In this document: positions 1 to 64,000 of the stretch, piece after piece | How the letters are laid out: every line of letters begins with the position of its first letter | Position numbering within the stretch: the stretch's first letter is position 1 | Assembly: GCA_965199495.1 (NCBI GenBank) | Contig: CBDASK010000003.1 | Span: forward strand, 704,001-768,000 | DNA length: 64,000 bases | DNA from: Abditibacterium sp. | GTDB taxonomy: Bacteria; Armatimonadota; Abditibacteriia; Abditibacteriales; Abditibacteriaceae | Reading direction: 5' to 3' | The notes under the pieces: generated by a model | Database searches by the model: none | What the model was told of the DNA's origin: nothing | Seen by the model: only the letters and a program-made list of their open reading frames with translations | Made by a program: the position numbers and the translations under genes

Positions 1-1108
1 TGCCCAGCAAAGTAATGCTTTGCAACAGGTTATGCGCAGCCACGGGCATCATAACGTTGAGTTGGAAGTTGCCCGACGCGTTGCAGAGCGCGATTGTGGC
101 GTCGTTGCCGACGACTTGCGCGCAGACTTGCATCGTCGCTTCGGGAATGACCGGATTGATTTTGCCCGGCATAATGCTCGAACCCGGCTGCAAACTGGGC
201 AACACGATCTCGCCTAAACCGGCTTGCGGGCCCGAATTCATCCAGCGCAAATCGTTGGCGATTTTAAACAGCGAAGTCGCCAGAGTTTTGAGTTGGCCGC
301 TCATTTCGACGGCGGCATCGAGCGTCGCCTGCGCCGCGAAATGGTTGCGCGTTTCGCGAAACGGAATGTTGGTAATAAGTTCGAGTTTGCGCGACATCAA
401 ATGCCCAAATTCGGGATGCGCGTTGATGCCGGTTCCAATCGCGGTGCCGCCAATCGCCAGTTCGTGCAGACGCGGCAGACTCGATAAAATCCGCTCGGTC
501 GATTGCTCGATTTGCGCGCGCCAACCGCTGATTTCCTGCGCCAAAGTCATTGGCATCGCGTCCATCAAATGCGTGCGGCCGGTTTTCACGACATCTTGCG
601 TCTCGAATTCGCGCTGATTCAAAGCGCCGCGCAAACGTTGCAAACCGGGCAACAGATTGTCGGCGATCTCCATCGCCGCCGCCACGTAAATCGCCGTCGG
701 AATCACGTCGTTACTCGATTGTCCGTTGTTCACGTCATCGTTGGGATGAACTTTCAAACCGTCTTTCGACGCCAAATTTGCGATGACTTCGTTGGCGTTC
801 ATGTTGGTCGAAGTGCCGCTTCCGGTCTGGAAAATATCAATCGGGAATTGATCGTCATAGCCGCCGCGCGAAACTTCGAGAGCCGCATCGCTAATCGCCT
901 TGGCTTTGTCGGCGGGCAGAATTTCCAGATCGGCGTTGACCTGCGCCGCCGCCGCTTTGACGATGCCCAGCGCGCGGATAAAACTGCGCGGAAAAGTAAT
1001 GCCCGAAATCGGGAAGTTTTCGACCGCGCGCTGAGTTTGCGCGGCGTAGAGAGCGTCGGCGGGCACTTGCATTTCGCCCATCGAATCTTTTTCAATGCGA
1101 TATTCCAT
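1..1108 (-). CDS. fumC: Class II fumarate hydratase, 5' part (runs off window start)
   Basis: Minus-strand translation from ATG at 1108: MEYRIEKDSMGEMQVPADALYAAQTQRAVENFPISG, then FQTGSGTSTNMNANEV and HPNDDVN motifs. Missing from the ORF track because there is no stop inside the window. Confidence 0.93.
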   Translation of the reverse strand, partial: MEYRIEKDSMGEMQVPADALYAAQTQRAVENFPISGITFPRSFIRALGIVKAAAAQVNADLEILPADKAKAISDAALEVSRGGYDDQFPIDIFQTGSGTSTNMNANEVIANLASKDGLKVHPNDDVNNGQSSNDVIPTAIYVAAAMEIADNLLPGLQRLRGALNQREFETQDVVKTGRTHLMDAMPMTLAQEISGWRAQIEQSTERILSSLPRLHELAIGGTAIGTGINAHPEFGHLMSRKLELITNIPFRETRNHFAAQATLDAAVEMSGQLKTLATSLFKIANDLRWMNSGPQAGLGEIVLPSLQPGSSIMPGKINPVIPEATMQVCAQVVGNDATIALCNASGNFQLNVMMPVAAHNLLQSITLLG

Positions 1109-1200
1109 AAGTATTGTTGAACCGACGCGCAAACTCGGCGTCGCTTTGCGGTTGACAGTTTAGGCAATCGCCACACCCACGCGGGGCGCCCAACAATTTC

Positions 1201-2490
1201 ATGAAAACTCTACTTTTAGCTACCGTTTTAATAGCAGCCACGGGCGCCGTGGCTGCTCCCGACGCGCCAGCGAATAATGCGCCCGCAGCGCAAACGGCGC
1301 CCGCCATCGCGCTTTCGGCTTACGATCAATTGACTTTAACCGCAAAAGCGCAATTCGATGCCAAAGATTTCGCGGGCGCACAAAAATCAGTCGAAGAGTC
1401 GTTAGAATTGGCTCAAACGCCCAAGGAAAAATCTGACGCTTTGCGCCGTTTGGGTCTGGCGTTGAACGGTCAGAAAAGATACGCCCAAGCGCGCGAAACA
1501 TGGCAAAAGATGGCGCCGCTTATTCAAGATTCTCCCGAAGATTTATATTCGATGCGCCTTGCCATCGCTTCGAGTTATAGCGATGAAGAGATGTGGCCCC
1601 AAGCCGTCGCCGCGTTCGTTGAACTTGTCAACGAACCGCGCGTTGAAAACAAAAGTTTATTTCGCATGGCTCTGGCAACGGCTTACAACAATTTGAAACA
1701 GACGGATAAAGCGCGCGAGCAACTGGCGATTGTCACCGCCGACCCAACTGCCCCCGCCACTCTGCGCGCAACGGCGCAAATATTTCTCGGCAAAACTTAC
1801 GCTGAAGCATCGAATTTTGACAAAGCGCGCGAACAGTTCGCCAATGTCGTTGCCGACCCAACTGTCCCCGCCGCTCTTCGCGGCCTGGCGCAAATATCTA
1901 TCGGACAGGCCTATTTCGACCAATCGAATTTGGGTGAGGCGCGCCGTAGCGTCGAAGCGGCAGAGAAAATTCCCGGTTTTCCGAGAGACTTCTTGATCGG
2001 AACTCAACGTCTTCTGGCCGAAATCGCCGAAAAACAGAATCGCCCCGAAGACGCGGCAAAGGCGTATTCTACACAGCGGGTTTTCTTGATGATAAAAGCC
2101 GTTGATCAAGCCAATGCCAAAGATTTGGAAGGCGCAATTGCCAGCTACAAAGCCGCCCTCAATGCGGGCACTCCCGAAATACCAATCGAACTCGGCGTTC
2201 GTTTGCAAATCGGCAATGCGCAGACAAAACTGGGGCAATACGAGGACGCGCGCGTCGAATTTCAAAAGGTGCTCGATGCCGCTCCCATGCGTTTAAACGC
2301 GACTGAGACACAGTCAGACAATCCGTTCAAGATTGGCGCTTACCTTGGATTGGCCAGAATTGACATCGCAGAAAAGAAATTCGATGTGGCGCGCGAGAAG
2401 TTGAACAAAGCGTTACAAATTCCTAATTTGCCAGAAAAGTCTGCGGTTTTGGTGGAAGATTTGTTGAATTCGTTGCCGCCGAAACCGTAA
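1201..2490 (+). CDS. Secreted tetratricopeptide-repeat protein
   Basis: Signal peptide MKTLLLATVLIAATGAVAA; repeated TPR-like helices, including a near-duplicated unit (DKAREQLAIVTADPTAPATLR / DKAREQFANVVADPTVPAALR). Confidence 0.8.
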   Translation: MKTLLLATVLIAATGAVAAPDAPANNAPAAQTAPAIALSAYDQLTLTAKAQFDAKDFAGAQKSVEESLELAQTPKEKSDALRRLGLALNGQKRYAQARETWQKMAPLIQDSPEDLYSMRLAIASSYSDEEMWPQAVAAFVELVNEPRVENKSLFRMALATAYNNLKQTDKAREQLAIVTADPTAPATLRATAQIFLGKTYAEASNFDKAREQFANVVADPTVPAALRGLAQISIGQAYFDQSNLGEARRSVEAAEKIPGFPRDFLIGTQRLLAEIAEKQNRPEDAAKAYSTQRVFLMIKAVDQANAKDLEGAIASYKAALNAGTPEIPIELGVRLQIGNAQTKLGQYEDARVEFQKVLDAAPMRLNATETQSDNPFKIGAYLGLARIDIAEKKFDVAREKLNKALQIPNLPEKSAVLVEDLLNSLPPKP

Positions 2491-2497
2491 TTTCCCC

Positions 2498-2604
2498 GTA
2501 GAGACACCGACCGGGTGCCCTCTGGGCGGATGTCTAAAAACATAGCAATTGCCTAAAAATGAAGCTATTCCGACGTTTTAGACGCGATAAATCTGCGTCT
2601 CTAC
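2498..2604. repeat. REPIN-like inverted pair of GTAG-type REPs (chimeric arms)
   Basis: Left arm GTAGAGACACCGACCGGGTGCCCTCTGGGCGGATGTCTA; right arm TAGACGCGATAAATCTGCGTCTCTAC. Both arm types recur elsewhere in the window. Confidence 0.85.
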
Positions 2605-2609
2605 GAGAA

Positions 2610-4160
2610 TCATTTCAGCTTTTTCCCCGCCACAATCCACAAACCCGTTCCCAATCCGCCGCCGACAATCACGACCAAAACGCGCCCGACCAAACGTAAA
2701 GCGCCCGCGTCCCAGCCGCCAACCAAACTCTGCGTTAGCATGACGCCGATAGCAGCCACGCCGCCCGACGCGAGCGCCACAATTAATCCGCGACCAAGGG
2801 CGCGCAACGCCATTTTGCCGTCTAAATTGAGATGACGCGACAACGAACGCCACAATAACAGCGACAAAACTGAGGTCGAAGCCGCCGCCGCCAAAGCCAG
2901 ACTCGCGCCGCCCGGCAGGGGAAATCGAATCGCGATGACGCCGAAAATTAGGAACAAAACCGTCGCCAAAAAGCCGATGCGAACCGGTTCGTTGGGCCGC
3001 TCGGTGGCGAAAAAGCCGCGCGCCAATAATTGTTGCGCGCCCAACGCGGGCAAACAGAGCGCGTAGCATTGCAGCGCCAGCGTCGTCTCGCGCGCGTTTT
3101 GCGGCGTGAAGGCGCCATGCTCGAACACCAAATGAATTAAAGCGGGCGCCAAAACCGCCGTCATGGCGGCGGCGAAAAACATCGCGCTCAGGTTTTTGGC
3201 GAGCGCCACGTCGAAGGTTTCGCGCAGTTCGTCGTCTTTGCCATCTATGAACAAACGCGAAATCGTTGGGAACAGCGCGACGGCGGTGCTGGAGGCCAGC
3301 AGATCGAGCGGCACCTGCATCAGTTTGTTGGAGTAATCGAGCGAAGTCGTCGAGCCGACCGCCAGAAATTTGGCGAAGGCACGCGGCAAACTCAGCGCGA
3401 TGATTTGCCCACTCGCCAGTCCCATAAAGATCGGCAGCAGCGACGCCGCCACGCGGCGCACGCCTTCGTCGCGCAAATCCCACAAGGGCCGCAGCGACAA
3501 ACCGTGACGCCGCGCGGCGGGCGCCAGCATCACGAACGTGCCGACGATGGCACCGCCTAGCGCGCCCCACGCCTGATATTCGATGCCGATTTTGGCGCCC
3601 AACACGCCGCCAATAATAATGCCGACGTTATAAAACACCGGTTGCAGCGCCGGAAACCAGAACAAACGCAGCGCATTAAATGTTCCCGAAAACACGCCAC
3701 CCACCACAAAAAGCCACTGCGCCACCAACAGAATCCGCAGAATGATCAAGAACTTTTCGATATTCTGTGGCCCGACTTTATCGGGCGCCAATAGGGTTCC
3801 GGCGGACGTGAAAGTCAGGGCGAACAAAATTAAAGTCAAGCCGCCGAAGCCGACCAAAATCAAAGTCAAGAGCGCGCGAAAAGTCAGGCGCGCGCGCTGC
3901 GTTTCGCCCTGTGAAAGATAGCGCGTGAAAACCGGCACGAAGCCGGTGGCTAATAGTCCGCCCGAAATTAGAATCGCGAGCGTATCGGGAATATTGAAAG
4001 CGGCGGTATAAGCGTCGGTTTGCGGGCCGCTCCCGAAAAAGTAGGACGTGACGACGGTGCGCCCCATTCCCGTAATGCGCGAGAGGCCAATCATCAGCGC
4101 CAGAATTAAAGAGGCGCGGCCAACGGTAGTAATTTGGTTAATTTGGAGTTCGCGGGGCAT
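2610..4160 (-). CDS. murJ: Lipid II flippase MurJ (MviN)
   Basis: LSRITGMGR, DAYTAAFNIPD, GFVPVF and LDYSNKLMQVP motifs; many TM helices. Confidence 0.9.
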   Translation of the reverse strand: MPRELQINQITTVGRASLILALMIGLSRITGMGRTVVTSYFFGSGPQTDAYTAAFNIPDTLAILISGGLLATGFVPVFTRYLSQGETQRARLTFRALLTLILVGFGGLTLILFALTFTSAGTLLAPDKVGPQNIEKFLIILRILLVAQWLFVVGGVFSGTFNALRLFWFPALQPVFYNVGIIIGGVLGAKIGIEYQAWGALGGAIVGTFVMLAPAARRHGLSLRPLWDLRDEGVRRVAASLLPIFMGLASGQIIALSLPRAFAKFLAVGSTTSLDYSNKLMQVPLDLLASSTAVALFPTISRLFIDGKDDELRETFDVALAKNLSAMFFAAAMTAVLAPALIHLVFEHGAFTPQNARETTLALQCYALCLPALGAQQLLARGFFATERPNEPVRIGFLATVLFLIFGVIAIRFPLPGGASLALAAAASTSVLSLLLWRSLSRHLNLDGKMALRALGRGLIVALASGGVAAIGVMLTQSLVGGWDAGALRLVGRVLVVIVGGGLGTGLWIVAGKKLK

Positions 4161-4259
4161 AAAGTGCGTTTACACTTTACTTCAAAATTCATCGAATGCA
4201 ACTCAAATTGTGCGTTACTGTCTAATGCCTCCAACCAATTGAAAGGAGGTAAAAAAAAC

Positions 4260-4568
4260 ATGAAAAAAATTCAAATTGTGGCGATGAGTGCGGCGCTTTT
4301 AGCGGCGGTGGCGACCACGAGTTTCGCGGATGAATTGCGCGCGCACATCAAAGCCGTTGATGCCGATAAAAATATCATCACCGTGACCGAAGGCCAAAAG
4401 GATTATGTTTTCAGCGTCAGCGCTGACTCCAAGTTCCTCAACGTTTTGGGCGGCGAATTGAAAGGCGGCATCAACAGCAACGACCTGAAAGCGGGGCGTC
4501 GCGTGATCGTAGATTACACCGCCAAAGAGGGCGTCATCTCCCTGCAAAGTCTGCAAATTCGCAAATAA
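4260..4568 (+). CDS. Small secreted protein, probable beta-barrel (OB-like)
   Basis: AGGAGGT SD before ATG at 4260; signal peptide MKKIQIVAMSAALLAAVATTSFA. Confidence 0.7.
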   Translation: MKKIQIVAMSAALLAAVATTSFADELRAHIKAVDADKNIITVTEGQKDYVFSVSADSKFLNVLGGELKGGINSNDLKAGRRVIVDYTAKEGVISLQSLQIRK

Positions 4569-4695
4569 TTCTTCGTCGTACGGTGAGATGTGTAGGCGAC
4601 GTTCTCTTCCAATCCGGTTCAAAGCCGCCTAAGTTCGAGGAAAACCCGCCGCTTGGAAGAGGACGTTGTCTCCCTTGCCTCAATACGGATTGCCT

Positions 4696-6447
4696 CTACT
4701 CGCCCAAAATAACCTGATTGCGGCCCGCGCCTTTGGCTTCATATAACGCGTTGTCCGCCGATTCCGAAAGCGAGGCCGCATTTTCGTGGGGCGGCGCGGC
4801 AGACACGCCCGCCGAAAAAGTCGAGAAAAACTCGCGACCGTTGGAATTATGCGCCAAATTCGCCCACGATTGGCGCACTTCGTCAATCGCGCGGCGCGCG
4901 TTGCCCGCATCGGCGCCGACCATAATCACCGCGAACTCTTCGCCGCCATAACGTCCGACGATGTCGGTCTGGCGCATACGCTGGCTCAATAAGCGCGATA
5001 GCGAACGCAAAACGCGGTCGCCGGTGGCGTGGCCGTAGTGGTCATTGACGGTTTTGAAGTGGTCTATATCAATCATCGCGAGGGAAACCGGGTGGCCCAG
5101 ACGGCGCCTACGCTCGATCTCAATGCCCAGTTGTTCCTTGGTTTTGGTGTGATTCAAAAGCCCGGTCAAACTATCGCGCACCATCAAGTTTTGCAAAACG
5201 CGGGCGCGCGCGGCGCGCGTGCGCACCGACGAAATCAGGTGCTGCGAGTCCACCGGTTTTTGCAAAAATTCGTCGCCGCCCAAACGCATCGCTTCCAACT
5301 GTTTATCGCTGTCCATTTCCGAACTCAAAAACATAATCGGAATGCCGACATAGGTTTCCTGCTGGCGAATCACCGCCGCCAGTTCGGTGCCCTGACAATC
5401 GGGCATATAAACGTCCATCAAAATCAGGTCGGGCTGAAAATCTATCAGGGGCGCCATGAGCGCCATCGGGTCGGTGACTTCGCGCGTGTCCATGCCCGCG
5501 CCTTGCAGCGTCAGCGCATAAAAACTCGCCAGCGTCGCATCGTCTTCGACGATCAACACGCGAAACGGTTCGGGCGTGTGCAAAACAGAGAGATCGTCGA
5601 GTTTGGCCAACAGCGCATCGAGATCAACGGGCGGCGTAAAAAACGCCGCCGCGCCCAGACGAACCGCCTGCAAACGCGCGCGCAGATCGCCGTTTTCGCA
5701 AATCCAAATCATCGGAATTTTGGGCTTGTCGCCCTGATGCAACAGAGGCCAGACATCGCTTAAAACCGCGCCGACTTGCACCGGTTCCGTTTGCGAACTC
5801 ACCATCAAAACGGCGGGTTGGGCGCGCGCAATGGCATCGCGCAATTGCGCGGCGTCATTGTAAATTTGCAAGCGATAACCGAAAGTTTCGACCGAACTCA
5901 CCCAACTCGGCGCTTCGTTGAAAAACTCACAAAACAAATAAATGAGCGGATTGGCCGGGGCAGCAGGCGCGATTTCGGTGGGCCTGACAACGGCCACGGG
6001 CGCGACAACCTGCGCGGGCACGGCAGCCACGGGCGCGAGTATCTCGCTTTGGGTCGCCGTAATCTGGGCGATGACATGGCGCAATTGCGCGTAGGCGGCT
6101 TCAATTTCGGCGCGTTGCTCGCCAGTGGGCGAGTCGTTGTTCGCCTCGGTTTCAATAATTGTTTTGAGCTGAATTTCGGCGCGGCGCGCGAACTGAGAAA
6201 CCAGAGAAAAACCAAAGGTCGCGCCCGAACCCGCCAAAGAGTGCGTCAGGCGATGCAAAACGGCCAGCGCCTCCGATTTTTCGGCACTCGCTGGCACTTC
6301 CAAATAACGTTTCCACGCAGTTTCGATGGCAGCGATTTTATCTTCGAGGCGGGCGCCATAAGCGCGACGCAGCAACTCGAATTTATCGCCGAAATCTGCC
6401 GCAGGCGAGAACTCGGTCGAAGCGAGCGGGGAAGAAGAGACTTTCAT
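4696..6447 (-). CDS. Diguanylate cyclase (Hpt - degenerate REC - REC - GGDEF)
   Basis: Hpt motif HSLAGSGATFG; REC VLIVEDD...DLILMD...FLQKP; I-site RQTD and active site RYGGEEF. Confidence 0.9.
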   Translation of the reverse strand: MKVSSSPLASTEFSPAADFGDKFELLRRAYGARLEDKIAAIETAWKRYLEVPASAEKSEALAVLHRLTHSLAGSGATFGFSLVSQFARRAEIQLKTIIETEANNDSPTGEQRAEIEAAYAQLRHVIAQITATQSEILAPVAAVPAQVVAPVAVVRPTEIAPAAPANPLIYLFCEFFNEAPSWVSSVETFGYRLQIYNDAAQLRDAIARAQPAVLMVSSQTEPVQVGAVLSDVWPLLHQGDKPKIPMIWICENGDLRARLQAVRLGAAAFFTPPVDLDALLAKLDDLSVLHTPEPFRVLIVEDDATLASFYALTLQGAGMDTREVTDPMALMAPLIDFQPDLILMDVYMPDCQGTELAAVIRQQETYVGIPIMFLSSEMDSDKQLEAMRLGGDEFLQKPVDSQHLISSVRTRAARARVLQNLMVRDSLTGLLNHTKTKEQLGIEIERRRRLGHPVSLAMIDIDHFKTVNDHYGHATGDRVLRSLSRLLSQRMRQTDIVGRYGGEEFAVIMVGADAGNARRAIDEVRQSWANLAHNSNGREFFSTFSAGVSAAPPHENAASLSESADNALYEAKGAGRNQVILGE

Positions 6448-6473
6448 AGAGCGGGGATTTTGACAATTTTATT

Positions 6474-6887
6474 CTAACTTGAAACGCCAACGATGTCACC
6501 ATTAGAGATATTATCATTATAAATGTTGGCCAACTGCGCCGAAAGCGTCATCGGATCAAACGGTTTGGAAATCACAGCGAACGCGCCCATCGCGCGGTAA
6601 GCCGCCACTTCGTGCGCCTGCGCTTTGGCTGTCATGAAAACAATCGGCAAGCGCGCCGTGGCTGGTTGGGCGCGCAGATGTTCCAAAACCGTGGGGCCGT
6701 CCATATCGGGCATCATCACATCGAGCAAAATCAAGTCGGGATTAAAGGTCTCGACAATCCCCAGAGCGCTCCGCCCGCCCGCACAAATTTCTACCGTGTA
6801 ACCGCCCACCATTTCGAGCGCCATGCGCACGACCGCCTGAATATCGGCATCGTCTTCCACGACCAATATGCGTTGTAAAAATTGCAT
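6474..6887 (-). CDS. Single-domain response regulator
   Basis: ILVVEDD, DLILLDVMMP, FMTA, ISKPF. Confidence 0.9.
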   Translation of the reverse strand: MQFLQRILVVEDDADIQAVVRMALEMVGGYTVEICAGGRSALGIVETFNPDLILLDVMMPDMDGPTVLEHLRAQPATARLPIVFMTAKAQAHEVAAYRAMGAFAVISKPFDPMTLSAQLANIYNDNISNGDIVGVSS

Positions 6888-6928
6888 AAATTTTTATCAA
6901 TAAACGACGAGCATTTTTTTCGCCGTCA

Positions 6929-7417
6929 TTATAAATACTCTTCGATTTCGGGTGCCAGTTGCGCCATCAAGTCGCCCAGTTTAAGGCGCGGGCGATGCAA
7001 GCGCGGCAACGCGGGCGGAATTAATAAGTTGTGCCGCAAAATCTCCGAGTTGACAGCTTGGATTGTGGTTTGCGTGGCGCGGATTTGCGCGCGAAAATCG
7101 GCTTCGATTTTGGCTGGATCGGCTTTTTTGGAAACCAATCCCGCGCGTCTAAATTCCAACGCGCGTTTAATTTCGTTTTCGGCGCGGCGCGTCAACGAAT
7201 CAATGGCGCGGGCGGCATCGTCCCACGGCGCACTCAACTGGTCGCTATCGCGGGCGAGTTTTTCCCGCATATCGCGCCGGTTGGCCAGATCGCCCCATAG
7301 CTTGAGTGGCTGGCCTTTACCCTTTAAATTCTCGAATTCGCCCCGCGCAATCGCTTCGTCAATCTGCTCCTGCGTCTGGCCGCGCCACCGCGGCTTATCC
7401 GGCATTTTCATGGGCAA
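6929..7417 (-). CDS. DUF1992-like protein
   Basis: EQIDEAIARGEFENLKGKGQPL motif. Confidence 0.75.
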   Translation of the reverse strand: MPMKMPDKPRWRGQTQEQIDEAIARGEFENLKGKGQPLKLWGDLANRRDMREKLARDSDQLSAPWDDAARAIDSLTRRAENEIKRALEFRRAGLVSKKADPAKIEADFRAQIRATQTTIQAVNSEILRHNLLIPPALPRLHRPRLKLGDLMAQLAPEIEEYL

Positions 7418-7503
7418 AAAGACGTTATTTAACGCGCATAAGTTGCAGCGAAAATCGCGGTGTAGTCAGTTGAATCGTAAACTCGAATGCCACTCCAAAA
7501 TTT

Positions 7504-8919
7504 ATGAATCTTGAACCTAAAAAACCTTTTTCCGTGCGCGCCGATGAAGCGGCCAACACTCCGTTTGACACAATTATTATCGGCGGCGGACAGGGCGGCG
7601 CGCTCGCTCGGATGTTGGGGGAAGGCGGCCAAAAAGTCGCGCTCATCGAAAAAGAAGCGCTGGGCGGAACTTGCGTCAATCGCGGTTGCACGCCGACCAA
7701 AGCGCACATCGCCAGCGCCAAACGCGCGCAGGACGCGCGCGACGCCGCGCCGTGGGGCGTGATTATCCCCGAAGTGAAAGTGGACATGGTCGCTGTGCAG
7801 GCGCGCACCGCAGAAATCGTGCAAGATTTCCGCGCGTCCATTCAAAATAAATTACGCGAAACCCAGGGCGTGACAATTTTGGGCGGGACAGCGAAATTCA
7901 TCGGCCCGCACGAAATCGAAGTCAAATTTCCCGATGGCAAAACGCTCGAATTGAGCGCGCCAAATATCGTCATCGCGACGGGCGCTCACACCGTCGCGCC
8001 ACCGATTGATGGGTTGGATGCCGTGGATTGGGTGGATCATCGCGGCATGCTGAACATGACGGAAGCGCCGGAGCATTTACTGATTTTTGGCGGCGGCTAC
8101 ATCGCCTGCGAGTTCAGTCAGATGTTCGCGCGCCTGGGTTCGCGCGTGACGCTGGTGCAAAGCGGCGAGCAACTTTTGAGTCGCGAGGACGACGACGTGG
8201 CTGCTGCCGTCGCCGACCTGCTGAAAGATTCGGGCGTCGAATTGATTTGCGACGACAAAGCCCAAGCGGTCGCAAATGTGGACGGCGCCATCGAAGCGAC
8301 GCTGGAAAGCGGCAGGGTAATTCGCGGCACGACGCTGATGCTGGCGATTGGCCAAAAGCCACAAACCCAAAATTTGGGTTTGGAACATACCGAAGTCGAG
8401 CTGACCGAATCGAAGCACGTTAAAACCGACGATTATCTGCGCGCCGCGCCGGGCGTTTGGGCGCTGGGCGACGTGAAGGGCGGCCCGGCTTTCACGCATA
8501 TCGCCTACGACGACGCGCGCATTTTGCGCGATATTTTGCTGCACGATAAGAAACGTTCTATTAAAAATCGGCAGGTGCCTTATGTGGTTTTCACCGATCC
8601 GCAGTTGGGTCGCATCGGCATGAACGAATGCGAAGCGACAGAAAAAGGTTTGAAATATCGCGTGGCAAAAATCGCGATTAACGACACCGCGCGCGGCATC
8701 GAAAGCGGGCAATCGCGCGGATTTTTGAAGGCGCTCGTCGGCGACGACGACCAAATTCTGGGCGGCGCGTTTTTGTGTTACGAAGGCGGCGAAATCATCG
8801 CCGCGCTGCAAATCGCGATGTTGGGTGGCTTGCCTTATACGGCGCTACGCGACGGCATTTTCGCGCACCCGACGCAGGTCGAATCGTTGAATAATCTGTT
8901 CTTGAAGTTGGACGAGTAG
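7504..8919 (+). CDS. Class I pyridine nucleotide-disulfide oxidoreductase (mercuric reductase/RclA-like)
   Basis: IIGGGQGG, redox motif GGTCVNRGCTPTK, GGGYIACE, C-terminal HPTQVE. No MerA C-terminal CC pair. Confidence 0.85.
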   Translation: MNLEPKKPFSVRADEAANTPFDTIIIGGGQGGALARMLGEGGQKVALIEKEALGGTCVNRGCTPTKAHIASAKRAQDARDAAPWGVIIPEVKVDMVAVQARTAEIVQDFRASIQNKLRETQGVTILGGTAKFIGPHEIEVKFPDGKTLELSAPNIVIATGAHTVAPPIDGLDAVDWVDHRGMLNMTEAPEHLLIFGGGYIACEFSQMFARLGSRVTLVQSGEQLLSREDDDVAAAVADLLKDSGVELICDDKAQAVANVDGAIEATLESGRVIRGTTLMLAIGQKPQTQNLGLEHTEVELTESKHVKTDDYLRAAPGVWALGDVKGGPAFTHIAYDDARILRDILLHDKKRSIKNRQVPYVVFTDPQLGRIGMNECEATEKGLKYRVAKIAINDTARGIESGQSRGFLKALVGDDDQILGGAFLCYEGGEIIAALQIAMLGGLPYTALRDGIFAHPTQVESLNNLFLKLDE

Positions 8920-8925
8920 CGATTG

Positions 8926-10182
8926 CTATGCGCCCTCGGCGCCTTCGACGTTGGTGGCTTCGTCCGGCGGACGAATTTCGCCCAGATAGCGCAAAAGCGG
9001 CGTCACGGTTAAGCCCTGCACGATGACCGAAAACGCGACGGCGGCAAACGAAACCGCGATGATTTCGGCGCGTAGCGGCAAGTGTTCGGGCAAGCCCAAA
9101 GCCAGCGCCAAAGCCAGAGCGCCGCGTAGTCCCCCCCAGAACAGAATATGTTGGTGCGGGCGCGAAACACGTTGTTTGGTTTTAATCCAGAACGACGAAA
9201 CCACATAAACCGCGACGGCACGGCCCAGCGTCACGAAAACTATGGTGACAACCGCCGGGAGCCAGACGGCGCCGATGTCGGTTTTGGCGAGACGAATGCC
9301 AATTAATAAAAATATCAGCGAGTTGGCGACGAAGCCGACGTATTCCCAGAACGATTCGACGGCCTCGCGGCCTCGGTCGGTGATGGCGCCGCACGAGCCG
9401 ACGTTGCCGACGATAACGCCCGCCGTCAAAGTCGCCAGCACGCCCGACAAGTGAAAATGTTCGGCCAGCAAAAACGAGCCGTAGGCCGCAATCGAAGTGA
9501 AAGTAATTTCGATCAGATGATCGTCAGTGCGCCCGGCGAGCGTCACCGCGCCGTAACCGAGGATGGCGCCGCACAAAATACCGCCGAAAACAGTCTTGGT
9601 GAAATCAATCGCGATGCCGCCCGGCGTCAAATGCGTCGTCGCGCCAAAGGCAGCCACGGCGACGCCGAAGATGACGGCGACCGTGCCATCGTTGAACAAA
9701 CTTTCGGCTTCGACCAACAAGCGCAAGCGCCCGGTCACGCCCGCTTCCTTAAATGTCGCGATAACAGAAACCGGATCGGTCGCCGAAATTAGCACGCCCA
9801 GCGTCAGCGCCGACAAAACCGGCCATCCGGCGACGTAGAACAATCCGGCAGTGGTTAATGCGATGGACAAAACCACGCCGACAGTCGCCAGCGAAATGAC
9901 GATGCCGATGTTGCGCTTGAGTTCGCTCCAAGGCATCGCGAACGCGGCCTCGAAAATTAAAGGCGGCAAAAACGCCGAAAAAATGACTTCTTTGGTGAAC
10001 GGCACATCCACATCGAGCGACAACAAGGCGAGGCCGATTCCAGCGAGCGTGAGTCCGACCGTATAAGGCAGGTTGAGGCGACGAACTAACATCGAAACCA
10101 CGGCGGCGATCAGCAGCAGAATCTCGATGCGCTCTATGCCGTGGGCGGGACTTAAAACTTCGGCGGCAGCTTCGTGGGGCAT
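8926..10182 (-). CDS. CPA1 family Na+/H+ antiporter
   Basis: FLPPLIFEAA, ISATDPVSV, EAESLFNDG, WGGLRGAL motifs. Confidence 0.9.
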   Translation of the reverse strand: MPHEAAAEVLSPAHGIERIEILLLIAAVVSMLVRRLNLPYTVGLTLAGIGLALLSLDVDVPFTKEVIFSAFLPPLIFEAAFAMPWSELKRNIGIVISLATVGVVLSIALTTAGLFYVAGWPVLSALTLGVLISATDPVSVIATFKEAGVTGRLRLLVEAESLFNDGTVAVIFGVAVAAFGATTHLTPGGIAIDFTKTVFGGILCGAILGYGAVTLAGRTDDHLIEITFTSIAAYGSFLLAEHFHLSGVLATLTAGVIVGNVGSCGAITDRGREAVESFWEYVGFVANSLIFLLIGIRLAKTDIGAVWLPAVVTIVFVTLGRAVAVYVVSSFWIKTKQRVSRPHQHILFWGGLRGALALALALGLPEHLPLRAEIIAVSFAAVAFSVIVQGLTVTPLLRYLGEIRPPDEATNVEGAEGA

Positions 10183-10208
10183 AAAGGAAAAGGATAGAAG
10201 ATTTTGGG

Positions 10209-10610
10209 GAACTCGCAGGCGGCGTCATCGCGCAATTTAATTCCAGTTGGACGACGCGCGTGCGCCGCGACGACTTGCTGACTTTGCACGTAGACGGTAC
10301 CAAAGGCAGCGCCGTGGCTGATCTGCGCGACTGCGTGATTCAGAGTTATGGAGCCACGCCGCGCCCAACGTGGAACCCCGACATTCCCAAAGCCTACGAT
10401 GGTTTCGAGCAATGGCAACAGATGCCCGAAGGTTTCCCCTTCGACAACGGCTTCAAAATTCAGTGGGAAATGTTCCTCAAACACGTCGCCTACGACACGC
10501 CCTACGAATTCACTTTGCTCGCAGGCGCCAAAGGTGTGCAGTTGGCCGAATTGGGCATCGAATCGTGGGAAAAACGCGCGTGGGTTGACGTGCCAAAGTT
10601 AGAGGTTTAA
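10209..10610 (+). pseudogene. C-terminal fragment of a Gfo/Idh/MocA oxidoreductase
   Basis: ELAGGVIAQFNSSWTTRVRRDDLLTLHVDGTKGSA...WNPDIP...FDNGFKIQWEMFL. The Rossmann N-terminus is absent and there is an upstream in-frame TAA at 10182-10184. Confidence 0.7.
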
Positions 10611-10733
10611 GTTGGAGTGTGCGGCCTAATTCTGCGAAGGTGGGATTGGGCTACTTTTCACTCACCATAGTTTGAAATCAAGTAAAATTACGTTGCTCTT
10701 ACAAAAATTTATAACTACGCAAAAGAGAATATA

Positions 10734-11468
10734 ATGGCTTTCACGAATCGGACATTTGAACTTTTATCTCAATTAGAAGACAGCGGCAAATACAGCTTCT
10801 ACCAAGAGAACGAAGATGAATTTAAGCAACAGCTTGTGATGCCTTTCCGCGAATTGATGCTTGAAGAGGTTATTCCCAATCTGCCGGATGAGATTTTGGA
10901 TACGATGGAAACCCAAAAGCGGATTTTTGGGCAGATGAACAAGAACGATTTCGGAAGAGGTGGAGCCAATCCGTTTTATTGGGCGGCACTCTCCCCTGAT
11001 CGATCAAAAAACAAGCAACAAGATGTTCAGTTGCTGACGTTCATCAATCACAAATATATCGAATTCGGCTACTTCTTTGGACATCAATGTCCACTCGAAA
11101 GGCAAGTAAAATACGCGGACAACATTCGCCATCTCTGCCAGTCAAAATCGGATTACGAAAAGGTCATTGATTTTCTTTCTGAGCAATTTCCAGTGGATAC
11201 TCTCTGCTTTCGCGATTCAGATTACGAAATTGAAGGCGAAGGAGTCAAAAGCTACGTGTTTACATGGCACGACTATTTCTTAACCGAAAATATCGCTGCT
11301 CATAATCCTATGGTCGTTTACTCCAAAGCAACCGTCCTTGGCATGACTATACAGGAATTAGCCGCCGAAATTTCCGCCACATTTGCTGGTCTCTTTCCGT
11401 TCATTATCCTGGCAATTTATAGAAATCCTTTGCCGATTTTACGTTCATACATCGAGTCGCGTGAGTGA
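10734..11468 (+). CDS. Hypothetical protein with DUF2461-like N-terminus; AT-richer than neighbours
   Basis: FTNRTFELLSQLE...FYQENEDEFKQQLVMPF resembles the DUF2461 start; visibly lower GC. Confidence 0.55.
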   Translation: MAFTNRTFELLSQLEDSGKYSFYQENEDEFKQQLVMPFRELMLEEVIPNLPDEILDTMETQKRIFGQMNKNDFGRGGANPFYWAALSPDRSKNKQQDVQLLTFINHKYIEFGYFFGHQCPLERQVKYADNIRHLCQSKSDYEKVIDFLSEQFPVDTLCFRDSDYEIEGEGVKSYVFTWHDYFLTENIAAHNPMVVYSKATVLGMTIQELAAEISATFAGLFPFIILAIYRNPLPILRSYIESRE

Positions 11469-11798
11469 CTCAAATGGAAATCGGGGGACACAATACCTAT
11501 TTCTTCATCATCGCTAACTCCGGCAGCGAGTCGGCTTGATCATCATATAAACCCCGACATCCACAACAAACGCCCCGCGACTTTTCGTCGCGAGGCGTTT
11601 GTCGGTTCGGCGTGGCTCAGGCCAGCGTAGCCGCGCTGACGATGGGCAAGAGATGGCCGTCGCCGGTTTTGCCGTCGATTTGACCGTTAGAACCCGTAAT
11701 CGCGCGCCTCGCTCATAACAGCCACGGCGCGAGGATTGCGCGCGGTTTGGTCGCATTGTCAGAACAGCGCAGAACAGCAAAACGTAAACTGGCTCTTG

Positions 11799-12392
11799 AT
11801 GGAAACGCAGAAAACTTTAATTTTTATCATCGGGCCGCAAGCGGTGGGCAAAATGACGGTGGGACACGAATTAAGTCGGGCGACCGGCTATAAATTTATG
11901 AGCAATCACCAAACGATTGAGACGTTGCTGCCGATTTTCGATTTCGGCACGCCCTCGTTTCGGCGCTTGCTCTTTGATTTTCGCGTGAGCATCTTCGAGG
12001 AAGTCGCGGCCAGCGAACTGCCCGGCTTCATCTGTTCGTTTGTGCCGGATTTCGATTCGGCATTGGATCGCGGACAGACCGAATGTTATGCGGCGCCTTT
12101 TCTGCGACGCGGCGGGCGAGTGCTGTTCGTCGAGTTGGAGGCGTCGCTTGAAACGCGATTGGAGCGCAACAAAACCGAATATCGCCAATTGCATAAGCCA
12201 TCGAAACGCGACAGCGAGTTTTCTGAGCAGCTCATCTATGCTGATGAAGACGAAAGATTGAATGTGGTTAGCGATTTCCCTTATGCGTATCCGCATTTGA
12301 AAATTAGCAACGAAAATCTCTCGCCCCAAGAAGTCGTGGCGCAGATTTGCGCTCATTTTGAATTGAAAATTGTTTCTACGCCAGCCAAGTGA
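11799..12392 (+). CDS. P-loop kinase (shikimate kinase-like AAA family)
   Basis: IIGPQAVGKMT Walker A; ELEASLETRLERN lid. Confidence 0.75.
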   Translation: METQKTLIFIIGPQAVGKMTVGHELSRATGYKFMSNHQTIETLLPIFDFGTPSFRRLLFDFRVSIFEEVAASELPGFICSFVPDFDSALDRGQTECYAAPFLRRGGRVLFVELEASLETRLERNKTEYRQLHKPSKRDSEFSEQLIYADEDERLNVVSDFPYAYPHLKISNENLSPQEVVAQICAHFELKIVSTPAK

Positions 12393-12531
12393 ACGGAGAA
12401 TCCAACGGGGTAACAGTCGCTCAGCAAGGCGCCGCATTCGACCGCTTCCAACCTCGATTTCGGCGCCGGTTCAACAGCATCATGCCAATACTTGCGCGTG
12501 GCCTTGTCATTCACTTTATAATCTTTGTGAA

Positions 12532-13074
12532 ATGTTTGAATATCAAGTGGATGGAGATATTATCCTGCGCTTATTGGAGCCACGTCACGCCGCTGCGCTT
12601 TTTGCTCTGGTTGAGACGAATCGCGGGCATCTGCGCCGGTGGCTGCCTTGGCTGGATACTAACATTGAGGTTTCCGACACACTCCGCTTCATCCACAGGA
12701 CGCAAAGACAATTCGCCGATAACGCGGGATTTGTCGCTGGCATTTGGTATGGCGGCGAGATCGCTGGCGTTATCGGTCATAATCGCATTGATTGGGAAAA
12801 TCGGATTAGCTGGCCCGGTTATTGGCTCGCCGAAGGATTCGGGGGCCAAGGCATTATGACGAAATCCTGTCACGCGCTTATCAGCCATGCCTTTTCTGAA
12901 CTCGATCTTAATCGCGTTGACATCCGATGTGCGGTTGAAAACCGCAAAAGTCGAGCGATTCCCGAACGACTTGGGCTTCGCCAAGAGGGGGTTATTCGCC
13001 AAGCCGAATGGCTCTATGATGAATTTGTTGACCATGTGGTTTATGGCGTTTTGACAAGCGAATGGCAAAACTAA
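12532..13074 (+). CDS. RimL/YdaF-like GNAT N-acetyltransferase
   Basis: NRGHLRRWLPW, GYWLAEGFGGQGIMT, NRKSRAIPERLG. Confidence 0.88.
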   Translation: MFEYQVDGDIILRLLEPRHAAALFALVETNRGHLRRWLPWLDTNIEVSDTLRFIHRTQRQFADNAGFVAGIWYGGEIAGVIGHNRIDWENRISWPGYWLAEGFGGQGIMTKSCHALISHAFSELDLNRVDIRCAVENRKSRAIPERLGLRQEGVIRQAEWLYDEFVDHVVYGVLTSEWQN

Positions 13075-13089
13075 AACACAATTAAAATC

Positions 13090-13995
13090 ATGTTCGAGTT
13101 TTATGAAACGGGCGAATTAAAGGACGATGACCTCGAACTCGTTTTGATCGAGAAATTCCCCGGCGACCCAGGCATCGGCTTTGTGCCCGCTTATAAGTTT
13201 GAGATGCGACGTGTCGGCACCAATCAAACGGTTGGCGAAATCCATTTGCGAATTGGCGATACGCACGCGCTCAAGATGTATGGCGGACATATCGGCTATA
13301 AAGTCGCCCGCGAATATCGAGGTCACAAATACGCCTCCAGAAGTATCAAATTGCTTTTATCTTTGGCGCAAAGTCACGGTCTCAATCCGATTTGGATTAC
13401 CTGCGATCCAGCGAATTTGGCATCGCGCAGGACGTGTGAATTGGCGGGCGCGCAACTCGTCGAAATCGTGGATTTGCCCGCAGAGACCGATTTATACCAA
13501 CGCGGCTTCCGCCGTGGCTGCCGTTATCGCCTCGATTTGTCAATGATTATGCAACCACATTTTATCCAGCTTCGGCCCGCAACAGAAGCCGATAGCGAGT
13601 TTTATTACGATGTCAAAAAGCAGGCGCTTGGACACTATGTCGCGCAGGTTTGGGGCTGGGACGAAGCGTTTCAACGCGAGTTTCATCGCGCGGATTTTGG
13701 ATTAAGGCGGCCCGATGTCGTGGTTTATCGTGATCTCGACATCGGCACAATTGAAATCATCAGCCACGCCGACCATATTCATCTGGGCGAGTTTTATTTG
13801 TTGCCACAATTTCAGCGGCAAGGCATCGGCACCGTTTTGCTGGAGCGAGTTTTGGCAGAGGCGAGAGAAAAAGAATGGCCGGTTCGATTGGAAGTTCTCA
13901 AAATTAATCCGGTGCGCTCATTGTATCAAAGGCACGGATTTGTCGTTACCGGCGAGCGCGAGCATCATTTTCTGATGGAGCGAGCGGTCGCCTGA
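13090..13995 (+). CDS. Tandem double-GNAT acetyltransferase
   Basis: Two acetyl-CoA motifs: GHIGYKVAREYRGHKYA and FYLLPQFQRQGIGT. Confidence 0.8.
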   Translation: MFEFYETGELKDDDLELVLIEKFPGDPGIGFVPAYKFEMRRVGTNQTVGEIHLRIGDTHALKMYGGHIGYKVAREYRGHKYASRSIKLLLSLAQSHGLNPIWITCDPANLASRRTCELAGAQLVEIVDLPAETDLYQRGFRRGCRYRLDLSMIMQPHFIQLRPATEADSEFYYDVKKQALGHYVAQVWGWDEAFQREFHRADFGLRRPDVVVYRDLDIGTIEIISHADHIHLGEFYLLPQFQRQGIGTVLLERVLAEAREKEWPVRLEVLKINPVRSLYQRHGFVVTGEREHHFLMERAVA

Positions 13996-14083
13996 GTAAC
14001 AACAGTTAAGGCGCCTTGTTTCGATGGCGGTGAGTGGCATAAAATTGTCCTATAGCCCTTCATAGTGGAAAGGCTACAACGGT

Positions 14084-14154
14084 GGGGCTGACGCCTCCTT
14101 CCAATCGGCGGACTTTCCTCGCTCTTAGACCGATTGGAAGGGTGCGTCAGCCCC
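14084..14154. repeat. Palindromic repeat, family GGGGCTGACGCACCCTTCCAATCGG
   Basis: Inverted arms; related copies at 22369, 28176 and 62033. Confidence 0.85.
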
Positions 14155-14202
14155 GCTCTCGGAAATGTAGCTTTCTGTTTAGGAAGGACTATATTTTAGA
14201 AA

Positions 14203-14715
14203 ATGCGAACACCCGATATTATTTTTTTGAACGGAACATCGAGTTCCGGCAAAACGACGCTCGCCCACGCACTGCAACGTCAACTTTCGACGGTTTACCT
14301 TCATGTGCCCGTGGATTCGTTTGGCGTTATGTTTCCCCAAAGCAAGTTGGGCGATGCCGAACTTTGTGCTTCTGCGACACCAAAGCTACTCGCGGGTTTT
14401 TATCGTTCCATCGCGGCTTTGGTTGACTGCGGCAACAGCGTCATCGCGGATACCGTCGCCCCGGCGCCTCATAGCGAAGTGTTCGAGCCTTTGTTCGCGA
14501 ATTTCGATGTGGTTTACGTGGCCGTTCGATGTCCACTCGAAGAATTGGAACGGCGCGAATCCGCGAGAGGCGACAGAAATATCGGACTCGCGCGCAGTCA
14601 ATTCTTCGAAATTCATCGCGCCTTGCGCTACGATATTGAGGTTGAGACTCACCAAAATAACGCCGAGCAGTGCGCGGCGTTGATCAAGCGATTTATAGAG
14701 TTTCGCGAATTCTGA
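14203..14715 (+). CDS. Chloramphenicol phosphotransferase-like P-loop kinase
   Basis: LNGTSSSGKTT, VRCPLEELERRESARGDRNIGLA, YDIEVET. Confidence 0.8.
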   Translation: MRTPDIIFLNGTSSSGKTTLAHALQRQLSTVYLHVPVDSFGVMFPQSKLGDAELCASATPKLLAGFYRSIAALVDCGNSVIADTVAPAPHSEVFEPLFANFDVVYVAVRCPLEELERRESARGDRNIGLARSQFFEIHRALRYDIEVETHQNNAEQCAALIKRFIEFREF

Positions 14716-14717
14716 CC

Positions 14718-15164
14718 ATGACTTCAAACATCGAACTCTGGGAGCGATTGCGCGAAATCGTCGCGTTGCGCTTCACCTCGAAAAGTCACACCGGCATCGG
14801 CTGGGGCGGCGCCGGAACTGGCATCGTCGAAGTCTCCGAACCCGCGCCCGATACATTGATATTCAACGAATTCGGCTCGTGGCGACAGGACGGCGGCCAA
14901 AAAATCCGGTTTTCCAACGTCTTTCGTTGGACGCGGTTGGACACACAAATTCGGCTCGAACATCTGCGTTTTGGCGCGGATCGTCCGGTTTTCTTGTTCG
15001 ACATGGCCGCCGATTCCGACGGGGTTTGGCGCGAAATCAATCCGCATCCGTGCCGCGACGATTGTTATCGGGCGTCGTTGCGCGTGCAATATGAGCACAT
15101 TTTCGTCAATTGGCGGGTGCTTGGCCCGAAACGCAACGAAGTTATCGATTACGTTTACGTTTAA
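14718..15164 (+). CDS. Conserved hypothetical protein (DUF6314-like)
   Basis: NVFRW, LEHLRFG and HPCRDDCY motifs. Confidence 0.6.
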   Translation: MTSNIELWERLREIVALRFTSKSHTGIGWGGAGTGIVEVSEPAPDTLIFNEFGSWRQDGGQKIRFSNVFRWTRLDTQIRLEHLRFGADRPVFLFDMAADSDGVWREINPHPCRDDCYRASLRVQYEHIFVNWRVLGPKRNEVIDYVYV

Positions 15165-15183
15165 ACAAGAAACTTGCTAAAGC

Positions 15184-15218
15184 AAAAGCCTCGCACTGAA
15201 ACAGTGCAAGGCTTTTTT
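15184..15218. terminator. Bidirectional intrinsic terminator
   Basis: aaaaGCCTCGCACTG-aaa-CAGTGCAAGGCtttttt between converging transcripts. Confidence 0.75.
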
Positions 15219-15223
15219 CAATT

Positions 15224-15297
15224 TACTCCCGACGGGATTCGAACCCGTGATCTCTACCTTGAAAGGGTAGCGACTTAAACCGCTTGTCTACGAGAGC
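15224..15297 (-). tRNA. tRNA-Glu (TTC); CCA not encoded
   Basis: Reverse complement GCTCTCGTAGACAAGCGGTTTAAGTCG-CTACC-CTTTCAA-GGTAG-AGATCACGGGTTCGAATCCCGTCGGGAGTA folds to a cloverleaf with a GTTCGAATC T-loop. Confidence 0.95.
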
Positions 15298-15362
15298 TTC
15301 CGGCGTAACGTGAGCCGAAAGGATGGACGAAATACTTTAACACATTTCGCGAGTTTTGTCCA

Positions 15363-16742
15363 CTATCGTTGCTCTTCGCGTTCGGCGATGGAGCGCATGA
15401 CTTTGGTGTAGGCGACTTCGTAACTCGCTTTGTCCGAGTCCATGACCGAGGCTTTGGTCGCTTCTTCGCGCGCCAGTTTGGCGTGGCGAATGATGGCGGC
15501 GCGCTCTGCGTCGGTTTGGCATTTGGCGCCGACCTCGGCCAGAGTTTCCAGCAAACAGAGAATAACTTTGGGCGAATCGGCGCCGTAATGCCGAATCATA
15601 TCGAAGCCCGAATCGCACAGACTGGGAAAAGTCACCGTGTGCGTGATGATGCGCAACTTGCCTTCGTCATCCAAAAGATAGGGCGAGGGAATTTCGCAGC
15701 GCAAAACGTGACGCAAGGCCGCGCCGATATGGCCCAGACAGGTGATGGCGGTGAACGGATCGTTGATGCCCGGCGACAGCGCGCGCGCGCCGACTTCGAC
15801 CAGTTGGTTGAAACCGTATTCGGCGTCCTGCACCGTCGTGCGCGAACGGCCCGTCAAGAAGCAGCCACGCGCCCTGTCTTCGTAAATCATCGGGTTGCGC
15901 GGCGGCCACACCGTGAGCAACGGATCGCCCTTGACGACCCAATCGCCCGAACCGTAACCCAGCTTGAAAATCGCGTCTTCGTGGACGGCGATTCGCAGCA
16001 AAACATCGTAATTGACGGCGCGCAAAAAGCCGTCTTTGGTCGCTTCGATGTTAATGCCCAGATCGAAATCGGGCAACGCCTCGCCTTCAACGCGCTTGTG
16101 TTGTTCGTCGGTCGCGCAGGCGCCGTGTTTGGCGCTTTTGCCCGCGCCAAACAAGCGCTCGATTTCAGCGTTCAAATCGCGCGCGGCGTCGGCAATCACA
16201 AAAGGCGCCTGAATCGCCTGCGCCATGTGATGCAGAAAATAGATCAGCAGAAACACGCACAAAACCGCGAGCGCCAGCGCCATCGTCACCGAAACCTGCG
16301 GCACGCCCGAACCGAAATTGGCGCCCTCATCGGCGGAGCGAATCGCGCGTAAAACGACCAGACAAAACAAAAAGGTGCCGTTAAACACGCCCAGCGCGAC
16401 CTGAAAACCGCGATCATCCATAAAGGTGCGCAACAGGCGCGAGCCGAACTGTCCCGACGCCAGCGCCAGAGCAGTGATGGCAATCGAAGAAGCGAGCGCC
16501 GAAACCGAGATAATCGAACCGGCGATGGCGCCCAACAAAGCACGCGCGCCGTCGGCGCCGCCCGAATAAAGAATGCTGTTCCCCACGCGCGCACCCAGAA
16601 CATTTCCGTTGAGGTTCAACGCCATCGCATCCACTTTCAAGGTCATTAACGCCAGAACCAAACCGCAGAGCGACAAAATCATCGGCACCGTCATGTAGGA
16701 ATAACGCAGCGAATCGAAGAAAAGTTGAAGCCGAAGTTTCAT
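15363..16742 (-). CDS. DUF2254 family membrane protein
   Basis: LASGQFGSRLLRTF, RTTVQDAEYG and RALSPGINDPFTA motifs. Confidence 0.85.
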   Translation of the reverse strand: MKLRLQLFFDSLRYSYMTVPMILSLCGLVLALMTLKVDAMALNLNGNVLGARVGNSILYSGGADGARALLGAIAGSIISVSALASSIAITALALASGQFGSRLLRTFMDDRGFQVALGVFNGTFLFCLVVLRAIRSADEGANFGSGVPQVSVTMALALAVLCVFLLIYFLHHMAQAIQAPFVIADAARDLNAEIERLFGAGKSAKHGACATDEQHKRVEGEALPDFDLGINIEATKDGFLRAVNYDVLLRIAVHEDAIFKLGYGSGDWVVKGDPLLTVWPPRNPMIYEDRARGCFLTGRSRTTVQDAEYGFNQLVEVGARALSPGINDPFTAITCLGHIGAALRHVLRCEIPSPYLLDDEGKLRIITHTVTFPSLCDSGFDMIRHYGADSPKVILCLLETLAEVGAKCQTDAERAAIIRHAKLAREEATKASVMDSDKASYEVAYTKVMRSIAEREEQR

Positions 16743-16821
16743 AAAAAGGAACGGCTCACGGTTGCGATTTTGTCGCCAATGCACTGCGCTTCAATTGCGG
16801 ATGAATAACGCAGAATTTTCA

Positions 16822-18735
16822 CTATTTCTGCAATTTCGCCCACGCCAACACGCCCGATACAAAACTCGACATCGCCCAACCGTGCGGCGCCGCCCAATAG
16901 GTTTGGCCTTCCGGCCCCTGCATGAGTTCGGGTAGCAACAATGTCGGCGTCGCGCGTTTGATGACGACGCGTAAAAAGCTCTGCGCGCGCTCGATGAGTT
17001 CGGCTTCGCCCGTCGCCGTGGCGACATGGAGGCAGCACCTCGCCATCCACAAAGTATTGACGCACGCCGGAACGCCGCCGACATATTCGTCGCCCTCAAA
17101 GCGCCGAATCGCGCGCGCGCCCATCCAATTCACTTCGAGTTTTTCCGTCACCGCCCGAATCGTGCCGCGCGCGATTGCGAGTTCGGCGGGCACGTTCAAA
17201 TCCAATAAACCAAACGGTTCGATGGCACCCAAACTCGCCGAATCCACGGTTTCATCGGGCGTTCCATCGGCGCGAAAACCGCGCACCAGATATTTGTAAT
17301 TGCCGTTATCGCGCACGAAATGTTTCAAAACGCCCGCCTTCATTTTGCGCGCAGCATTGAGATATTTTTGCTTGCCTGAAACGCGATGCGCCGTCAAAAA
17401 CGCGGCGTAAATTGCGGCGTTGGAATAGGTGAAAGAGCCGATGAAAGTTTCCCACGTATCGAAGGCGTTGAGATGCACGCCAGTTGCGCGGTCTTGCCGC
17501 GAAATCAAATAATCGGCGGCTTTAACCAACATTTTTTTGTGCGCGGCGGGAACGACGAAATCGGGGTACCCTTCGAGCCATTTGCCATAAGCCCAGCCGA
17601 CAGCGCCGACTTGATCAATTTGCAGCGTATCGGGCGGCAAACACCAGTTGGGCGCGACTTGACCGTTGAGAAAATATCGTTGATGCCACAATCCGCGCTC
17701 GTCTTGATGGCGCGCGCACCAATCGAACATCTGCGGCGCGGCGTCGGGGTAACCGGCGTCCAGTAGGCCGGAAACGTATTCGCCGCCGTCGCGCGGCCAA
17801 AAGTAGCCGTAGCCGCCGCACGAGATAAATTCGGGATCGAACTCCGGTGCAGCCACGGCGACGCCTTCGTCGCCGCGCAAAAGTGGCAATGCCAACAAAC
17901 TGCGTGCGTAAGTCTCTAATAAATCATCGGGCACGCGCGCGCCGGTCTGTTTTAATGTTTCCAATCCCGGCGCCAAAGTGCGCGCGTCGGCGGCCAAACG
18001 CGTCGCCAAAACCGCGTTAAAATCGCGCGTTTGCGCGGTTTGTAGAGTTTCAATCGCCGCGACTTGATCGGGCGCGAGGGCGAAAATCGCCAGCCGCTCG
18101 ACGCTTTCGCCCGGCTGCAACGCGACATAGAATCCGAACGCCCAGTTGACATCGCCGATTTCGAGTTGCTGGCACCCCAGCACGCCACTTTGCAACGCAT
18201 AGCGCGCGTTGTGCGCCCAGTTTTCGCCCGATTTGCCGCAGTGCCAACTTTCCAGCGCGTCGCCGCCGATGGCAACCGAGGCTTCGCGGTGGCTCTGCGT
18301 CAGAACACGCTTTTCAAAATCGAAAACCACGCCGTTGCCTTCGTGATGTCCGCCCAGCGCCCAGTGGCCGTAATGGTAAAAGCCGCCGTTTCGCCAGTCG
18401 TCGCCGATGTTTTCGACGCGGATGTGACGATACAAAACCGCCGCATCGTCGGGCATCACGTCGGTAAAAGTGACGCGAAAACCGTGACCGATCAAAACGG
18501 TTTGTAGCGCGTTGGAATCGGGCAAATAGCGCTGATTGCGCGACCAACTCTCTTCATAAAAATAGGAAAGTTGACCGCGCCCAGCGTCGCCCAGATAGGC
18601 GCAGGGCAGGCAGGAAGTGATGTGTTGGTCGGCGTCTTTGTGCGGATAAAACCAGCCCATCAATTCGCCCGAATGGCCGAGCGTGACGAGGTTATTGGCA
18701 TTGCCGAGAATGGAAGTCGGAAGAAAAACAGGCAT
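16822..18735 (-). CDS. Glycoside hydrolase family 15 (glucoamylase-like)
   Basis: AAPEFD, GYGYFWPRDG, QIDQ, DTWE, RRFEGDEYVGG and LLPE motifs. Confidence 0.85.
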   Translation of the reverse strand: MPVFLPTSILGNANNLVTLGHSGELMGWFYPHKDADQHITSCLPCAYLGDAGRGQLSYFYEESWSRNQRYLPDSNALQTVLIGHGFRVTFTDVMPDDAAVLYRHIRVENIGDDWRNGGFYHYGHWALGGHHEGNGVVFDFEKRVLTQSHREASVAIGGDALESWHCGKSGENWAHNARYALQSGVLGCQQLEIGDVNWAFGFYVALQPGESVERLAIFALAPDQVAAIETLQTAQTRDFNAVLATRLAADARTLAPGLETLKQTGARVPDDLLETYARSLLALPLLRGDEGVAVAAPEFDPEFISCGGYGYFWPRDGGEYVSGLLDAGYPDAAPQMFDWCARHQDERGLWHQRYFLNGQVAPNWCLPPDTLQIDQVGAVGWAYGKWLEGYPDFVVPAAHKKMLVKAADYLISRQDRATGVHLNAFDTWETFIGSFTYSNAAIYAAFLTAHRVSGKQKYLNAARKMKAGVLKHFVRDNGNYKYLVRGFRADGTPDETVDSASLGAIEPFGLLDLNVPAELAIARGTIRAVTEKLEVNWMGARAIRRFEGDEYVGGVPACVNTLWMARCCLHVATATGEAELIERAQSFLRVVIKRATPTLLLPELMQGPEGQTYWAAPHGWAMSSFVSGVLAWAKLQK

Positions 18736-18805
18736 TTTCGGAGAGCGAGTTTAACCTTTGCCGTGCCGTCCCGTGTTTGTGCGCACCAGTTACACTTTTG
18801 GCACA

Positions 18806-18985
18806 ATGAGAAGAGGAAATGTTATTTTCTGGCTGCTCCAACATCCGTGGGCGATAGTTCTGATCGCCGTTATTCTGCTGGCGACTGGAGCTTTCATCGT
18901 CTGGTATAACATTCAGGAAACCAATCAGAAAGAAATTCAGCGCAAACGTGACCGCGCGGATAACGGCAACATTTGGGACGATTGA
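18806..18985 (+). CDS. Small single-TM hypothetical protein
   Basis: 59 aa with one hydrophobic helix and a charged tail. Confidence 0.5.
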   Translation: MRRGNVIFWLLQHPWAIVLIAVILLATGAFIVWYNIQETNQKEIQRKRDRADNGNIWDD

Positions 18986-18994
18986 CGCTTTGAA

Positions 18995-19747
18995 TCAAGC
19001 CGGAGGAACGACCGGTTCGCGGCCATCGTAGCGCCACATCGGCGTGCTGGCCAGCGATTCCAATTTTTGCCATTTGACGTGACCATCCACATACAACAAG
19101 TTCACGCCGTCTTTGTGGCGAGGCAAGACGCCGCCATCTTTCAAATCGTCAACGCTCGTTATCGGATCAATGCCCGGATTGATCACGGCGTAGATGTTAT
19201 GAAAGTGGTAACTGTCATCGCTGCCGTCCAAAACTAAAATCGTGGTCGAAGGAAAACGGTAGCTCGACACGGACAAACTCGTCGGTTCGATGTGGAATTC
19301 TTTGGTAATTGTGCCGCCGTTTTGGGTCGTTTTTGTCTCGACAAAGGGCGTCACCATGTCGTAACTTCCGTTAAAGCCATCGCGAACTGGGGGCGAGGTG
19401 CCGGGAATTTCTTCCGTCAACGGAGGACAACCCGGCACATATTTGCCACGATTGGCCGAGGGACACTGAAAGAGCGCGGGCGATTTCGCATAGGGATAGA
19501 TTGCGTCCACCCAGGTGCATCCGGGACTGGTCTCGACGACTGGATAACGTTGACGATGATCGCTGGCGTAGAGAGACATCGCCTGACCGATCTGTCTCAG
19601 GTTGGAAGCGCAACTCGTCGTACGCGCGCCCTCGCGCGCGCTGTTGAAGACGGGAAAGAGCAACCCCGCCAGCATCACAACGATGCCGATGACGACGAGA
19701 ATCTCGATCAGGGTAAAGGCGTGCGCGCGAGAACGTTGATGCTTCAT
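18995..19747 (-). CDS. DUF1559 prepilin-type N-terminal methylation / H-X9-DG protein
   Basis: AFTLIEILVVIGIV...LFPVFNSAREGARTTSCASNLRQIG; C-terminal RHKDGVNLLYVDGHVKW. Confidence 0.9.
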   Translation of the reverse strand: MKHQRSRAHAFTLIEILVVIGIVVMLAGLLFPVFNSAREGARTTSCASNLRQIGQAMSLYASDHRQRYPVVETSPGCTWVDAIYPYAKSPALFQCPSANRGKYVPGCPPLTEEIPGTSPPVRDGFNGSYDMVTPFVETKTTQNGGTITKEFHIEPTSLSVSSYRFPSTTILVLDGSDDSYHFHNIYAVINPGIDPITSVDDLKDGGVLPRHKDGVNLLYVDGHVKWQKLESLASTPMWRYDGREPVVPPA

Positions 19748-19778
19748 TGGAACGGCTCCTTGCAAAGTTTGGTTGACA

Positions 19779-21617
19779 TTAGCGCCTTCTGCTGGGCGCA
19801 CGCGGCGCGGGCGCATTAAGCTGGCTGGAGTCAATGTAAATTATCGATTCGAGAAAGATCAGCGCCGACATTTTGTCGTCTTGACTCAATATGGCAAAAT
19901 TGAGAGAAGGCGGTGGAAGGGCGATTTCCGTCCCATACCCTACCATTATGTAATGGCGAGCCGCAAAGCCCGTCGTGTCACCCGATGGGCTTTCCCCTTT
20001 GCCCATACGATTACTAAATTGCAGCGAAAGACCGTTTTGCGCCAGTTCCTGATTGAGCGCTGGCTGAAATTTGAACAGGTTGCGAGCGACATTTTCGGCA
20101 ATAGGAATCGCGATGGCTTGGCGCCAACGGTTTTGCAGCGCGGGCGACAAAGACGAGAACGCCACGCCCTGCGGCGTTTTCAACGCTTCCAGTTCCACCT
20201 GCTCGATAGCCGCGCGCCCAAGCGCCGCATTTTCTTGTTCGCGGTCGGAGCGATTATAAAATTGAAATCGATAGCGATAACGCTGAGGATCGCCCATTTG
20301 CAGTAGTTTGAGATGCAGTTCGCCGCGCGTGTTGCCCTGCATGGAGTAAGCGTCTCCCGTTTTGTTCCACGATACGCCATAAACGCGGGCAAGCGATTCC
20401 ATGAACTTGGCAAGCGGCATCGCTTCGACGCGCGCGGTTAGCAGTTCATCTGCGGGCGCATCAGTTCCCAATTGCAAAGTCACTCCGCTTTGCGCCTGCA
20501 ATTGCGTCAACAGTTCGCGGAGCGGCAACCGTTTGACTTGCAGCGAGACTTCTTTTTGCAGCGCGGCATCGGAATCGAGTTGTGCATTGGCGATTTCACC
20601 ACCAAGGCCGCCGTAAACCGTGTTCAGAGTTTCGTCGTTAGCCGCATCAAACTTTGGCGCGAGCGGCGCCGGTTGCAAGGTTTGCTCGGCGGGCAGTTGC
20701 AGAGCCGCAGGAGCGTTCACCGCATCCATCTTGCTCAACGCAAATCTCGGTTGCGATTTGATCAACTTAAATCCCGCACCGGCTTCGTTTACATTCCCCT
20801 GCTCTTTTTCGACAGGCAACGAAGGAATTTCGACGCCAATAACGTCGGAACCTCCGTCCTCGAAAACGCGAATGCGCAGACGCGGATTTTTCCAGAAGTC
20901 ATCACTCAAAGCGAACAAGTTGCTTGGCATTGCCATGATCTCGCGCAGATCGAGTAAGACGCGCGCCCGCACATCGGGTGGCAGTTCGGCCAGAGCAAAA
21001 CGAATATCTATTTTTTTGTCCAACGCGGCAGTATTCTGTGTCCAACCCCGTTGATTTTTGAGCAGATTAAACAGCACAGTGCGCAACGCCTCCGGCGTCG
21101 TGGCGCCAGTGACGATGTCTTCGGGCGCCATGCCCTGCGCTTGCAAAGCCGCCGACGCCTTGGCAAAGCGGTCACGCTCGACTGCCTGAATGAGCGAAAG
21201 TTGAAGCGTCGCCAGTTGAACCGGATCGGGTTCGCTCCAAAACAAAAATGTGCGCTCATCCACGCGCAGAGTGCTGAGTTTTTCCTGAGAGGCGAAGTCG
21301 CCCATCACATTGATAAGACTGGAACCCCAGTGTTCCTGATATTCGCCTTTAAGACCGGCGACTGCTCCCGAAGTTGACGGATAAGCGGTAACGGGCGCCG
21401 GAGCCGGAAAATCGGTTGCATCGGCGATGAAGTTCACGCTGGCGGCGCGCGCCATATCAATCAGATAGCCGTCCGCTGTGGCTGTATCGAGCGGGCGCGT
21501 AATCTTTTGTTCGGTGACAGCGTCCAGCTTAACAGGTATCGCGCGCGCGGGCGCATGAGACAACAACAGCCACGTCCCCAGCACCGCAAATCCTTTGAAG
21601 TAATTCATGTCGGTCAT
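19779..21617 (-). CDS. Secreted hypothetical protein with an STN/secretin-N-like segment
   Basis: Signal peptide; LQKEVSLQVKRLPLRELLTQLQAQSGVTL...MPLAKFMESLARVYGVSW. Confidence 0.55.
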   Translation of the reverse strand: MTDMNYFKGFAVLGTWLLLSHAPARAIPVKLDAVTEQKITRPLDTATADGYLIDMARAASVNFIADATDFPAPAPVTAYPSTSGAVAGLKGEYQEHWGSSLINVMGDFASQEKLSTLRVDERTFLFWSEPDPVQLATLQLSLIQAVERDRFAKASAALQAQGMAPEDIVTGATTPEALRTVLFNLLKNQRGWTQNTAALDKKIDIRFALAELPPDVRARVLLDLREIMAMPSNLFALSDDFWKNPRLRIRVFEDGGSDVIGVEIPSLPVEKEQGNVNEAGAGFKLIKSQPRFALSKMDAVNAPAALQLPAEQTLQPAPLAPKFDAANDETLNTVYGGLGGEIANAQLDSDAALQKEVSLQVKRLPLRELLTQLQAQSGVTLQLGTDAPADELLTARVEAMPLAKFMESLARVYGVSWNKTGDAYSMQGNTRGELHLKLLQMGDPQRYRYRFQFYNRSDREQENAALGRAAIEQVELEALKTPQGVAFSSLSPALQNRWRQAIAIPIAENVARNLFKFQPALNQELAQNGLSLQFSNRMGKGESPSGDTTGFAARHYIMVGYGTEIALPPPSLNFAILSQDDKMSALIFLESIIYIDSSQLNAPAPRAPSRRR

Positions 21618-21894
21618 AAAACAAATTCGATTTACACAATGAAGTATGAATTGAATTTCTCTGGATTGGGTATGTCAATTAACTCCGTCGTCGTATTTTA
21701 CAAAGCGTTTACAATTTCTGTCAATCCTCGCGCACTCTTTATTTTTGCCAAATATCGCCAGTCGTCAATGGTTTTCACGATGGCGTCTGCCCGCGCCGCA
21801 GTTCATCCAAATAACCGTGAATCGCGGAGGCCATCGCGCTCAAGCCTTCGCCGACTGCTAAAGTCACGCGCTCGACCGCACCAGCGCGAATGGA

Positions 21895-23082
21895 TCAGGG
21901 AAAAACGTCCGCAAAGCCCGCGATAATTCGTTCCAAATCGGCTTCGTTCCAACTCGCGTTGCTGGTCAGGCGCAAGCGTGCGCGCTTGACCGTCGGTGGA
22001 CGAACCGCCGGACACCATAAGTTGCGCTCCAACAATCGCGCCGACAGTTGCAACGCGGTTTCGCTACTTTGGGCGAAAACGGGTAAAATCGGCGAAATTT
22101 GCGGCGCAACATCGTATCCTAAGGCGCTAAGTTCACGATACAGCCACGCCGCGTTGGTGCGGCATTTTTGGACGTGTTCCGGCTCATTTTGGATGATGCG
22201 CAACGCCTGCAATGCCGCGCCAACGGCGGGCGGATTAAGGCCGGTCGAATAGACGAAACTGCGTGCGGCACCGACCAAATAATCGATCAAAACGCGCGGG
22301 CCGCAGACGAAACCGCCCTGACTGCCCAACGCTTTGGAAAGTGTGCCGAGTGTGACGATATTTCGAGAGCGGGGCTGACGCACCCTTCCAATCGGCGGGA
22401 GTTCTTCCAAAGTAGATTGATTGGAAGGGTGCGTCAGCCCCGCCTCGATTTTAAAATACTCTGCCGTCCCGCGCCCGCCCGCGCCCAAAGTTCCTGTCCC
22501 ATGCGCGTCGTCCAAAATTATAATCGCATCGAATTCGTGCCCCAATTCGACAATGGCGGGTAAATCGCACAAATCGCCGTCCATCGAGAAAACGCCATCG
22601 CAAACGATCAGCTTGCGCCCGGCGTGGCTGCTGGCCAAGAGCGCGCGTAATTTCTCGTTTGATTCCCAAAATCGCGTCGGAGATTTCGCCAATGCGCACG
22701 CATCCAATAGCGACGCGTGATTGCGCTTATGACAAAACAGCGCCGTTTCGTGGTTGCAAAGCGCCGTAATCACGCCGATGTTGGCGGCGTAACCCGACGA
22801 AAAAACGAGCGCCGCTTCGCAATTTTTAAATCTCGCCAATTCGCTTTCGAGTTCTTCGACCAACTCATAATGCCCCGAAACCAACCGCGAGGCGCGCGCG
22901 CCCGCGCCAAACTTCGCCGCCGCAGATTGCGCCGCTTCAATGACGCGCGGATGGACGGCCAAACCGAGATAATCGTTGGACGCCAAATCGAGCGCGCCGT
23001 CGGGCACGCGCCGCAGTTCGCGCGTCAAATGCGCGGCGGCGCGTTTGTCGAGTTCGCGTTGGAGTTCGTGCCAGAGTTTCAT
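21895..23082 (-). CDS. bioF: 8-amino-7-oxononanoate synthase carrying an in-frame palindrome insertion
   Basis: LASNDYLGL, GARASRLVSG, NHASLLD, DGVFSMDGD, DDAHG and PLP-lysine motif GTLSKALG. Start at 23082 overlaps the upstream stop. Confidence 0.92.
   Translation of the reverse strand: MKLWHELQRELDKRAAAHLTRELRRVPDGALDLASNDYLGLAVHPRVIEAAQSAAAKFGAGARASRLVSGHYELVEELESELARFKNCEAALVFSSGYAANIGVITALCNHETALFCHKRNHASLLDACALAKSPTRFWESNEKLRALLASSHAGRKLIVCDGVFSMDGDLCDLPAIVELGHEFDAIIILDDAHGTGTLGAGGRGTAEYFKIEAGLTHPSNQSTLEELPPIGRVRQPRSRNIVTLGTLSKALGSQGGFVCGPRVLIDYLVGAARSFVYSTGLNPPAVGAALQALRIIQNEPEHVQKCRTNAAWLYRELSALGYDVAPQISPILPVFAQSSETALQLSARLLERNLWCPAVRPPTVKRARLRLTSNASWNEADLERIIAGFADVFP
22369..22443. 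repeat. Intragenic palindromic repeat (75 bp) inside bioF
   Basis: GCGGGGCTGACGCACCCTTCCAATC...GATTGGAAGGGTGCGTCAGCCCCGC; same family as 14084 and 28176. Confidence 0.9.
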
Positions 23083-24074
23083 TGCGGCATCAACTCGCTG
23101 AGTTCGGCGGGCGAAACTTTGTCGCGCAACCAATCGCGCAAATCGAGTAACGATTCCAAACGCTCGTGCTGAGAAGGCGGCACAATTGCCAATCGCCAGA
23201 CATAGCCATGCCGGTGGCTGTAGTGGCGCGCGGCGGAATAACGTTCCATTGGCTGATTCATGTTTAAGCCGAAATGCGCGAAAACCAAAGCGAACAGACG
23301 ATATTGGGATTCGGAAAACTCCTGGATATTAGTGCCATCGAAAATATGGCTATGGATCGTCTCGCCCGCAGCAAAGGGCAAATACATCGCTCCCAGCTCA
23401 AAAACCAAATCGCGTCCCATGCCGCTTTGCCAGTTGACATCCACACCCGCAATCGCGCGCAACAAACGCTCGCACTCGTCCAAATCGCCGCGCTCGGCGC
23501 GCGCCCAGACGCGATTGCGTTGGACGTGGCTCCAACCCAGCCACGCCCATGAAAAAGCGCAATCGCTGTTTTTGTCACCCAACATCGCGCGCACTTCGGC
23601 TTCGATTTCCGCATCAGTTGCGCGCGTGCGCCACCAATTCGGCAATTCCCGGTTCGGTTGTAAATTATGCCATCGAAACGGCGCGATTTCGCCATCGGGC
23701 GCCTGCCAGCAACTTTGGCCGTTCGGACTCAAAATCAGTTCGCCCGCCCAATTCCCGCGATTCTTGATCAACTTTTGGTCGGCTCCGAAAAACAGGTCGC
23801 GCATAAACCCGCCTTTGATGAGCGTTGTCAGATTGACCTTTTGACGCGGCGCTGTTCTTCCAAACGCAAAGCGCAGGAGCGGCGCATGGGGCGTTTCGCG
23901 GCGGGCGACTAAATCGAATTTTCCGTTGCTCAATCGAATCCAACGCGCGCAGTAAAATGAGGCCGCGAGCCGAAGCCCCACACGCACTCGCATTTCGGCG
24001 GGCGCACACAACGGCTCGCCGGACGCCAAGTCGCCGACCTCGTGGGGCGCCAGACAAAGTGCGGGCAAAGACAT
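23079..24074 (-). CDS. Hypothetical protein
   Basis: 331-aa ORF translationally coupled to bioF; no motif recognised. Confidence 0.6.
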   Translation of the reverse strand: MSLPALCLAPHEVGDLASGEPLCAPAEMRVRVGLRLAASFYCARWIRLSNGKFDLVARRETPHAPLLRFAFGRTAPRQKVNLTTLIKGGFMRDLFFGADQKLIKNRGNWAGELILSPNGQSCWQAPDGEIAPFRWHNLQPNRELPNWWRTRATDAEIEAEVRAMLGDKNSDCAFSWAWLGWSHVQRNRVWARAERGDLDECERLLRAIAGVDVNWQSGMGRDLVFELGAMYLPFAAGETIHSHIFDGTNIQEFSESQYRLFALVFAHFGLNMNQPMERYSAARHYSHRHGYVWRLAIVPPSQHERLESLLDLRDWLRDKVSPAELSELMPQ

Positions 24075-24112
24075 TGGCGTTTCAGTGAATTAAGCGCACG
24101 GTTTCCCCACTT

Positions 24113-24844
24113 TTACTTTTTCGGCGGCGGCGTCCAATCTGGAATTTCGTCGTCGGGAATCGCGCCATATAAGGCGGCGCGATGACCGCCGCGTAGCGCC
24201 CAACCCGGTTCGCCATAACTCCAATGCCACCATTCGCCGCGAAAATTGGTGAGGCCCGATTCGGTCAAGACGCCGCTCAACAAATCGCGGTTGTGGCGGG
24301 CTTCGTCGCTCAAACCTTCTTTGGCAAACGGCGCGCTGTCCCAACCCATTTCGTAGGGCGAAGTGAAATCCAGACGCTCGCCGTGTTTGTCCACGATGCC
24401 CAGATCAACGGCGCCACCCGTCGTGTGCGGCGGCGGCGTGTCCCAAATCGGCGGCGCCGAAAAGACGTTGATATATTGCGTCAAAAATTCTTCGCTCCAA
24501 TGCGGGTTTTTCTCGCGCTGTTCGGCTTTCACGATGTCATACATCGCTTTTTGCGTGGCGAATGGGCGAAACACGCCGATGATGATGAGCGACAAATCGG
24601 GCGGCAACAGGCTTTGCGCGTTGGCCAACATTTTGGCGAGCGATTCGCGCCCCAGACCGTAACGAGGAAAATCGAAACGCGCGTTGTTCTCGTGAAACCA
24701 GTGCATTTCGGGCGCATACTGGAAAACGTCAACGAGCGGTTCGCCGTTGTCTTCGATGGGAATCGGGATGAGAAGTTCGAGCGGTTCGCCAAAAGTATCA
24801 ATTTCGGGGAGCGTGGGGGTTTCGGGAAGTTGGGTGTCGGACAT
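24113..24844 (-). CDS. M15 family D-Ala-D-Ala dipeptidase (VanX/DdpX-like)
   Basis: FRPFATQ, PPHTTGGAVDL, EWWHWSYG. Confidence 0.85.
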   Translation of the reverse strand: MSDTQLPETPTLPEIDTFGEPLELLIPIPIEDNGEPLVDVFQYAPEMHWFHENNARFDFPRYGLGRESLAKMLANAQSLLPPDLSLIIIGVFRPFATQKAMYDIVKAEQREKNPHWSEEFLTQYINVFSAPPIWDTPPPHTTGGAVDLGIVDKHGERLDFTSPYEMGWDSAPFAKEGLSDEARHNRDLLSGVLTESGLTNFRGEWWHWSYGEPGWALRGGHRAALYGAIPDDEIPDWTPPPKK

Positions 24845-24878
24845 TAAATTCTGGTTCGAGAGTTGGCACTCGCCTACG

Positions 24879-24980
24879 TCCCGTAGAGACGCCGATTTAT
24901 CGCGTCTAAAACGGTGAAATTGCCATTACGTTGAGGCAATTCTACCATTTTAGACGCGATAAATCGGCGTCTCTACGGGA
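24879..24980. repeat. REPIN-like hairpin (GTAGAGACGCCGATTTATCGCGTCTA arms)
   Basis: Inverted GTAG-headed arms about 30 bp long around a spacer. Confidence 0.88.
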
Positions 24981-24990
24981 ATCAAAACAA

Positions 24991-25962
24991 CTATTTGCTC
25001 ATTAAAGGCATCATTTCTGCCGAACCGAACACGCCATAAATGCCGCGCCCTTGCAGCCACGCCGCGCGCGCCAGATAACCCAGCGCGGTGCCGCAGACGT
25101 TCGCCGCCATCGTGGTTTCATCGCCCAAAATAAATTGGTGTTCGCTGCGCTGGCCATCGAAGGTGATGCCGGTCAGCGTCATCGTCGTCGAAACTGGCTT
25201 TTTGGCGTTACGCGTGTCCATCACGCCGCCGACGGTCACGCAATCGCGGTCGCAAATGCCAGCGCGTTCGAGCATTACGTCGTCGGCGTGTTCCATATTA
25301 TAAAGCGTCAATTTGCCATCAGTCGCGTTGAGCAGTTCTTCGACTTCGCCGTCGCTTAAAGTTTTGGCCGAATCAACGTCGAAGCCGGGCAGATGCGCGA
25401 TGTCTTCGCGGATCGTGGCTTTATAATCGTCCCAGCGCGCGATGCCGACGCCCCACCAGATGTGGACTTTCTCGACTTTAACGAACGATTGCGCCGCAAT
25501 CGCCGCCGCCGCCGTCAACAAGCCCGGCGTGGCTCCGCAACCGCTGAGATAAGTGCATTTGGATTGTTTGAGCAAATCGTCCAACTCGAACATCATTTCC
25601 ATCGCGCGCGTGCGCTTGAGGGCGTCAACCATCGCGCCCTGAAAACCGCCCGCCAGAAAACGCTGCACGACGCACGGAATAAAATCGTTGGGCAAGTTGG
25701 GCAACGCCACGAAAACCGCGTCGAATTCGGTGTGACGCTGAATCAATTCGCCGATGGCGTCTTCGCTGCGCTGACCGTTTTTCATTTGCGAAACCGAGCC
25801 GCCGACTTTGACATTTTGTAATTCTGAGGCGTCAATGCCGTTTTGGTCGAAGACGAAGCCGCCCAAATCGGCGATGGCGACGAGTTGTAGGGTTTCTTTT
25901 TGCGAGATGATATGGGCGGCGGCTTTGCCTAAGCCACCAGCGCCTAAAATTGCGATTTTCAT
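24991..25962 (-). CDS. bioU: BioU, dehydrogenase-fold suicide enzyme that replaces BioA in biotin synthesis
   Basis: Rossmann GAGGLG; ALPNLPN, VDALKRT (candidate reactive Lys), GCGATPGLLT, ATIREDIAHLPG, MEHADD, LGDETTMAANV; clustered with bioF. Confidence 0.8.
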   Translation of the reverse strand: MKIAILGAGGLGKAAAHIISQKETLQLVAIADLGGFVFDQNGIDASELQNVKVGGSVSQMKNGQRSEDAIGELIQRHTEFDAVFVALPNLPNDFIPCVVQRFLAGGFQGAMVDALKRTRAMEMMFELDDLLKQSKCTYLSGCGATPGLLTAAAAIAAQSFVKVEKVHIWWGVGIARWDDYKATIREDIAHLPGFDVDSAKTLSDGEVEELLNATDGKLTLYNMEHADDVMLERAGICDRDCVTVGGVMDTRNAKKPVSTTMTLTGITFDGQRSEHQFILGDETTMAANVCGTALGYLARAAWLQGRGIYGVFGSAEMMPLMSK

Positions 25963-25974
25963 GATTTTTATTTT

Positions 25975-26454
25975 GCCACAGAGGGCACAGAGGAACACAG
26001 AGAGTTTGCAGGGAAACCCTAAATTGTGTGGAGATTTTAGTTGTGAATTCTTTTGATGCCTAACTTCGCTTCGCCAAAGTTGAGTATGAGGCAAAGTGGA
26101 CTTCCCGCCGTCGTAAGATAATTCAGAGCTTGGGCCACATGAGCGTTGGAAATCGAGTTGATAGCTTTGAGTTCGAGAATTATCGTGTTGTTCACCACGA
26201 TGTCGGCTATGAAATGCCCGACGACGATACCATCGTAATATACATCCAAAGGCACTTGCCGCTCCACATGAAAATGGTTTTTGCTCAGTTCGTGGAAAAG
26301 AGCGTTTTCATACACCTTCTCTAAATAACCGGGCCGCAGTTTCCGAGCGACCTTGATGGCATATCCAATTACCAAACCCGAAAGTTCGTTCAATTTCTCT
26401 TCTTCCATAATGTTTCTCTGAAACCTCTCTGTGTTCCTCTGTGAACTCTGTGGC
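25975..26454. mobile_element. Inverted-repeat-flanked GxxExxY nuclease cassette
   Basis: 30-bp IRs GCCACAGAGGGCACAGAGGAACACAGAGAG (25975-26004) and its near-complement (26425-26454) bracket a single gene. Confidence 0.7.
26037..26408 (-). CDS. GxxExxY protein (PD-(D/E)XK nuclease superfamily)
   Basis: GYLEKVY; ADIVVNNTIILELKA; QALNYL...LNFG. Confidence 0.92.
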   Translation of the reverse strand: MEEEKLNELSGLVIGYAIKVARKLRPGYLEKVYENALFHELSKNHFHVERQVPLDVYYDGIVVGHFIADIVVNNTIILELKAINSISNAHVAQALNYLTTAGSPLCLILNFGEAKLGIKRIHN

Positions 26455-27435
26455 TTATTTTAACAAAACCAAACAACCGATATGTCCGCCAAACCCGTAA
26501 TTCACGCTCAAACTCGCCCCGATTTCTATCGCCCTACCCGGCCCAATAATCAAATCTAAATCAATCTCATCATCCACGTTTTCCAGATTCAACGTTGGCG
26601 GCGCCCAACCATTTTCCATCGCTTCCAAACACATAACCGCTTCGACGGCGCCCGCCGCGCCCATGAGATGTCCGGTTTGCGGCTTGGTCGAACTGACAGC
26701 CACGCCGCCGCCAAAGACGCGATTTAAAGCGCGCGCTTCGGTTAAATCGTTGATTGTCGCCGTGCCATGCGCGTTGATATAGTCAATTTTCGGTTCGCCC
26801 GCCATCTTCAATGCGCTGCGAATCGCGCGTTCAATCGAATCACCTGAGGGCGCCATTTGCGTGATGTGCGTGGCATCGCATGCGAAACTCCAACCGCCAA
26901 CAAATCCGTGAATCGCGAAATTATGCGCGCGCGCGAAGTCTTCGCGCGCCAACACCAAAAAGCCGCCGCCGTGATTCACGACAAAACCATCGCGGCGCGC
27001 ATCAAAGGGGCGCATCATTCCGCTTCGGGAAAGCGCGCCCATGTTGCGATAGGCCGCCGCGATCATCGGATGTTGCGGCGGTTCGAGCGCGCCCGCCAAA
27101 ACTAAATCGGCGTCGCCTTGCGCAATCCATTGCGCGCCCAGCGCGATGGCGTGCGTGCCCGACGCGCAGGCCGCGTTGGGCGCGCCGATGCGGCCACGCG
27201 CATCGAACTGGCGCGCGAGTTGTAAGGCGGGCGCGTCGGGAAAGGCGCCCGCGAAATCGCTGTTTTGCAATTGCGTCCAATCGCCTTTGGACGAAGTGAA
27301 ACACACCGATACGCGCGACGCGTCGGCAATCTGGGCGCGCAGGGGCGCAAAGGCGCGCTCAATTTGGGTTTCGAGCGCGTCCTGCGCACAATTTCGGTAG
27401 TGCGCTCCGGTAGCGAGAATGGCAACGCGCGTCAT
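26455..27435 (-). CDS. Beta-ketoacyl synthase (FabF/FabB-like, shortened N-terminus)
   Basis: Catalytic NAACASG, YINAHGTAT and GHLMGAAG; RPFDARRDGF; NYGFGG. Confidence 0.85.
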   Translation of the reverse strand: MTRVAILATGAHYRNCAQDALETQIERAFAPLRAQIADASRVSVCFTSSKGDWTQLQNSDFAGAFPDAPALQLARQFDARGRIGAPNAACASGTHAIALGAQWIAQGDADLVLAGALEPPQHPMIAAAYRNMGALSRSGMMRPFDARRDGFVVNHGGGFLVLAREDFARAHNFAIHGFVGGWSFACDATHITQMAPSGDSIERAIRSALKMAGEPKIDYINAHGTATINDLTEARALNRVFGGGVAVSSTKPQTGHLMGAAGAVEAVMCLEAMENGWAPPTLNLENVDDEIDLDLIIGPGRAIEIGASLSVNYGFGGHIGCLVLLK

Positions 27436-27557
27436 GCGTCCAGCAGTTTAAGGCGCGAATAGAGATTAGCGAACTGAAAGCGGAGGGATTTTCATTGAAA
27501 TGTTTGCGTTAAAACTGGCCAGTGGCGCGGCATCTGCTAAATCGCAAGGCATTCTTT

Positions 27558-28172
27558 ATGGCTACTTCTCCCACCAATGCGATGCCCGCCGTGCCTTCGG
27601 ATAACGTGTTTCGGTTGCTACTGCTCGAAAACGATGAGACGACAGCCAATACGATACTGAGTTTTTTGGAGAAAACCGGCTTCGATTGTCAGGCCGCTTT
27701 CAGCGCCGAAGCGGGCATGGCGCTGTTCAAAAAGCAGGTGCCGCATCTGGTGATACTGCCCGCGTTGACGCCCAACATTGATGGCCACGCGTTTTGCCGT
27801 TGGGTGCGCGAACACAGCACGATTCCAATTTTGATGCGCGGCGTGGCGGATGAAAGCGCCGAAGTCGCCGCCTTTAAAATCGGCGCCGACGATTATCTGC
27901 CCGCACCGCTACGCCCTGCCGTGTTGATGGCGCGCGTCGTGGCTCATCTGCGGCGCGCCTATCGCTACAACGCGCCGCCCGAAAATCCATTTGGGCTGGA
28001 AGTAGAAGCGGACGCGCCCTCCAATGCGCTGCCCGCCGGTTGGGCCGAATGCGAACTCTGTGGACACCGCGCGCCGCGTCGCGTCTTCGAGAAAGAAGAT
28101 ATTATGGGACGCATGAAACTGATTTGCCCGCGCTGCAACGAAAGTGATCACGTTATTATTTCGATTGATTGA
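27558..28172 (+). CDS. Atypical (pseudo-)receiver protein with a C-terminal zinc ribbon
   Basis: OmpR-like REC (IGADDYL, LMARVVAHLRR) but HLVILPAL in place of DLxxLD; tail CELCG...CPRC. Confidence 0.75.
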   Translation: MATSPTNAMPAVPSDNVFRLLLLENDETTANTILSFLEKTGFDCQAAFSAEAGMALFKKQVPHLVILPALTPNIDGHAFCRWVREHSTIPILMRGVADESAEVAAFKIGADDYLPAPLRPAVLMARVVAHLRRAYRYNAPPENPFGLEVEADAPSNALPAGWAECELCGHRAPRRVFEKEDIMGRMKLICPRCNESDHVIISID

Positions 28173-28175
28173 GCG

Positions 28176-28295
28176 ACAGATTCACGCTTTGAGGGGAGCG
28201 GGGCTAACGCACCCTTCCAATCGGCATGAGGCCGAGGAAAGTCCCCCCGATTGGAAGGGTGCGTTAGCCCCGCTCCCCTCAAGGCGTGAATCTGT
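28176..28295. repeat. Palindromic repeat with extended inverted flanks
   Basis: ACAGATTCACGCTTTGAGGGGAGCGGGGCTAACGCACCCTTCCAATCGG and its inverse ending GCGTGAATCTGT. Confidence 0.88.
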
Positions 28296-28331
28296 AAATA
28301 GATACTGTGTTGGCCGTCAAGAGTTTTGGCG

Positions 28332-29336
28332 TTAATTTTTCAGCCCCTGCGCACAAAACTCGGCATCGAAGGGCTGACCGGACTTGAGCACGCCATAGGC
28401 CAACACCAGCAACTTGCGCATCGCAGCACCCAAGATCAGCATTTTACACTTGCCAGCCTGGGTCAAACGTTGCTTCAACTCGCTAATCACGGGATTGCAG
28501 CGCAGTGCCGTCATCGCCGGATAAAAGAGCGCTTTGCGCAGACGCGGCGAACCGACCTTAGACAGGCGCGGCTTGCCGCGCACGCTCGAACCCGATTCGC
28601 GCAAACACGGCGCTAATCCGGCAAACGCCGCGACCTGGCGCGCGTTCTCGAACTGCGCGATCTCGCCCAACTCGGCCAGGATCAATGCGGCTGTGGCCGC
28701 AGCGATGCCAGGAATCGAGCAGAGCAAACGCACGGATTCGTTCAACTCAGGATGCGCCTGGATGTGCTCTTTGATCTGGTCTTTGGTCGCCCCGATCTCC
28801 CGTTCGAGATAGTCGATGTGAGAGCGCAACGAGTGTTGAACGACCTCACAGGAGGTCACTTCCAGGCGGTTGGCTTCCATCTGCTTCATCTCCTGGAGCG
28901 TCTCGATGCGGCGCACCAGAGCTTGCAGATGCTCGATCTCCGGCGCGGGCGCCTTCCAGGGCGCGGGCCGGTGCAAAGCGCAAAAGCGGGCGATGAGTTG
29001 CGCATCGGCTTTGTCGGTTTTGGTGCGCTTGAGCTGGCTTTTGGCAAAGGCACGCACGGCAGCGGGGTTCACAACCGAGACAAGATGCCCGGCTTGGTGG
29101 AGCGCGCGCGCAAGGGCATCGCCGTAGATGCCGGTGGCTTCTAAACACGCGTGAAGCGTGGGCGCGGATGTGGGCGCTTCTGCACTGGTAGAAGGCAGCT
29201 CTTGCAACCAGTCGAGCAGAAGTTGATGGCCTTGCTCTGTGTTGGCGAAGACTTTGTGGCGCGTTTTGGCGGCGTCTGGGGTGGACAGAAACGCGGCATC
29301 GAGAGTCGCTTTGGAAACGTCTATTCCTAAAAACAT
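28332..29336 (-). CDS. IS110 family transposase (bridge recombinase)
   Basis: DEDD residues in GIDVSK, LEATG and KTDKAD; SIPGI; AFAGLAP..RESGSS (catalytic Ser); GAGGAG SD upstream of ATG at 29336. Confidence 0.95.
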   Translation of the reverse strand: MFLGIDVSKATLDAAFLSTPDAAKTRHKVFANTEQGHQLLLDWLQELPSTSAEAPTSAPTLHACLEATGIYGDALARALHQAGHLVSVVNPAAVRAFAKSQLKRTKTDKADAQLIARFCALHRPAPWKAPAPEIEHLQALVRRIETLQEMKQMEANRLEVTSCEVVQHSLRSHIDYLEREIGATKDQIKEHIQAHPELNESVRLLCSIPGIAAATAALILAELGEIAQFENARQVAAFAGLAPCLRESGSSVRGKPRLSKVGSPRLRKALFYPAMTALRCNPVISELKQRLTQAGKCKMLILGAAMRKLLVLAYGVLKSGQPFDAEFCAQGLKN

Positions 29337-29368
29337 GAGATTCTCCTCAAACAAAGGGAAACCGAGGG

Positions 29369-29547
29369 GTTCTTGTTTTTATCTTGCAGCCAGCCTTGTC
29401 AATGCGAACTCTGTTGCAAGTCACAACTCGCAACGGCTCAAGATACTGTCCGGCTTGAAAAGACAAAAAAGAACAGGGACAAGAGGCGCAATTCTATCCA
29501 ACAGCTTGCAAGCAGCTCAGGCTCTTATCGGCGTCACTCTTGCCCCT
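29369..29547 (-). ncRNA. Bridge RNA with target-binding and donor-binding loops
   Basis: Stem AGGGGCAAGAG/CTCTTGTCCCT encloses TAAGAGCCT and GGATAG (target guides). A second stem encloses ACAGTATCT and ACAAG (donor guides) around the hairpin GTTGCGAGT-TGTG-ACTTGCAAC. Confidence 0.85.
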
Positions 29548-29566
29548 ACTATTAACATACAAGGCT

Positions 29567-29623
29567 CTTAATCAAAGTTTCATCAAAATCTAATCGAACG
29601 TTAATTTACCCGGCTTAACATTG
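29567..29623 (+). promoter_or_regulatory. Putative Pho box array upstream of pstS
   Basis: CTTAATC, TTTCATC, TCTAATC, GTTAATT at exact 11-bp spacing (29567, 29578, 29589, 29600), then GGCTTAACATTG. Confidence 0.6.
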
Positions 29624-29648
29624 AAGTCGCTTCTTTAAGCGACTTCCA

Positions 29649-30683
29649 ATGAACAAATCTTTCTTTTCGGGCGCATCGTTGCGCCAGCGTCTTTTAACGA
29701 CCGGTGCCGTTGCGCTTACTCTGCCGTTTTTGGCACCCACCGCTCAGGCGCAAAACCTGAATGGCGCGGGCGCGACTTTTCCGGTCGCGATTTACACCAA
29801 GTGGTTCGATGTCTACGCCAAACAGACTGGCGTGCAAATCAATTATCAAGCGGTTGGTTCGGGCGCGGGCATCAAACAGCTCAAAGCCAACACGGTAGAT
29901 TTCGCCGGTTCAGACGCGCCGCTTTCCAACGCCGATCTGGCCGGAATGCCCGGCAAAGTCCTGCAAATCCCGACGGTCGCCGGTTCGGTCGCCGTGGCTT
30001 ATAACGTGAAAGGTCTGGGTTCGGGCTTGAGGTTGAGCGGCCCGGTGTTAGCCGATATTTTCGCGGGCAAAATCACCAAATGGAATGCGCCGCAAATCGC
30101 CGCGCTCAACGCGGGCAGAGCGCTTCCAGCGACCGGCATCAGCATCGCGCACCGCGCCGATGGTTCAGGCACCACCAATATTTTCACCTCTTATTTGAGC
30201 GCGGTTTCTCCTTCGTGGAAAGCGCAATTGGGCGCGGGCAAAACCGTGAGCTGGCCCGTCGGATTGGGTGGTAAAGGCAATGATGGAGTTGCCGCGATTA
30301 TCAAGCAGGGCAACGGCACCGTCGGCTATGTCGAACTGGCTTACGCTTCGCAAAACCATTTGACGGTCGCCGCGATGCGCAATAAATCGGGCAAATTCGT
30401 GATGCCATCGGTCGCCGCGACGACCGCCGCCGCGCAGGGCGCCGCCAAAGCCACCGCCAAAGACCCGCGCGCGCCGATCTTCAATCAGGGCGGCAACGCG
30501 TATCCTATCGCGGGCTACACATTTTTGATGTATTACGCGGGCAACAAAAATACCGCCAACGGCAAACAGCTCACTCGTTTTCTCAACTGGGCGATGGGTT
30601 CGGGCCAAAATTACGCCGCCGGTTTGCTTTATGCGCCCCTCCCCAAAGCCGTCGTCGCGAGCAACAAAAGCCGTCTGCGTTAA
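29649..30683 (+). CDS. pstS: Phosphate ABC transporter substrate-binding protein (Sec signal peptide)
   Basis: GAGATFP, GSGAGI, DFAGSD, HRADGSGTT, GKGNDGV, YAPLP. Confidence 0.95.
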   Translation: MNKSFFSGASLRQRLLTTGAVALTLPFLAPTAQAQNLNGAGATFPVAIYTKWFDVYAKQTGVQINYQAVGSGAGIKQLKANTVDFAGSDAPLSNADLAGMPGKVLQIPTVAGSVAVAYNVKGLGSGLRLSGPVLADIFAGKITKWNAPQIAALNAGRALPATGISIAHRADGSGTTNIFTSYLSAVSPSWKAQLGAGKTVSWPVGLGGKGNDGVAAIIKQGNGTVGYVELAYASQNHLTVAAMRNKSGKFVMPSVAATTAAAQGAAKATAKDPRAPIFNQGGNAYPIAGYTFLMYYAGNKNTANGKQLTRFLNWAMGSGQNYAAGLLYAPLPKAVVASNKSRLR

Positions 30684-30694
30684 TTAATTGATGC

Positions 30695-30732
30695 AAAAAT
30701 GCCCCACGAGCCGAAGTTCGCGGGGTATTTTT
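30695..30732 (+). terminator. Hairpin terminator or stabiliser after the first pstS
   Basis: aaaaaTGCCCCACGAGC-cgaa-GTTCGCGGGGTAttttt. Confidence 0.65.
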
Positions 30733-30778
30733 GTTTCTGTATTGAGCAAAAATGGCTTTTGATCCGCATCAATTAAAA

Positions 30779-30806
30779 CGGGCTTAACATTGCGGGCTTA
30801 ACATTG
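30779..30806 (+). promoter_or_regulatory. Tandem 14-bp repeat CGGGCTTAACATTG upstream of the second pstS
   Basis: Two exact copies; the same core GGCTTAACATTG occurs at 29612-29623 before the first pstS. Confidence 0.55.
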
Positions 30807-30861
30807 TGTTGTCTCCCTGTGGTTCGCGGCGAAAATGTCGTCCGAACTTTTTAAAATCAAC

Positions 30862-31911
30862 ATGAAAAATATGCTATCTTTGAGCGTCGCCGGACTTGCG
30901 CTCTCCTTTGCTCTGGTCGGTTGCGGCGGCAAATCAGCCACCGGCACGACGGGCGCCGCGTCGAGCGTCAAACTCAACGCGGCGGGCGCGACGTTCCCCT
31001 ACCAAATTTACACAAAATGGTTCGACGATTATAAAACCAAAACCGGCGTCGAGATCAATTATCAATCGGTCGGTTCGGGCGCGGGCATCAAACAGCTCAA
31101 AGCCCAGACGGTGGATTTCGCCGGTTCCGATGCGCCGCTCAAAGACAAAGATATGAAAGAGATGCCGTCGGAAGTCGTGCAATTTCCGTCGGTTGGCGGC
31201 GCGGTCGTCGTGGCTTATAGCGTCAAGGGCGCGCCCGCCGATTTGAAGTTGGACGGGCCAACTGTTGCCAAGATTTTCATGGGCACCATTACCAAATGGA
31301 ACGATCCGGCCATCGCCGCCGATAATCCCGGCGCGACATTGCCCGCGACGAGCATCAACACCGCGCACCGCTCCGATGGTTCGGGCACCACCAACATTTT
31401 CACGACTTATCTGTCGCAGATTTCGCCCGAATGGAAAGGCAAACTGGGCGCGGGCAAAACCGTGGATTGGCCCGTTGGCGTCGGCGGCAAAGGCAACGAT
31501 GGCGTCACCAGCGCCATTCAGCAGGGCGACGGCGGCATCGGTTATATCGAGCTGGCCTACGCGATGCAAAATAAACTCAACGTCGCTTCGGTCAAAAACG
31601 CGGCGGGCAAATTCGTCAAACCTTCGGTCGAGACCACGACGAGCGCCATCGAAGGCGCCCTCCCGCTCGTGCAAAAGGACATCACCGCGCCGATTTCCAA
31701 CGCGCCCGGCGACGCGGCTTACCCGATTTCGGCGCTGACCTACCTGCTGGTTTATAAGAAAGGTCAAAACCCGGATCAGACCAAAGCGACGGCTGACTTC
31801 CTGAAATGGGCGATGACCGACGGCCAGCCCGAAGCCGCCAAATTGAATTACGCGCCGCTTCCTAAAGCCCTCGTTGACATCAACATGAAAGCGATTGCTG
31901 AATTAAAATAA
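30862..31911 (+). CDS. pstS: Phosphate ABC transporter substrate-binding lipoprotein
   Basis: Lipobox LVGC; AGATFP, DFAGSD, HRSDGSGTT. Start could be at 30835. Confidence 0.93.
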   Translation: MKNMLSLSVAGLALSFALVGCGGKSATGTTGAASSVKLNAAGATFPYQIYTKWFDDYKTKTGVEINYQSVGSGAGIKQLKAQTVDFAGSDAPLKDKDMKEMPSEVVQFPSVGGAVVVAYSVKGAPADLKLDGPTVAKIFMGTITKWNDPAIAADNPGATLPATSINTAHRSDGSGTTNIFTTYLSQISPEWKGKLGAGKTVDWPVGVGGKGNDGVTSAIQQGDGGIGYIELAYAMQNKLNVASVKNAAGKFVKPSVETTTSAIEGALPLVQKDITAPISNAPGDAAYPISALTYLLVYKKGQNPDQTKATADFLKWAMTDGQPEAAKLNYAPLPKALVDINMKAIAELK

Positions 31912-31918
31912 AGTTTTT

Positions 31919-32012
31919 GTAGAGACACCGACTTGTCGTGTCTAAAACGTCAGATTTGCCTTTACGGCCAAGCAAGTTCGACATTTTAGACACGACAAGT
32001 CGGTGTCTCTAC
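31919..32012. repeat. REPIN-like hairpin (GTAGAGACACCGACTTGTCGTGTCTA arms)
   Basis: Perfect inverted arms; identical arms at 39404-39490. Confidence 0.88.
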
Positions 32013-32035
32013 GATTTGTGTCCCCACCATCCCCA

Positions 32036-33040
32036 ATGGTCGCCTCCCCTAACTCTCCCAAACGTTCGCTCAAGCAACGCACTTCGTTTTTCGACGCGCG
32101 TTTCGGCGACGGATTATTCTACTGGTCAACGCTCGGCTTCGCTTTTGTGGTGCTTTTGCTGGTGGCGTGGCTGGGCTGGCAACTCTACTCTGCCGCCGCG
32201 CCTTCGGTTCACAAATTCGGCCTCAACTTCCTGACTTCATCAGTCTGGAAATCCGCCGACGATCCCAAAGCGCCCGACACCTACGGCGCGTGGCCCTATA
32301 TTTATGGCACGCTGATGTCGTCGTTTTTGGCTTTGCTTTTGGCGGTGCCGGTTGGCCTTGGCACGGCGATATTTTTAGCCGAACTCGCGCCCAAATCCAT
32401 CCGCACGCCGCTTTCGTTTTTAGTCGAATTGCTGGCGGCGGTTCCCAGCGTTGTCTATGGATTGTGGGGCCGATTGGTGATGATCCCGTTTCTGTTACCA
32501 TTGCAAGAGTGGCTTTACAATTCGGGCAGCAAAGCGCCGCTCGTTGGCAAGTTGTTCAGTTCGTCGCCCCAGGGCGGGCAGTCCATGTTGATGGGCGGCT
32601 TGATTTTGGCGATTATGATTTTGCCGTTTATCACGGCGGTTTCGCGCGAAGTCATTAAAGCCGTGCCGCCCACGCAGCGCGAGGCGGCGTTTGGCTTGGG
32701 CGCGACGCACTGGGAAGCGATCAAAGGCCCGGTTTTGCGGGCCGCGCGTTCGGGCATTATCGGCGCGATTATTCTGGGTTTGGCGCGCGCACTGGGCGAA
32801 ACGATGGCGATTACGATGGTGATTGGCAACGGCGATAACGCCAACATTTCACTGCTTTCGCCCGCCAACACGATTTCATCGAAATTAGCGTTGCAATTCG
32901 CCGAAGCCGACGGTTTGCAATACACCGCGCTGATGTATCTGGCCTTAGTTCTATTCGGTATCACCATTATCGTCAACGCGTTCGCCCGCTTGTTAATTTG
33001 GAACATGGCGCGCTCCAACGGAGGTAGCGCGAGAGCGTAA
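32036..33040 (+). CDS. pstC: Phosphate ABC transporter permease PstC
   Basis: ELLAAVPSVVYGLWG, EAAFGLGAT, RALGETMA. Confidence 0.95.
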   Translation: MVASPNSPKRSLKQRTSFFDARFGDGLFYWSTLGFAFVVLLLVAWLGWQLYSAAAPSVHKFGLNFLTSSVWKSADDPKAPDTYGAWPYIYGTLMSSFLALLLAVPVGLGTAIFLAELAPKSIRTPLSFLVELLAAVPSVVYGLWGRLVMIPFLLPLQEWLYNSGSKAPLVGKLFSSSPQGGQSMLMGGLILAIMILPFITAVSREVIKAVPPTQREAAFGLGATHWEAIKGPVLRAARSGIIGAIILGLARALGETMAITMVIGNGDNANISLLSPANTISSKLALQFAEADGLQYTALMYLALVLFGITIIVNAFARLLIWNMARSNGGSARA

Positions 33041-33043
33041 ATC

Positions 33044-33952
33044 ATGGCGTCATTTTCTCCCACCGCGCCCGATGCGCGCCCAATATCCTCCGGCGTGGCT
33101 CCTTTGCCGCCGATGTCGCGTTCCCTCGTGCGGCGCCGCAAAACATCGAATATCGCGATGCAATCGTTGTGTGGATTCGCCACATTTTTGGCGATTATCC
33201 CGCTGATTTTGGTGATTTCCTATATCGTCGTCAAAGGCTTGGCGGTGATGAACCTCGACTTTTTCACGCAGGTGCAAAAGCCCGCCAGCGACATGGGCGG
33301 CGGCATGAAACACTCCATCGTCGGCACGCTGATGATGGTCGGTCTGGCGTGCGGCATCGGTTTGCCGTTTGGCATCCTGGGCGGCATTTATCTGTCCGAG
33401 TTCGGCGGCAATCGCATGGGTTTCGCGATCCGATTCGCGGCGGATGTGCTGAACGGCGTGCCCTCAATTATCATCGGTTTGTTCGTCTACGCCATCGCGG
33501 TTTTACCATTCAAGCATTTTTCGGCGTGGGCGGGCGGTCTGGCGCTGGGCATCATGATGATTCCCACGATTATGCGCACGACCGAGGAAATCGTGCGTTT
33601 GGTGCCGATGTCTTTGCGCGAAGGCGCTTTGGCGTTGGGCGATACGCGTTGGCATTCGGTGTTTGTAATTGTGCTGGCCTCGGCCAAAGGCGGCGTCGTG
33701 ACGGGAGTGTTGCTGGCGATTGCCCGTATTTCGGGCGAGACCGCGCCGCTTTTGTTCACCGCGCTTTCCAACAACTTCTACAACACCGACCCGTCGCGCC
33801 CGACGGCATCGCTGCCCGTCACGATTTATCAGTTCGCGACTTCGCCTTCGGACAACTGGCAAGCCCTCGCGTGGGGTGGCGCCTTGGTTCTGGTTGCGCT
33901 GATTTTCGTCTTGTCCATCGCCGCACGCTACTTCACGCGCTCGAAAAATTGA
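33044..33952 (+). CDS. pstA: Phosphate ABC transporter permease PstA
   Basis: GVPSIIIGLF, REGALALG, ARISGETAPLLFT. Confidence 0.95.
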   Translation: MASFSPTAPDARPISSGVAPLPPMSRSLVRRRKTSNIAMQSLCGFATFLAIIPLILVISYIVVKGLAVMNLDFFTQVQKPASDMGGGMKHSIVGTLMMVGLACGIGLPFGILGGIYLSEFGGNRMGFAIRFAADVLNGVPSIIIGLFVYAIAVLPFKHFSAWAGGLALGIMMIPTIMRTTEEIVRLVPMSLREGALALGDTRWHSVFVIVLASAKGGVVTGVLLAIARISGETAPLLFTALSNNFYNTDPSRPTASLPVTIYQFATSPSDNWQALAWGGALVLVALIFVLSIAARYFTRSKN

Positions 33953-34004
33953 ACAAATTCGGTTAAAATGAAACGCGAGCCATCAACTCGCCCAATGGTT
34001 CAAC

Positions 34005-34934
34005 ATGACTTTTTCTACCGCGACTTCGGTCGCAAATCCCGGCGCAACGCCCGCAACTCCAATGGCCGAATCTCCTCCCAAACGTTCCACCGATGGCCCT
34101 GCCGATGCCAACGCACAAGCAGCCACCGCCGAGCATCTGCTGCCCAAACCCGCGCACTCGGCGCCGCTTGATCTTGACGCTCCCGTCAAAATGTCGGCGC
34201 GCAACGTTGATCTGTTTTACGGCCCGAAACAGGCGCTCAAAAAAGTCGGTGCCGACTTCACCGAGCGCTCGATTACGGCGCTCATCGGCCCGTCGGGTTG
34301 CGGCAAATCCACGTTTTTGCGCTGTCTCAATCGCATGAACGATTTGATTGACGGTTGCAAAATTTCCGGCGAAGTTTGTCTGGACGGCGAGAACATCTAC
34401 CAACGCGGCATTGACGTGGTGCAACTGCGCCAGCGCGTCGGCATGGTTTTCCAAAAACCCAACCCGTTCCCGATGTCCATTTGGGACAACATCGCTTACG
34501 GCCCACGATTGCGCGGCATCAGGAACAAAAGCGATTTGAACCAAATCGTCGAAGAATCGCTGATCGGCGCCGCATTGTGGAACGAAGTCAAAGACGATTT
34601 GAAGAAATCCGCGCTGGGCTTATCAGGCGGACAGCAGCAGCGATTGTGCATCGCGCGCACGATGGCCACGCGCCCCGAAGTGATTTTGATGGACGAGCCA
34701 TGTTCAGCGCTCGACCCGATTTCGACGCTCAAAGTCGAAGAATTGATGCGCGAACTGCGCGCGCATTACACGCTGATTATTGTGACGCACAACATGCAGC
34801 AGGCCGCGCGTTGCTCGGATCGAACCGCGTTCTTTTTGCTGGGCGAATTGGTCGAAATTGACGCCTCGGCCAAGATGTTCACCACGCCAACCGACAAACG
34901 CACCGAAGATTACATTACCGGACGCTTTGGATAA
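34005..34934 (+). CDS. pstB: Phosphate ABC transporter ATPase PstB
   Basis: [42 protein letters not shown]. Confidence 0.97.
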
Positions 34935-35045
34935 GTTATGGGAACAAGGGACAAGTGTCAGGGAACAAGAGAAAGTATTCTCGCACTTCGATTTTCTTTC
35001 CTTGTTCCTTTTCCCTTGCTCCTTGCTCCTTGTCCCTTTGAAACC

Positions 35046-35798
35046 ATGATTATCCGCCACAACTTCGAGGAACAGCTCGCCGATATGCAATCGGACTTGC
35101 TGCGTCTGGGCCGCTTCGTGCAAGAGGCGCACGGCAAAGCGATGGACGCGCTGATGCGCGGCGATTTGCCCCTCTCCAAACAAGTCATCAGCGACGACGA
35201 CTTCGCCGACGATATGACATTTGGCATTCAAGCACGCGCCACACAATTGTTAGCCTTGCAACAACCGATGGCGCGCGACCTGCGTTTCGTCGCTGCGTGC
35301 CTGAAAATCGTGATTGATCTGGAGCGCATCGGCGATCACGCTTCGGACATCGCCAAAGTCACGCGCGCGATGGCGGGTCAGAGCTTCGGGCGCCCGCCAG
35401 TTGACCTCAATCAACTTTCGATGATGGCGCGCCAGATGGTAGACGACGCTTTGGGCGCCTTCGTGCAGCACGACATCAAAGCCGCCGTGCAAGTCGCGCG
35501 CGACGACGACGCCGTTGACGAACTGTGCGATCAAGTCGAGCAAGAGATGATGAACCTGATGCGCTCCGATTCCTCGCGCGTCGAACAAGCCACAAAATTA
35601 TTACTCGTCGCGCACGCCTTAGAGCGCGTGGCTGATCACGCCACCAACATCGCCGAACAGGTTTATTACGTCGAAACCGGCGAAATGCGCCCCCTCGCGC
35701 GCGAAGAACATAATCACGCCTTATTTACCTCGTTAGGCATTGACGAAGCGACATGGCGCCGCAATAAATCGGTTTCGGAAGACGATGACGAAGATTAA
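35046..35798 (+). CDS. phoU: Phosphate signalling protein PhoU
   Basis: QQPMARDLR, DLERIGDHA, LERVADHATNIAE. Confidence 0.95.
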   Translation: MIIRHNFEEQLADMQSDLLRLGRFVQEAHGKAMDALMRGDLPLSKQVISDDDFADDMTFGIQARATQLLALQQPMARDLRFVAACLKIVIDLERIGDHASDIAKVTRAMAGQSFGRPPVDLNQLSMMARQMVDDALGAFVQHDIKAAVQVARDDDAVDELCDQVEQEMMNLMRSDSSRVEQATKLLLVAHALERVADHATNIAEQVYYVETGEMRPLAREEHNHALFTSLGIDEATWRRNKSVSEDDDED

Positions 35799-35810
35799 TT
35801 CCGTAACATT

Positions 35811-35848
35811 AAAAGGCGTCCGATGTGGATTACATTGGACGCCTTTTT
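35811..35848 (+). terminator. Intrinsic terminator of the pst-phoU operon
   Basis: aaaaGGCGTCCGATGT-ggatt-ACATTGGACGCCttttt. Confidence 0.8.
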
Positions 35849-36161
35849 CGTTTTGTGCAACAAATCGCAGAAAATATAGCCCTTTCTAATGCTGAGACTA
35901 CAAAGTGAAAGCGGAAACGAGGTTGCCGCTGCGGATGTCATCTTGATTTTTCACGCGCACAATTTAATTGTAGCGCGCGTGTTATTCTATCACTAACAAG
36001 ACAGAGTTGGCATTGTCAATATCTTTCAAAAACGGCACACTTCCTTCCATTCGCTACAAGTTATAATTAGCAGATTCTGGCACAAAAATTGTTGTCAAGC
36101 GTTTAGTCTCTATAACTTCTGTTGATATTCTCAGATTTGTGGCTTTATATCCGTCGTTCCC

Positions 36162-36518
36162 ATGAAGAATAACATTGTCAGTTCCCCCTCTTCCCCAGCG
36201 CGTGCAGGGCAAAAACGCTCAGCGTCGTCCGAAGTCAAGGGCGCCAAAATCATTCGCTGTGGTTATTGCGAAAATACCTTTTCAGCCGTTCCGCGCAACG
36301 CCATTTGCCTCAAATGTAAGCGCCCGGCCAACAAACCGTTGTCGTGGCCCCAAAGAGTGTTGTGCCTGATGATTTTTCCCATCGGCCTACTTCAAGCGAT
36401 TTTGCTCCGCACTTCACGCCCCTACGCTTCGGCGCAAGCCCTGCTGTTTTCCCTTCTCGGCGCCCTCCTTTGCGCGGCAATTTATTATTCGTTTTACACG
36501 AAGTTGATTCAAATTTAA
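36162..36518 (+). CDS. Small zinc-ribbon membrane protein
   Basis: CGYC...CLKC followed by two hydrophobic helices. Confidence 0.6.
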   Translation: MKNNIVSSPSSPARAGQKRSASSEVKGAKIIRCGYCENTFSAVPRNAICLKCKRPANKPLSWPQRVLCLMIFPIGLLQAILLRTSRPYASAQALLFSLLGALLCAAIYYSFYTKLIQI

Positions 36519-36994
36519 AACCTCAAGCGCGCGGCAAAAATGCCGATAATCACAAACGTGCAAATCACTTCGACGACCATTGCCAACAGGTAGCCGACCA
36601 AGTAGCCGCCGCCCGCGCGCAGCACGCCTTTCCATTCGCGCAGACGCTGCCATTCGACAACAACAATCGCCGCGACCGAACCGATGAGCATGCCGGGCAA
36701 ACTGAACAAAACCAGCCCGACCAATCCACCAAACAGAGCGGCGACTTGGCTCCACGCCGAAGCGCCGCCCTTTTTCGCGCCCAGATGGCTCATCCACCCA
36801 TCCGCCGTGGCTCCTATCAGCGCGATGACGAGCATCAAACCGAGCCAAAACGGCGAGATTTTCTCCCAGTCGGTTTGCCAGCCGTAATAAAGCGCGCCCA
36901 GCCACGCCAAAGGCGGCCCCGGCAAAATCGGCACGAAACAGCCGACAAGTCCGGCAACCATCAACACAGTCGGAATAATTAAATTTTCGTCCAT
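36515..36994 (-). CDS. DUF456 (YqgC-like) membrane protein
   Basis: GCFVPILPGPPL and GAKKGGAS motifs. Confidence 0.8.
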   Translation of the reverse strand: MDENLIIPTVLMVAGLVGCFVPILPGPPLAWLGALYYGWQTDWEKISPFWLGLMLVIALIGATADGWMSHLGAKKGGASAWSQVAALFGGLVGLVLFSLPGMLIGSVAAIVVVEWQRLREWKGVLRAGGGYLVGYLLAMVVEVICTFVIIGIFAARLRF

Positions 36995-37019
36995 GAAAAA
37001 AGGATAGCGAATGTCGAGG

Positions 37020-37940
37020 TCAAAACAGCCAAAAGCGCGCAGCGTAAATCGTCGCCGAAACCGTGAGCGTCGAAACCAGAGTCGAATAGAAAACGGCGGC
37101 GGCGGCGAATTCGGGTTCGTTGTCGAATTGCAGCGCCAATAGCGCCGAATTGACCGCCGTGGGAAAACTGGTCGAAACCATCAGCGATTGGGCCAGCAGA
37201 CCTTTGATGCCCAGTGCCCACACCAAAACAAATCCGAGAATTGGCGCGGCGACCAATCGTAAAGTTAAAGACAAAGCCAAATCGCGCCCGAATGGGGGCG
37301 CTTTTAATCCGGCCATTTGCGCGCCCAACGTCACAACAGCCACGGGCACCAGAGCGGCGGACAAAAAGTGCAGCGCCGTGTTGATTGGCGGCAAGGGCGC
37401 CAATCCGAAATAGCGCATCAGGCCCGCCAGCGCCAACATATAAATCATCGGCAACTTGAAAATTTCGCCGAGCGTATCGCGTCTTCTCGCGCCGCGCCCG
37501 CCCGCCATGATAAACACGCCGACGGTGAAAGTCGAGATATTTTGCAACATCACCATCGCGGCCTGCACTTGCAGCGGCAACGCGGCGCCGCTAAACGCGA
37601 GTTGCGCGACGGGAATGCCATAATTGCCCGAATTATAAAAAATCACCGACGCTGTCAAAGCGCGTTTCATGCGCTCGCCCATTCCAAACGCATGGGCCAA
37701 ACCCCACGCGATGAGTGCCATCAACGGGAAAAATAGCGCGAAGTGCAAAGCGATCCAGCCCAGTTCGGCGGGCGTCAATTTCGATTCGTAGATGTTGACG
37801 AACAAGAACGCGGGCACGAAAATATAAAAGTTGAGCCGCGTTAAAGTCGGCAAATCGAGGCCCGCGCGTTTTTGAATGAGGTAGCCCAACCCAATCATCG
37901 CAAATATCGGCGCGATAACCTCCCAAATAATCGAAAGCAC
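37020..37940 (-). CDS. AEC (auxin efflux carrier) family transporter
   Basis: YIFVPAF, NSGNYGIP, PTAVN, STLVS. Confidence 0.85.
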   Translation of the reverse strand: MLSIIWEVIAPIFAMIGLGYLIQKRAGLDLPTLTRLNFYIFVPAFLFVNIYESKLTPAELGWIALHFALFFPLMALIAWGLAHAFGMGERMKRALTASVIFYNSGNYGIPVAQLAFSGAALPLQVQAAMVMLQNISTFTVGVFIMAGGRGARRRDTLGEIFKLPMIYMLALAGLMRYFGLAPLPPINTALHFLSAALVPVAVVTLGAQMAGLKAPPFGRDLALSLTLRLVAAPILGFVLVWALGIKGLLAQSLMVSTSFPTAVNSALLALQFDNEPEFAAAAVFYSTLVSTLTVSATIYAARFWLF

Positions 37941-38002
37941 GAGGCCACATTATATCAGGCGCGGGCGCGCGCGGAGAACGATAAACTCTCGCGGCACTCG
38001 CA

Positions 38003-39400
38003 ATGAAAGTTACTCAAGTCGCCCTGCGCCCGACGCAAGCCTCCAACGAGGCCAACCGCCCCGCCCTCACGCCCGAACTGTTAGCAGCCACCGGCGCTCG
38101 ATACAGTCGTTCCAACGATGGATTGGAAGCGATTTTGGCCAAAATTGACCCAGAAAATCCCGATAAATCTATTGACACTATCTTTCGTTTCATAGATTAC
38201 GGTCATCAAAGTGTGGCGGACATGGTTCCAGTCGCGCTTTTTATGGACGGCGTTTCGATGTGGCTGGCCTATCACATCTGGAGCCTGTGCCCGACGGCGG
38301 GTGGCCAAGAATCTTCGACGCGTTACATTCAACTCGCGCCGGAAAACTTGCCTGATGCGGAAGAAATCGGCGTGCCCGAATCGCAGCGCGAGAGTTGGCG
38401 CGAAAGCATGGAAAGCGCGTTACGCGATTATCAAAGCGCGCTCGATTTCTGGCACGATGTCGCCGAAAAAGACCCATCGGTGATGCGCATTCCTTCGGCG
38501 TTGCTGGGCGACGACAGCGAAAAAGCGACCAAAGCCGTGGCGCGCATGAAGCGCAATTACGCGTTTGATCGAGCGCGTTATTTTCTGCCCGCCGCGCTCA
38601 AAACCAACGTGATGATGATTCAATCGGCGCGCGCGTGGGTCGCATTGTGCCAGCAATTATTCTCGCACGCGTTGCCCGAAGCGCAGAAACTGGCCGAGTT
38701 AATTCGCGATGAATTGGAACTCGTCGCGCCGCGCATGATCAAGCACGCCGCTCTCAGTCCGTCGTTTGCACGTGGCATCGAAGTCGAGTGGAAACAACTC
38801 ATCAACGTCGCGTGGATGACGCTGCAAAGTTCGCCCGCGCCTGAATTTGATGTGGCTTCGATTCGTTCCAACCCGCGTTTGGAAGTCTGGGGCGCGCCCG
38901 ATGATAAGGGTCAGATTTTCGCCGAAGATTTGCAGCAACACGACACGCGTTACGGCTTTATCGGCGAGGAACTGCGGCGCACGCCCGTCCGTTTCGGCTG
39001 GGGCCAAATCGCGTTCGGCGATATTCGCGATTTGAATCGCCATCGCACCGGCACCAAAGTTTGCTTATTGATGCCGTGGGGATTTTACGGCGCGACCGAC
39101 CAAACCGACGACGCGAACTATGCCTCCGTGGCTGCACGCGGCGCGCAGTTGTCGGGGCGTTGTATGGAGCAGTTGCGCGCGGGTGCGGCCAGCTTTGTTT
39201 ATTGGATGAATCTCGGCACGCAGTTCGATTTCGAGCATACGACAACCGCCGATAAATTCATCTACGAAGCCGAACTGCGCACCGGCGTCGGCGCGCACTA
39301 TCGTTACGCCGCGCATCTGCGCGAGGTTTTGGCGCTGTGGTATGAACAATTTCCGGCCACGCGCGGCGTAATTTTGGAAGGCTCGGCGGAACCGGAGTAA
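38003..39400 (+). CDS. Tandem-domain flavin-dependent thymidylate synthase-like protein (ThyX/Thy1)
   Basis: ARYSRS, YGHQSVAD, QESSTRY, FDRARYFLP and RDLNRHR motifs. Confidence 0.7.
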   Translation: MKVTQVALRPTQASNEANRPALTPELLAATGARYSRSNDGLEAILAKIDPENPDKSIDTIFRFIDYGHQSVADMVPVALFMDGVSMWLAYHIWSLCPTAGGQESSTRYIQLAPENLPDAEEIGVPESQRESWRESMESALRDYQSALDFWHDVAEKDPSVMRIPSALLGDDSEKATKAVARMKRNYAFDRARYFLPAALKTNVMMIQSARAWVALCQQLFSHALPEAQKLAELIRDELELVAPRMIKHAALSPSFARGIEVEWKQLINVAWMTLQSSPAPEFDVASIRSNPRLEVWGAPDDKGQIFAEDLQQHDTRYGFIGEELRRTPVRFGWGQIAFGDIRDLNRHRTGTKVCLLMPWGFYGATDQTDDANYASVAARGAQLSGRCMEQLRAGAASFVYWMNLGTQFDFEHTTTADKFIYEAELRTGVGAHYRYAAHLREVLALWYEQFPATRGVILEGSAEPE

Positions 39401-39403
39401 CTT

Positions 39404-39490
39404 GTAGAGACACCGACTTGTCGTGTCTAAAACGCCGAACTTGCTTAATGTAAATAATACGTTTTAGACACGACAAGTCGGTGTCTCTAC
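39404..39490. repeat. REPIN-like hairpin between converging genes
   Basis: Same arms as 31919-32012; overlaps the stop codon at 39487-39489. Confidence 0.88.
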
Positions 39491-41121
39491 GAAGATTTCA
39501 ACGCCGCCGGGATAAATTCGGCGTCGCTCGCCTCGCCAATCGCGAGGGCGATTTGGGCGCCCAAAACTTCGGGCGCAATTGGCGGACGATAATCTTTCAG
39601 GCTCGCTTTAAGCGCGGCCAACGGCTCCAAGTTTTCGACTTTGTGCGCGCGATAGACCTTGACCGACAATGCCTCCGCCGCGCCCGGCGTGAGCAAACCG
39701 GGCAAATCGGCCTTGACCGATTTGAACGCCGATTGCGGCAAATCCATGCCTCGCCGTTTCATCAAATTGCGCAGCAATTCCCACGCTTCTTCCGGCGTCG
39801 TCGCCGGAAATAGCGGAATTTTCACGTCGATGCGGCCCGGACGTTTCAAGTCCACTTCGATTAAATCGGGCCGCGATGTCGCCAAAATCCAGATGATTTT
39901 TCCTCTGTTGCTGCTACGGCTCATCTCCTGCGCGAACATTCCATAAACGCGCCCGCTCAAACCTGAATCGTTGCTGCCCGAATCGCGGCGGCCCAGCGCC
40001 TGATCGGCTTCGTCAATGAAAACGTAGCAACGGCCCAGCGCGCCGATGAGACGAAAGATTTTCTCTAAATTGCCTTCGGTCGAGCCGACGAATTTATCGC
40101 GAAAATTTTTAATTTTCACGACTGGCACGCCCGCCTCGCCCGCCAAACACTCGACCAAATAGGTTTTGCCGGTTCCCACTGGCCCGCAAAACAGATAGCC
40201 CATCGGCAGCGCCGCCGTTTCGCCGCTTTTCCACAATGCCAAATCGCCGCGCAACCATTTTTTCACCGCGTCGGCCCCGGCGTAATCTTCCAAAGTGCGC
40301 GTGGATTCGATGAACTCGATCAAGCCGCCCGCATCGTTTTCGATGAGCTGCTTTTTAAGCGAAACCAAATCCGCAGGTTCGAGCGGGGCTTTAGAATATT
40401 CGCGCGTCTTGAGCAAATTCTCGATGCTTGATAGCGTTGCGCCCGCCAGTTGCGCGGCGAAACCGATGAGATCGCCCGCAAAATTTTTCAGTGCGACGGG
40501 ATATTTGGGCGCCAGCGTGTGCAGCGCACTTTCCATTTCGGCGGGCGAGGGAAGCGGCACTTTGAACGTCGTCGCGCGCGGGTTGGTCGCGACAAGCGCG
40601 TTCAAATCGTTGAGGTTTTCGGCGACCAAAATCGAAGCGAACGGACTGCCAATTAAGAGCGAATCCAAACTCCACTCGCGCAGCAATAACGCGAGCGCGC
40701 CGGTGGCTGGGTCAATCGCCTGACCTTGCGGCGCCACGAATTGCGCCGCGCGGATCACAACAGCCACGCGCGGCGCCAACTGTCCCATTCGCGCCAAATT
40801 GGCGGCGAATCGTCCGTAATGTCCCAGTGCTTCGAGCGCCGGACGCGGCTCGCGCGGTAAAGTCGGATTGGCCTTAAACGCGGGCCACTGCGCGAAGATT
40901 TCGCGACCCTTTTCGATGCGAATGCCGTTGCCCAAATCGTAGGACAAAACCACATCGAAGCGGCCCAAAAGGGCGGACAAAAGAAATTCGGAAAGCGAAC
41001 CCAACGCGTTCGATTCGGGCAACACGAAGCGGTCTTCGACGTTGCCGTGCAAAATAAATTGGTTGCCTGCGCCGCTCTCATAACTCGCCATCAGCTCGCT
41101 GGCCCATTGGGGAAGATTCAT
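39487..41121 (-). CDS. AAA+ ATPase with a degenerate N-terminal module
   Basis: GPVGTGKT, VFIDEAD, ATSRPD...LKRPGRID. Confidence 0.85.
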   Translation of the reverse strand: MNLPQWASELMASYESGAGNQFILHGNVEDRFVLPESNALGSLSEFLLSALLGRFDVVLSYDLGNGIRIEKGREIFAQWPAFKANPTLPREPRPALEALGHYGRFAANLARMGQLAPRVAVVIRAAQFVAPQGQAIDPATGALALLLREWSLDSLLIGSPFASILVAENLNDLNALVATNPRATTFKVPLPSPAEMESALHTLAPKYPVALKNFAGDLIGFAAQLAGATLSSIENLLKTREYSKAPLEPADLVSLKKQLIENDAGGLIEFIESTRTLEDYAGADAVKKWLRGDLALWKSGETAALPMGYLFCGPVGTGKTYLVECLAGEAGVPVVKIKNFRDKFVGSTEGNLEKIFRLIGALGRCYVFIDEADQALGRRDSGSNDSGLSGRVYGMFAQEMSRSSNRGKIIWILATSRPDLIEVDLKRPGRIDVKIPLFPATTPEEAWELLRNLMKRRGMDLPQSAFKSVKADLPGLLTPGAAEALSVKVYRAHKVENLEPLAALKASLKDYRPPIAPEVLGAQIALAIGEASDAEFIPAALKSS

Positions 41122-41240
41122 CGCGATTTAGTTTGGCGGATTGGGCTTATGGTCGTGCGAAACAAGAGCAACTGTAATGTTATTCAACAGTTCGCAATTG
41201 TCTTCAGTTGTCGCGCGCGAAGTAAGATAAAATTTCTCCT

Positions 41241-41939
41241 GTGAACGAACTGATTCAAGCGCACGCGCTCGAACGCCATTATCGCGTCGGCGCGCACGAA
41301 GTGAACGCATTGGATGGCGCGAGTTTCGAGGTCGCGCGCGGCGAGTTCGTCGCCATCGTTGGGCCGTCGGGTTCGGGCAAATCCACGTTGCTGGCGCTGT
41401 TGGGCGGCTTAGACCGGCCAACAGCGGGCACAATTGCGGTTGGCGATTTGGAATTGGGGAAGGCCCGCGACGCCGATTTAGTCAAATATCGGCGCGAGCG
41501 CATCGGATTTATTTTTCAAAGTTTTAATCTGCTGCCGACGCGTAGCGCCATCGAAAACGTTGAGATTCCACTTGTGCTGAACGGTATCGCGCCGCGCAAA
41601 CGGCGCGAGCGGGCGTTGGAATTATTGACGCTCGTCGGATTGGCCGAGCGCGCGGGGCACCGGCCCAACCAGTTATCGGGCGGCGAAATGCAGCGCGTGG
41701 CGGTGGCGCGCGCGCTGGCCAATCAGCCACTGTTGATTTTGGCCGACGAACCGACGGGCAATTTGGACACGAAAACTGGCGCTTCGATTTTGGCTTTGCT
41801 GCGCGAAACCGTCGCGGCGCGCGGCGTGACGCTGATTATCGTGACGCACGACCTCGACGTGGCTGCTCATGCCGACAGGGTGATTCACATGCGCGACGGG
41901 CGCGTCGAGAAGATTGAGGCGGGCGCAATACCGAATTAA
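41241..41939 (+). CDS. ABC transporter ATP-binding protein (LolD/MacB-like)
   Basis: GPSGSGKST, LSGGEMQR, ADEPTGNLD. Confidence 0.92.
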   Translation: MNELIQAHALERHYRVGAHEVNALDGASFEVARGEFVAIVGPSGSGKSTLLALLGGLDRPTAGTIAVGDLELGKARDADLVKYRRERIGFIFQSFNLLPTRSAIENVEIPLVLNGIAPRKRRERALELLTLVGLAERAGHRPNQLSGGEMQRVAVARALANQPLLILADEPTGNLDTKTGASILALLRETVAARGVTLIIVTHDLDVAAHADRVIHMRDGRVEKIEAGAIPN

Positions 41940-41940
41940 T

Positions 41941-42151
41941 TTTCCCGCCGATTCGCTGTTCTTCGCGCTGGCGTGTCATTTCGAGTGAGGCACGAACCGA
42001 GAAATCTTGCGCCCGCGCGGCAGCGCAAGTTTGAATAATATTCACGTTCGGCTCTTGCATCATCTCCGCTGGCGCGGGGCCGCAAGATTTCTCGGTTCGT
42101 GCCTCACTCGAAATGACACGCCAGCGCGAAGAACAGCGAATCGACGGGAAA
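41941..42151. repeat. Long palindrome with TGTCATTTCGAG-type REP arms
   Basis: 63-bp perfect inverted arms at 41949-42011 and 42081-42143. Confidence 0.88.
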
Positions 42152-42172
42152 CTAAAATCCAACAAAAACACA

Positions 42173-43477
42173 ATGACAATTCGCGATAAAACGGCGATGG
42201 CGTGGTCGAATCTGGGCCGCCGCAAAGTCCGCACATTCCTCACTTCAGTCGGCGTTATCGTCGGCATTCTCACCGTTGTCACGATGGTTTCGCTCGTCAA
42301 CGGCGTGCAAATTCAGGTCAAGTCGCAGTTCGAGAAAATCGGCTTAGATCGCGTCGTGATAAAACCGGGTTCTGAGGGCGGCGGCAGCTTTCCCGGCTTC
42401 AACGGGCGCGGCGGTGGCGAAGGTGAGTTCGATCCGTTTGGTCTCAGCGTGCGCACCAAACTCATCACGCCCGCCGACGTGAAGCGTTGGCAGAGTTGGC
42501 CCGGCGTGCAAAGCGTCACGCCCGACGTGGATTTGCCGCGCGACATCGGTGCCGGTTTGACGATGGGGGGGGCGAAAAAGACGATTCCGGTTCGGCTGGG
42601 CAGCGAAAGCGGCCCGCGCCGCAATCCGTTTCAGGAAGCGCCCGAACCGTTGGCGGGCCAACTCGATTTGCCCGCGACAAGCAGCGCCATTGTCGTAAGT
42701 CGGGGCGTTTTGAAATCGCTCAACATTAAAGACAAACCGGCGAATTTAATCGGCAAAGCCGCGACAATTACTCTCGCCACACCGCGCGGCGAGCGCAAGA
42801 AATATGACCTGAAAATCGCGGGCGTCTCCGATGAAGGCGGGCGCGCCGTGCAAGTCGCGACGGGCGCGTGCATCGCGATGAAAGAGTGGTGGTTCAACGA
42901 GCCGAATCTGCTCAAGACCGATGGCTACGACAGCGTGACACTGCGCGCGACTGACGTTTCGGTCGCGCGTGGCTTAGTCGAACGGGCGCGCAAAGAAAAA
43001 TTCGAGGTGCAATCCATTGACGCGATTCTCAAAGTCGCCGACCGCATCTTTTCGGTGATTACCGTGATGCTTTCGCTCGTCGGCGGCATCGCGTTGTTCG
43101 TGGCGTGCGTTGGCATCACCAACACGATGATTATGGCGATTTACGAGCGCACGCGCGAAATCGGCACGCTCAAGGCGATGGGCGCCAGCAAATCCGATAT
43201 TCGCCAAATGTTCATGATCGAAGCCGGACTGATCGGATTATTCGGTGGCGCTGTTGGCGTGGTGTTGAGCTTTTTGCTGGGCCGTGGTTTGAATCGCGCG
43301 GCGATTTGGTATGCCGAGCAACGTTCGTTGCCCGTGCCCGATCATCTGTTCGTGATTACTCCGATGTTGGCGATGGAGGCGTTGGGCTTCGCGTTTCTCA
43401 TCGGTATGTTGGCCGGACTTTACCCGGCCAGTCGCGCGGCAAAGTTAGACCCGCTTTCGGCGCTACGGCAGGAGTAA
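42173..43477 (+). CDS. ABC transporter permease (MacB/FtsX family)
   Basis: RRKVRTFLT, GITNTMIMAIYERTREIGTLKAMGA, YPASRAAKLDP. Confidence 0.9.
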   Translation: MTIRDKTAMAWSNLGRRKVRTFLTSVGVIVGILTVVTMVSLVNGVQIQVKSQFEKIGLDRVVIKPGSEGGGSFPGFNGRGGGEGEFDPFGLSVRTKLITPADVKRWQSWPGVQSVTPDVDLPRDIGAGLTMGGAKKTIPVRLGSESGPRRNPFQEAPEPLAGQLDLPATSSAIVVSRGVLKSLNIKDKPANLIGKAATITLATPRGERKKYDLKIAGVSDEGGRAVQVATGACIAMKEWWFNEPNLLKTDGYDSVTLRATDVSVARGLVERARKEKFEVQSIDAILKVADRIFSVITVMLSLVGGIALFVACVGITNTMIMAIYERTREIGTLKAMGASKSDIRQMFMIEAGLIGLFGGAVGVVLSFLLGRGLNRAAIWYAEQRSLPVPDHLFVITPMLAMEALGFAFLIGMLAGLYPASRAAKLDPLSALRQE

Positions 43478-43502
43478 TTTGAGAAAATAAGGCATCAAGT
43501 TA

Positions 43503-43683
43503 ACCCTTTCCAGCGACTGTTGCCCTTTGATTATCTCATGCGCGGATGTAGGGGCGGGGTTTTCCCGCCCGAAATTTTAGGCATCTTCACTGTTTGTTGT
43601 CGCCATTTCGTTTCTGGGCGGGGAGACCCCGCCCCTACATCCGCGCATGAGATAATCAAAGGGCAACAGCCGATGGAAAGGGT
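43503..43683. repeat. REPIN-like hairpin (GTAGGGGCGGGG arms) with inverted locus-specific flanks
   Basis: Core GTAGGGGCGGGGTTTTCCCGCCC shared with 58093; 31-bp perfect outer arms. Confidence 0.88.
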
Positions 43684-43761
43684 GGCGTCAAACACGATTG
43701 GACAAACAGAAAAGCCCGCTTTTACCTTTCGGCGAAAGCGGACTTTTCTTTCATCCAATTC

Positions 43762-45585
43762 TTATTTCTGCGGCACGCGGCGCGCGCCGTAATATTTGTT
43801 GGCGAAGTATTTAGTCGAGAGCGAATCGGTGCGCACGCCCTGACGCGTCGAGGCGGCGTGAACGAAATTGTTGTTGCCAATGTAAACGCCGATGTGCGAA
43901 ATGCCGTGCTTGTAGGTATTGGCAAACAATAGCAAGTCGCCGACTTTGAGGTCTTGGCGCGCGACGGCAGTTCCGTAGTTGCGATAACCGGCGGCGGTGC
44001 GTGGCGGGTTATAGCCGCGTTTGCGCAAGAGGTAATAAACCAGACCGGAGCAATCGAAACCGCGCGAGGGCGAAGCGGCGCCGAAAATGTAGGGCATACC
44101 GCGATAAGAGAGCGCCTGATTGGCGAAATCTTGATGGAAATCTTTTTTGCCGCCCGCATTGCTTTGAGCGGCGTTGTAACGGTCGCGGGGCGAGCCGCCG
44201 CGAAGAGCCACGGCGGGCTTCTTCTGCGCATTGACGATGGTTTTGGTTTGCAGCGAATCCAGGGCGGGCAGACTGTTCCAGCGACGCAACTCTTCTTCGT
44301 CCAAACCTTCGTCGCCCATTGTGGCTGATTCGGCTTCTTCGGTCACCATCCGAATTTTGGGCGCGGACTGCGCGCTCCAATCGGCGGTCTGGAATTTGGC
44401 ATTGGAAAGGGTTCCGGCGCTCCAACCGCTGGTGTTGAAGGGCGCCCAACCGTTGTTATCGAGCGCGTAATTTTCCTCAGCGCTCGCGTTTTCAAAGCTT
44501 GACGGCGTGACCTGAGCGCCGCCCAGATTTTCGTCGTTCGCCCCGGCATTAATATCGGGCGTGCCCTGCGACTTCTGCTTGCGCGCGTCCAGATAATCGC
44601 GGCGCGCCTTCATCAAATCTTCGGGCGAAACCGGGGAAATCTGGTTAATCGGCGGCGCTGGCGGCGTCGTGACTTTCATCCCCATTTTGTCGCGCAATTT
44701 CTGACGCTTCTGCTGTTTGGCCGACAATCTCGGCGTGTGTTTGACCGGCGCTTTGGCGGTCTGAGTTACGACCTTTTTGGGCGAAGCGGGCGGCAAAACG
44801 CGCACGGGCGCAAGGGTTGGCAATGGGGCAGGAGAACTATTGTAATCAATTGGCGGCGCGACTTGCGTAACGACGGGCGTCTGCACATTGACGCGCTTGG
44901 CCATCGCCGAAGTCATCACGCGCGGCTTGGGATGCGTAGTGTGCGCGACGATTTTGCGGGGCGTGGCTTTATGGGGCGCGGTGGTTTTGGCCTGGACGAC
45001 TCTGGGCTTTTTGTGCGTGGTGATGGGAACGCCCATCTCGATCAAACCCTTGGCGGCGCCTTTGGCACCGTGCTTATGGTAATAAGCCTTGAGTTGTTCG
45101 GGCGTGCCCCACATCGTGATGTCGGCGCTACGGTCGGCGGCGCGCTCGACGGCTTCGGGCGTTAGCTCTTTCACTTTGTCCAGACCTCTGGAATTGAGCA
45201 GTTCGTAGTGAACCCAGCCGAAAATATCATCGTGAGTCTGCACGCGATACCAACCGTCATATTTGCCCCAAACGTAAAGCGGCGTGTGCTTGACAACTTT
45301 GGCCACGATGGGCGTGGAAGCGTTGGGACGCACGCGAATGTAGGTTTGATTGCCGCTCGTCCAAGCCTGCACACCGGTGAGGTTGGCGGGCGCCGCAAGA
45401 GTGGGGACGGCCAATATTGGCACGACACCTGCAATGGGCAGGGCAGCCAAGAAGGGACGAGCCGTCAGCAAACGCACCGTGCGCGAGCGCAACGAAAGGG
45501 AACGGGTCAGGGAACGAGAAGACAGGCGAGAAGAAAGCATACTTCGGTGGACAAACGATTTTCGTCGTTTGTCGGGGTGCGACAA
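43762..45585 (-). CDS. SH3b + NlpC/P60 (C40) peptidoglycan endopeptidase
   Basis: IRVRP...GWYRV...GWV SH3b; PYIFG...GFDCSGL, HIGVYIG, FVHA. Start uncertain. Confidence 0.88.
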   Translation of the reverse strand: MSHPDKRRKSFVHRSMLSSRLSSRSLTRSLSLRSRTVRLLTARPFLAALPIAGVVPILAVPTLAAPANLTGVQAWTSGNQTYIRVRPNASTPIVAKVVKHTPLYVWGKYDGWYRVQTHDDIFGWVHYELLNSRGLDKVKELTPEAVERAADRSADITMWGTPEQLKAYYHKHGAKGAAKGLIEMGVPITTHKKPRVVQAKTTAPHKATPRKIVAHTTHPKPRVMTSAMAKRVNVQTPVVTQVAPPIDYNSSPAPLPTLAPVRVLPPASPKKVVTQTAKAPVKHTPRLSAKQQKRQKLRDKMGMKVTTPPAPPINQISPVSPEDLMKARRDYLDARKQKSQGTPDINAGANDENLGGAQVTPSSFENASAEENYALDNNGWAPFNTSGWSAGTLSNAKFQTADWSAQSAPKIRMVTEEAESATMGDEGLDEEELRRWNSLPALDSLQTKTIVNAQKKPAVALRGGSPRDRYNAAQSNAGGKKDFHQDFANQALSYRGMPYIFGAASPSRGFDCSGLVYYLLRKRGYNPPRTAAGYRNYGTAVARQDLKVGDLLLFANTYKHGISHIGVYIGNNNFVHAASTRQGVRTDSLSTKYFANKYYGARRVPQK

Positions 45586-45979
45586 CTGTTGAACTGCACG
45601 CAGTTCGGTTGAACTCCAAACGGAGCCGAGTTGAGAGACCGTAGCTTTTAAGGTCGTTGCAACTCAATGAATTCTTAATTTAACGACGAGTTGACAACGC
45701 GGGTCAACCTCCAGAAAATGGGGAAAGAACCAAGGTAAAAACTGTGGGTTTGCGTATCTTTCGGATTCAAAGCTACCGTTGTTTTAGCGAAATTCCCCGA
45801 TTTTGTCAACCAAAAAGCCGCGTTATGTAACGCATCGAACGTCGCTAAGCGGCAGCTAACTGGTTATTAAACTAAATGTGACGAAGTAAAATCTATTATC
45901 AAACGGCAAATGATTTTGTCTTTTATCGCCGCGAATTTCAGCGCATCACAACCGTTTTCAACTTGAGATACTCCAGCGA

Positions 45980-46735
45980 ATGATGTCCGCTTTTTTGTCA
46001 TCGACGCAAGTTTGGCAACACGCGCTCAACGCGCTGTTTCCGCCGCGTTGTGGCGGTTGCGGCCAATTTTCGGGGGCGCTGTTTTGCGAACATTGCGCGC
46101 CGCAATTGCATCCAATTCTCGAACCGTGTTGCGAGCGTTGCGGCCAACCGTTCGACGCGCTGGCCTTTGGCGCCGACATCTGCGCGCGATGCCGCGCGCA
46201 TCCGCCCGCTTTCGAGCGCGCCCGCGCGGCGTGGCTGTTCGACGGGCCAGCACGCGATACAATTCACAAATTCAAATATAATCGCCGTTTCGCACTCGCT
46301 TCGCGTTTGGCGCGCGCGATGGAAAGCGCGCCCGCGACGCGCGCGATGCTCCAAGCGTGGCAACCGCATTGTCTGGTGCCGGTCGCGCTGCATAGCTCGC
46401 GCGCGCGGGCGCGCGGCTTTAATCAAAGCGCCTTGCTGGCGCGCGAATTAGGCGCGCTTTTCGACTTGCCCGCGCACGATTTATTGCGCCGCAACCGCCG
46501 AACGCCGCCGCAAGTCGGATTAAACCTGAAAGATCGCCGCCAAAACGTGCGTCAGGCGTTTGAAATCAACCCAAATTTATGGCGCAAATACGATTTGGAC
46601 GGCGCGCGCATTCTGCTGATTGACGACGTTTTCACGACGGGCGCCACGCTCAACGAATGCGCCCGCGTTTTAGTTAAAGCGGGCGCGTCGGCTGTTGGCG
46701 CGTTGACGATTGCTCGGCAGCAAGAAAAAAAATGA
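45980..46735 (+). CDS. comF: ComF family protein (double zinc ribbon + PRTase)
   Basis: FPPRCGGC, CERCG, RGFNQS, LIDDVFTTGAT. Confidence 0.88.
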   Translation: MMSAFLSSTQVWQHALNALFPPRCGGCGQFSGALFCEHCAPQLHPILEPCCERCGQPFDALAFGADICARCRAHPPAFERARAAWLFDGPARDTIHKFKYNRRFALASRLARAMESAPATRAMLQAWQPHCLVPVALHSSRARARGFNQSALLARELGALFDLPAHDLLRRNRRTPPQVGLNLKDRRQNVRQAFEINPNLWRKYDLDGARILLIDDVFTTGATLNECARVLVKAGASAVGALTIARQQEKK

Positions 46736-46811
46736 GCGACTTTCCGCTCGTTCTGCCATTGCGCAAAGCGCGCAACGCCAAGCCGCCACGGCGCGTCGGT
46801 GTTGGTTCGCT

Positions 46812-48077
46812 GTGACTGCTCCCACCCATTCCGCGCCGCCCGTTCAGGGTGCGCCCACCGCCGATAATTTGCTCGAAGCGCCGCGCCACCAGACGGGCGA
46901 CTGGAAAACGCTGCCGCCGCTGTCGCCCATCACTTATTATCGGCGCAACATCTGGCGCGTTTTGCCGGTCGGCGGCGCGATTATCATCTCGGTTTTTCTG
47001 ATCGCCGCCATCGTGACTTTGCTCAATTCGGTGGACGATTCGATTCGCGTCAATTACGGCTTTTTCTCGCGCGCGCCGGTTATCGCGCCGCAGTTCGCGG
47101 CGGATGTGCCGCCTTACGTTTTGGAAAAAGCGCGTCGCGCGCCCGGCATCCGCAAAGATATTCAGGGTCTGCCCTATTTCATGCTGATTCAAACCGTTTT
47201 CGGCCCGATGCCCGTCCCGGTTTACGGTTTCGATCCCGAAGATATGGAGCCGATGGCGCGCACGATGGGCAACAAATTGGTCGCCGGGCGTTATCCCGCG
47301 AACAACGAAGCCGAAGTCGCGATGTCGCGGATGTGGGCCAACAATCTGCATCTCAAAATCGGCGATTCGTTCACGCCCAACAATCCGCGTTTGCCGTCGC
47401 TACCCCAACCGCAAAAGTTAGTCGGCATCTTCGAGGGCGGCGAAAATATCGCCATCGCCGACCGCGCTTACGTTTTGTTGGAACTGCCCGATGTCGTGCG
47501 GCGCCCAAACTATTTGTTCATTCCCAAAACGCCCGCGCAGGCCAAAACCATCGGCGATTACCTCGATGGCATGGCCGACCATCCGACCAAATACGGCCTG
47601 ACCAAAGACGATATGCAACCTCTGCGCGTCTTCACCTTTGACGGATTGGTCAACGAACTGCGCAAAAGTCTGGCGTTCTTGTATAAATTCTTAGCCATCG
47701 CCGACATCATGGTGATCGGCGCCGTGGCTCTGTTGTCGGGCTTTTTGGCCAACATCTATTTTGAGCAACGATTGGGTGAATTCGGATTGTTGGCCGCGCT
47801 GGGCTTTCGGCGCGAACGCTTGGCGAAACGTTTGATTATCGAAACCGGCTCGTTGGTTTTATTTTCGTGGGTCGTCGGCTTGGGATTTACGGCGCTGATT
47901 TTCTGGGCGCTCGATCATTTTTACATGATTCCCAACGGCTTAATTTTGTCCAAAATCGGGCACGATGCCCTGCTCTACACCTTGCCAACGCCAATTCTCG
48001 TGGGCGGCTCCAGCTTGGCGACGGTGCTTTCGCGTTTGTATCGCCTCGATCCCATCGAAATCATGGAGCGCCGCTAA
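46812..48077 (+). CDS. FtsX-like ABC transporter permease
   Basis: TM helix, periplasmic domain (GRYP), QRLGEFGLLAALG, LDPIEIMERR. Start uncertain. Confidence 0.75.
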   Translation: MTAPTHSAPPVQGAPTADNLLEAPRHQTGDWKTLPPLSPITYYRRNIWRVLPVGGAIIISVFLIAAIVTLLNSVDDSIRVNYGFFSRAPVIAPQFAADVPPYVLEKARRAPGIRKDIQGLPYFMLIQTVFGPMPVPVYGFDPEDMEPMARTMGNKLVAGRYPANNEAEVAMSRMWANNLHLKIGDSFTPNNPRLPSLPQPQKLVGIFEGGENIAIADRAYVLLELPDVVRRPNYLFIPKTPAQAKTIGDYLDGMADHPTKYGLTKDDMQPLRVFTFDGLVNELRKSLAFLYKFLAIADIMVIGAVALLSGFLANIYFEQRLGEFGLLAALGFRRERLAKRLIIETGSLVLFSWVVGLGFTALIFWALDHFYMIPNGLILSKIGHDALLYTLPTPILVGGSSLATVLSRLYRLDPIEIMERR

Positions 48078-48081
48078 ATTT

Positions 48082-48753
48082 ATGTCCCAATCCCAAAATG
48101 CGATGCGCGCGCTGAATCTAACCAAAACCTACGTCACGCCACGCTCCAAAACTTACGCGGTGCGCGACGTGAGTTTGAACATCGGCGAGCGCGAATTCGC
48201 GGGCATCGTCGGGCCATCGGGAAGCGGCAAATCGTCGCTATTGTATTTGATGTCGGGCCTCAAAACCGCGACGGCGGGCGAAGTCTGGTTCGGCGATTTT
48301 CACTATTCCGCCGCGACGCCGACGCAGCAACTCGATTTTCGGCGGCGCATGTTCGGTTTCGTGTTCCAGCAACCGTTTTTAGTGCCGTATTTGTCAGTTT
48401 TGGAAAACGTGTTGGTGCCGATTGAAAACCCCAAAGCTGAAGACAAAGCGCGCGCATTTGAATTGTTGCAATGGCTGGGCATCGCGGAACTGGCGCCCAA
48501 GTTTCCCAACGAATGTTCGGGCGGCGAACGCGTGCGCGCTTCGATGGCGCGCGGTTTGGTGCATCGCCCGGCGTGGCTGTGGGTGGACGAACCGACCGCC
48601 TCGCTCGATACAGCCACCGGCGCACAGGTCATGGAAGTCTTGCGCTCGCAAACCACGCATGGCGCCCTGATTGTAGTCACACACGATTTGGAAATTCTCA
48701 ATGACGCCGACCATATCTTCCGTATGCGCGACGGACACTTGCTGGAAGGATGA
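48082..48753 (+). CDS. ABC transporter ATP-binding protein
   Basis: GPSGSGKSS, SGGE, DEPTASLD, VTHD. Confidence 0.9.
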   Translation: MSQSQNAMRALNLTKTYVTPRSKTYAVRDVSLNIGEREFAGIVGPSGSGKSSLLYLMSGLKTATAGEVWFGDFHYSAATPTQQLDFRRRMFGFVFQQPFLVPYLSVLENVLVPIENPKAEDKARAFELLQWLGIAELAPKFPNECSGGERVRASMARGLVHRPAWLWVDEPTASLDTATGAQVMEVLRSQTTHGALIVVTHDLEILNDADHIFRMRDGHLLEG

Positions 48754-48913
48754 AGGTTGAAGATAAAAATTAGGCATATCGGGGAGATTTACGTTTAATG
48801 CGATAAATTTCCGTTCTAATTTCCAGCCCTTAACCTTCATTCTTCATCTTTTCCTTCGCGGCATCCGGGTTGCTCTATGCTCGCAAGCTGATAACCTAAT
48901 AAAGGAACTGGCC

Positions 48914-49525
48914 ATGAAATTTAACAAACCCGAACTCCCCCATTTTGAAGCGCCGCACTTGGATGTCTCTAACAAAGTGCAAAAACTGAAAGATTATTTG
49001 CCCAATCGCGAACCCGAACCGCAAGTTGGCGCCCTCACGCGCATTTTGCACGACTTAGGTTTGGCCGTCTGGTTTGGCGGCTCGATTTTCGGCATTATGT
49101 CGCTCAACCCTTCGGTCGAAGTTTTGGACGATCCCGAAGAGCGCGGCAAAATGGTGGACGAAGCCTGGGCGCGCTTTCAGCCCTATGGCGCTTTGGGCAT
49201 GGGTTTGGTCTGGATTACCAACTTCCTCATGCGCCGCCGCGCGCCGCGCAAGCCGACCGACGCTTACAATACGTTGGCCCTGCTCAAAGACTTTTTCGTC
49301 GTCGGCTCTGGCCTGACTTCAATTGCCTCGCTGGCTCTGGGCGAATATGCCGTGGACGATTATTCGCCCGTGGACAGCGCCACCGAACCCAACGAAGACA
49401 CCGACGAAGACACCGCCAAAGCGCAAAGCGGCCTGACCATCGCGACCATCGCGCAGTTGACCTGCGGCCTTGGTTTGATCATTACGACCGCCTTGCTGGC
49501 CGTTGAACGCGACAAGTCGCGCTAA
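48914..49525 (+). CDS. Hypothetical membrane protein
   Basis: LHDLGLAVWFGG; about 4 TM helices; AAGGA SD; followed by a terminator. Confidence 0.7.
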   Translation: MKFNKPELPHFEAPHLDVSNKVQKLKDYLPNREPEPQVGALTRILHDLGLAVWFGGSIFGIMSLNPSVEVLDDPEERGKMVDEAWARFQPYGALGMGLVWITNFLMRRRAPRKPTDAYNTLALLKDFFVVGSGLTSIASLALGEYAVDDYSPVDSATEPNEDTDEDTAKAQSGLTIATIAQLTCGLGLIITTALLAVERDKSR

Positions 49526-49541
49526 ACAAAATTTGGAACGT

Positions 49542-49578
49542 AAAAAGGGCCAAGCACTTTGATTGCTTGGCCCTTTTT
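49542..49578 (+). terminator. Intrinsic terminator
   Basis: aaaaGGGCCAAGCA-ctttgat-TGCTTGGCCCttttt. Confidence 0.75.
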
Positions 49579-49671
49579 GCGTTTGTTGACAAGTCAATTT
49601 GTTGACTCAACTAATACAAAGGCCAAAATGTGGAAATAACAGGCGGGGCCGCTCACACGACGCCCAAATTC

Positions 49672-50838
49672 ATGTTAAATCCTGCTATTGAGCAACACGT
49701 CCGCAGCGCACGCATTCTCATCGTGGATGACGAGCCGTCCAACGTGCGCTTGCTCGAACGCTTCTTGGAAAGCGCCGGTTACACCAACTTCGTTGCGACC
49801 AGCGATTCGCGTCAGGTCGAGGTGTTGGTGCGCGAGCAGAGGCCCGATTTGTTGCTGCTCGATTTAGTGATGCCGCATTTCGATGGCTTTGAAATTATGG
49901 CGGCGGTCAAAGAAAATCTCGGCCCCGACGAAACCTTGCCAATTGTCGTGTTGACTGCCGATGAAAATCGCGAGGCGCGCCAGCGCGCTTTGTGCGAGGG
50001 CGCGCTCGATTTCTTGGTCAAACCTTTGGATCAGCTCGAAGTTTTGCTGCGCGTGCATAATCTGCTGACGCTGACCTCTTTGCTGAAGCGCGAACGCGAG
50101 CGGGCCGACGTGGCTCAGGACACCGCCGACGAGCGCGCGCGGCAATTGCAACAGTCGAACCTTTTGCTGCAACAAGCCAACGCCGAACTCGCCAGCGCCA
50201 ACGCGCATTTGCAGTGGGCGCATCGCGAAATCGAACAGGCGCAGGACGAAATCGTCAATCGTTTGGTCGAAGCCGTCGAAGTGCGCGGCGAATTATCGCG
50301 AAAAGCCCCATCGAAAAATTGGAGCAGCGTTGGCCGGTTGGCCGAGGAGTTGGCGCGCGCGATGGGTTTGGACGAATGTCAGATCGAATTGATTCGGCAC
50401 GCGGCGCCTTTGCACGACATCGGAAAAATCGGCGTTTCCGACGCGGTTCTGCTCAAGCCAACGCCGCTCACGCCCGATGAGTGGGACGAGGCCCGCAGCC
50501 ACGTCGAGATCGGCGCAGCGATGTTAAGCAAAAGCGAAGCGTCGCTGATGCAGATGGCGCAATCCATCGCCTACACCCATCACGAACGCTGGGACGGACG
50601 CGGTTATCCGCGCGGACTCAAAGGCGAAGAGACGCCTATCGAAGGCCGCATTCTGGCGGTCGTGGACGTTTTCGACGCCTTGACAACGGATCGGCCCTAC
50701 AAAAAAGCGTGGCCGCCCGAACAGGCATTGGCCGAAATCGAAGCGCAGGCCGAACAGCAGTTCGATCCGGCAGTGGTGAATGCGTTCTCGCAATTGATGA
50801 GAAAGATGCAAACGCAAGACGCGCAGATGGCGAACTAA
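49672..50838 (+). CDS. REC - coiled coil - HD-GYP response regulator (RpfG-like)
   Basis: LIVDDE, DLLLLD, LHDIGK, HHERWDGRGYP, DVFDAL..RPYK. Confidence 0.9.
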   Translation: MLNPAIEQHVRSARILIVDDEPSNVRLLERFLESAGYTNFVATSDSRQVEVLVREQRPDLLLLDLVMPHFDGFEIMAAVKENLGPDETLPIVVLTADENREARQRALCEGALDFLVKPLDQLEVLLRVHNLLTLTSLLKRERERADVAQDTADERARQLQQSNLLLQQANAELASANAHLQWAHREIEQAQDEIVNRLVEAVEVRGELSRKAPSKNWSSVGRLAEELARAMGLDECQIELIRHAAPLHDIGKIGVSDAVLLKPTPLTPDEWDEARSHVEIGAAMLSKSEASLMQMAQSIAYTHHERWDGRGYPRGLKGEETPIEGRILAVVDVFDALTTDRPYKKAWPPEQALAEIEAQAEQQFDPAVVNAFSQLMRKMQTQDAQMAN

Positions 50839-50937
50839 AGGAATTGGGTGCGGCTGACGATTACAAATATCGTGATTTAACGCGCGCTTTGCAGCGATAA
50901 TCTGTTAAACCTAAACGCGCATTTCACTTTAATTTCC

Positions 50938-51969
50938 ATGCCCGAATTCCGCAAAGACCCCATCATCGACCGCTGGGTCGTTATAGCTACCGAACGCTCG
51001 CGCCGCCCTTCCGATTTCGCGCCGCCGTCCCAACCGCCCGCGCCCGTTTCGTCGGTTTTTTCGCCCGGCAACGAATCCAAAACGCCCGCCGAAGTTTTCC
51101 AAATCGGTCGCCCCGCCGCTAAAGCCGCCGACACTTCCGGCTGGCGCGTGCGCGTGGTGCCCAACAAATTCCCCGCGCTCTCCACCGAAGGCGATTTAGA
51201 TTCGCACGCCGTCGGAATGTTCGACGTTTTGAATGGCGTCGGCGCGCACGAAGTCGTCATCGAACATCCCGAAGCCGCGTGGGACATGGCCGACGCCACG
51301 CCCCAAGAAATGAGCGACGTTTTGGATGCCTACATCCAACGCAACATCGTTTTGTCGCAAGACGAGCGTTTCCGTTACATTCTGACGTTTCGCAACGCGG
51401 GCACGGCGGCGGGCGCTTCGATCAATCATCCGCACTCGCAGATCATCGCGTTGCCGGTTGTGCCCAAACAAACCCGCGACCAACTCGACGTGGCTCGTCG
51501 TCACTACCGTGAAAAGCGCCGCTCGATTTTCGGCGATTTGGTGCGCCAGGAACTCGAATCGGGCGCCCGCATTGTCGAGGCCAACGAACATTTCGTGGTT
51601 TTGTGTCCCTACGCCGCGCGTTTCCCGTTCGAGATGCAGATTTTCCCGATGCGCCAGCAACACGACTTCACGCGCATAACCGACGCCGAAAAAGCCTCGC
51701 TCAGCGAAACGTTGCCGCGCGCTTTGAAACGCATCAAAGTCGGTCTGGGCAATCCGAGCTATAACCTGATGCTTCAGACGGCACCGATTACTCACGCGCG
51801 CGCCGGTTTGCCCGATTACTGGGGCACCATCGAACACGATTTCTGCTGGCGCATTGATGTTTTGCCGCGCCTGACGCAAGTCGCCGGTTTCGAGTGGGGC
51901 ACGGGCGTTTATATCAATCCCGTCGCGCCCGAAGAAGGCGCCGAGTTTCTGCGCGGCGTGAAAGTGTAG
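50938..51969 (+). CDS. galT: Galactose-1-phosphate uridylyltransferase family
   Basis: RVVPNKFPAL, GAHEVVIE, GASINHPHSQ, AGFEWGTG. Confidence 0.85.
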   Translation: MPEFRKDPIIDRWVVIATERSRRPSDFAPPSQPPAPVSSVFSPGNESKTPAEVFQIGRPAAKAADTSGWRVRVVPNKFPALSTEGDLDSHAVGMFDVLNGVGAHEVVIEHPEAAWDMADATPQEMSDVLDAYIQRNIVLSQDERFRYILTFRNAGTAAGASINHPHSQIIALPVVPKQTRDQLDVARRHYREKRRSIFGDLVRQELESGARIVEANEHFVVLCPYAARFPFEMQIFPMRQQHDFTRITDAEKASLSETLPRALKRIKVGLGNPSYNLMLQTAPITHARAGLPDYWGTIEHDFCWRIDVLPRLTQVAGFEWGTGVYINPVAPEEGAEFLRGVKV

Positions 51970-51982
51970 ATTTCGCGGTCAT

Positions 51983-52411
51983 ATGAGCAACGCTCCGATT
52001 TCTTCTCCACACCCGTCTCCAACGCCCATGTCGGCGCAATCCGGTTTGCGGTGTCCCTACTGCGGTCACCCGTTCGATTTGTCATGGAGGTGTTACTTGC
52101 TGGCGAAGAGGAGACATCACCTCTGTTCCGTGTGCGGGGAAAAATTCAAGATAAGATTGAACTTCGCGTTTAATCTGGTGGCATTCGCTGTGGGAATTGC
52201 GGCGCCGGTTCCCGCAGCGATTCTAATCGCTTTTGGCATCCCAAACTTTTCGGATTTTTCGCTTGCTTTGTGGCTCAGACTCTACTCACCCTCCTTTGGA
52301 TCTGCGCTTGCACTCGCGAGTCCAATATGGTTCGTGGGCGAATTCCTGATATTTTTCTGTCTCGACAAATATTTCCAGTTCAAATACGGCGTTTTGCACA
52401 AGACGATATGA
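51983..52411 (+). CDS. Zinc-ribbon membrane protein
   Basis: CPYCG...CSVCG plus hydrophobic helices. Confidence 0.6.
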   Translation: MSNAPISSPHPSPTPMSAQSGLRCPYCGHPFDLSWRCYLLAKRRHHLCSVCGEKFKIRLNFAFNLVAFAVGIAAPVPAAILIAFGIPNFSDFSLALWLRLYSPSFGSALALASPIWFVGEFLIFFCLDKYFQFKYGVLHKTI

Positions 52412-52735
52412 AACTCTGTCCTCGTTGCAACCAATTTATGCTTGGTGTGGCCTCGCGGTGCGTGAACTTCGGGTATAAAATCCCAGAAGATTATGATTTC
52501 TCAAGAAAACGATCCGTGCCTTTATCGAGAAGAACTCGTTTATTCATCGTTCGCGCAACTCACACTCGAAATTTGGGCCGCCCTCGCATTATTGGGAATA
52601 TTTATCGCGGTTGTTATCGCGGCAATCGCCGTTTATAATGGCGATTGGGCGCGCGTTTTATTCGGACTTCTGGGCGCATGGGGCAACTTCGCGTTTCACG
52701 TCGTGTTACGCCGCGTCGCAGACATCAGCCGTTAA
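52408..52735 (+). pseudogene. Probable frameshifted zinc-ribbon membrane protein
   Basis: MKLCPRC...RCVNFGY in one frame; the TM-rich C-terminus (52493-52735) is in another frame. Confidence 0.4.
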
Positions 52736-53328
52736 GCCTCCGCTTTCTTCTGCCCAACGTGCGGTTCAACGCCCGCGCGGATGCGTTTGATATTCGGAAT
52801 GTGCTTCACAAAAGCGAAAACCGACATCAACAACGCGACAACAAAATAAGGCGTGGGCGCGTGAAATAATAAAGCCAAAATTGGTAACGCGATACATCCG
52901 GCAATCGAAGCCGCCGAAATCATGCGCGTGATGGCGAGCGCAATTCCCCAGACAACGAAAATTAGGACGCCGACAATCGGCATCAAACCGAGTAAAGCGC
53001 CCAGACTTGTCGCGATACCTTTGCCGCCTTTGAAGCCCAAAAACGGCGAAAAAATGTGGCCCAAAACAGCGACAATCCCGCACGCCGCGATGCCGATTTC
53101 GCTGCCGGGTGCGAGCCAATGTCCCAAAAGCGGCCCAGCGACACCTTTAGCCACGTCGAGGGCGAACACGATTATTCCCATCGTTGGCCCCATCGCGCGC
53201 CATGAATTGGTCGCGCCCGTATTACCCGAACCGACCGCGCGCACGTCAACGCCGCGCGACTTGCCAATCAGCACGCCGAAAGGAATCGAGCCGCACAGGA
53301 AAGAGAGCAATAACGCTAAAATAAGCAT
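52732..53328 (-). CDS. plsY: Glycerol-3-phosphate acyltransferase PlsY
   Basis: GSIPFG, GSGNTGATN, DVAKG, GHIFSPFLGFKGGKGIAT, KHIPNI. Confidence 0.95.
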   Translation of the reverse strand: MLILALLLSFLCGSIPFGVLIGKSRGVDVRAVGSGNTGATNSWRAMGPTMGIIVFALDVAKGVAGPLLGHWLAPGSEIGIAACGIVAVLGHIFSPFLGFKGGKGIATSLGALLGLMPIVGVLIFVVWGIALAITRMISAASIAGCIALPILALLFHAPTPYFVVALLMSVFAFVKHIPNIKRIRAGVEPHVGQKKAEA

Positions 53329-53337
53329 AATTTGGGA

Positions 53338-53482
53338 TTAGCCACAAAGTTCGCAGAGAACGCACGAAGGGCACAAAGAAAAACGAAGAGATTAAAAGTA
53401 TCAGAAAATGCTTTTTTAAATTTTAGAATCTCTTCGTTTTTCTTTGTGCCCTTCGTGCGTTCTCTGCGAACTTTGTGGCTAA
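53338..53482. repeat. Gene-less palindrome related to the GxxExxY cassette ends
   Basis: 56-bp perfect arms beginning TTAGCCACAAAGTTCGCAGAGAACGCACGAAGGGCACAAAG. Confidence 0.8.
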
Positions 53483-53487
53483 AAAAC

Positions 53488-54840
53488 TTAATATTTCCCC
53501 TTCTCGTCGCGCGGGTTCGATTTGCGAATGTCCAATTTAATCGGCACGCCGCGAAACGGATATTTCGCGCGAATTTTATTTTCTAACCGACGCACATACG
53601 AGAAGTGCAGCAAATCGGGCTGATTGACGAACACAGCGAAGCGCGGCGGATTGACGCCGAATTGTGTGGCGTAACGAATTTTGACCGCTTTGCCTTTGAC
53701 GCTGGGAACGGGATGTTCGTCCACGGCGCGGCGAATAATATCGTTGAGCGGCCCGGTTGGAATGCGCTCGGCGCCGTTGCCCGCGATTTCTATGGCGTCG
53801 TCAATTAAGGTTTCGATGCCCCAATTATCCAAACCCGATAGATAATGAACGGGCGCGTAACTCACGAACGCCAGATAATTGGCGAGGTTGGCGCCATAAT
53901 CTTTCTGGGCCAGCGAGTTTTTGCCGTCTTCACGCGGCTTCTCAATCAAATCCCATTTATTCACGCCCACCACAATCGGTTTGCCCGCTTCGTGCGCGTA
54001 ACCGGCGATTTTGGTATCTTGATCAGTGACGCCGCCCGCCTCGACCAGCAAAACCACGACATCGGCGCGGTCAATGGCGCGCAGACTGCGCAAGACCATG
54101 TGATATTCGACGGCGGTCTTGTCCTGCTTGACCCGCGCTTTGCGCCGCATACCCGCCGTATCAATCAGCGTGATTTCCGTTCCTTTCCAATCGAGTTTGG
54201 TGTCAATGGCGTCGCGCGTGGTGCCGGGAATCGGCGAAACGATGGTGCGTTCGTAACCTAAAATCGTGTTGGTCAGTTGGCTTTTGCCGACGTTTGGCCG
54301 TCCGACAATGGCGATTTTTACCGTTTCATCATCTTTTTCGGCGTCTTCGGGCGGCAGCAGTTCGAGGATTCCTTCGGTCATTTCGGCCACGCCCAAACCG
54401 CTCGCGCCCGAAATGTTGATGACTTCGCCCAAACGCAACGCATAATGGTTGGCGGGTTTTTGGTGCAACGCGTCCATTTTGTTGGCGGCGACGATAATCG
54501 GCTTTTTGGTGCGCCGCAAAACATCGGCGATCAAAAAGTCGAGCGTCGTGGGTTCTTCGCGCCCGTCCACGATGAAAACGATGATGTCGGCTTCTTCGAT
54601 GGCGAGTTGGGTCGAACCTAAAATCGCGGGCGTGTAGCCTTCTTTGTCGAGCGAATCGAAACCGCCGGTGTCAATGAGGTCAACAGCTTTGCCCCAAATA
54701 TCAATCGTGGTATAAAGGCGGTCGCGCGTGGTGCCCTCGAAATCTTCGACGAGCGCGATGCGCTGTCGCGCGAGACGGTTAAACAATTGGCTCTTGCCCA
54801 CATTGGGGCGGCCAACAATGGCTACTAATGGTCGTGACAT
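53488..54840 (-). CDS. der: Ribosome biogenesis GTPase Der (EngA)
   Basis: Two GRPNVGKS G-domains, DTGG/DTAG, NKMD/NKWD, KH-like C-terminus. Confidence 0.97.
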   Translation of the reverse strand: MSRPLVAIVGRPNVGKSQLFNRLARQRIALVEDFEGTTRDRLYTTIDIWGKAVDLIDTGGFDSLDKEGYTPAILGSTQLAIEEADIIVFIVDGREEPTTLDFLIADVLRRTKKPIIVAANKMDALHQKPANHYALRLGEVINISGASGLGVAEMTEGILELLPPEDAEKDDETVKIAIVGRPNVGKSQLTNTILGYERTIVSPIPGTTRDAIDTKLDWKGTEITLIDTAGMRRKARVKQDKTAVEYHMVLRSLRAIDRADVVVLLVEAGGVTDQDTKIAGYAHEAGKPIVVGVNKWDLIEKPREDGKNSLAQKDYGANLANYLAFVSYAPVHYLSGLDNWGIETLIDDAIEIAGNGAERIPTGPLNDIIRRAVDEHPVPSVKGKAVKIRYATQFGVNPPRFAVFVNQPDLLHFSYVRRLENKIRAKYPFRGVPIKLDIRKSNPRDEKGKY

Positions 54841-54934
54841 TTGGGTTTAAGTCTAAGGCTTTGGCGCGGTAGAGAAACGCGAAAACGCGAAGAGAACTAT
54901 TTCCAATTCTCTTCGCGTCCAATTCCGCCCGGTT

Positions 54935-55225
54935 TTACGCCTCGAAATCGAGCGCCATGACTTCGCTCCACAGATGTTTACTGGCGGCGATAAACGCTTG
55001 ATGATCGGGATGCTTATCGTAAATCTGGCCGTCTTCGCGCGTTTTGAAAGTGACGAGCAAACCCAATTCAAAGCCGCGCGAGCGACCGGAAAAATCGGGG
55101 CCGGTGTGCATTTCGACGATTTCGGGAATCAGCGCGGGCAACGCGTTGAGGCCGCTTTCGATTTGTTCGCGGTCGGCGTGGCTGCCTTCGTTGGTGAGTT
55201 TGAACCAGACGTTGTGATAAATCAT
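54935..55225 (-). CDS. Dabb (stress-responsive A/B barrel) protein
   Basis: MIYHNVWFK...LPALIPEI...YDKHPDH...ALDFE. Confidence 0.85.
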   Translation of the reverse strand: MIYHNVWFKLTNEGSHADREQIESGLNALPALIPEIVEMHTGPDFSGRSRGFELGLLVTFKTREDGQIYDKHPDHQAFIAASKHLWSEVMALDFEA

Positions 55226-55250
55226 AATTTGTTGTTTTGGGTCATTTCCC

Positions 55251-55370
55251 GTAGAGACACCGACCGGGTGCCCTTTGGGCGGATGTCTCAAACGTCAGAA
55301 TTTCTTGATGTCGAAGCAAGTTCAACCTTGTTAGACATCCGCCCAAAGGGCACCCGGTCGGTGTCTCTAC
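55251..55370. repeat. REPIN-like hairpin (GTAGAGACACCGACCGGGTGCCC arms)
   Basis: Inverted arms; same family at 2498 and 57119. Confidence 0.88.
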
Positions 55371-55380
55371 GGGGCGCAAT

Positions 55381-56205
55381 TTATTCGAGTTCCTGTTCTT
55401 CGTTAATCGCCTCCGAAACTAACTTCGGTTTCAGTCGCCCCAATAATTCTTGCAGAGTTTGCGGCGCGGCGCAAAACAGTGGGTGCGTTTCCGAATCGCT
55501 CGAAACAATCGCTTTCCACGGCGTGCCGTCCAGATAGCGCGCTTCGCAACCGGCCTCGAAACAGATGCACAAACCCGCAGCCACGTCGTATATCTTATGA
55601 TAATGCGCGATCATGCCGATGACGCTGCCGCGCGCCAGCACGGTCAAATGATAAGCCAGCGCGCCGAAATTACGCAGACGACACGGCACGAGAGAGAAAT
55701 CTAATACGCGCTCGACGGTCGTATTGGAAACCAGCAAATCTTCCTGCTGCAACGGCAAATGGTCGTGCACGCGCAATCGTTTGGTCTGGCCGTGTTTGAT
55801 GTGAAAAGCGCCCTGACCTTCGACGGCCCACAAAATTTCGCCTAATTCTGGCACGGCGATCATGCCAAAAACCGGGCGATTGTCTTTGACCGCGCCAACC
55901 GAAATGCACCAAAGCGGAATATCGCGCGCGTAATTGGTCGTGCCATCAATCGGATCAATCACCCAGCATGGCGCATCGGCGTCTCCGATTAATCCGCCTT
56001 CTTCGCCTAAAAACGACCAATCGGGCGCCAACACCGACAGGCGATTGCGCAGCAATTTTTCGACGTTGCGGTCGGCGTCGGTGACCAGAGTATCGTCGGC
56101 TTTGACTTCGATATCGGCGCGCCCATGACGCGCCATCGCCAGCGCGGTGGCTTCGCGCAACGCGTCGAGGGCGGGTTCGACGGAAAACGGCAAAACAAAT
56201 GACAT
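55381..56205 (-). CDS. Inositol monophosphatase family protein
   Basis: VTDAD, LGEE, WVIDPIDGTTNY, YDVAAG. Confidence 0.9.
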   Translation of the reverse strand: MSFVLPFSVEPALDALREATALAMARHGRADIEVKADDTLVTDADRNVEKLLRNRLSVLAPDWSFLGEEGGLIGDADAPCWVIDPIDGTTNYARDIPLWCISVGAVKDNRPVFGMIAVPELGEILWAVEGQGAFHIKHGQTKRLRVHDHLPLQQEDLLVSNTTVERVLDFSLVPCRLRNFGALAYHLTVLARGSVIGMIAHYHKIYDVAAGLCICFEAGCEARYLDGTPWKAIVSSDSETHPLFCAAPQTLQELLGRLKPKLVSEAINEEQELE

Positions 56206-56230
56206 GGCAGAGAGTTTATACTTGTCACCT

Positions 56231-56728
56231 ATGCACCGCGTCGTTGTCCCGCAACTTTTCGAGAATATGGAAGAAGCCACCATCGGTCACTGGCTGGTTT
56301 CGGTCGGCCAAACCATTAGCAAAGAGCAGCCGTTGTGCGAACTCATCACCGAAAAAGTCACGCTCGAATTGCCCGCCGAAGTCGAAGGCACCGTGCGCCA
56401 GTTAATCGCGCCCGATAAAGCCATCGTGCCGACGGGCTTCATCATCGCGCTGATTGGCGACGAAGCCGAAGACATGCCCGACGTTTCCGCCGACAACGCC
56501 AAATTGAAAGCCGACGAACCCGTTTCGCCGCATCCAATTTCGGCTCCGGCGCGCGAAGATATTACGCCGCCCAAAGCAGCAGCCACGTCGGGCGGACGAC
56601 TGCGAGCCACGCCCGCCGCGCGCCGCGCCGCCAAAGTCGCGGGCGTGACATTGGAAGATGTCGCTGCTAAATTTCCCGACAAAGTTTTATCGGAAGACGA
56701 CGTCAAAGCATTTATGGAGGCCAAATGA
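56231..56728 (+). CDS. Lipoyl domain + E3-binding domain protein lacking the E2 catalytic domain
   Basis: VPQLFENMEEATIGHW...ELITEKVTLELPA lipoyl domain; linker; RATPAARRAAK...SEDDV PSBD; stop overlaps the acpS start. Confidence 0.8.
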   Translation: MHRVVVPQLFENMEEATIGHWLVSVGQTISKEQPLCELITEKVTLELPAEVEGTVRQLIAPDKAIVPTGFIIALIGDEAEDMPDVSADNAKLKADEPVSPHPISAPAREDITPPKAAATSGGRLRATPAARRAAKVAGVTLEDVAAKFPDKVLSEDDVKAFMEAK

Positions 56729-57102
56729 TATTAGGAATTGGCATTGATGTTTCGCGCATCGAGCGCATCGAGCGGTTTTTGGAGCGTTACGGCGAGCGTT
56801 TCACCGGGCGCATTTTAACACCGGACGAACAAAGCGAAATCGCGCGCTACAAAGTCAGCGCCGAGCAGGTCGCCGGGCGTGTCGCGGTCAAGGAAGCGGC
56901 GTCCAAAGCGCTGGGAACCGGTTGGAGACAGGGCGTGCATTGGAAAAATTTCGCCGTCGCGCACGAGCCGAGCGGCAAACCGAAATTAGTTTGTTCCGGG
57001 CGCGCGTTGGAATTAATGGAACAGATGGGCGTTCAAAACACGCACGTTTCAATCACCCACGACGGCGGCGTGGCTGCTGCGGTCGTCATCTTCGAGGGCT
57101 GA
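56725..57102 (+). CDS. acpS: Holo-ACP synthase
   Basis: GIGID, AGRVAVKEAASKALGTG, GKP, HVSITHD. Confidence 0.92.
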   Translation: MILGIGIDVSRIERIERFLERYGERFTGRILTPDEQSEIARYKVSAEQVAGRVAVKEAASKALGTGWRQGVHWKNFAVAHEPSGKPKLVCSGRALELMEQMGVQNTHVSITHDGGVAAAVVIFEG

Positions 57103-57110
57103 AATTTTGA

Positions 57111-57245
57111 GATGCCCCGTAGAGACACCGACCGGGTGCCCTCTGGGCGGATGTCTAAAAAGTCAGCTCCCGCAAAGTCAGTGGGTGCATTTACGTTTTA
57201 GACATCCGCCCAGAGGGCACCCGGTCGGTGTCTCTACGGGGCATC
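57111..57245. repeat. REPIN-like hairpin
   Basis: GATGCCCCGTAGAGACACCGACCGGGTGCCCTCTGGGCGGATGTCTAAAA and its perfect inverse. Confidence 0.88.
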
Positions 57246-57267
57246 AAGCAACATAGCGTTCCAAATC

Positions 57268-58014
57268 ATGTTCGATTTATCCAACAAAACCGCGCTCGTG
57301 ACCGGCGCCTCGCGCGGCATCGGGCGCGCAATTGCGCTTGCCCTTGCATCGCAGGGCGCCGATGTCGCGGTGCATTTTCATCATAACGAAGAGGCGGCGA
57401 AAGAAGTGATGGCGCAAATCGAACAAATGGGCCGTCGTGCCGTGGCGGTGGGCGCCGATGCGCGCGATTTCGTGGCGTTTGGCGAACTATTTGGACGCGC
57501 TGAGACCGAATTGGGGCCGCTCGATATTTTGGTCAATAACGCTGGAATGCTGAAACCGGCGTTTTTAGGTTTGATGAGCGAAGCGAGCTGGGACGAAACG
57601 TTGGACGTGGATTTGAAGGCGGCGTTTGCCCTCTCGAAGAAAGCCGCGCGCGCGATGTTCGGGCGCAAACGCGGACGCATTATTAACGTATCGAGCCAGG
57701 CCGGACAAACCGGCGAAGCGATGGCCGCACATTATAGCGCCGCCAAAGCCGGGCTTTTGGGCCTGACTAAAGCTGCCGCGCGCGAATTGGCTCCGGCGGG
57801 TGTGACCGTCAACGCCATTGCGCCCGGCTTTGTCGAAACCGATATGACGGCGGGCGACAACGAGAAAAAACGCGCGGCGCAGTTGAATTTAGTGCCACTT
57901 AAAAGGATGGCGCGGCCCGAAGAAATCGCCGCGTTGGCGGTTTATCTGGCGAGCGACGAAGCGGCTTACGTAACGGGCCAAGTTTTCGCCATTGATGGCG
58001 GACTACGAATGTGA
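57268..58014 (+). CDS. fabG: 3-oxoacyl-ACP reductase (SDR)
   Basis: TGASRGIG, NNAG, YSAAK, PGFVETDMT, DGG. Confidence 0.8.
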   Translation: MFDLSNKTALVTGASRGIGRAIALALASQGADVAVHFHHNEEAAKEVMAQIEQMGRRAVAVGADARDFVAFGELFGRAETELGPLDILVNNAGMLKPAFLGLMSEASWDETLDVDLKAAFALSKKAARAMFGRKRGRIINVSSQAGQTGEAMAAHYSAAKAGLLGLTKAAARELAPAGVTVNAIAPGFVETDMTAGDNEKKRAAQLNLVPLKRMARPEEIAALAVYLASDEAAYVTGQVFAIDGGLRM

Positions 58015-58053
58015 ATGCGTTCGTGCGGAGTGGCAAGTTGGCTTTAGCCTTCA

Positions 58054-58222
58054 ATCAGGAGTTTTTGCACCTTGATTTTCTAACCCGGAAATGTAGGGGC
58101 GGGGTTTCCCCACCCAAAATGTCAATGGAATATCGAACTCCATTTGGGGCGATACGTTTCGGGCGGGAGAACCCCGCCCCTACATTTCCGGGTTAGAAAA
58201 TCAAGGTGCAAAAACTCCTGAT
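58054..58222. repeat. REPIN-like hairpin (GTAGGGGCGGGG arms) with 39-bp inverted flanks
   Basis: Outer arms 58054-58092 and 58184-58222 are perfectly complementary. Confidence 0.88.
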
Positions 58223-58252
58223 CCAATTCACGCCGATAGTCAAATAATAAAA

Positions 58253-60034
58253 ATGCGCGCCCTACTTTTCTTGCTTTTACTCGTGTTGTCTGGCGCCGTG
58301 GCTGCATCGGCGCAACCCGCGCCGAGCGCACTCGATTCGCGCAATGCGTCGTTGCTGGCGTTCAAGCGCGAACAAGTCACGCTCTGGGAAGAGGCCATCG
58401 CGCGCGCCGGAACTTACGCGCCGTATCAATGGGAAAACGCTTTGCGCAAAACGCGCGCACGCGCCGACAAAATTCAGCGAACCGAGGGCGATGCCGCTTC
58501 GGTTCCGTTCACGCTGTTTCAAGAGCGCGCCTATTTCGCGCGCAACGACGGCTCGGCGCAGCCCTATTATGTCGCGCTACCGTTTGGCTACACGCCGACC
58601 AAAAAATATCCGCTCGTCGTGTTTTTACACGGCTACTCGCCCGATCTCTCCAAAATTAATCCGTGGCTGCCCTCGACCGAGTTCGTGCAAAACGCGCAAA
58701 AGCGCGGCTTTATTCTGGCGATGCCGTATGGACGCCGCAACTCCGATTTCGTGCAGTGGGGCGAAGACGACGTGACGCGCGTGCGCGCCGAGTGTCTGCG
58801 ACTGTTTTCGGTTGACCAAAACCGCGTGTTTTTGCTGGGCATTTCGATGGGCGGCTACGGCGCCTACGCGGCGGGTTTTCACACCATTGGCAATTGGGCG
58901 GCGATTGCAGCGATTTCTGGGCGCACCGATTTTTATCTATGGTTCGACATCAAACGCGCCAATTTGCCGCCGTGGAAACGCGTTTTATTCGACGCCGACG
59001 ATCCGCGCACGCTCGAACTCAACGCGCGCAACACGCCGGTTTATGTGCAACACGGCGCGCTCGATGGCACGGTTCCGGTCGAACATTCGCGGCGCTTGAA
59101 TGCCGACGCGCTTAAATTGGGTTTGCCGCTCCGCTACGACGAAGACCCGCAAGGCAGCCACTTCGGCGACTTCCAGTTCGAGGCGATGATTCGCGCGCTC
59201 GATTGGTTGGAGAAACGCCCGGCTTTGCCGATGCCGCGTGCGTTGACGATTGTCGCGGGCGATTTGCGCGAGGCGCGCGGGCGCTTCGCCGCCATCGAAG
59301 CCTTCGCCGATTATGCGAAAACCGCGCGCTTGGACGTAAATTTAACCAGCGACAAAATCATCGTCAAAACCGAGAATGTCGCGCGGTTTAGTCTGCAAAT
59401 CCCGACTGAACTTCAGCCCGCCGCGCGGTTGCCGCTCGAAGTTGACGGCACAATTGTCGGCCAATTCGCCACCAAGGCGCCTATAATCTGGAGCGCGCCC
59501 GATGCGAAATTGGGCAAATCGCCCGATAAAACCGGGCCGTTCAAAAGTTTGATGCGCGATCCGTTCGTGCTGGTTTACGGCGACGCCGACGACAAGCGCG
59601 CCGCGCAGGATTTCGCCGAGCGCTGGCAAAATTGGACGGACGGCGCCGCGCGCATCAAAAGCGCGGACGAAGTGACTGAACAAGACAAAGCCGATTTCAA
59701 CCTGATTTTGTTCGGCACGCGCGCCACCAATTCTTTATTGGCGCAAATCAGCGACGATTTGCCGCTCGAACTTGTGCCCGGTGGCTACCGCATCGGCACC
59801 AAAACTGTCGAGGAGGAAGGTATCGGTTTGCGCATGGTTACCGCTTCGCCGTGGAATAAAGCGCGCTTGATTGGCGTGTGCAGCGGCGAAAACTGGGGAG
59901 CCGGTTTGCCGATCAATCACATCTGGGATTTGGTGCCCGATTACATCATCTACGATTATCGAACCGAAAACGACGGCACCAATCGCCCGGTTGAAGCAGG
60001 CTTTTTCGACGGCGATTGGCAGTTGAAGCCGTAA
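58253..60034 (+). CDS. Secreted alpha/beta-hydrolase (esterase/S9 peptidase-like)
   Basis: Signal peptide; YPLVVFLHG, GISMGG nucleophile elbow, HGALDGTV, His in GSHF. Confidence 0.8.
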   Translation: MRALLFLLLLVLSGAVAASAQPAPSALDSRNASLLAFKREQVTLWEEAIARAGTYAPYQWENALRKTRARADKIQRTEGDAASVPFTLFQERAYFARNDGSAQPYYVALPFGYTPTKKYPLVVFLHGYSPDLSKINPWLPSTEFVQNAQKRGFILAMPYGRRNSDFVQWGEDDVTRVRAECLRLFSVDQNRVFLLGISMGGYGAYAAGFHTIGNWAAIAAISGRTDFYLWFDIKRANLPPWKRVLFDADDPRTLELNARNTPVYVQHGALDGTVPVEHSRRLNADALKLGLPLRYDEDPQGSHFGDFQFEAMIRALDWLEKRPALPMPRALTIVAGDLREARGRFAAIEAFADYAKTARLDVNLTSDKIIVKTENVARFSLQIPTELQPAARLPLEVDGTIVGQFATKAPIIWSAPDAKLGKSPDKTGPFKSLMRDPFVLVYGDADDKRAAQDFAERWQNWTDGAARIKSADEVTEQDKADFNLILFGTRATNSLLAQISDDLPLELVPGGYRIGTKTVEEEGIGLRMVTASPWNKARLIGVCSGENWGAGLPINHIWDLVPDYIIYDYRTENDGTNRPVEAGFFDGDWQLKP

Positions 60035-60040
60035 TACGAG

Positions 60041-60078
60041 AAAAAGCCCATCAAACCAATGGGTTTAATGGGCTTTTT
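60041..60078. terminator. Bidirectional terminator
   Basis: aaaaaGCCCATCAAACC-aatg-GGTTTAATGGGCttttt between converging genes. Confidence 0.75.
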
Positions 60079-60090
60079 ACTTTCGGCGAA

Positions 60091-60366
60091 TTAAAGTCCC
60101 GAATGCGAGCTTTCGCGCGAGCGGGCCAGTTCGTAATAAGTCGTGGCTTCCAGTTCGATTTGGCGCAAACGTTCTTGAATGTTGCGAGTCGCCACGGCGT
60201 CGTGTTCGAGCGTGACGGCGTGACGGCAGAGCGTGGCGGCGGTGGCGAAAAGGCCGAGGGCGGCGTGGAAACGTTTTAAATTGGCGGCATCGCGGGCTTG
60301 TTCGCGACAAACTTCGGCTTGTTCGATAAAAGAGTTGGGCGCGGTCTCGTAACGGGCGGATTTCAT
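60091..60366 (-). CDS. Small helical hypothetical protein
   Basis: ORF converging on the terminator; start uncertain (60366 or 60453). Confidence 0.45.
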   Translation of the reverse strand: MKSARYETAPNSFIEQAEVCREQARDAANLKRFHAALGLFATAATLCRHAVTLEHDAVATRNIQERLRQIELEATTYYELARSRESSHSGL

Positions 60367-60811
60367 ATTGACTTTCTGGGGGCGAGAGTTACGACGATTT
60401 TCGTCGAAACTCGGTTGGTAAGCGGTCACTCGCGCGGCTTTGGGAACGATCATGCAAACCTCCGTTGGATTGATGCAACTGCTGGCCGTTGCAATCTAAC
60501 AGCGTAACCTCAAGACTGGCTTAAATTTGGGTTATCGAACGCGCTTTTAAAAATTAAAAAACGCAGCAAAAATGGATTTTTCGCGGTGAAATGGAATGGC
60601 TTTAGACAGAGCGAAATTGAAGCCGCAAGCGCCCAAACCGGCGCTTTTTGCTCCCATGAAACATCTTATTTGTCTTATGTTTCGGCGCAATTTCAACGGC
60701 GCAACTTTTAGCGCACAAATTCGCCATTCAGAACGAGAACTGAGGTATATTATAACTCAGAACGCCTAATTTTTCAACCCTTGCGGCGCTGTCAAGTGCC
60801 ACTTGCCTCCT

Positions 60812-62002
60812 ATGAATTCTCAAATTTTCCTCACCGGTCTGGGTGTCATTTCGCCGCTGGGACTCGACACCCATTCGTTTTGGCGGCGTTTAATTAGCAA
60901 CGAATCCGCCATCGCGCCCCTCACGAAATTGCCGACCGAAGGTTTGCGCAACAGTCGCGGCGGCGAAGTGCGCGGCTTCGATTGGAGTCAATACGGCGAG
61001 GACGGCGACTGCGACGAAGCCAGCCAATTCGCCTACGCCGCCGCGCTCGAAGCGGCGAACAACGCGGGTTTGAGCGGCGAGCAACGCGCGCGGGCCGCCC
61101 TGGTTTTCGCGACGAACTTTGGCGGCGCCGCTTCGTGGGAAGCGTGCTGCGACATCGCGCGCGAAGGCGACTCCGACCCGGAAACTTTTGCGCAGTTTTT
61201 GCCCGACGATGCCGTGAATTATACCGGCAAACGTTTCGATTCGAGCGGGCCGCGCGCGACTTTATCCAACGCCTGTTCGAGCGGCGCGCACGCCATCGGT
61301 CTGGCCGCCGATTGGATTCGATTGGGCCGATGCGAGGTCGCCGTGGCTGGTGGATTCGATGGTTTGGGCATTTCGACGTTGGCCGGGCTTTCGATTTTGC
61401 GCACGATTTCGCCCGACGAAATTCGCCCGTTCGACGCGCGGCGCAACGGCACAATTTTCGGCGAAGGCGCGGCGATGGTCGTGTTGGAAAGCGAAGCATC
61501 AATGCGCGCGCGCGGAGTTACGCCCATCGCGCAGTTTTTGGGTTGGAGCGTGACCAACAACGCGCACCATCTGACCGCGCCCGATAAAAACGGCGCCGGA
61601 CTGGCGTTATCCATGAAAAACGCGCTCGCAAATGCGGGCGTTGAACCGGCGCAAATTGACTACATCAACGCTCACGGCACGGGCACGCAATATAACGATG
61701 TGGCCGAAACCGAAGCGATTAAAACTGTGTTCGGCTCGCACGCGCAAAGTTTGGCGGTTTCGAGTATCAAAGCAGCCACGTCGCATTTGATGGGCGCGGC
61801 GGGCAGCATCGAAGCAATAGCCACGGCGCTGGCCCTGCGCGAGGGGATGTTGCCGCCGACGCTCAATCTGGAAGAAAACGACGAAAATTGCGATTTGGAT
61901 TATGTGCCGTTACAAGCGCGCAAACGCGAGATTGAGTTCGCGCTGTCCAATTCGAGCGGCATCGGTGGCAACAACGCGAGTTTGATTCTGAAGCGAGTTT
62001 GA
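60812..62002 (+). CDS. Beta-ketoacyl-ACP synthase (FabF-like KS)
   Basis: GLGVISPLG, SNACSSG, YINAHGTGT, SHLMGAAG, GIGGNNA. Confidence 0.88.
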   Translation: MNSQIFLTGLGVISPLGLDTHSFWRRLISNESAIAPLTKLPTEGLRNSRGGEVRGFDWSQYGEDGDCDEASQFAYAAALEAANNAGLSGEQRARAALVFATNFGGAASWEACCDIAREGDSDPETFAQFLPDDAVNYTGKRFDSSGPRATLSNACSSGAHAIGLAADWIRLGRCEVAVAGGFDGLGISTLAGLSILRTISPDEIRPFDARRNGTIFGEGAAMVVLESEASMRARGVTPIAQFLGWSVTNNAHHLTAPDKNGAGLALSMKNALANAGVEPAQIDYINAHGTGTQYNDVAETEAIKTVFGSHAQSLAVSSIKAATSHLMGAAGSIEAIATALALREGMLPPTLNLEENDENCDLDYVPLQARKREIEFALSNSSGIGGNNASLILKRV

Positions 62003-62032
62003 GTTCGTGAGTCTCAACGCGACTAATGTCGC

Positions 62033-62108
62033 TTGGCGGGGCTTGCGCCTCCTTCCAATCGGATGTTCTCTTCGCACCAAGATTAGAAGAGGGCGCAAGC
62101 CCCGCCAA
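62033..62108. repeat. Diverged copy of the GGGGCT..CCTTCCAATCGG palindrome
   Basis: TTGGCGGGGCTTGCGCCTCCTTCCAATC ... GGCGCAAGCCCCGCCAA. Confidence 0.75.
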
Positions 62109-62162
62109 CTACATTTCTCGCACTACTTAATAATCAACTAAATCTCACTAATTGAGCAAATT

Positions 62163-62807
62163 ATGACTATCAATATTATCGGATCGGGCGCAATTATTCC
62201 TCCAAAAGGCGCTTTATCCGTTGGCGCCATCGAGCGCGCGAATTATCCGCTATCGCCCAAAACTTATCTCGACCGCGCCAGCGAATTAGCGTTATGCGCG
62301 GCTTCGCTGGCGCTGCAAAACGCGAGTTTAAGCGGCCCGCTCGGCGCGGATTGCGGGTTGTCCATCGGCACGCAATTCGGCTCGGTCGAGACGATGCGCG
62401 TTTTCGAGGAAAAACTAAATCAAAGCGGCGCGCGCGGCGCCTCGCCGCTCTTGTTTTCGCATTCGTATTTCAACGCGGCAGCGGCATTAATTGCCATCGA
62501 ATGGGGCATTAGCGGGCATCACGCGCCGTTTTGCGGGCGCGACAGCTCGTGGCAAGCCGTCGAAGCCGCGCGCGATGCGATTACGTTGGGCCACGCGCAA
62601 ACGATGTTGTGCGGCGGCGTCGAAGCCGATTCGACGGCACGCGGTTGGGCGGGCGAAAACCAAAGCGGCGAAGGCGCGCTGTTCGTGGTTTTGCAGCGCG
62701 ATGGTGCGGGGCCAACTTTCGAGGAATTTTGGCAAACGCCACGCGCCATCGAAGGCGATTGGGGCGCGTTGGGTTCGCTGCTGGCGCGCTGGAAACCCGC
62801 ATCATGA
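62163..62807 (+). CDS. Truncated ketosynthase-N-domain protein (chain-length-factor-like)
   Basis: LDRASELAL, GLSIGTQFG, ASPLLFSHSYFNAAA, LCGGVE. No xACxS motif and no C-terminal His motifs. Confidence 0.72.
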   Translation: MTINIIGSGAIIPPKGALSVGAIERANYPLSPKTYLDRASELALCAASLALQNASLSGPLGADCGLSIGTQFGSVETMRVFEEKLNQSGARGASPLLFSHSYFNAAAALIAIEWGISGHHAPFCGRDSSWQAVEAARDAITLGHAQTMLCGGVEADSTARGWAGENQSGEGALFVVLQRDGAGPTFEEFWQTPRAIEGDWGALGSLLARWKPAS

Positions 62808-63181
62808 TGATAGTTCTACTGGTTTTGCTGGCGATGATTTCGGTCGGCGCCCTACTGGCGCTGGCGGTTTGGAGCGTCGTGCGCGGCGAAACGCGCGCGT
62901 CCGAAATGCTCGAACAATGGCTGCGCGACAACAATTATCAACTGCTGCAAAAAAGCACGCCGTGGATGAAAGACAATCCATTTTTTATGAGTTCCAACCG
63001 CAGCCAGAAGGTTTTCAAAGTCACGATTCGCGATAAAACCGGCCAAGTCCGCGTTGGTTGGGTGCGTTGCGGGCACGCTCTGGCGGGCGTGGCTGTTCAG
63101 CAGGTCGAGGTCAAATGGGACAAAACGCCGGTTCAGGAAGAGCAGGCCGAACCGCGCGACCGCGTTTTGCCACCGCAGTGA
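62804..63181 (+). CDS. Hypothetical single-TM protein
   Basis: N-terminal TM; GWVRCG motif; coupled to the upstream stop. Confidence 0.6.
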   Translation: MMIVLLVLLAMISVGALLALAVWSVVRGETRASEMLEQWLRDNNYQLLQKSTPWMKDNPFFMSSNRSQKVFKVTIRDKTGQVRVGWVRCGHALAGVAVQQVEVKWDKTPVQEEQAEPRDRVLPPQ

Positions 63182-63226
63182 AAGAGACGAACCAAGACAA
63201 CATAGACTTAGAAAATCCAATTTTTT

Positions 63227-63715
63227 ATGCCGGCCGAACTCGTCATTTTCGTCGGCTTGCCGGGCGCGGGCAAAAGCCGATTTTATCGCTCGCGTTTCGC
63301 GGCCACGCACGCGCTCATTTCCAAAGATTTGATGCCAAATAATCGGCGCTCCAAAGACCAACGCCAAGCCGAGCGCGCGCGCCAGATATTGTCGTGCGGC
63401 GGCAACGTCGCCGTAGATAACACCAACGTTTCGCGCGTTGGGCGCGCGCTTTTACTGGCTGTTGCGCGTGAGTGCGGCGCCCGCGTTACGGGCTACTACT
63501 TCGATGTGAGCCGGAACGATTGCCGCGCGCGCAACGCGACGCGAACCGGCAAAGCGTGCGTGCCCGAATTTGTCATCGGAATGCTCGGCAACGATTTACA
63601 AATTCCGACTTACGACGAAGGTTTCGACGCGTTATTGCGTGTTGTTCTGGCGCCCAACGGCGCGCCCGTTGTCCGAGTTTGGAACAGTAAGAAAAATGAA
63701 TTCTCATCAATTTGA
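63227..63715 (+). CDS. Polynucleotide-kinase-like P-loop kinase (AAA_33)
   Basis: VGLPGAGKS, ISKD, VAVDNTN, CRARNATR, PTYDEGFD. Confidence 0.8.
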   Translation: MPAELVIFVGLPGAGKSRFYRSRFAATHALISKDLMPNNRRSKDQRQAERARQILSCGGNVAVDNTNVSRVGRALLLAVARECGARVTGYYFDVSRNDCRARNATRTGKACVPEFVIGMLGNDLQIPTYDEGFDALLRVVLAPNGAPVVRVWNSKKNEFSSI

Positions 63716-64000
63716 TGCGCGAATGCGCGCGGGCGAAGCGTGGCACGGCGAACGCGTGCCCCCCAATAAATGGGCCGTCGTGCGCGTGGATGGGCGCGGC
63801 TTTTCGCGTTTGACGCAAGCGAATTTCGAGAAGCCGTTCGACCCGCGATTTTATGAATTGATGGCGCAAACGGCGCGCGCGTTGATGGAAGAATGGGACG
63901 GACTTTACGCCTATTTCGAGAGCGACGAAATTTCGCTGCTTTTACCGAGCCAGTTCACTCATTTCGGGCGCGGATGGGAAAAATTGGTTTCGTTATGTGC
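63696..64000 (+). CDS. Thg1-like protein (tRNA-His guanylyltransferase / 3'-5' polymerase), runs off window end
   Basis: Manual translation: MNSHQFDARMRAGE...VVRVDGRGFSRLT...FEKPFD...YAYFESDEISLL...KLVS, the Thg1 signature motifs. Not in the ORF track. Confidence 0.88.
   Translation, partial: MNSHQFDARMRAGEAWHGERVPPNKWAVVRVDGRGFSRLTQANFEKPFDPRFYELMAQTARALMEEWDGLYAYFESDEISLLLPSQFTHFGRGWEKLVSLC

Follow-up and report, generated by a model that had tools for sequence, protein, structure and literature searches.

An IS110-group insertion sequence of the IS621 type in Abditibacterium, with a predicted bridge RNA that matches its own target and donor

Results

A bounded element with a predicted guide RNA

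The 64,000-nucleotide stretch of an Abditibacterium genome analysed here (the window) carries, on its minus strand between positions 28300 and 29561, a 1,262-bp element lying between two CT cores. Taking all the evidence jointly, the guide RNA included, we assign it with high confidence to the IS621 type of autonomous IS110-group insertion sequences. The evidence read directly from the data comprises the element boundaries, a second copy, an orthologous empty site, the guide matches, covariation, the RNA skeleton and the homology of the protein together with its catalytic residues. An IS621 bridge-RNA architecture had been proposed in an initial annotation of the window, made from the letters alone, and four independent tests now speak for it: the second copy, the empty site in the congener G012, covariation and a covariance model. 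The mechanism, the layout of the RNA and the reading of guides from flanks have been known since 2024; what is new here is a clean example and not a new system.

On the minus strand, the left target half TAAGAGC and the left CT core (29563-29562) occupy 29570-29562, the same nine bases that flank the second copy, and the left end of the element opens with TGTATG / TGTATGTTAATAG at 29561. ACAGTAT-CT at 28308-28300 closes the right end, after which the flank continues with the right target half ATTTAC (28294-28299, read from the minus strand; the G012 empty site runs ...CCTATTTGG). The CT core is present at both boundaries, in the window copy as well as in copy 2. In-silico excision of the element with one CT gave TAAGAGC-CT-ATTT, and in-silico joining of its ends gave ACAGTAT-CT-TGTAT. 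Re-read by script on the minus strand, the core boundaries, the excision product and the circle donor were exactly those initially annotated, with every coordinate right. The left end (LE, 29337-29561, minus strand) is non-coding, measures 225 nt, or 227 nt with the core, and encodes the predicted bridge RNA, as indicated by the covariance model match described below. The right end (RE) consists of 30 non-coding nt plus the right CT core (28301-28300), spanning 28300-28331 of the same strand. Terminal inverted repeats are absent from the element, as in the IS110 group, and its insertion is scarless, the G012 site having one CT.

The recombinase

The gene between the two ends (28332-29336, minus strand) encodes a recombinase of 334 aa, with an ATG at 29336 and a TAA stop at 28334-28332. 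We chose this ATG over the upstream TTG of the open reading frame list because GAGGAG precedes it and because the relatives show an ATG with a similar ribosome-binding site. The protein matched Pfam PF01548 (DEDD_Tnp_IS110; E 4.1e-23, with 82.3 bits where the cut-off is 29) and, in its C-terminal part, PF02371 (Transposase_20; E 8.9e-26). Searching solved structures returned the transposases of IS621 (8wt6_A, E 2e-72) and ISCro4 (9t56_A, E 9.3e-71), in each case over residues 2-326. Retention of the DEDD residues and of the catalytic serine, which the initial annotation had claimed, was evident from the alignment with the IS621 active site: D6, E66, D108, D111 and S248 lie opposite D11, E60, D102, D105 and S241 (the numbering of the structure chain is offset by two), which Hiraizumi et al. 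(PMC11208158) report as the composite active site of IS621. S248, within RESGSS, aligns with the serine of IS621 YESGSS.

The exact recombinase sequence occurs once among 5.8 billion protein clusters, in which the closest protein is 70% identical and unnamed, so that calling the enzyme probably uncharacterised had been fair. One relative, at 62% identity, carries the label Abditibacteriaceae. Since 7,395 of 8,000 scored protein candidates passed E 1e-30, the clade is large, but it is metagenomic.

Fold and guides of the predicted bridge RNA

In the minimum-energy fold of the LE (-73 kcal/mol, z = -2.64, equalled by 2 of 200 shuffles) one stem-loop domain occupies 29547-29475 and a second 29474-29369, each with an internal loop, and a small hairpin comes third; the limits of the two domains match the two stems initially placed in the 227-nt left end. 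In the G012 and G003 relatives, compensatory changes preserve the pairing in the stems of the predicted target-binding stem-loop (29475-29547, minus strand). The inner hairpin of the predicted donor-binding stem-loop (29369-29474, minus strand) shows such changes as well, both among the G012 copies and in distant relatives. The third hairpin (29339-29363, minus strand), as drawn by the minimum-energy fold alone, covers the Shine-Dalgarno sequence GAGGAG (29348-29343) and could have a regulatory role.

Each internal loop holds a pair of putative guides, all on the minus strand. The left target guide (LTG) of domain 1, UAAGAGCCU (as DNA TAAGAGCCT, 29519-29527), equals the left flank plus core in 9 of 9 bases at both copies. 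On the other side of this loop, the right target guide (RTG) UUGGAUAG (29494-29501), containing GGATAG at 29499-29494, complements the core and right flank; its reverse complement, CTATCCAA, is identical to the core and right flank of copy 2 (8/8), and against CTATTTA at the window copy it forms 5 Watson-Crick pairs, two of them past two G-T wobbles. The left donor guide (LDG) of domain 2, ACAGUAUCU (as DNA ACAGTATCT, 29441-29449), equals the right end plus core in 9 of 9 bases. The right donor guide (RDG) AUUGACAAG (29395-29403), containing ACAAG at 29399-29395, is discontiguous: ACAAG complements CTTGT, AU complements the next AT of the left end, and UG is looped out, a nine-on-seven pattern that is the one published for IS621 (PMC11208160; PMC11208158). 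The matches thus amount to 9 bases for the LTG, 8 for the RTG, 9 for the LDG and 5(+2) for the RDG. The strand rules reported for IS621 are that the 5' side of a loop addresses the bottom strand and the 3' side the top strand, with the core in all four guides (PMC11208160; PMC11208158).

The skeleton of this RNA is conserved. A consensus fold of five close sequences had 55 pairs, 13 of them with a compensatory change, although only three independent lineages stand behind the 13. Among eight distant relatives, 12 pairs survived a rough alignment, and all 12 showed compensatory change; they belong to the LTG-RTG hairpin, the closing stem of the donor loop and the LDG-RDG hairpin. We built a covariance model (R1) from the left ends of the eight distant relatives, none of them from the family of the Abditibacterium genome. 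Scoring of the left end in this way had been suggested along with the initial annotation, and the sole match of the model on both strands of the 64-kb window was 29381-29561 of the minus strand (59.6 bits, E 8.7e-16). A scan with Rfam 15 gave no matches to bridge-RNA families; its six weak matches (E 0.1-5.5), to the palindrome described below and to other DNA, were set aside as chance.

In the covariance match model positions 14-61 were deleted, that is, the 5' stem-loop ahead of the target-binding stem-loop is absent, and the LE goes from its putative -10 box directly into the stem of the target-binding domain. Relatives from Chloroflexi and Anaerolineae likewise have no 5' stem-loop. In IS621 this structure (nucleotides 1-33) exists but is reported as invisible in the cryo-EM map (PMC11208158), and on that account it is probably not essential.

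A second copy and an uninterrupted site

The initial annotation had recommended a search for other genomic copies and empty sites, and both were found. The genome (4.81 Mb, 3 contigs) contains the element twice and no more, at 100% identity over 1275 and 1273 of 1275 bases, and these two copies are the only PF01548 matches in it. In the run holding the window, the read depth of the IS contig was 50.4 against 21-25 for the flanks, such a depth as two copies would give. Copy 2 is flanked by TAAGAGC-CT and CT-ATCCAAATAGG, and its target, TAAGAGCCTATCCAA (TAAGAGC-CT-ATCCAA), agrees with the guides in 15 of 15 bases. The target of the window copy agrees in 11 of 11 bases, followed by the two G-T wobbles, all as initially annotated, and by one more pair.

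The orthologous locus of the window copy in G012 (79% identical over 520 bases) is uninterrupted and reads TAAGAACCTATTT / TAAGAACCT / ttgatTAAGAACCTATTTgg, with one CT. Apart from one mismatch, it is the site predicted by excising the element with one CT. At the orthologous locus in G006 (91% identical) the intergenic DNA differs, with no element, palindrome or target. In a contig of a different metagenome, X2, the IS is missing between 28200 and 29566, and 42 other letters stand in place of the IS and part of the palindrome; we count this allele as one that lacks the element and not as an exact empty site. The G012 locus orthologous to that of copy 2 consists of unrelated intergenic DNA, from which the target is absent. 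Searching the genome for the exact 13-base target returned no remaining matches, so further transposition within the Abditibacterium genome cannot be seen; among free sites the best is TAAGAGCCTATGC, with which a further copy of the repeat ends.

The preferred site lies at the end of a palindromic repeat

By blastn of the repeat unit against the genome, a palindrome of ~74 bp is present at 86 chromosomal places, and both copies of the element adjoin a member of this set. The one beside the window copy lies at 28190-28283 (no strand assigned; place C3:732190-732283), where the hairpin is visible. A few repeat copies are longer, ~160 bp, with outer inverted arms T(T/A)AG(A/T)GCCTATCC.AATAGG, and the guide-defined target is the tip of the outer arm of this long repeat, in one of which copy 2 sits. 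The preferred site TAAGAGC-CT-ATCCAA forms one end of a palindromic repeat that is MITE-like or REP-like. In G012 the relatives use another palindrome and insert at its 3' foot. IS621 and other members of IS110 are reported to home to repeated palindromes (PMC11208160).

Guides track the flanks among relatives

DNA matches to the element were found in 12 of 27 family genomes, the Abditibacterium genome included; G012 has five full-length copies (69-70% DNA identity) and G003 one (64%). GTDB contigs supplied 12 more distant loci, the best at 51% protein identity, and plasmids 2,579 records, all below 60% and the best at 49.2%, from which five loci were taken for comparison. All compared elements keep the donor ends (A/G)C(A/G)G(T/A)AT-CT-TGTAT, and the target loops differ among element types and track the flanks of each element. 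In the G012 type, the left flank GGTGTCT-CT goes with the LTG loop UGGUGUCUCU, and the RTG UUGUAG faces CT-ACAAAA in two copies, CT-ACAGGG in one and CT-ACG in two. The G003 type combines the left flank TTAGAGC-CT with the LTG loop UGAGAGCCU, and the RTG GAAGACAG with CT-GTCTTC. Left flank and LTG read TTTTGTCCT in a Leptolyngbyales MAG (RTG GUACAG against CT-GTAC) and CACGGCT in a Leptolyngbya plasmid (RTG UAUGAAG against CT-TCATA).

As a measure of this covariation, the longest exact match was scored blindly, with one representative for each of 11 types. LTGs matched their own flank over a mean of 8.1 bases (range 5-13), compared to a mean of 3.9 for 110 non-cognate pairs, in which the maximum of 7 was reached twice. 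For the RTG the mean was 6.0 with the own flank (10 types) and 4.14 for 100 non-cognate pairs; by this strict exact measure three of the 10 types were at background (L029 and L030 with 3 bases, L043 with 4), and, judged by eye, the RTGs of L029 and L043 match 6 of 7 bases with one mismatch. L027, whose contig ends one base past the core, was dropped from the RTG count, and the Salmonella plasmid relative L042 from all counts, no right end having been found within 200 nt after its stop codon. Together with the guide matches and copy 2, the covariation over 11 types shows that the guide assignments made initially were correct.

A putative promoter split across the circular joint

The RE contains a TTGACG that matches the -35 consensus (28315-28320, minus strand), and the LE a TATGTT that matches the -10 consensus (29554-29559, minus strand). 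In the circular joint these putative boxes are placed 17 nt apart, a consensus match read in sequence only. Of 11 element types, 9 retain a -35 box of at least 4/6 at the 17-nt spacing, and the other two fall short (L040 with 3/6, L043 with 2/6). A scan of the linear form over 28150-29700 found no promoter-like sites, and a promoter would thus form only on circularisation. The putative split promoter and the lack of promoter-like sites in the linear form agree with the published reconstitution of the bridge-RNA promoter by circularisation (PMC11208160) and with the weak expression reported for integrated IS621 copies (PMC13626964).

These features suggest the following cycle. On excision the element would close into a circle at the CT core, and this joining would bring TTGACG of the RE to 17 nt from TATGTT of the LE. 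From this joint promoter a bridge RNA of ~175-180 nt, starting near 29547, may be transcribed, with the recombinase message coming after it. The first stem-loop would read the target with its internal loop, and the second would likewise read the joined ends, by means of ACAGUAUCU and AUUGACAAG. Strand exchange at the CT cores by a DEDD/serine recombinase tetramer would then insert the circle with no duplication beyond the core. We infer transcription from the joint promoter, the circle, the tetramer chemistry and present-day activity by analogy with IS621. No RE-LE joint was seen among the assembled contigs of four runs, a kind of data from which rare forms drop out.

Alternative explanations

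Sequence matching by itself cannot prove an RNA, and the guide-like matches might be chance, or leftovers of target DNA copied into the left end. When the LE was shuffled 200,000 times, the target 9-mer was recovered 143 times and the donor 9-mer 153 times, each in ~0.07% of shuffles, but the two never occurred together (0/200,000). Moreover, the matches fall at homologous positions in 11 element types, vary along with the flank of the element that carries them, and sit in internal loops framed by covarying helices, all of which makes this explanation extremely improbable. More weight, though still in the range of the unlikely, can be given to the possibility that the element, though a recent copy, has become inert, its RNA or recombinase not being made or not functional in the host, for instance for lack of the 5' stem-loop or of a promoter. 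The linear form has no sigma-70-like sites, the RNA has no 5' stem-loop, and the genome has only two copies. Those two copies are, however, 100% identical over ~1.27 kb with open frames, which argues for a recent jump; IS621 is reported to be weakly expressed from integrated loci and nonetheless to excise (PMC13626964); and the 5' stem-loop is reported as invisible in the IS621 structure (PMC11208158) and is missing from the Chloroflexi and Anaerolineae relatives.

Target choice might also depend on more than RNA pairing, the DNA hairpin of the palindrome acting as a second determinant read by the protein, as in ISPpu10, whose target stem-loop has been reported as an added specificity gate (preprint 10.64898/2026.03.19.712850). 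Both copies of the element adjoin the 86-member palindrome and the G012 relatives lie at the foot of another, as such a gate would have it, but the core is not equally far from the hairpin in the two copies (roughly 27 and 40 nt), the ISPpu10 hairpin stands on the 5' side and the one here on the right, and pairing alone explains both sites. We regard a contribution of the hairpin as a minority prospect. It would supplement, and not displace, the reading of the element as an RNA-guided insertion sequence like IS621.

Discussion

Bridge recombinases are under development as programmable tools for insertion, excision and inversion, and orthologues are being screened for activity and specificity. 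The element described here is a clean candidate for screening, with two identical copies, exact boundaries, an RNA without the 5' stem-loop, pairing that can be read over 15 bp at one of its two natural sites, and an orthologous empty site. The initial annotation had called it intact and naturally reprogrammed. The first term is supported, as far as sequence can tell, and the second overstates the case, being true of every IS110 element. On a tentative view, which we hold with some reserve, the clade, with its hundreds of mostly metagenomic proteins at 58-70% identity, has a pared-down bridge RNA (no 5' stem-loop, an RTG of 8 nt, an LDG of 9 nt and a target of 15 bp), could be more specific than IS621, and may have co-evolved with the MITE-like palindrome, with the hairpin as a second gate. 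A little-studied bacterial group here shows the familiar homing of IS110 elements to repeated palindromes, and no new question is opened.

Comparison with known systems

Within the Abditibacterium relatives, the five G012 copies and the one in G003 are 64-70% identical in DNA over their full length and share the donor ends ACAGTAT-CT-TGTATGTT and the RNA layout, likewise without the 5' stem-loop. They differ in their target guides and targets (GGTGTCT-CT-ACAA for G012, TTAGAGC-CT-GTCTTC for G003), and the last base of their LDG is C, not U. By the residue names given in PMC11208158, the G012 RDG, AUUUGCAAG, spells that of IS621.

In the IS1111 group, with its seekRNA (IS4321/IS5075), the recombinase is of the same family and RNA-guided, and the elements land in terminal repeats of other mobile DNA; IS4321/IS5075 are described as targeting the terminal repeats of transposons (cited in PMC11208160). 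In that group, however, the RNA lies in the right end and the subterminal inverted repeats are long, whereas the element described here has its RNA in the left end and a right end of 30 nt.

The ISCro4 bridge recombinase (structure 9t56; the name follows PMC13626964) is of the same family and length (E 9.3e-71) and has been used, as IS622, for human genome rearrangement (preprint 10.1101/2025.05.14.653916). It comes from a different host and has different guides; the comparison with it covered the protein.

Also among the close known systems is IS621 of E. coli (Durrant et al. 2024, PMC11208160; Hiraizumi et al. 2024, PMC11208158; structures 8wt6-8wt9), with which the comparison is based on the alignment with the solved protein structure and on passages of these papers; blastn against E. 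coli genomes gave no matches. The two elements have in common the domain order, the DEDD residues and the serine, the CT core at both boundaries, a long left end and a short right end, two stem-loops with LTG/RTG and LDG/RDG in their internal loops, the nine-on-seven RDG, a promoter apparently split across the joint, and insertion beside palindromic repeats. In addition, the bases G and C that follow the RDG would, on a positional reading, complement target positions 7 and 6, like the handshake guides of IS621. In contrast to these likenesses, protein identity is ~45%, a figure taken from E. coli plasmid relatives and not from IS621 itself, and the target is TAAGAGCCTAT(CCAA) here and ATCAGGCCTAC in IS621. 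The 5' stem-loop that the 177-nt IS621 bridge RNA carries is absent here, the RTG reaches up to 8 nt compared to 4, and the LDG matches both core bases (9 nt), whereas that of IS621 pairs over 8 (A123-C130). The outer stem of the donor loop also seems longer in our predicted fold. The differences from IS621, namely the 5' stem-loop, the length of the RTG, the fully matched LDG and the target, are variations of degree.

Repeats associated with the element and its relatives

Across the chromosome there are 86 places with a GC-rich palindromic repeat, roughly 74 bp long, whose core is GGGGCTGACGCACCCTTCCAATC plus its complement. Four of these, located by the genome-wide search, lie inside the window (14081-14156, 22369-22447, 28190-28283 and 62035-62106). 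The copies were intergenic at the places examined, and the repeat is REP-like. As regards the related insertion sequences in the congener genome G012, a different palindromic repeat (...TTTAGACACGATAAATCGGTGTCT) accompanies all five copies (L003, L014, L020, L023 and L025), which lie at its 3' foot. These five copies form two subtypes, which are distinguished by compensatory changes in their donor-loop hairpins.

A few copies of the ~74-bp repeat reach about 160 bp, on the chromosome contig C3 at 1876714-1876895, 1936314-1936468, 62483-62641 and 3811051-3811203. These longer copies carry inverted arms at their outer ends, T(T/A)AG(A/T)GCCTATCC.AATAGG, each some 20 bp in length, and look like a small MITE. 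The tip of the outer arm is the target of the IS.

Genomic context and putative control of the recombinase

Next to the element are two PstS-like (phosphate-binding) genes in tandem, at window 29649-30683 and 30835-31911; the element lies upstream, 86 bp from the first of them, and is directed away from both (window 29564-31911). Since the corresponding intergenic region of G006 and of the congener G012 does not carry the element, expression of the first PstS-like gene may differ from strain to strain. At the left end of the IS, a small hairpin in the predicted fold (window 29339-29363, minus strand) covers the recombinase Shine-Dalgarno sequence, GAGGAG, by pairing, and may act as a brake on recombinase translation.

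Distant relatives and a metagenomic variant

In L041, the Deinococcus aetherius plasmid locus that carries a distant relative, a second, different IS110-family gene (1-241) lies upstream of the fetched relative, its end some 260 bp away; the two IS110-family elements are therefore adjacent or nested.

A variant of the element, about 98-99% identical and present at low depth, was detected in X2, a run from another metagenome, with differences at window positions 28941 and 29441. Its gene has an 18-base insertion, and the final base of its left donor guide (window 29449-29441, minus strand) is changed from U to C. A C as the last base of this guide is common to the X2 variant and the relatives in G012 and G003.
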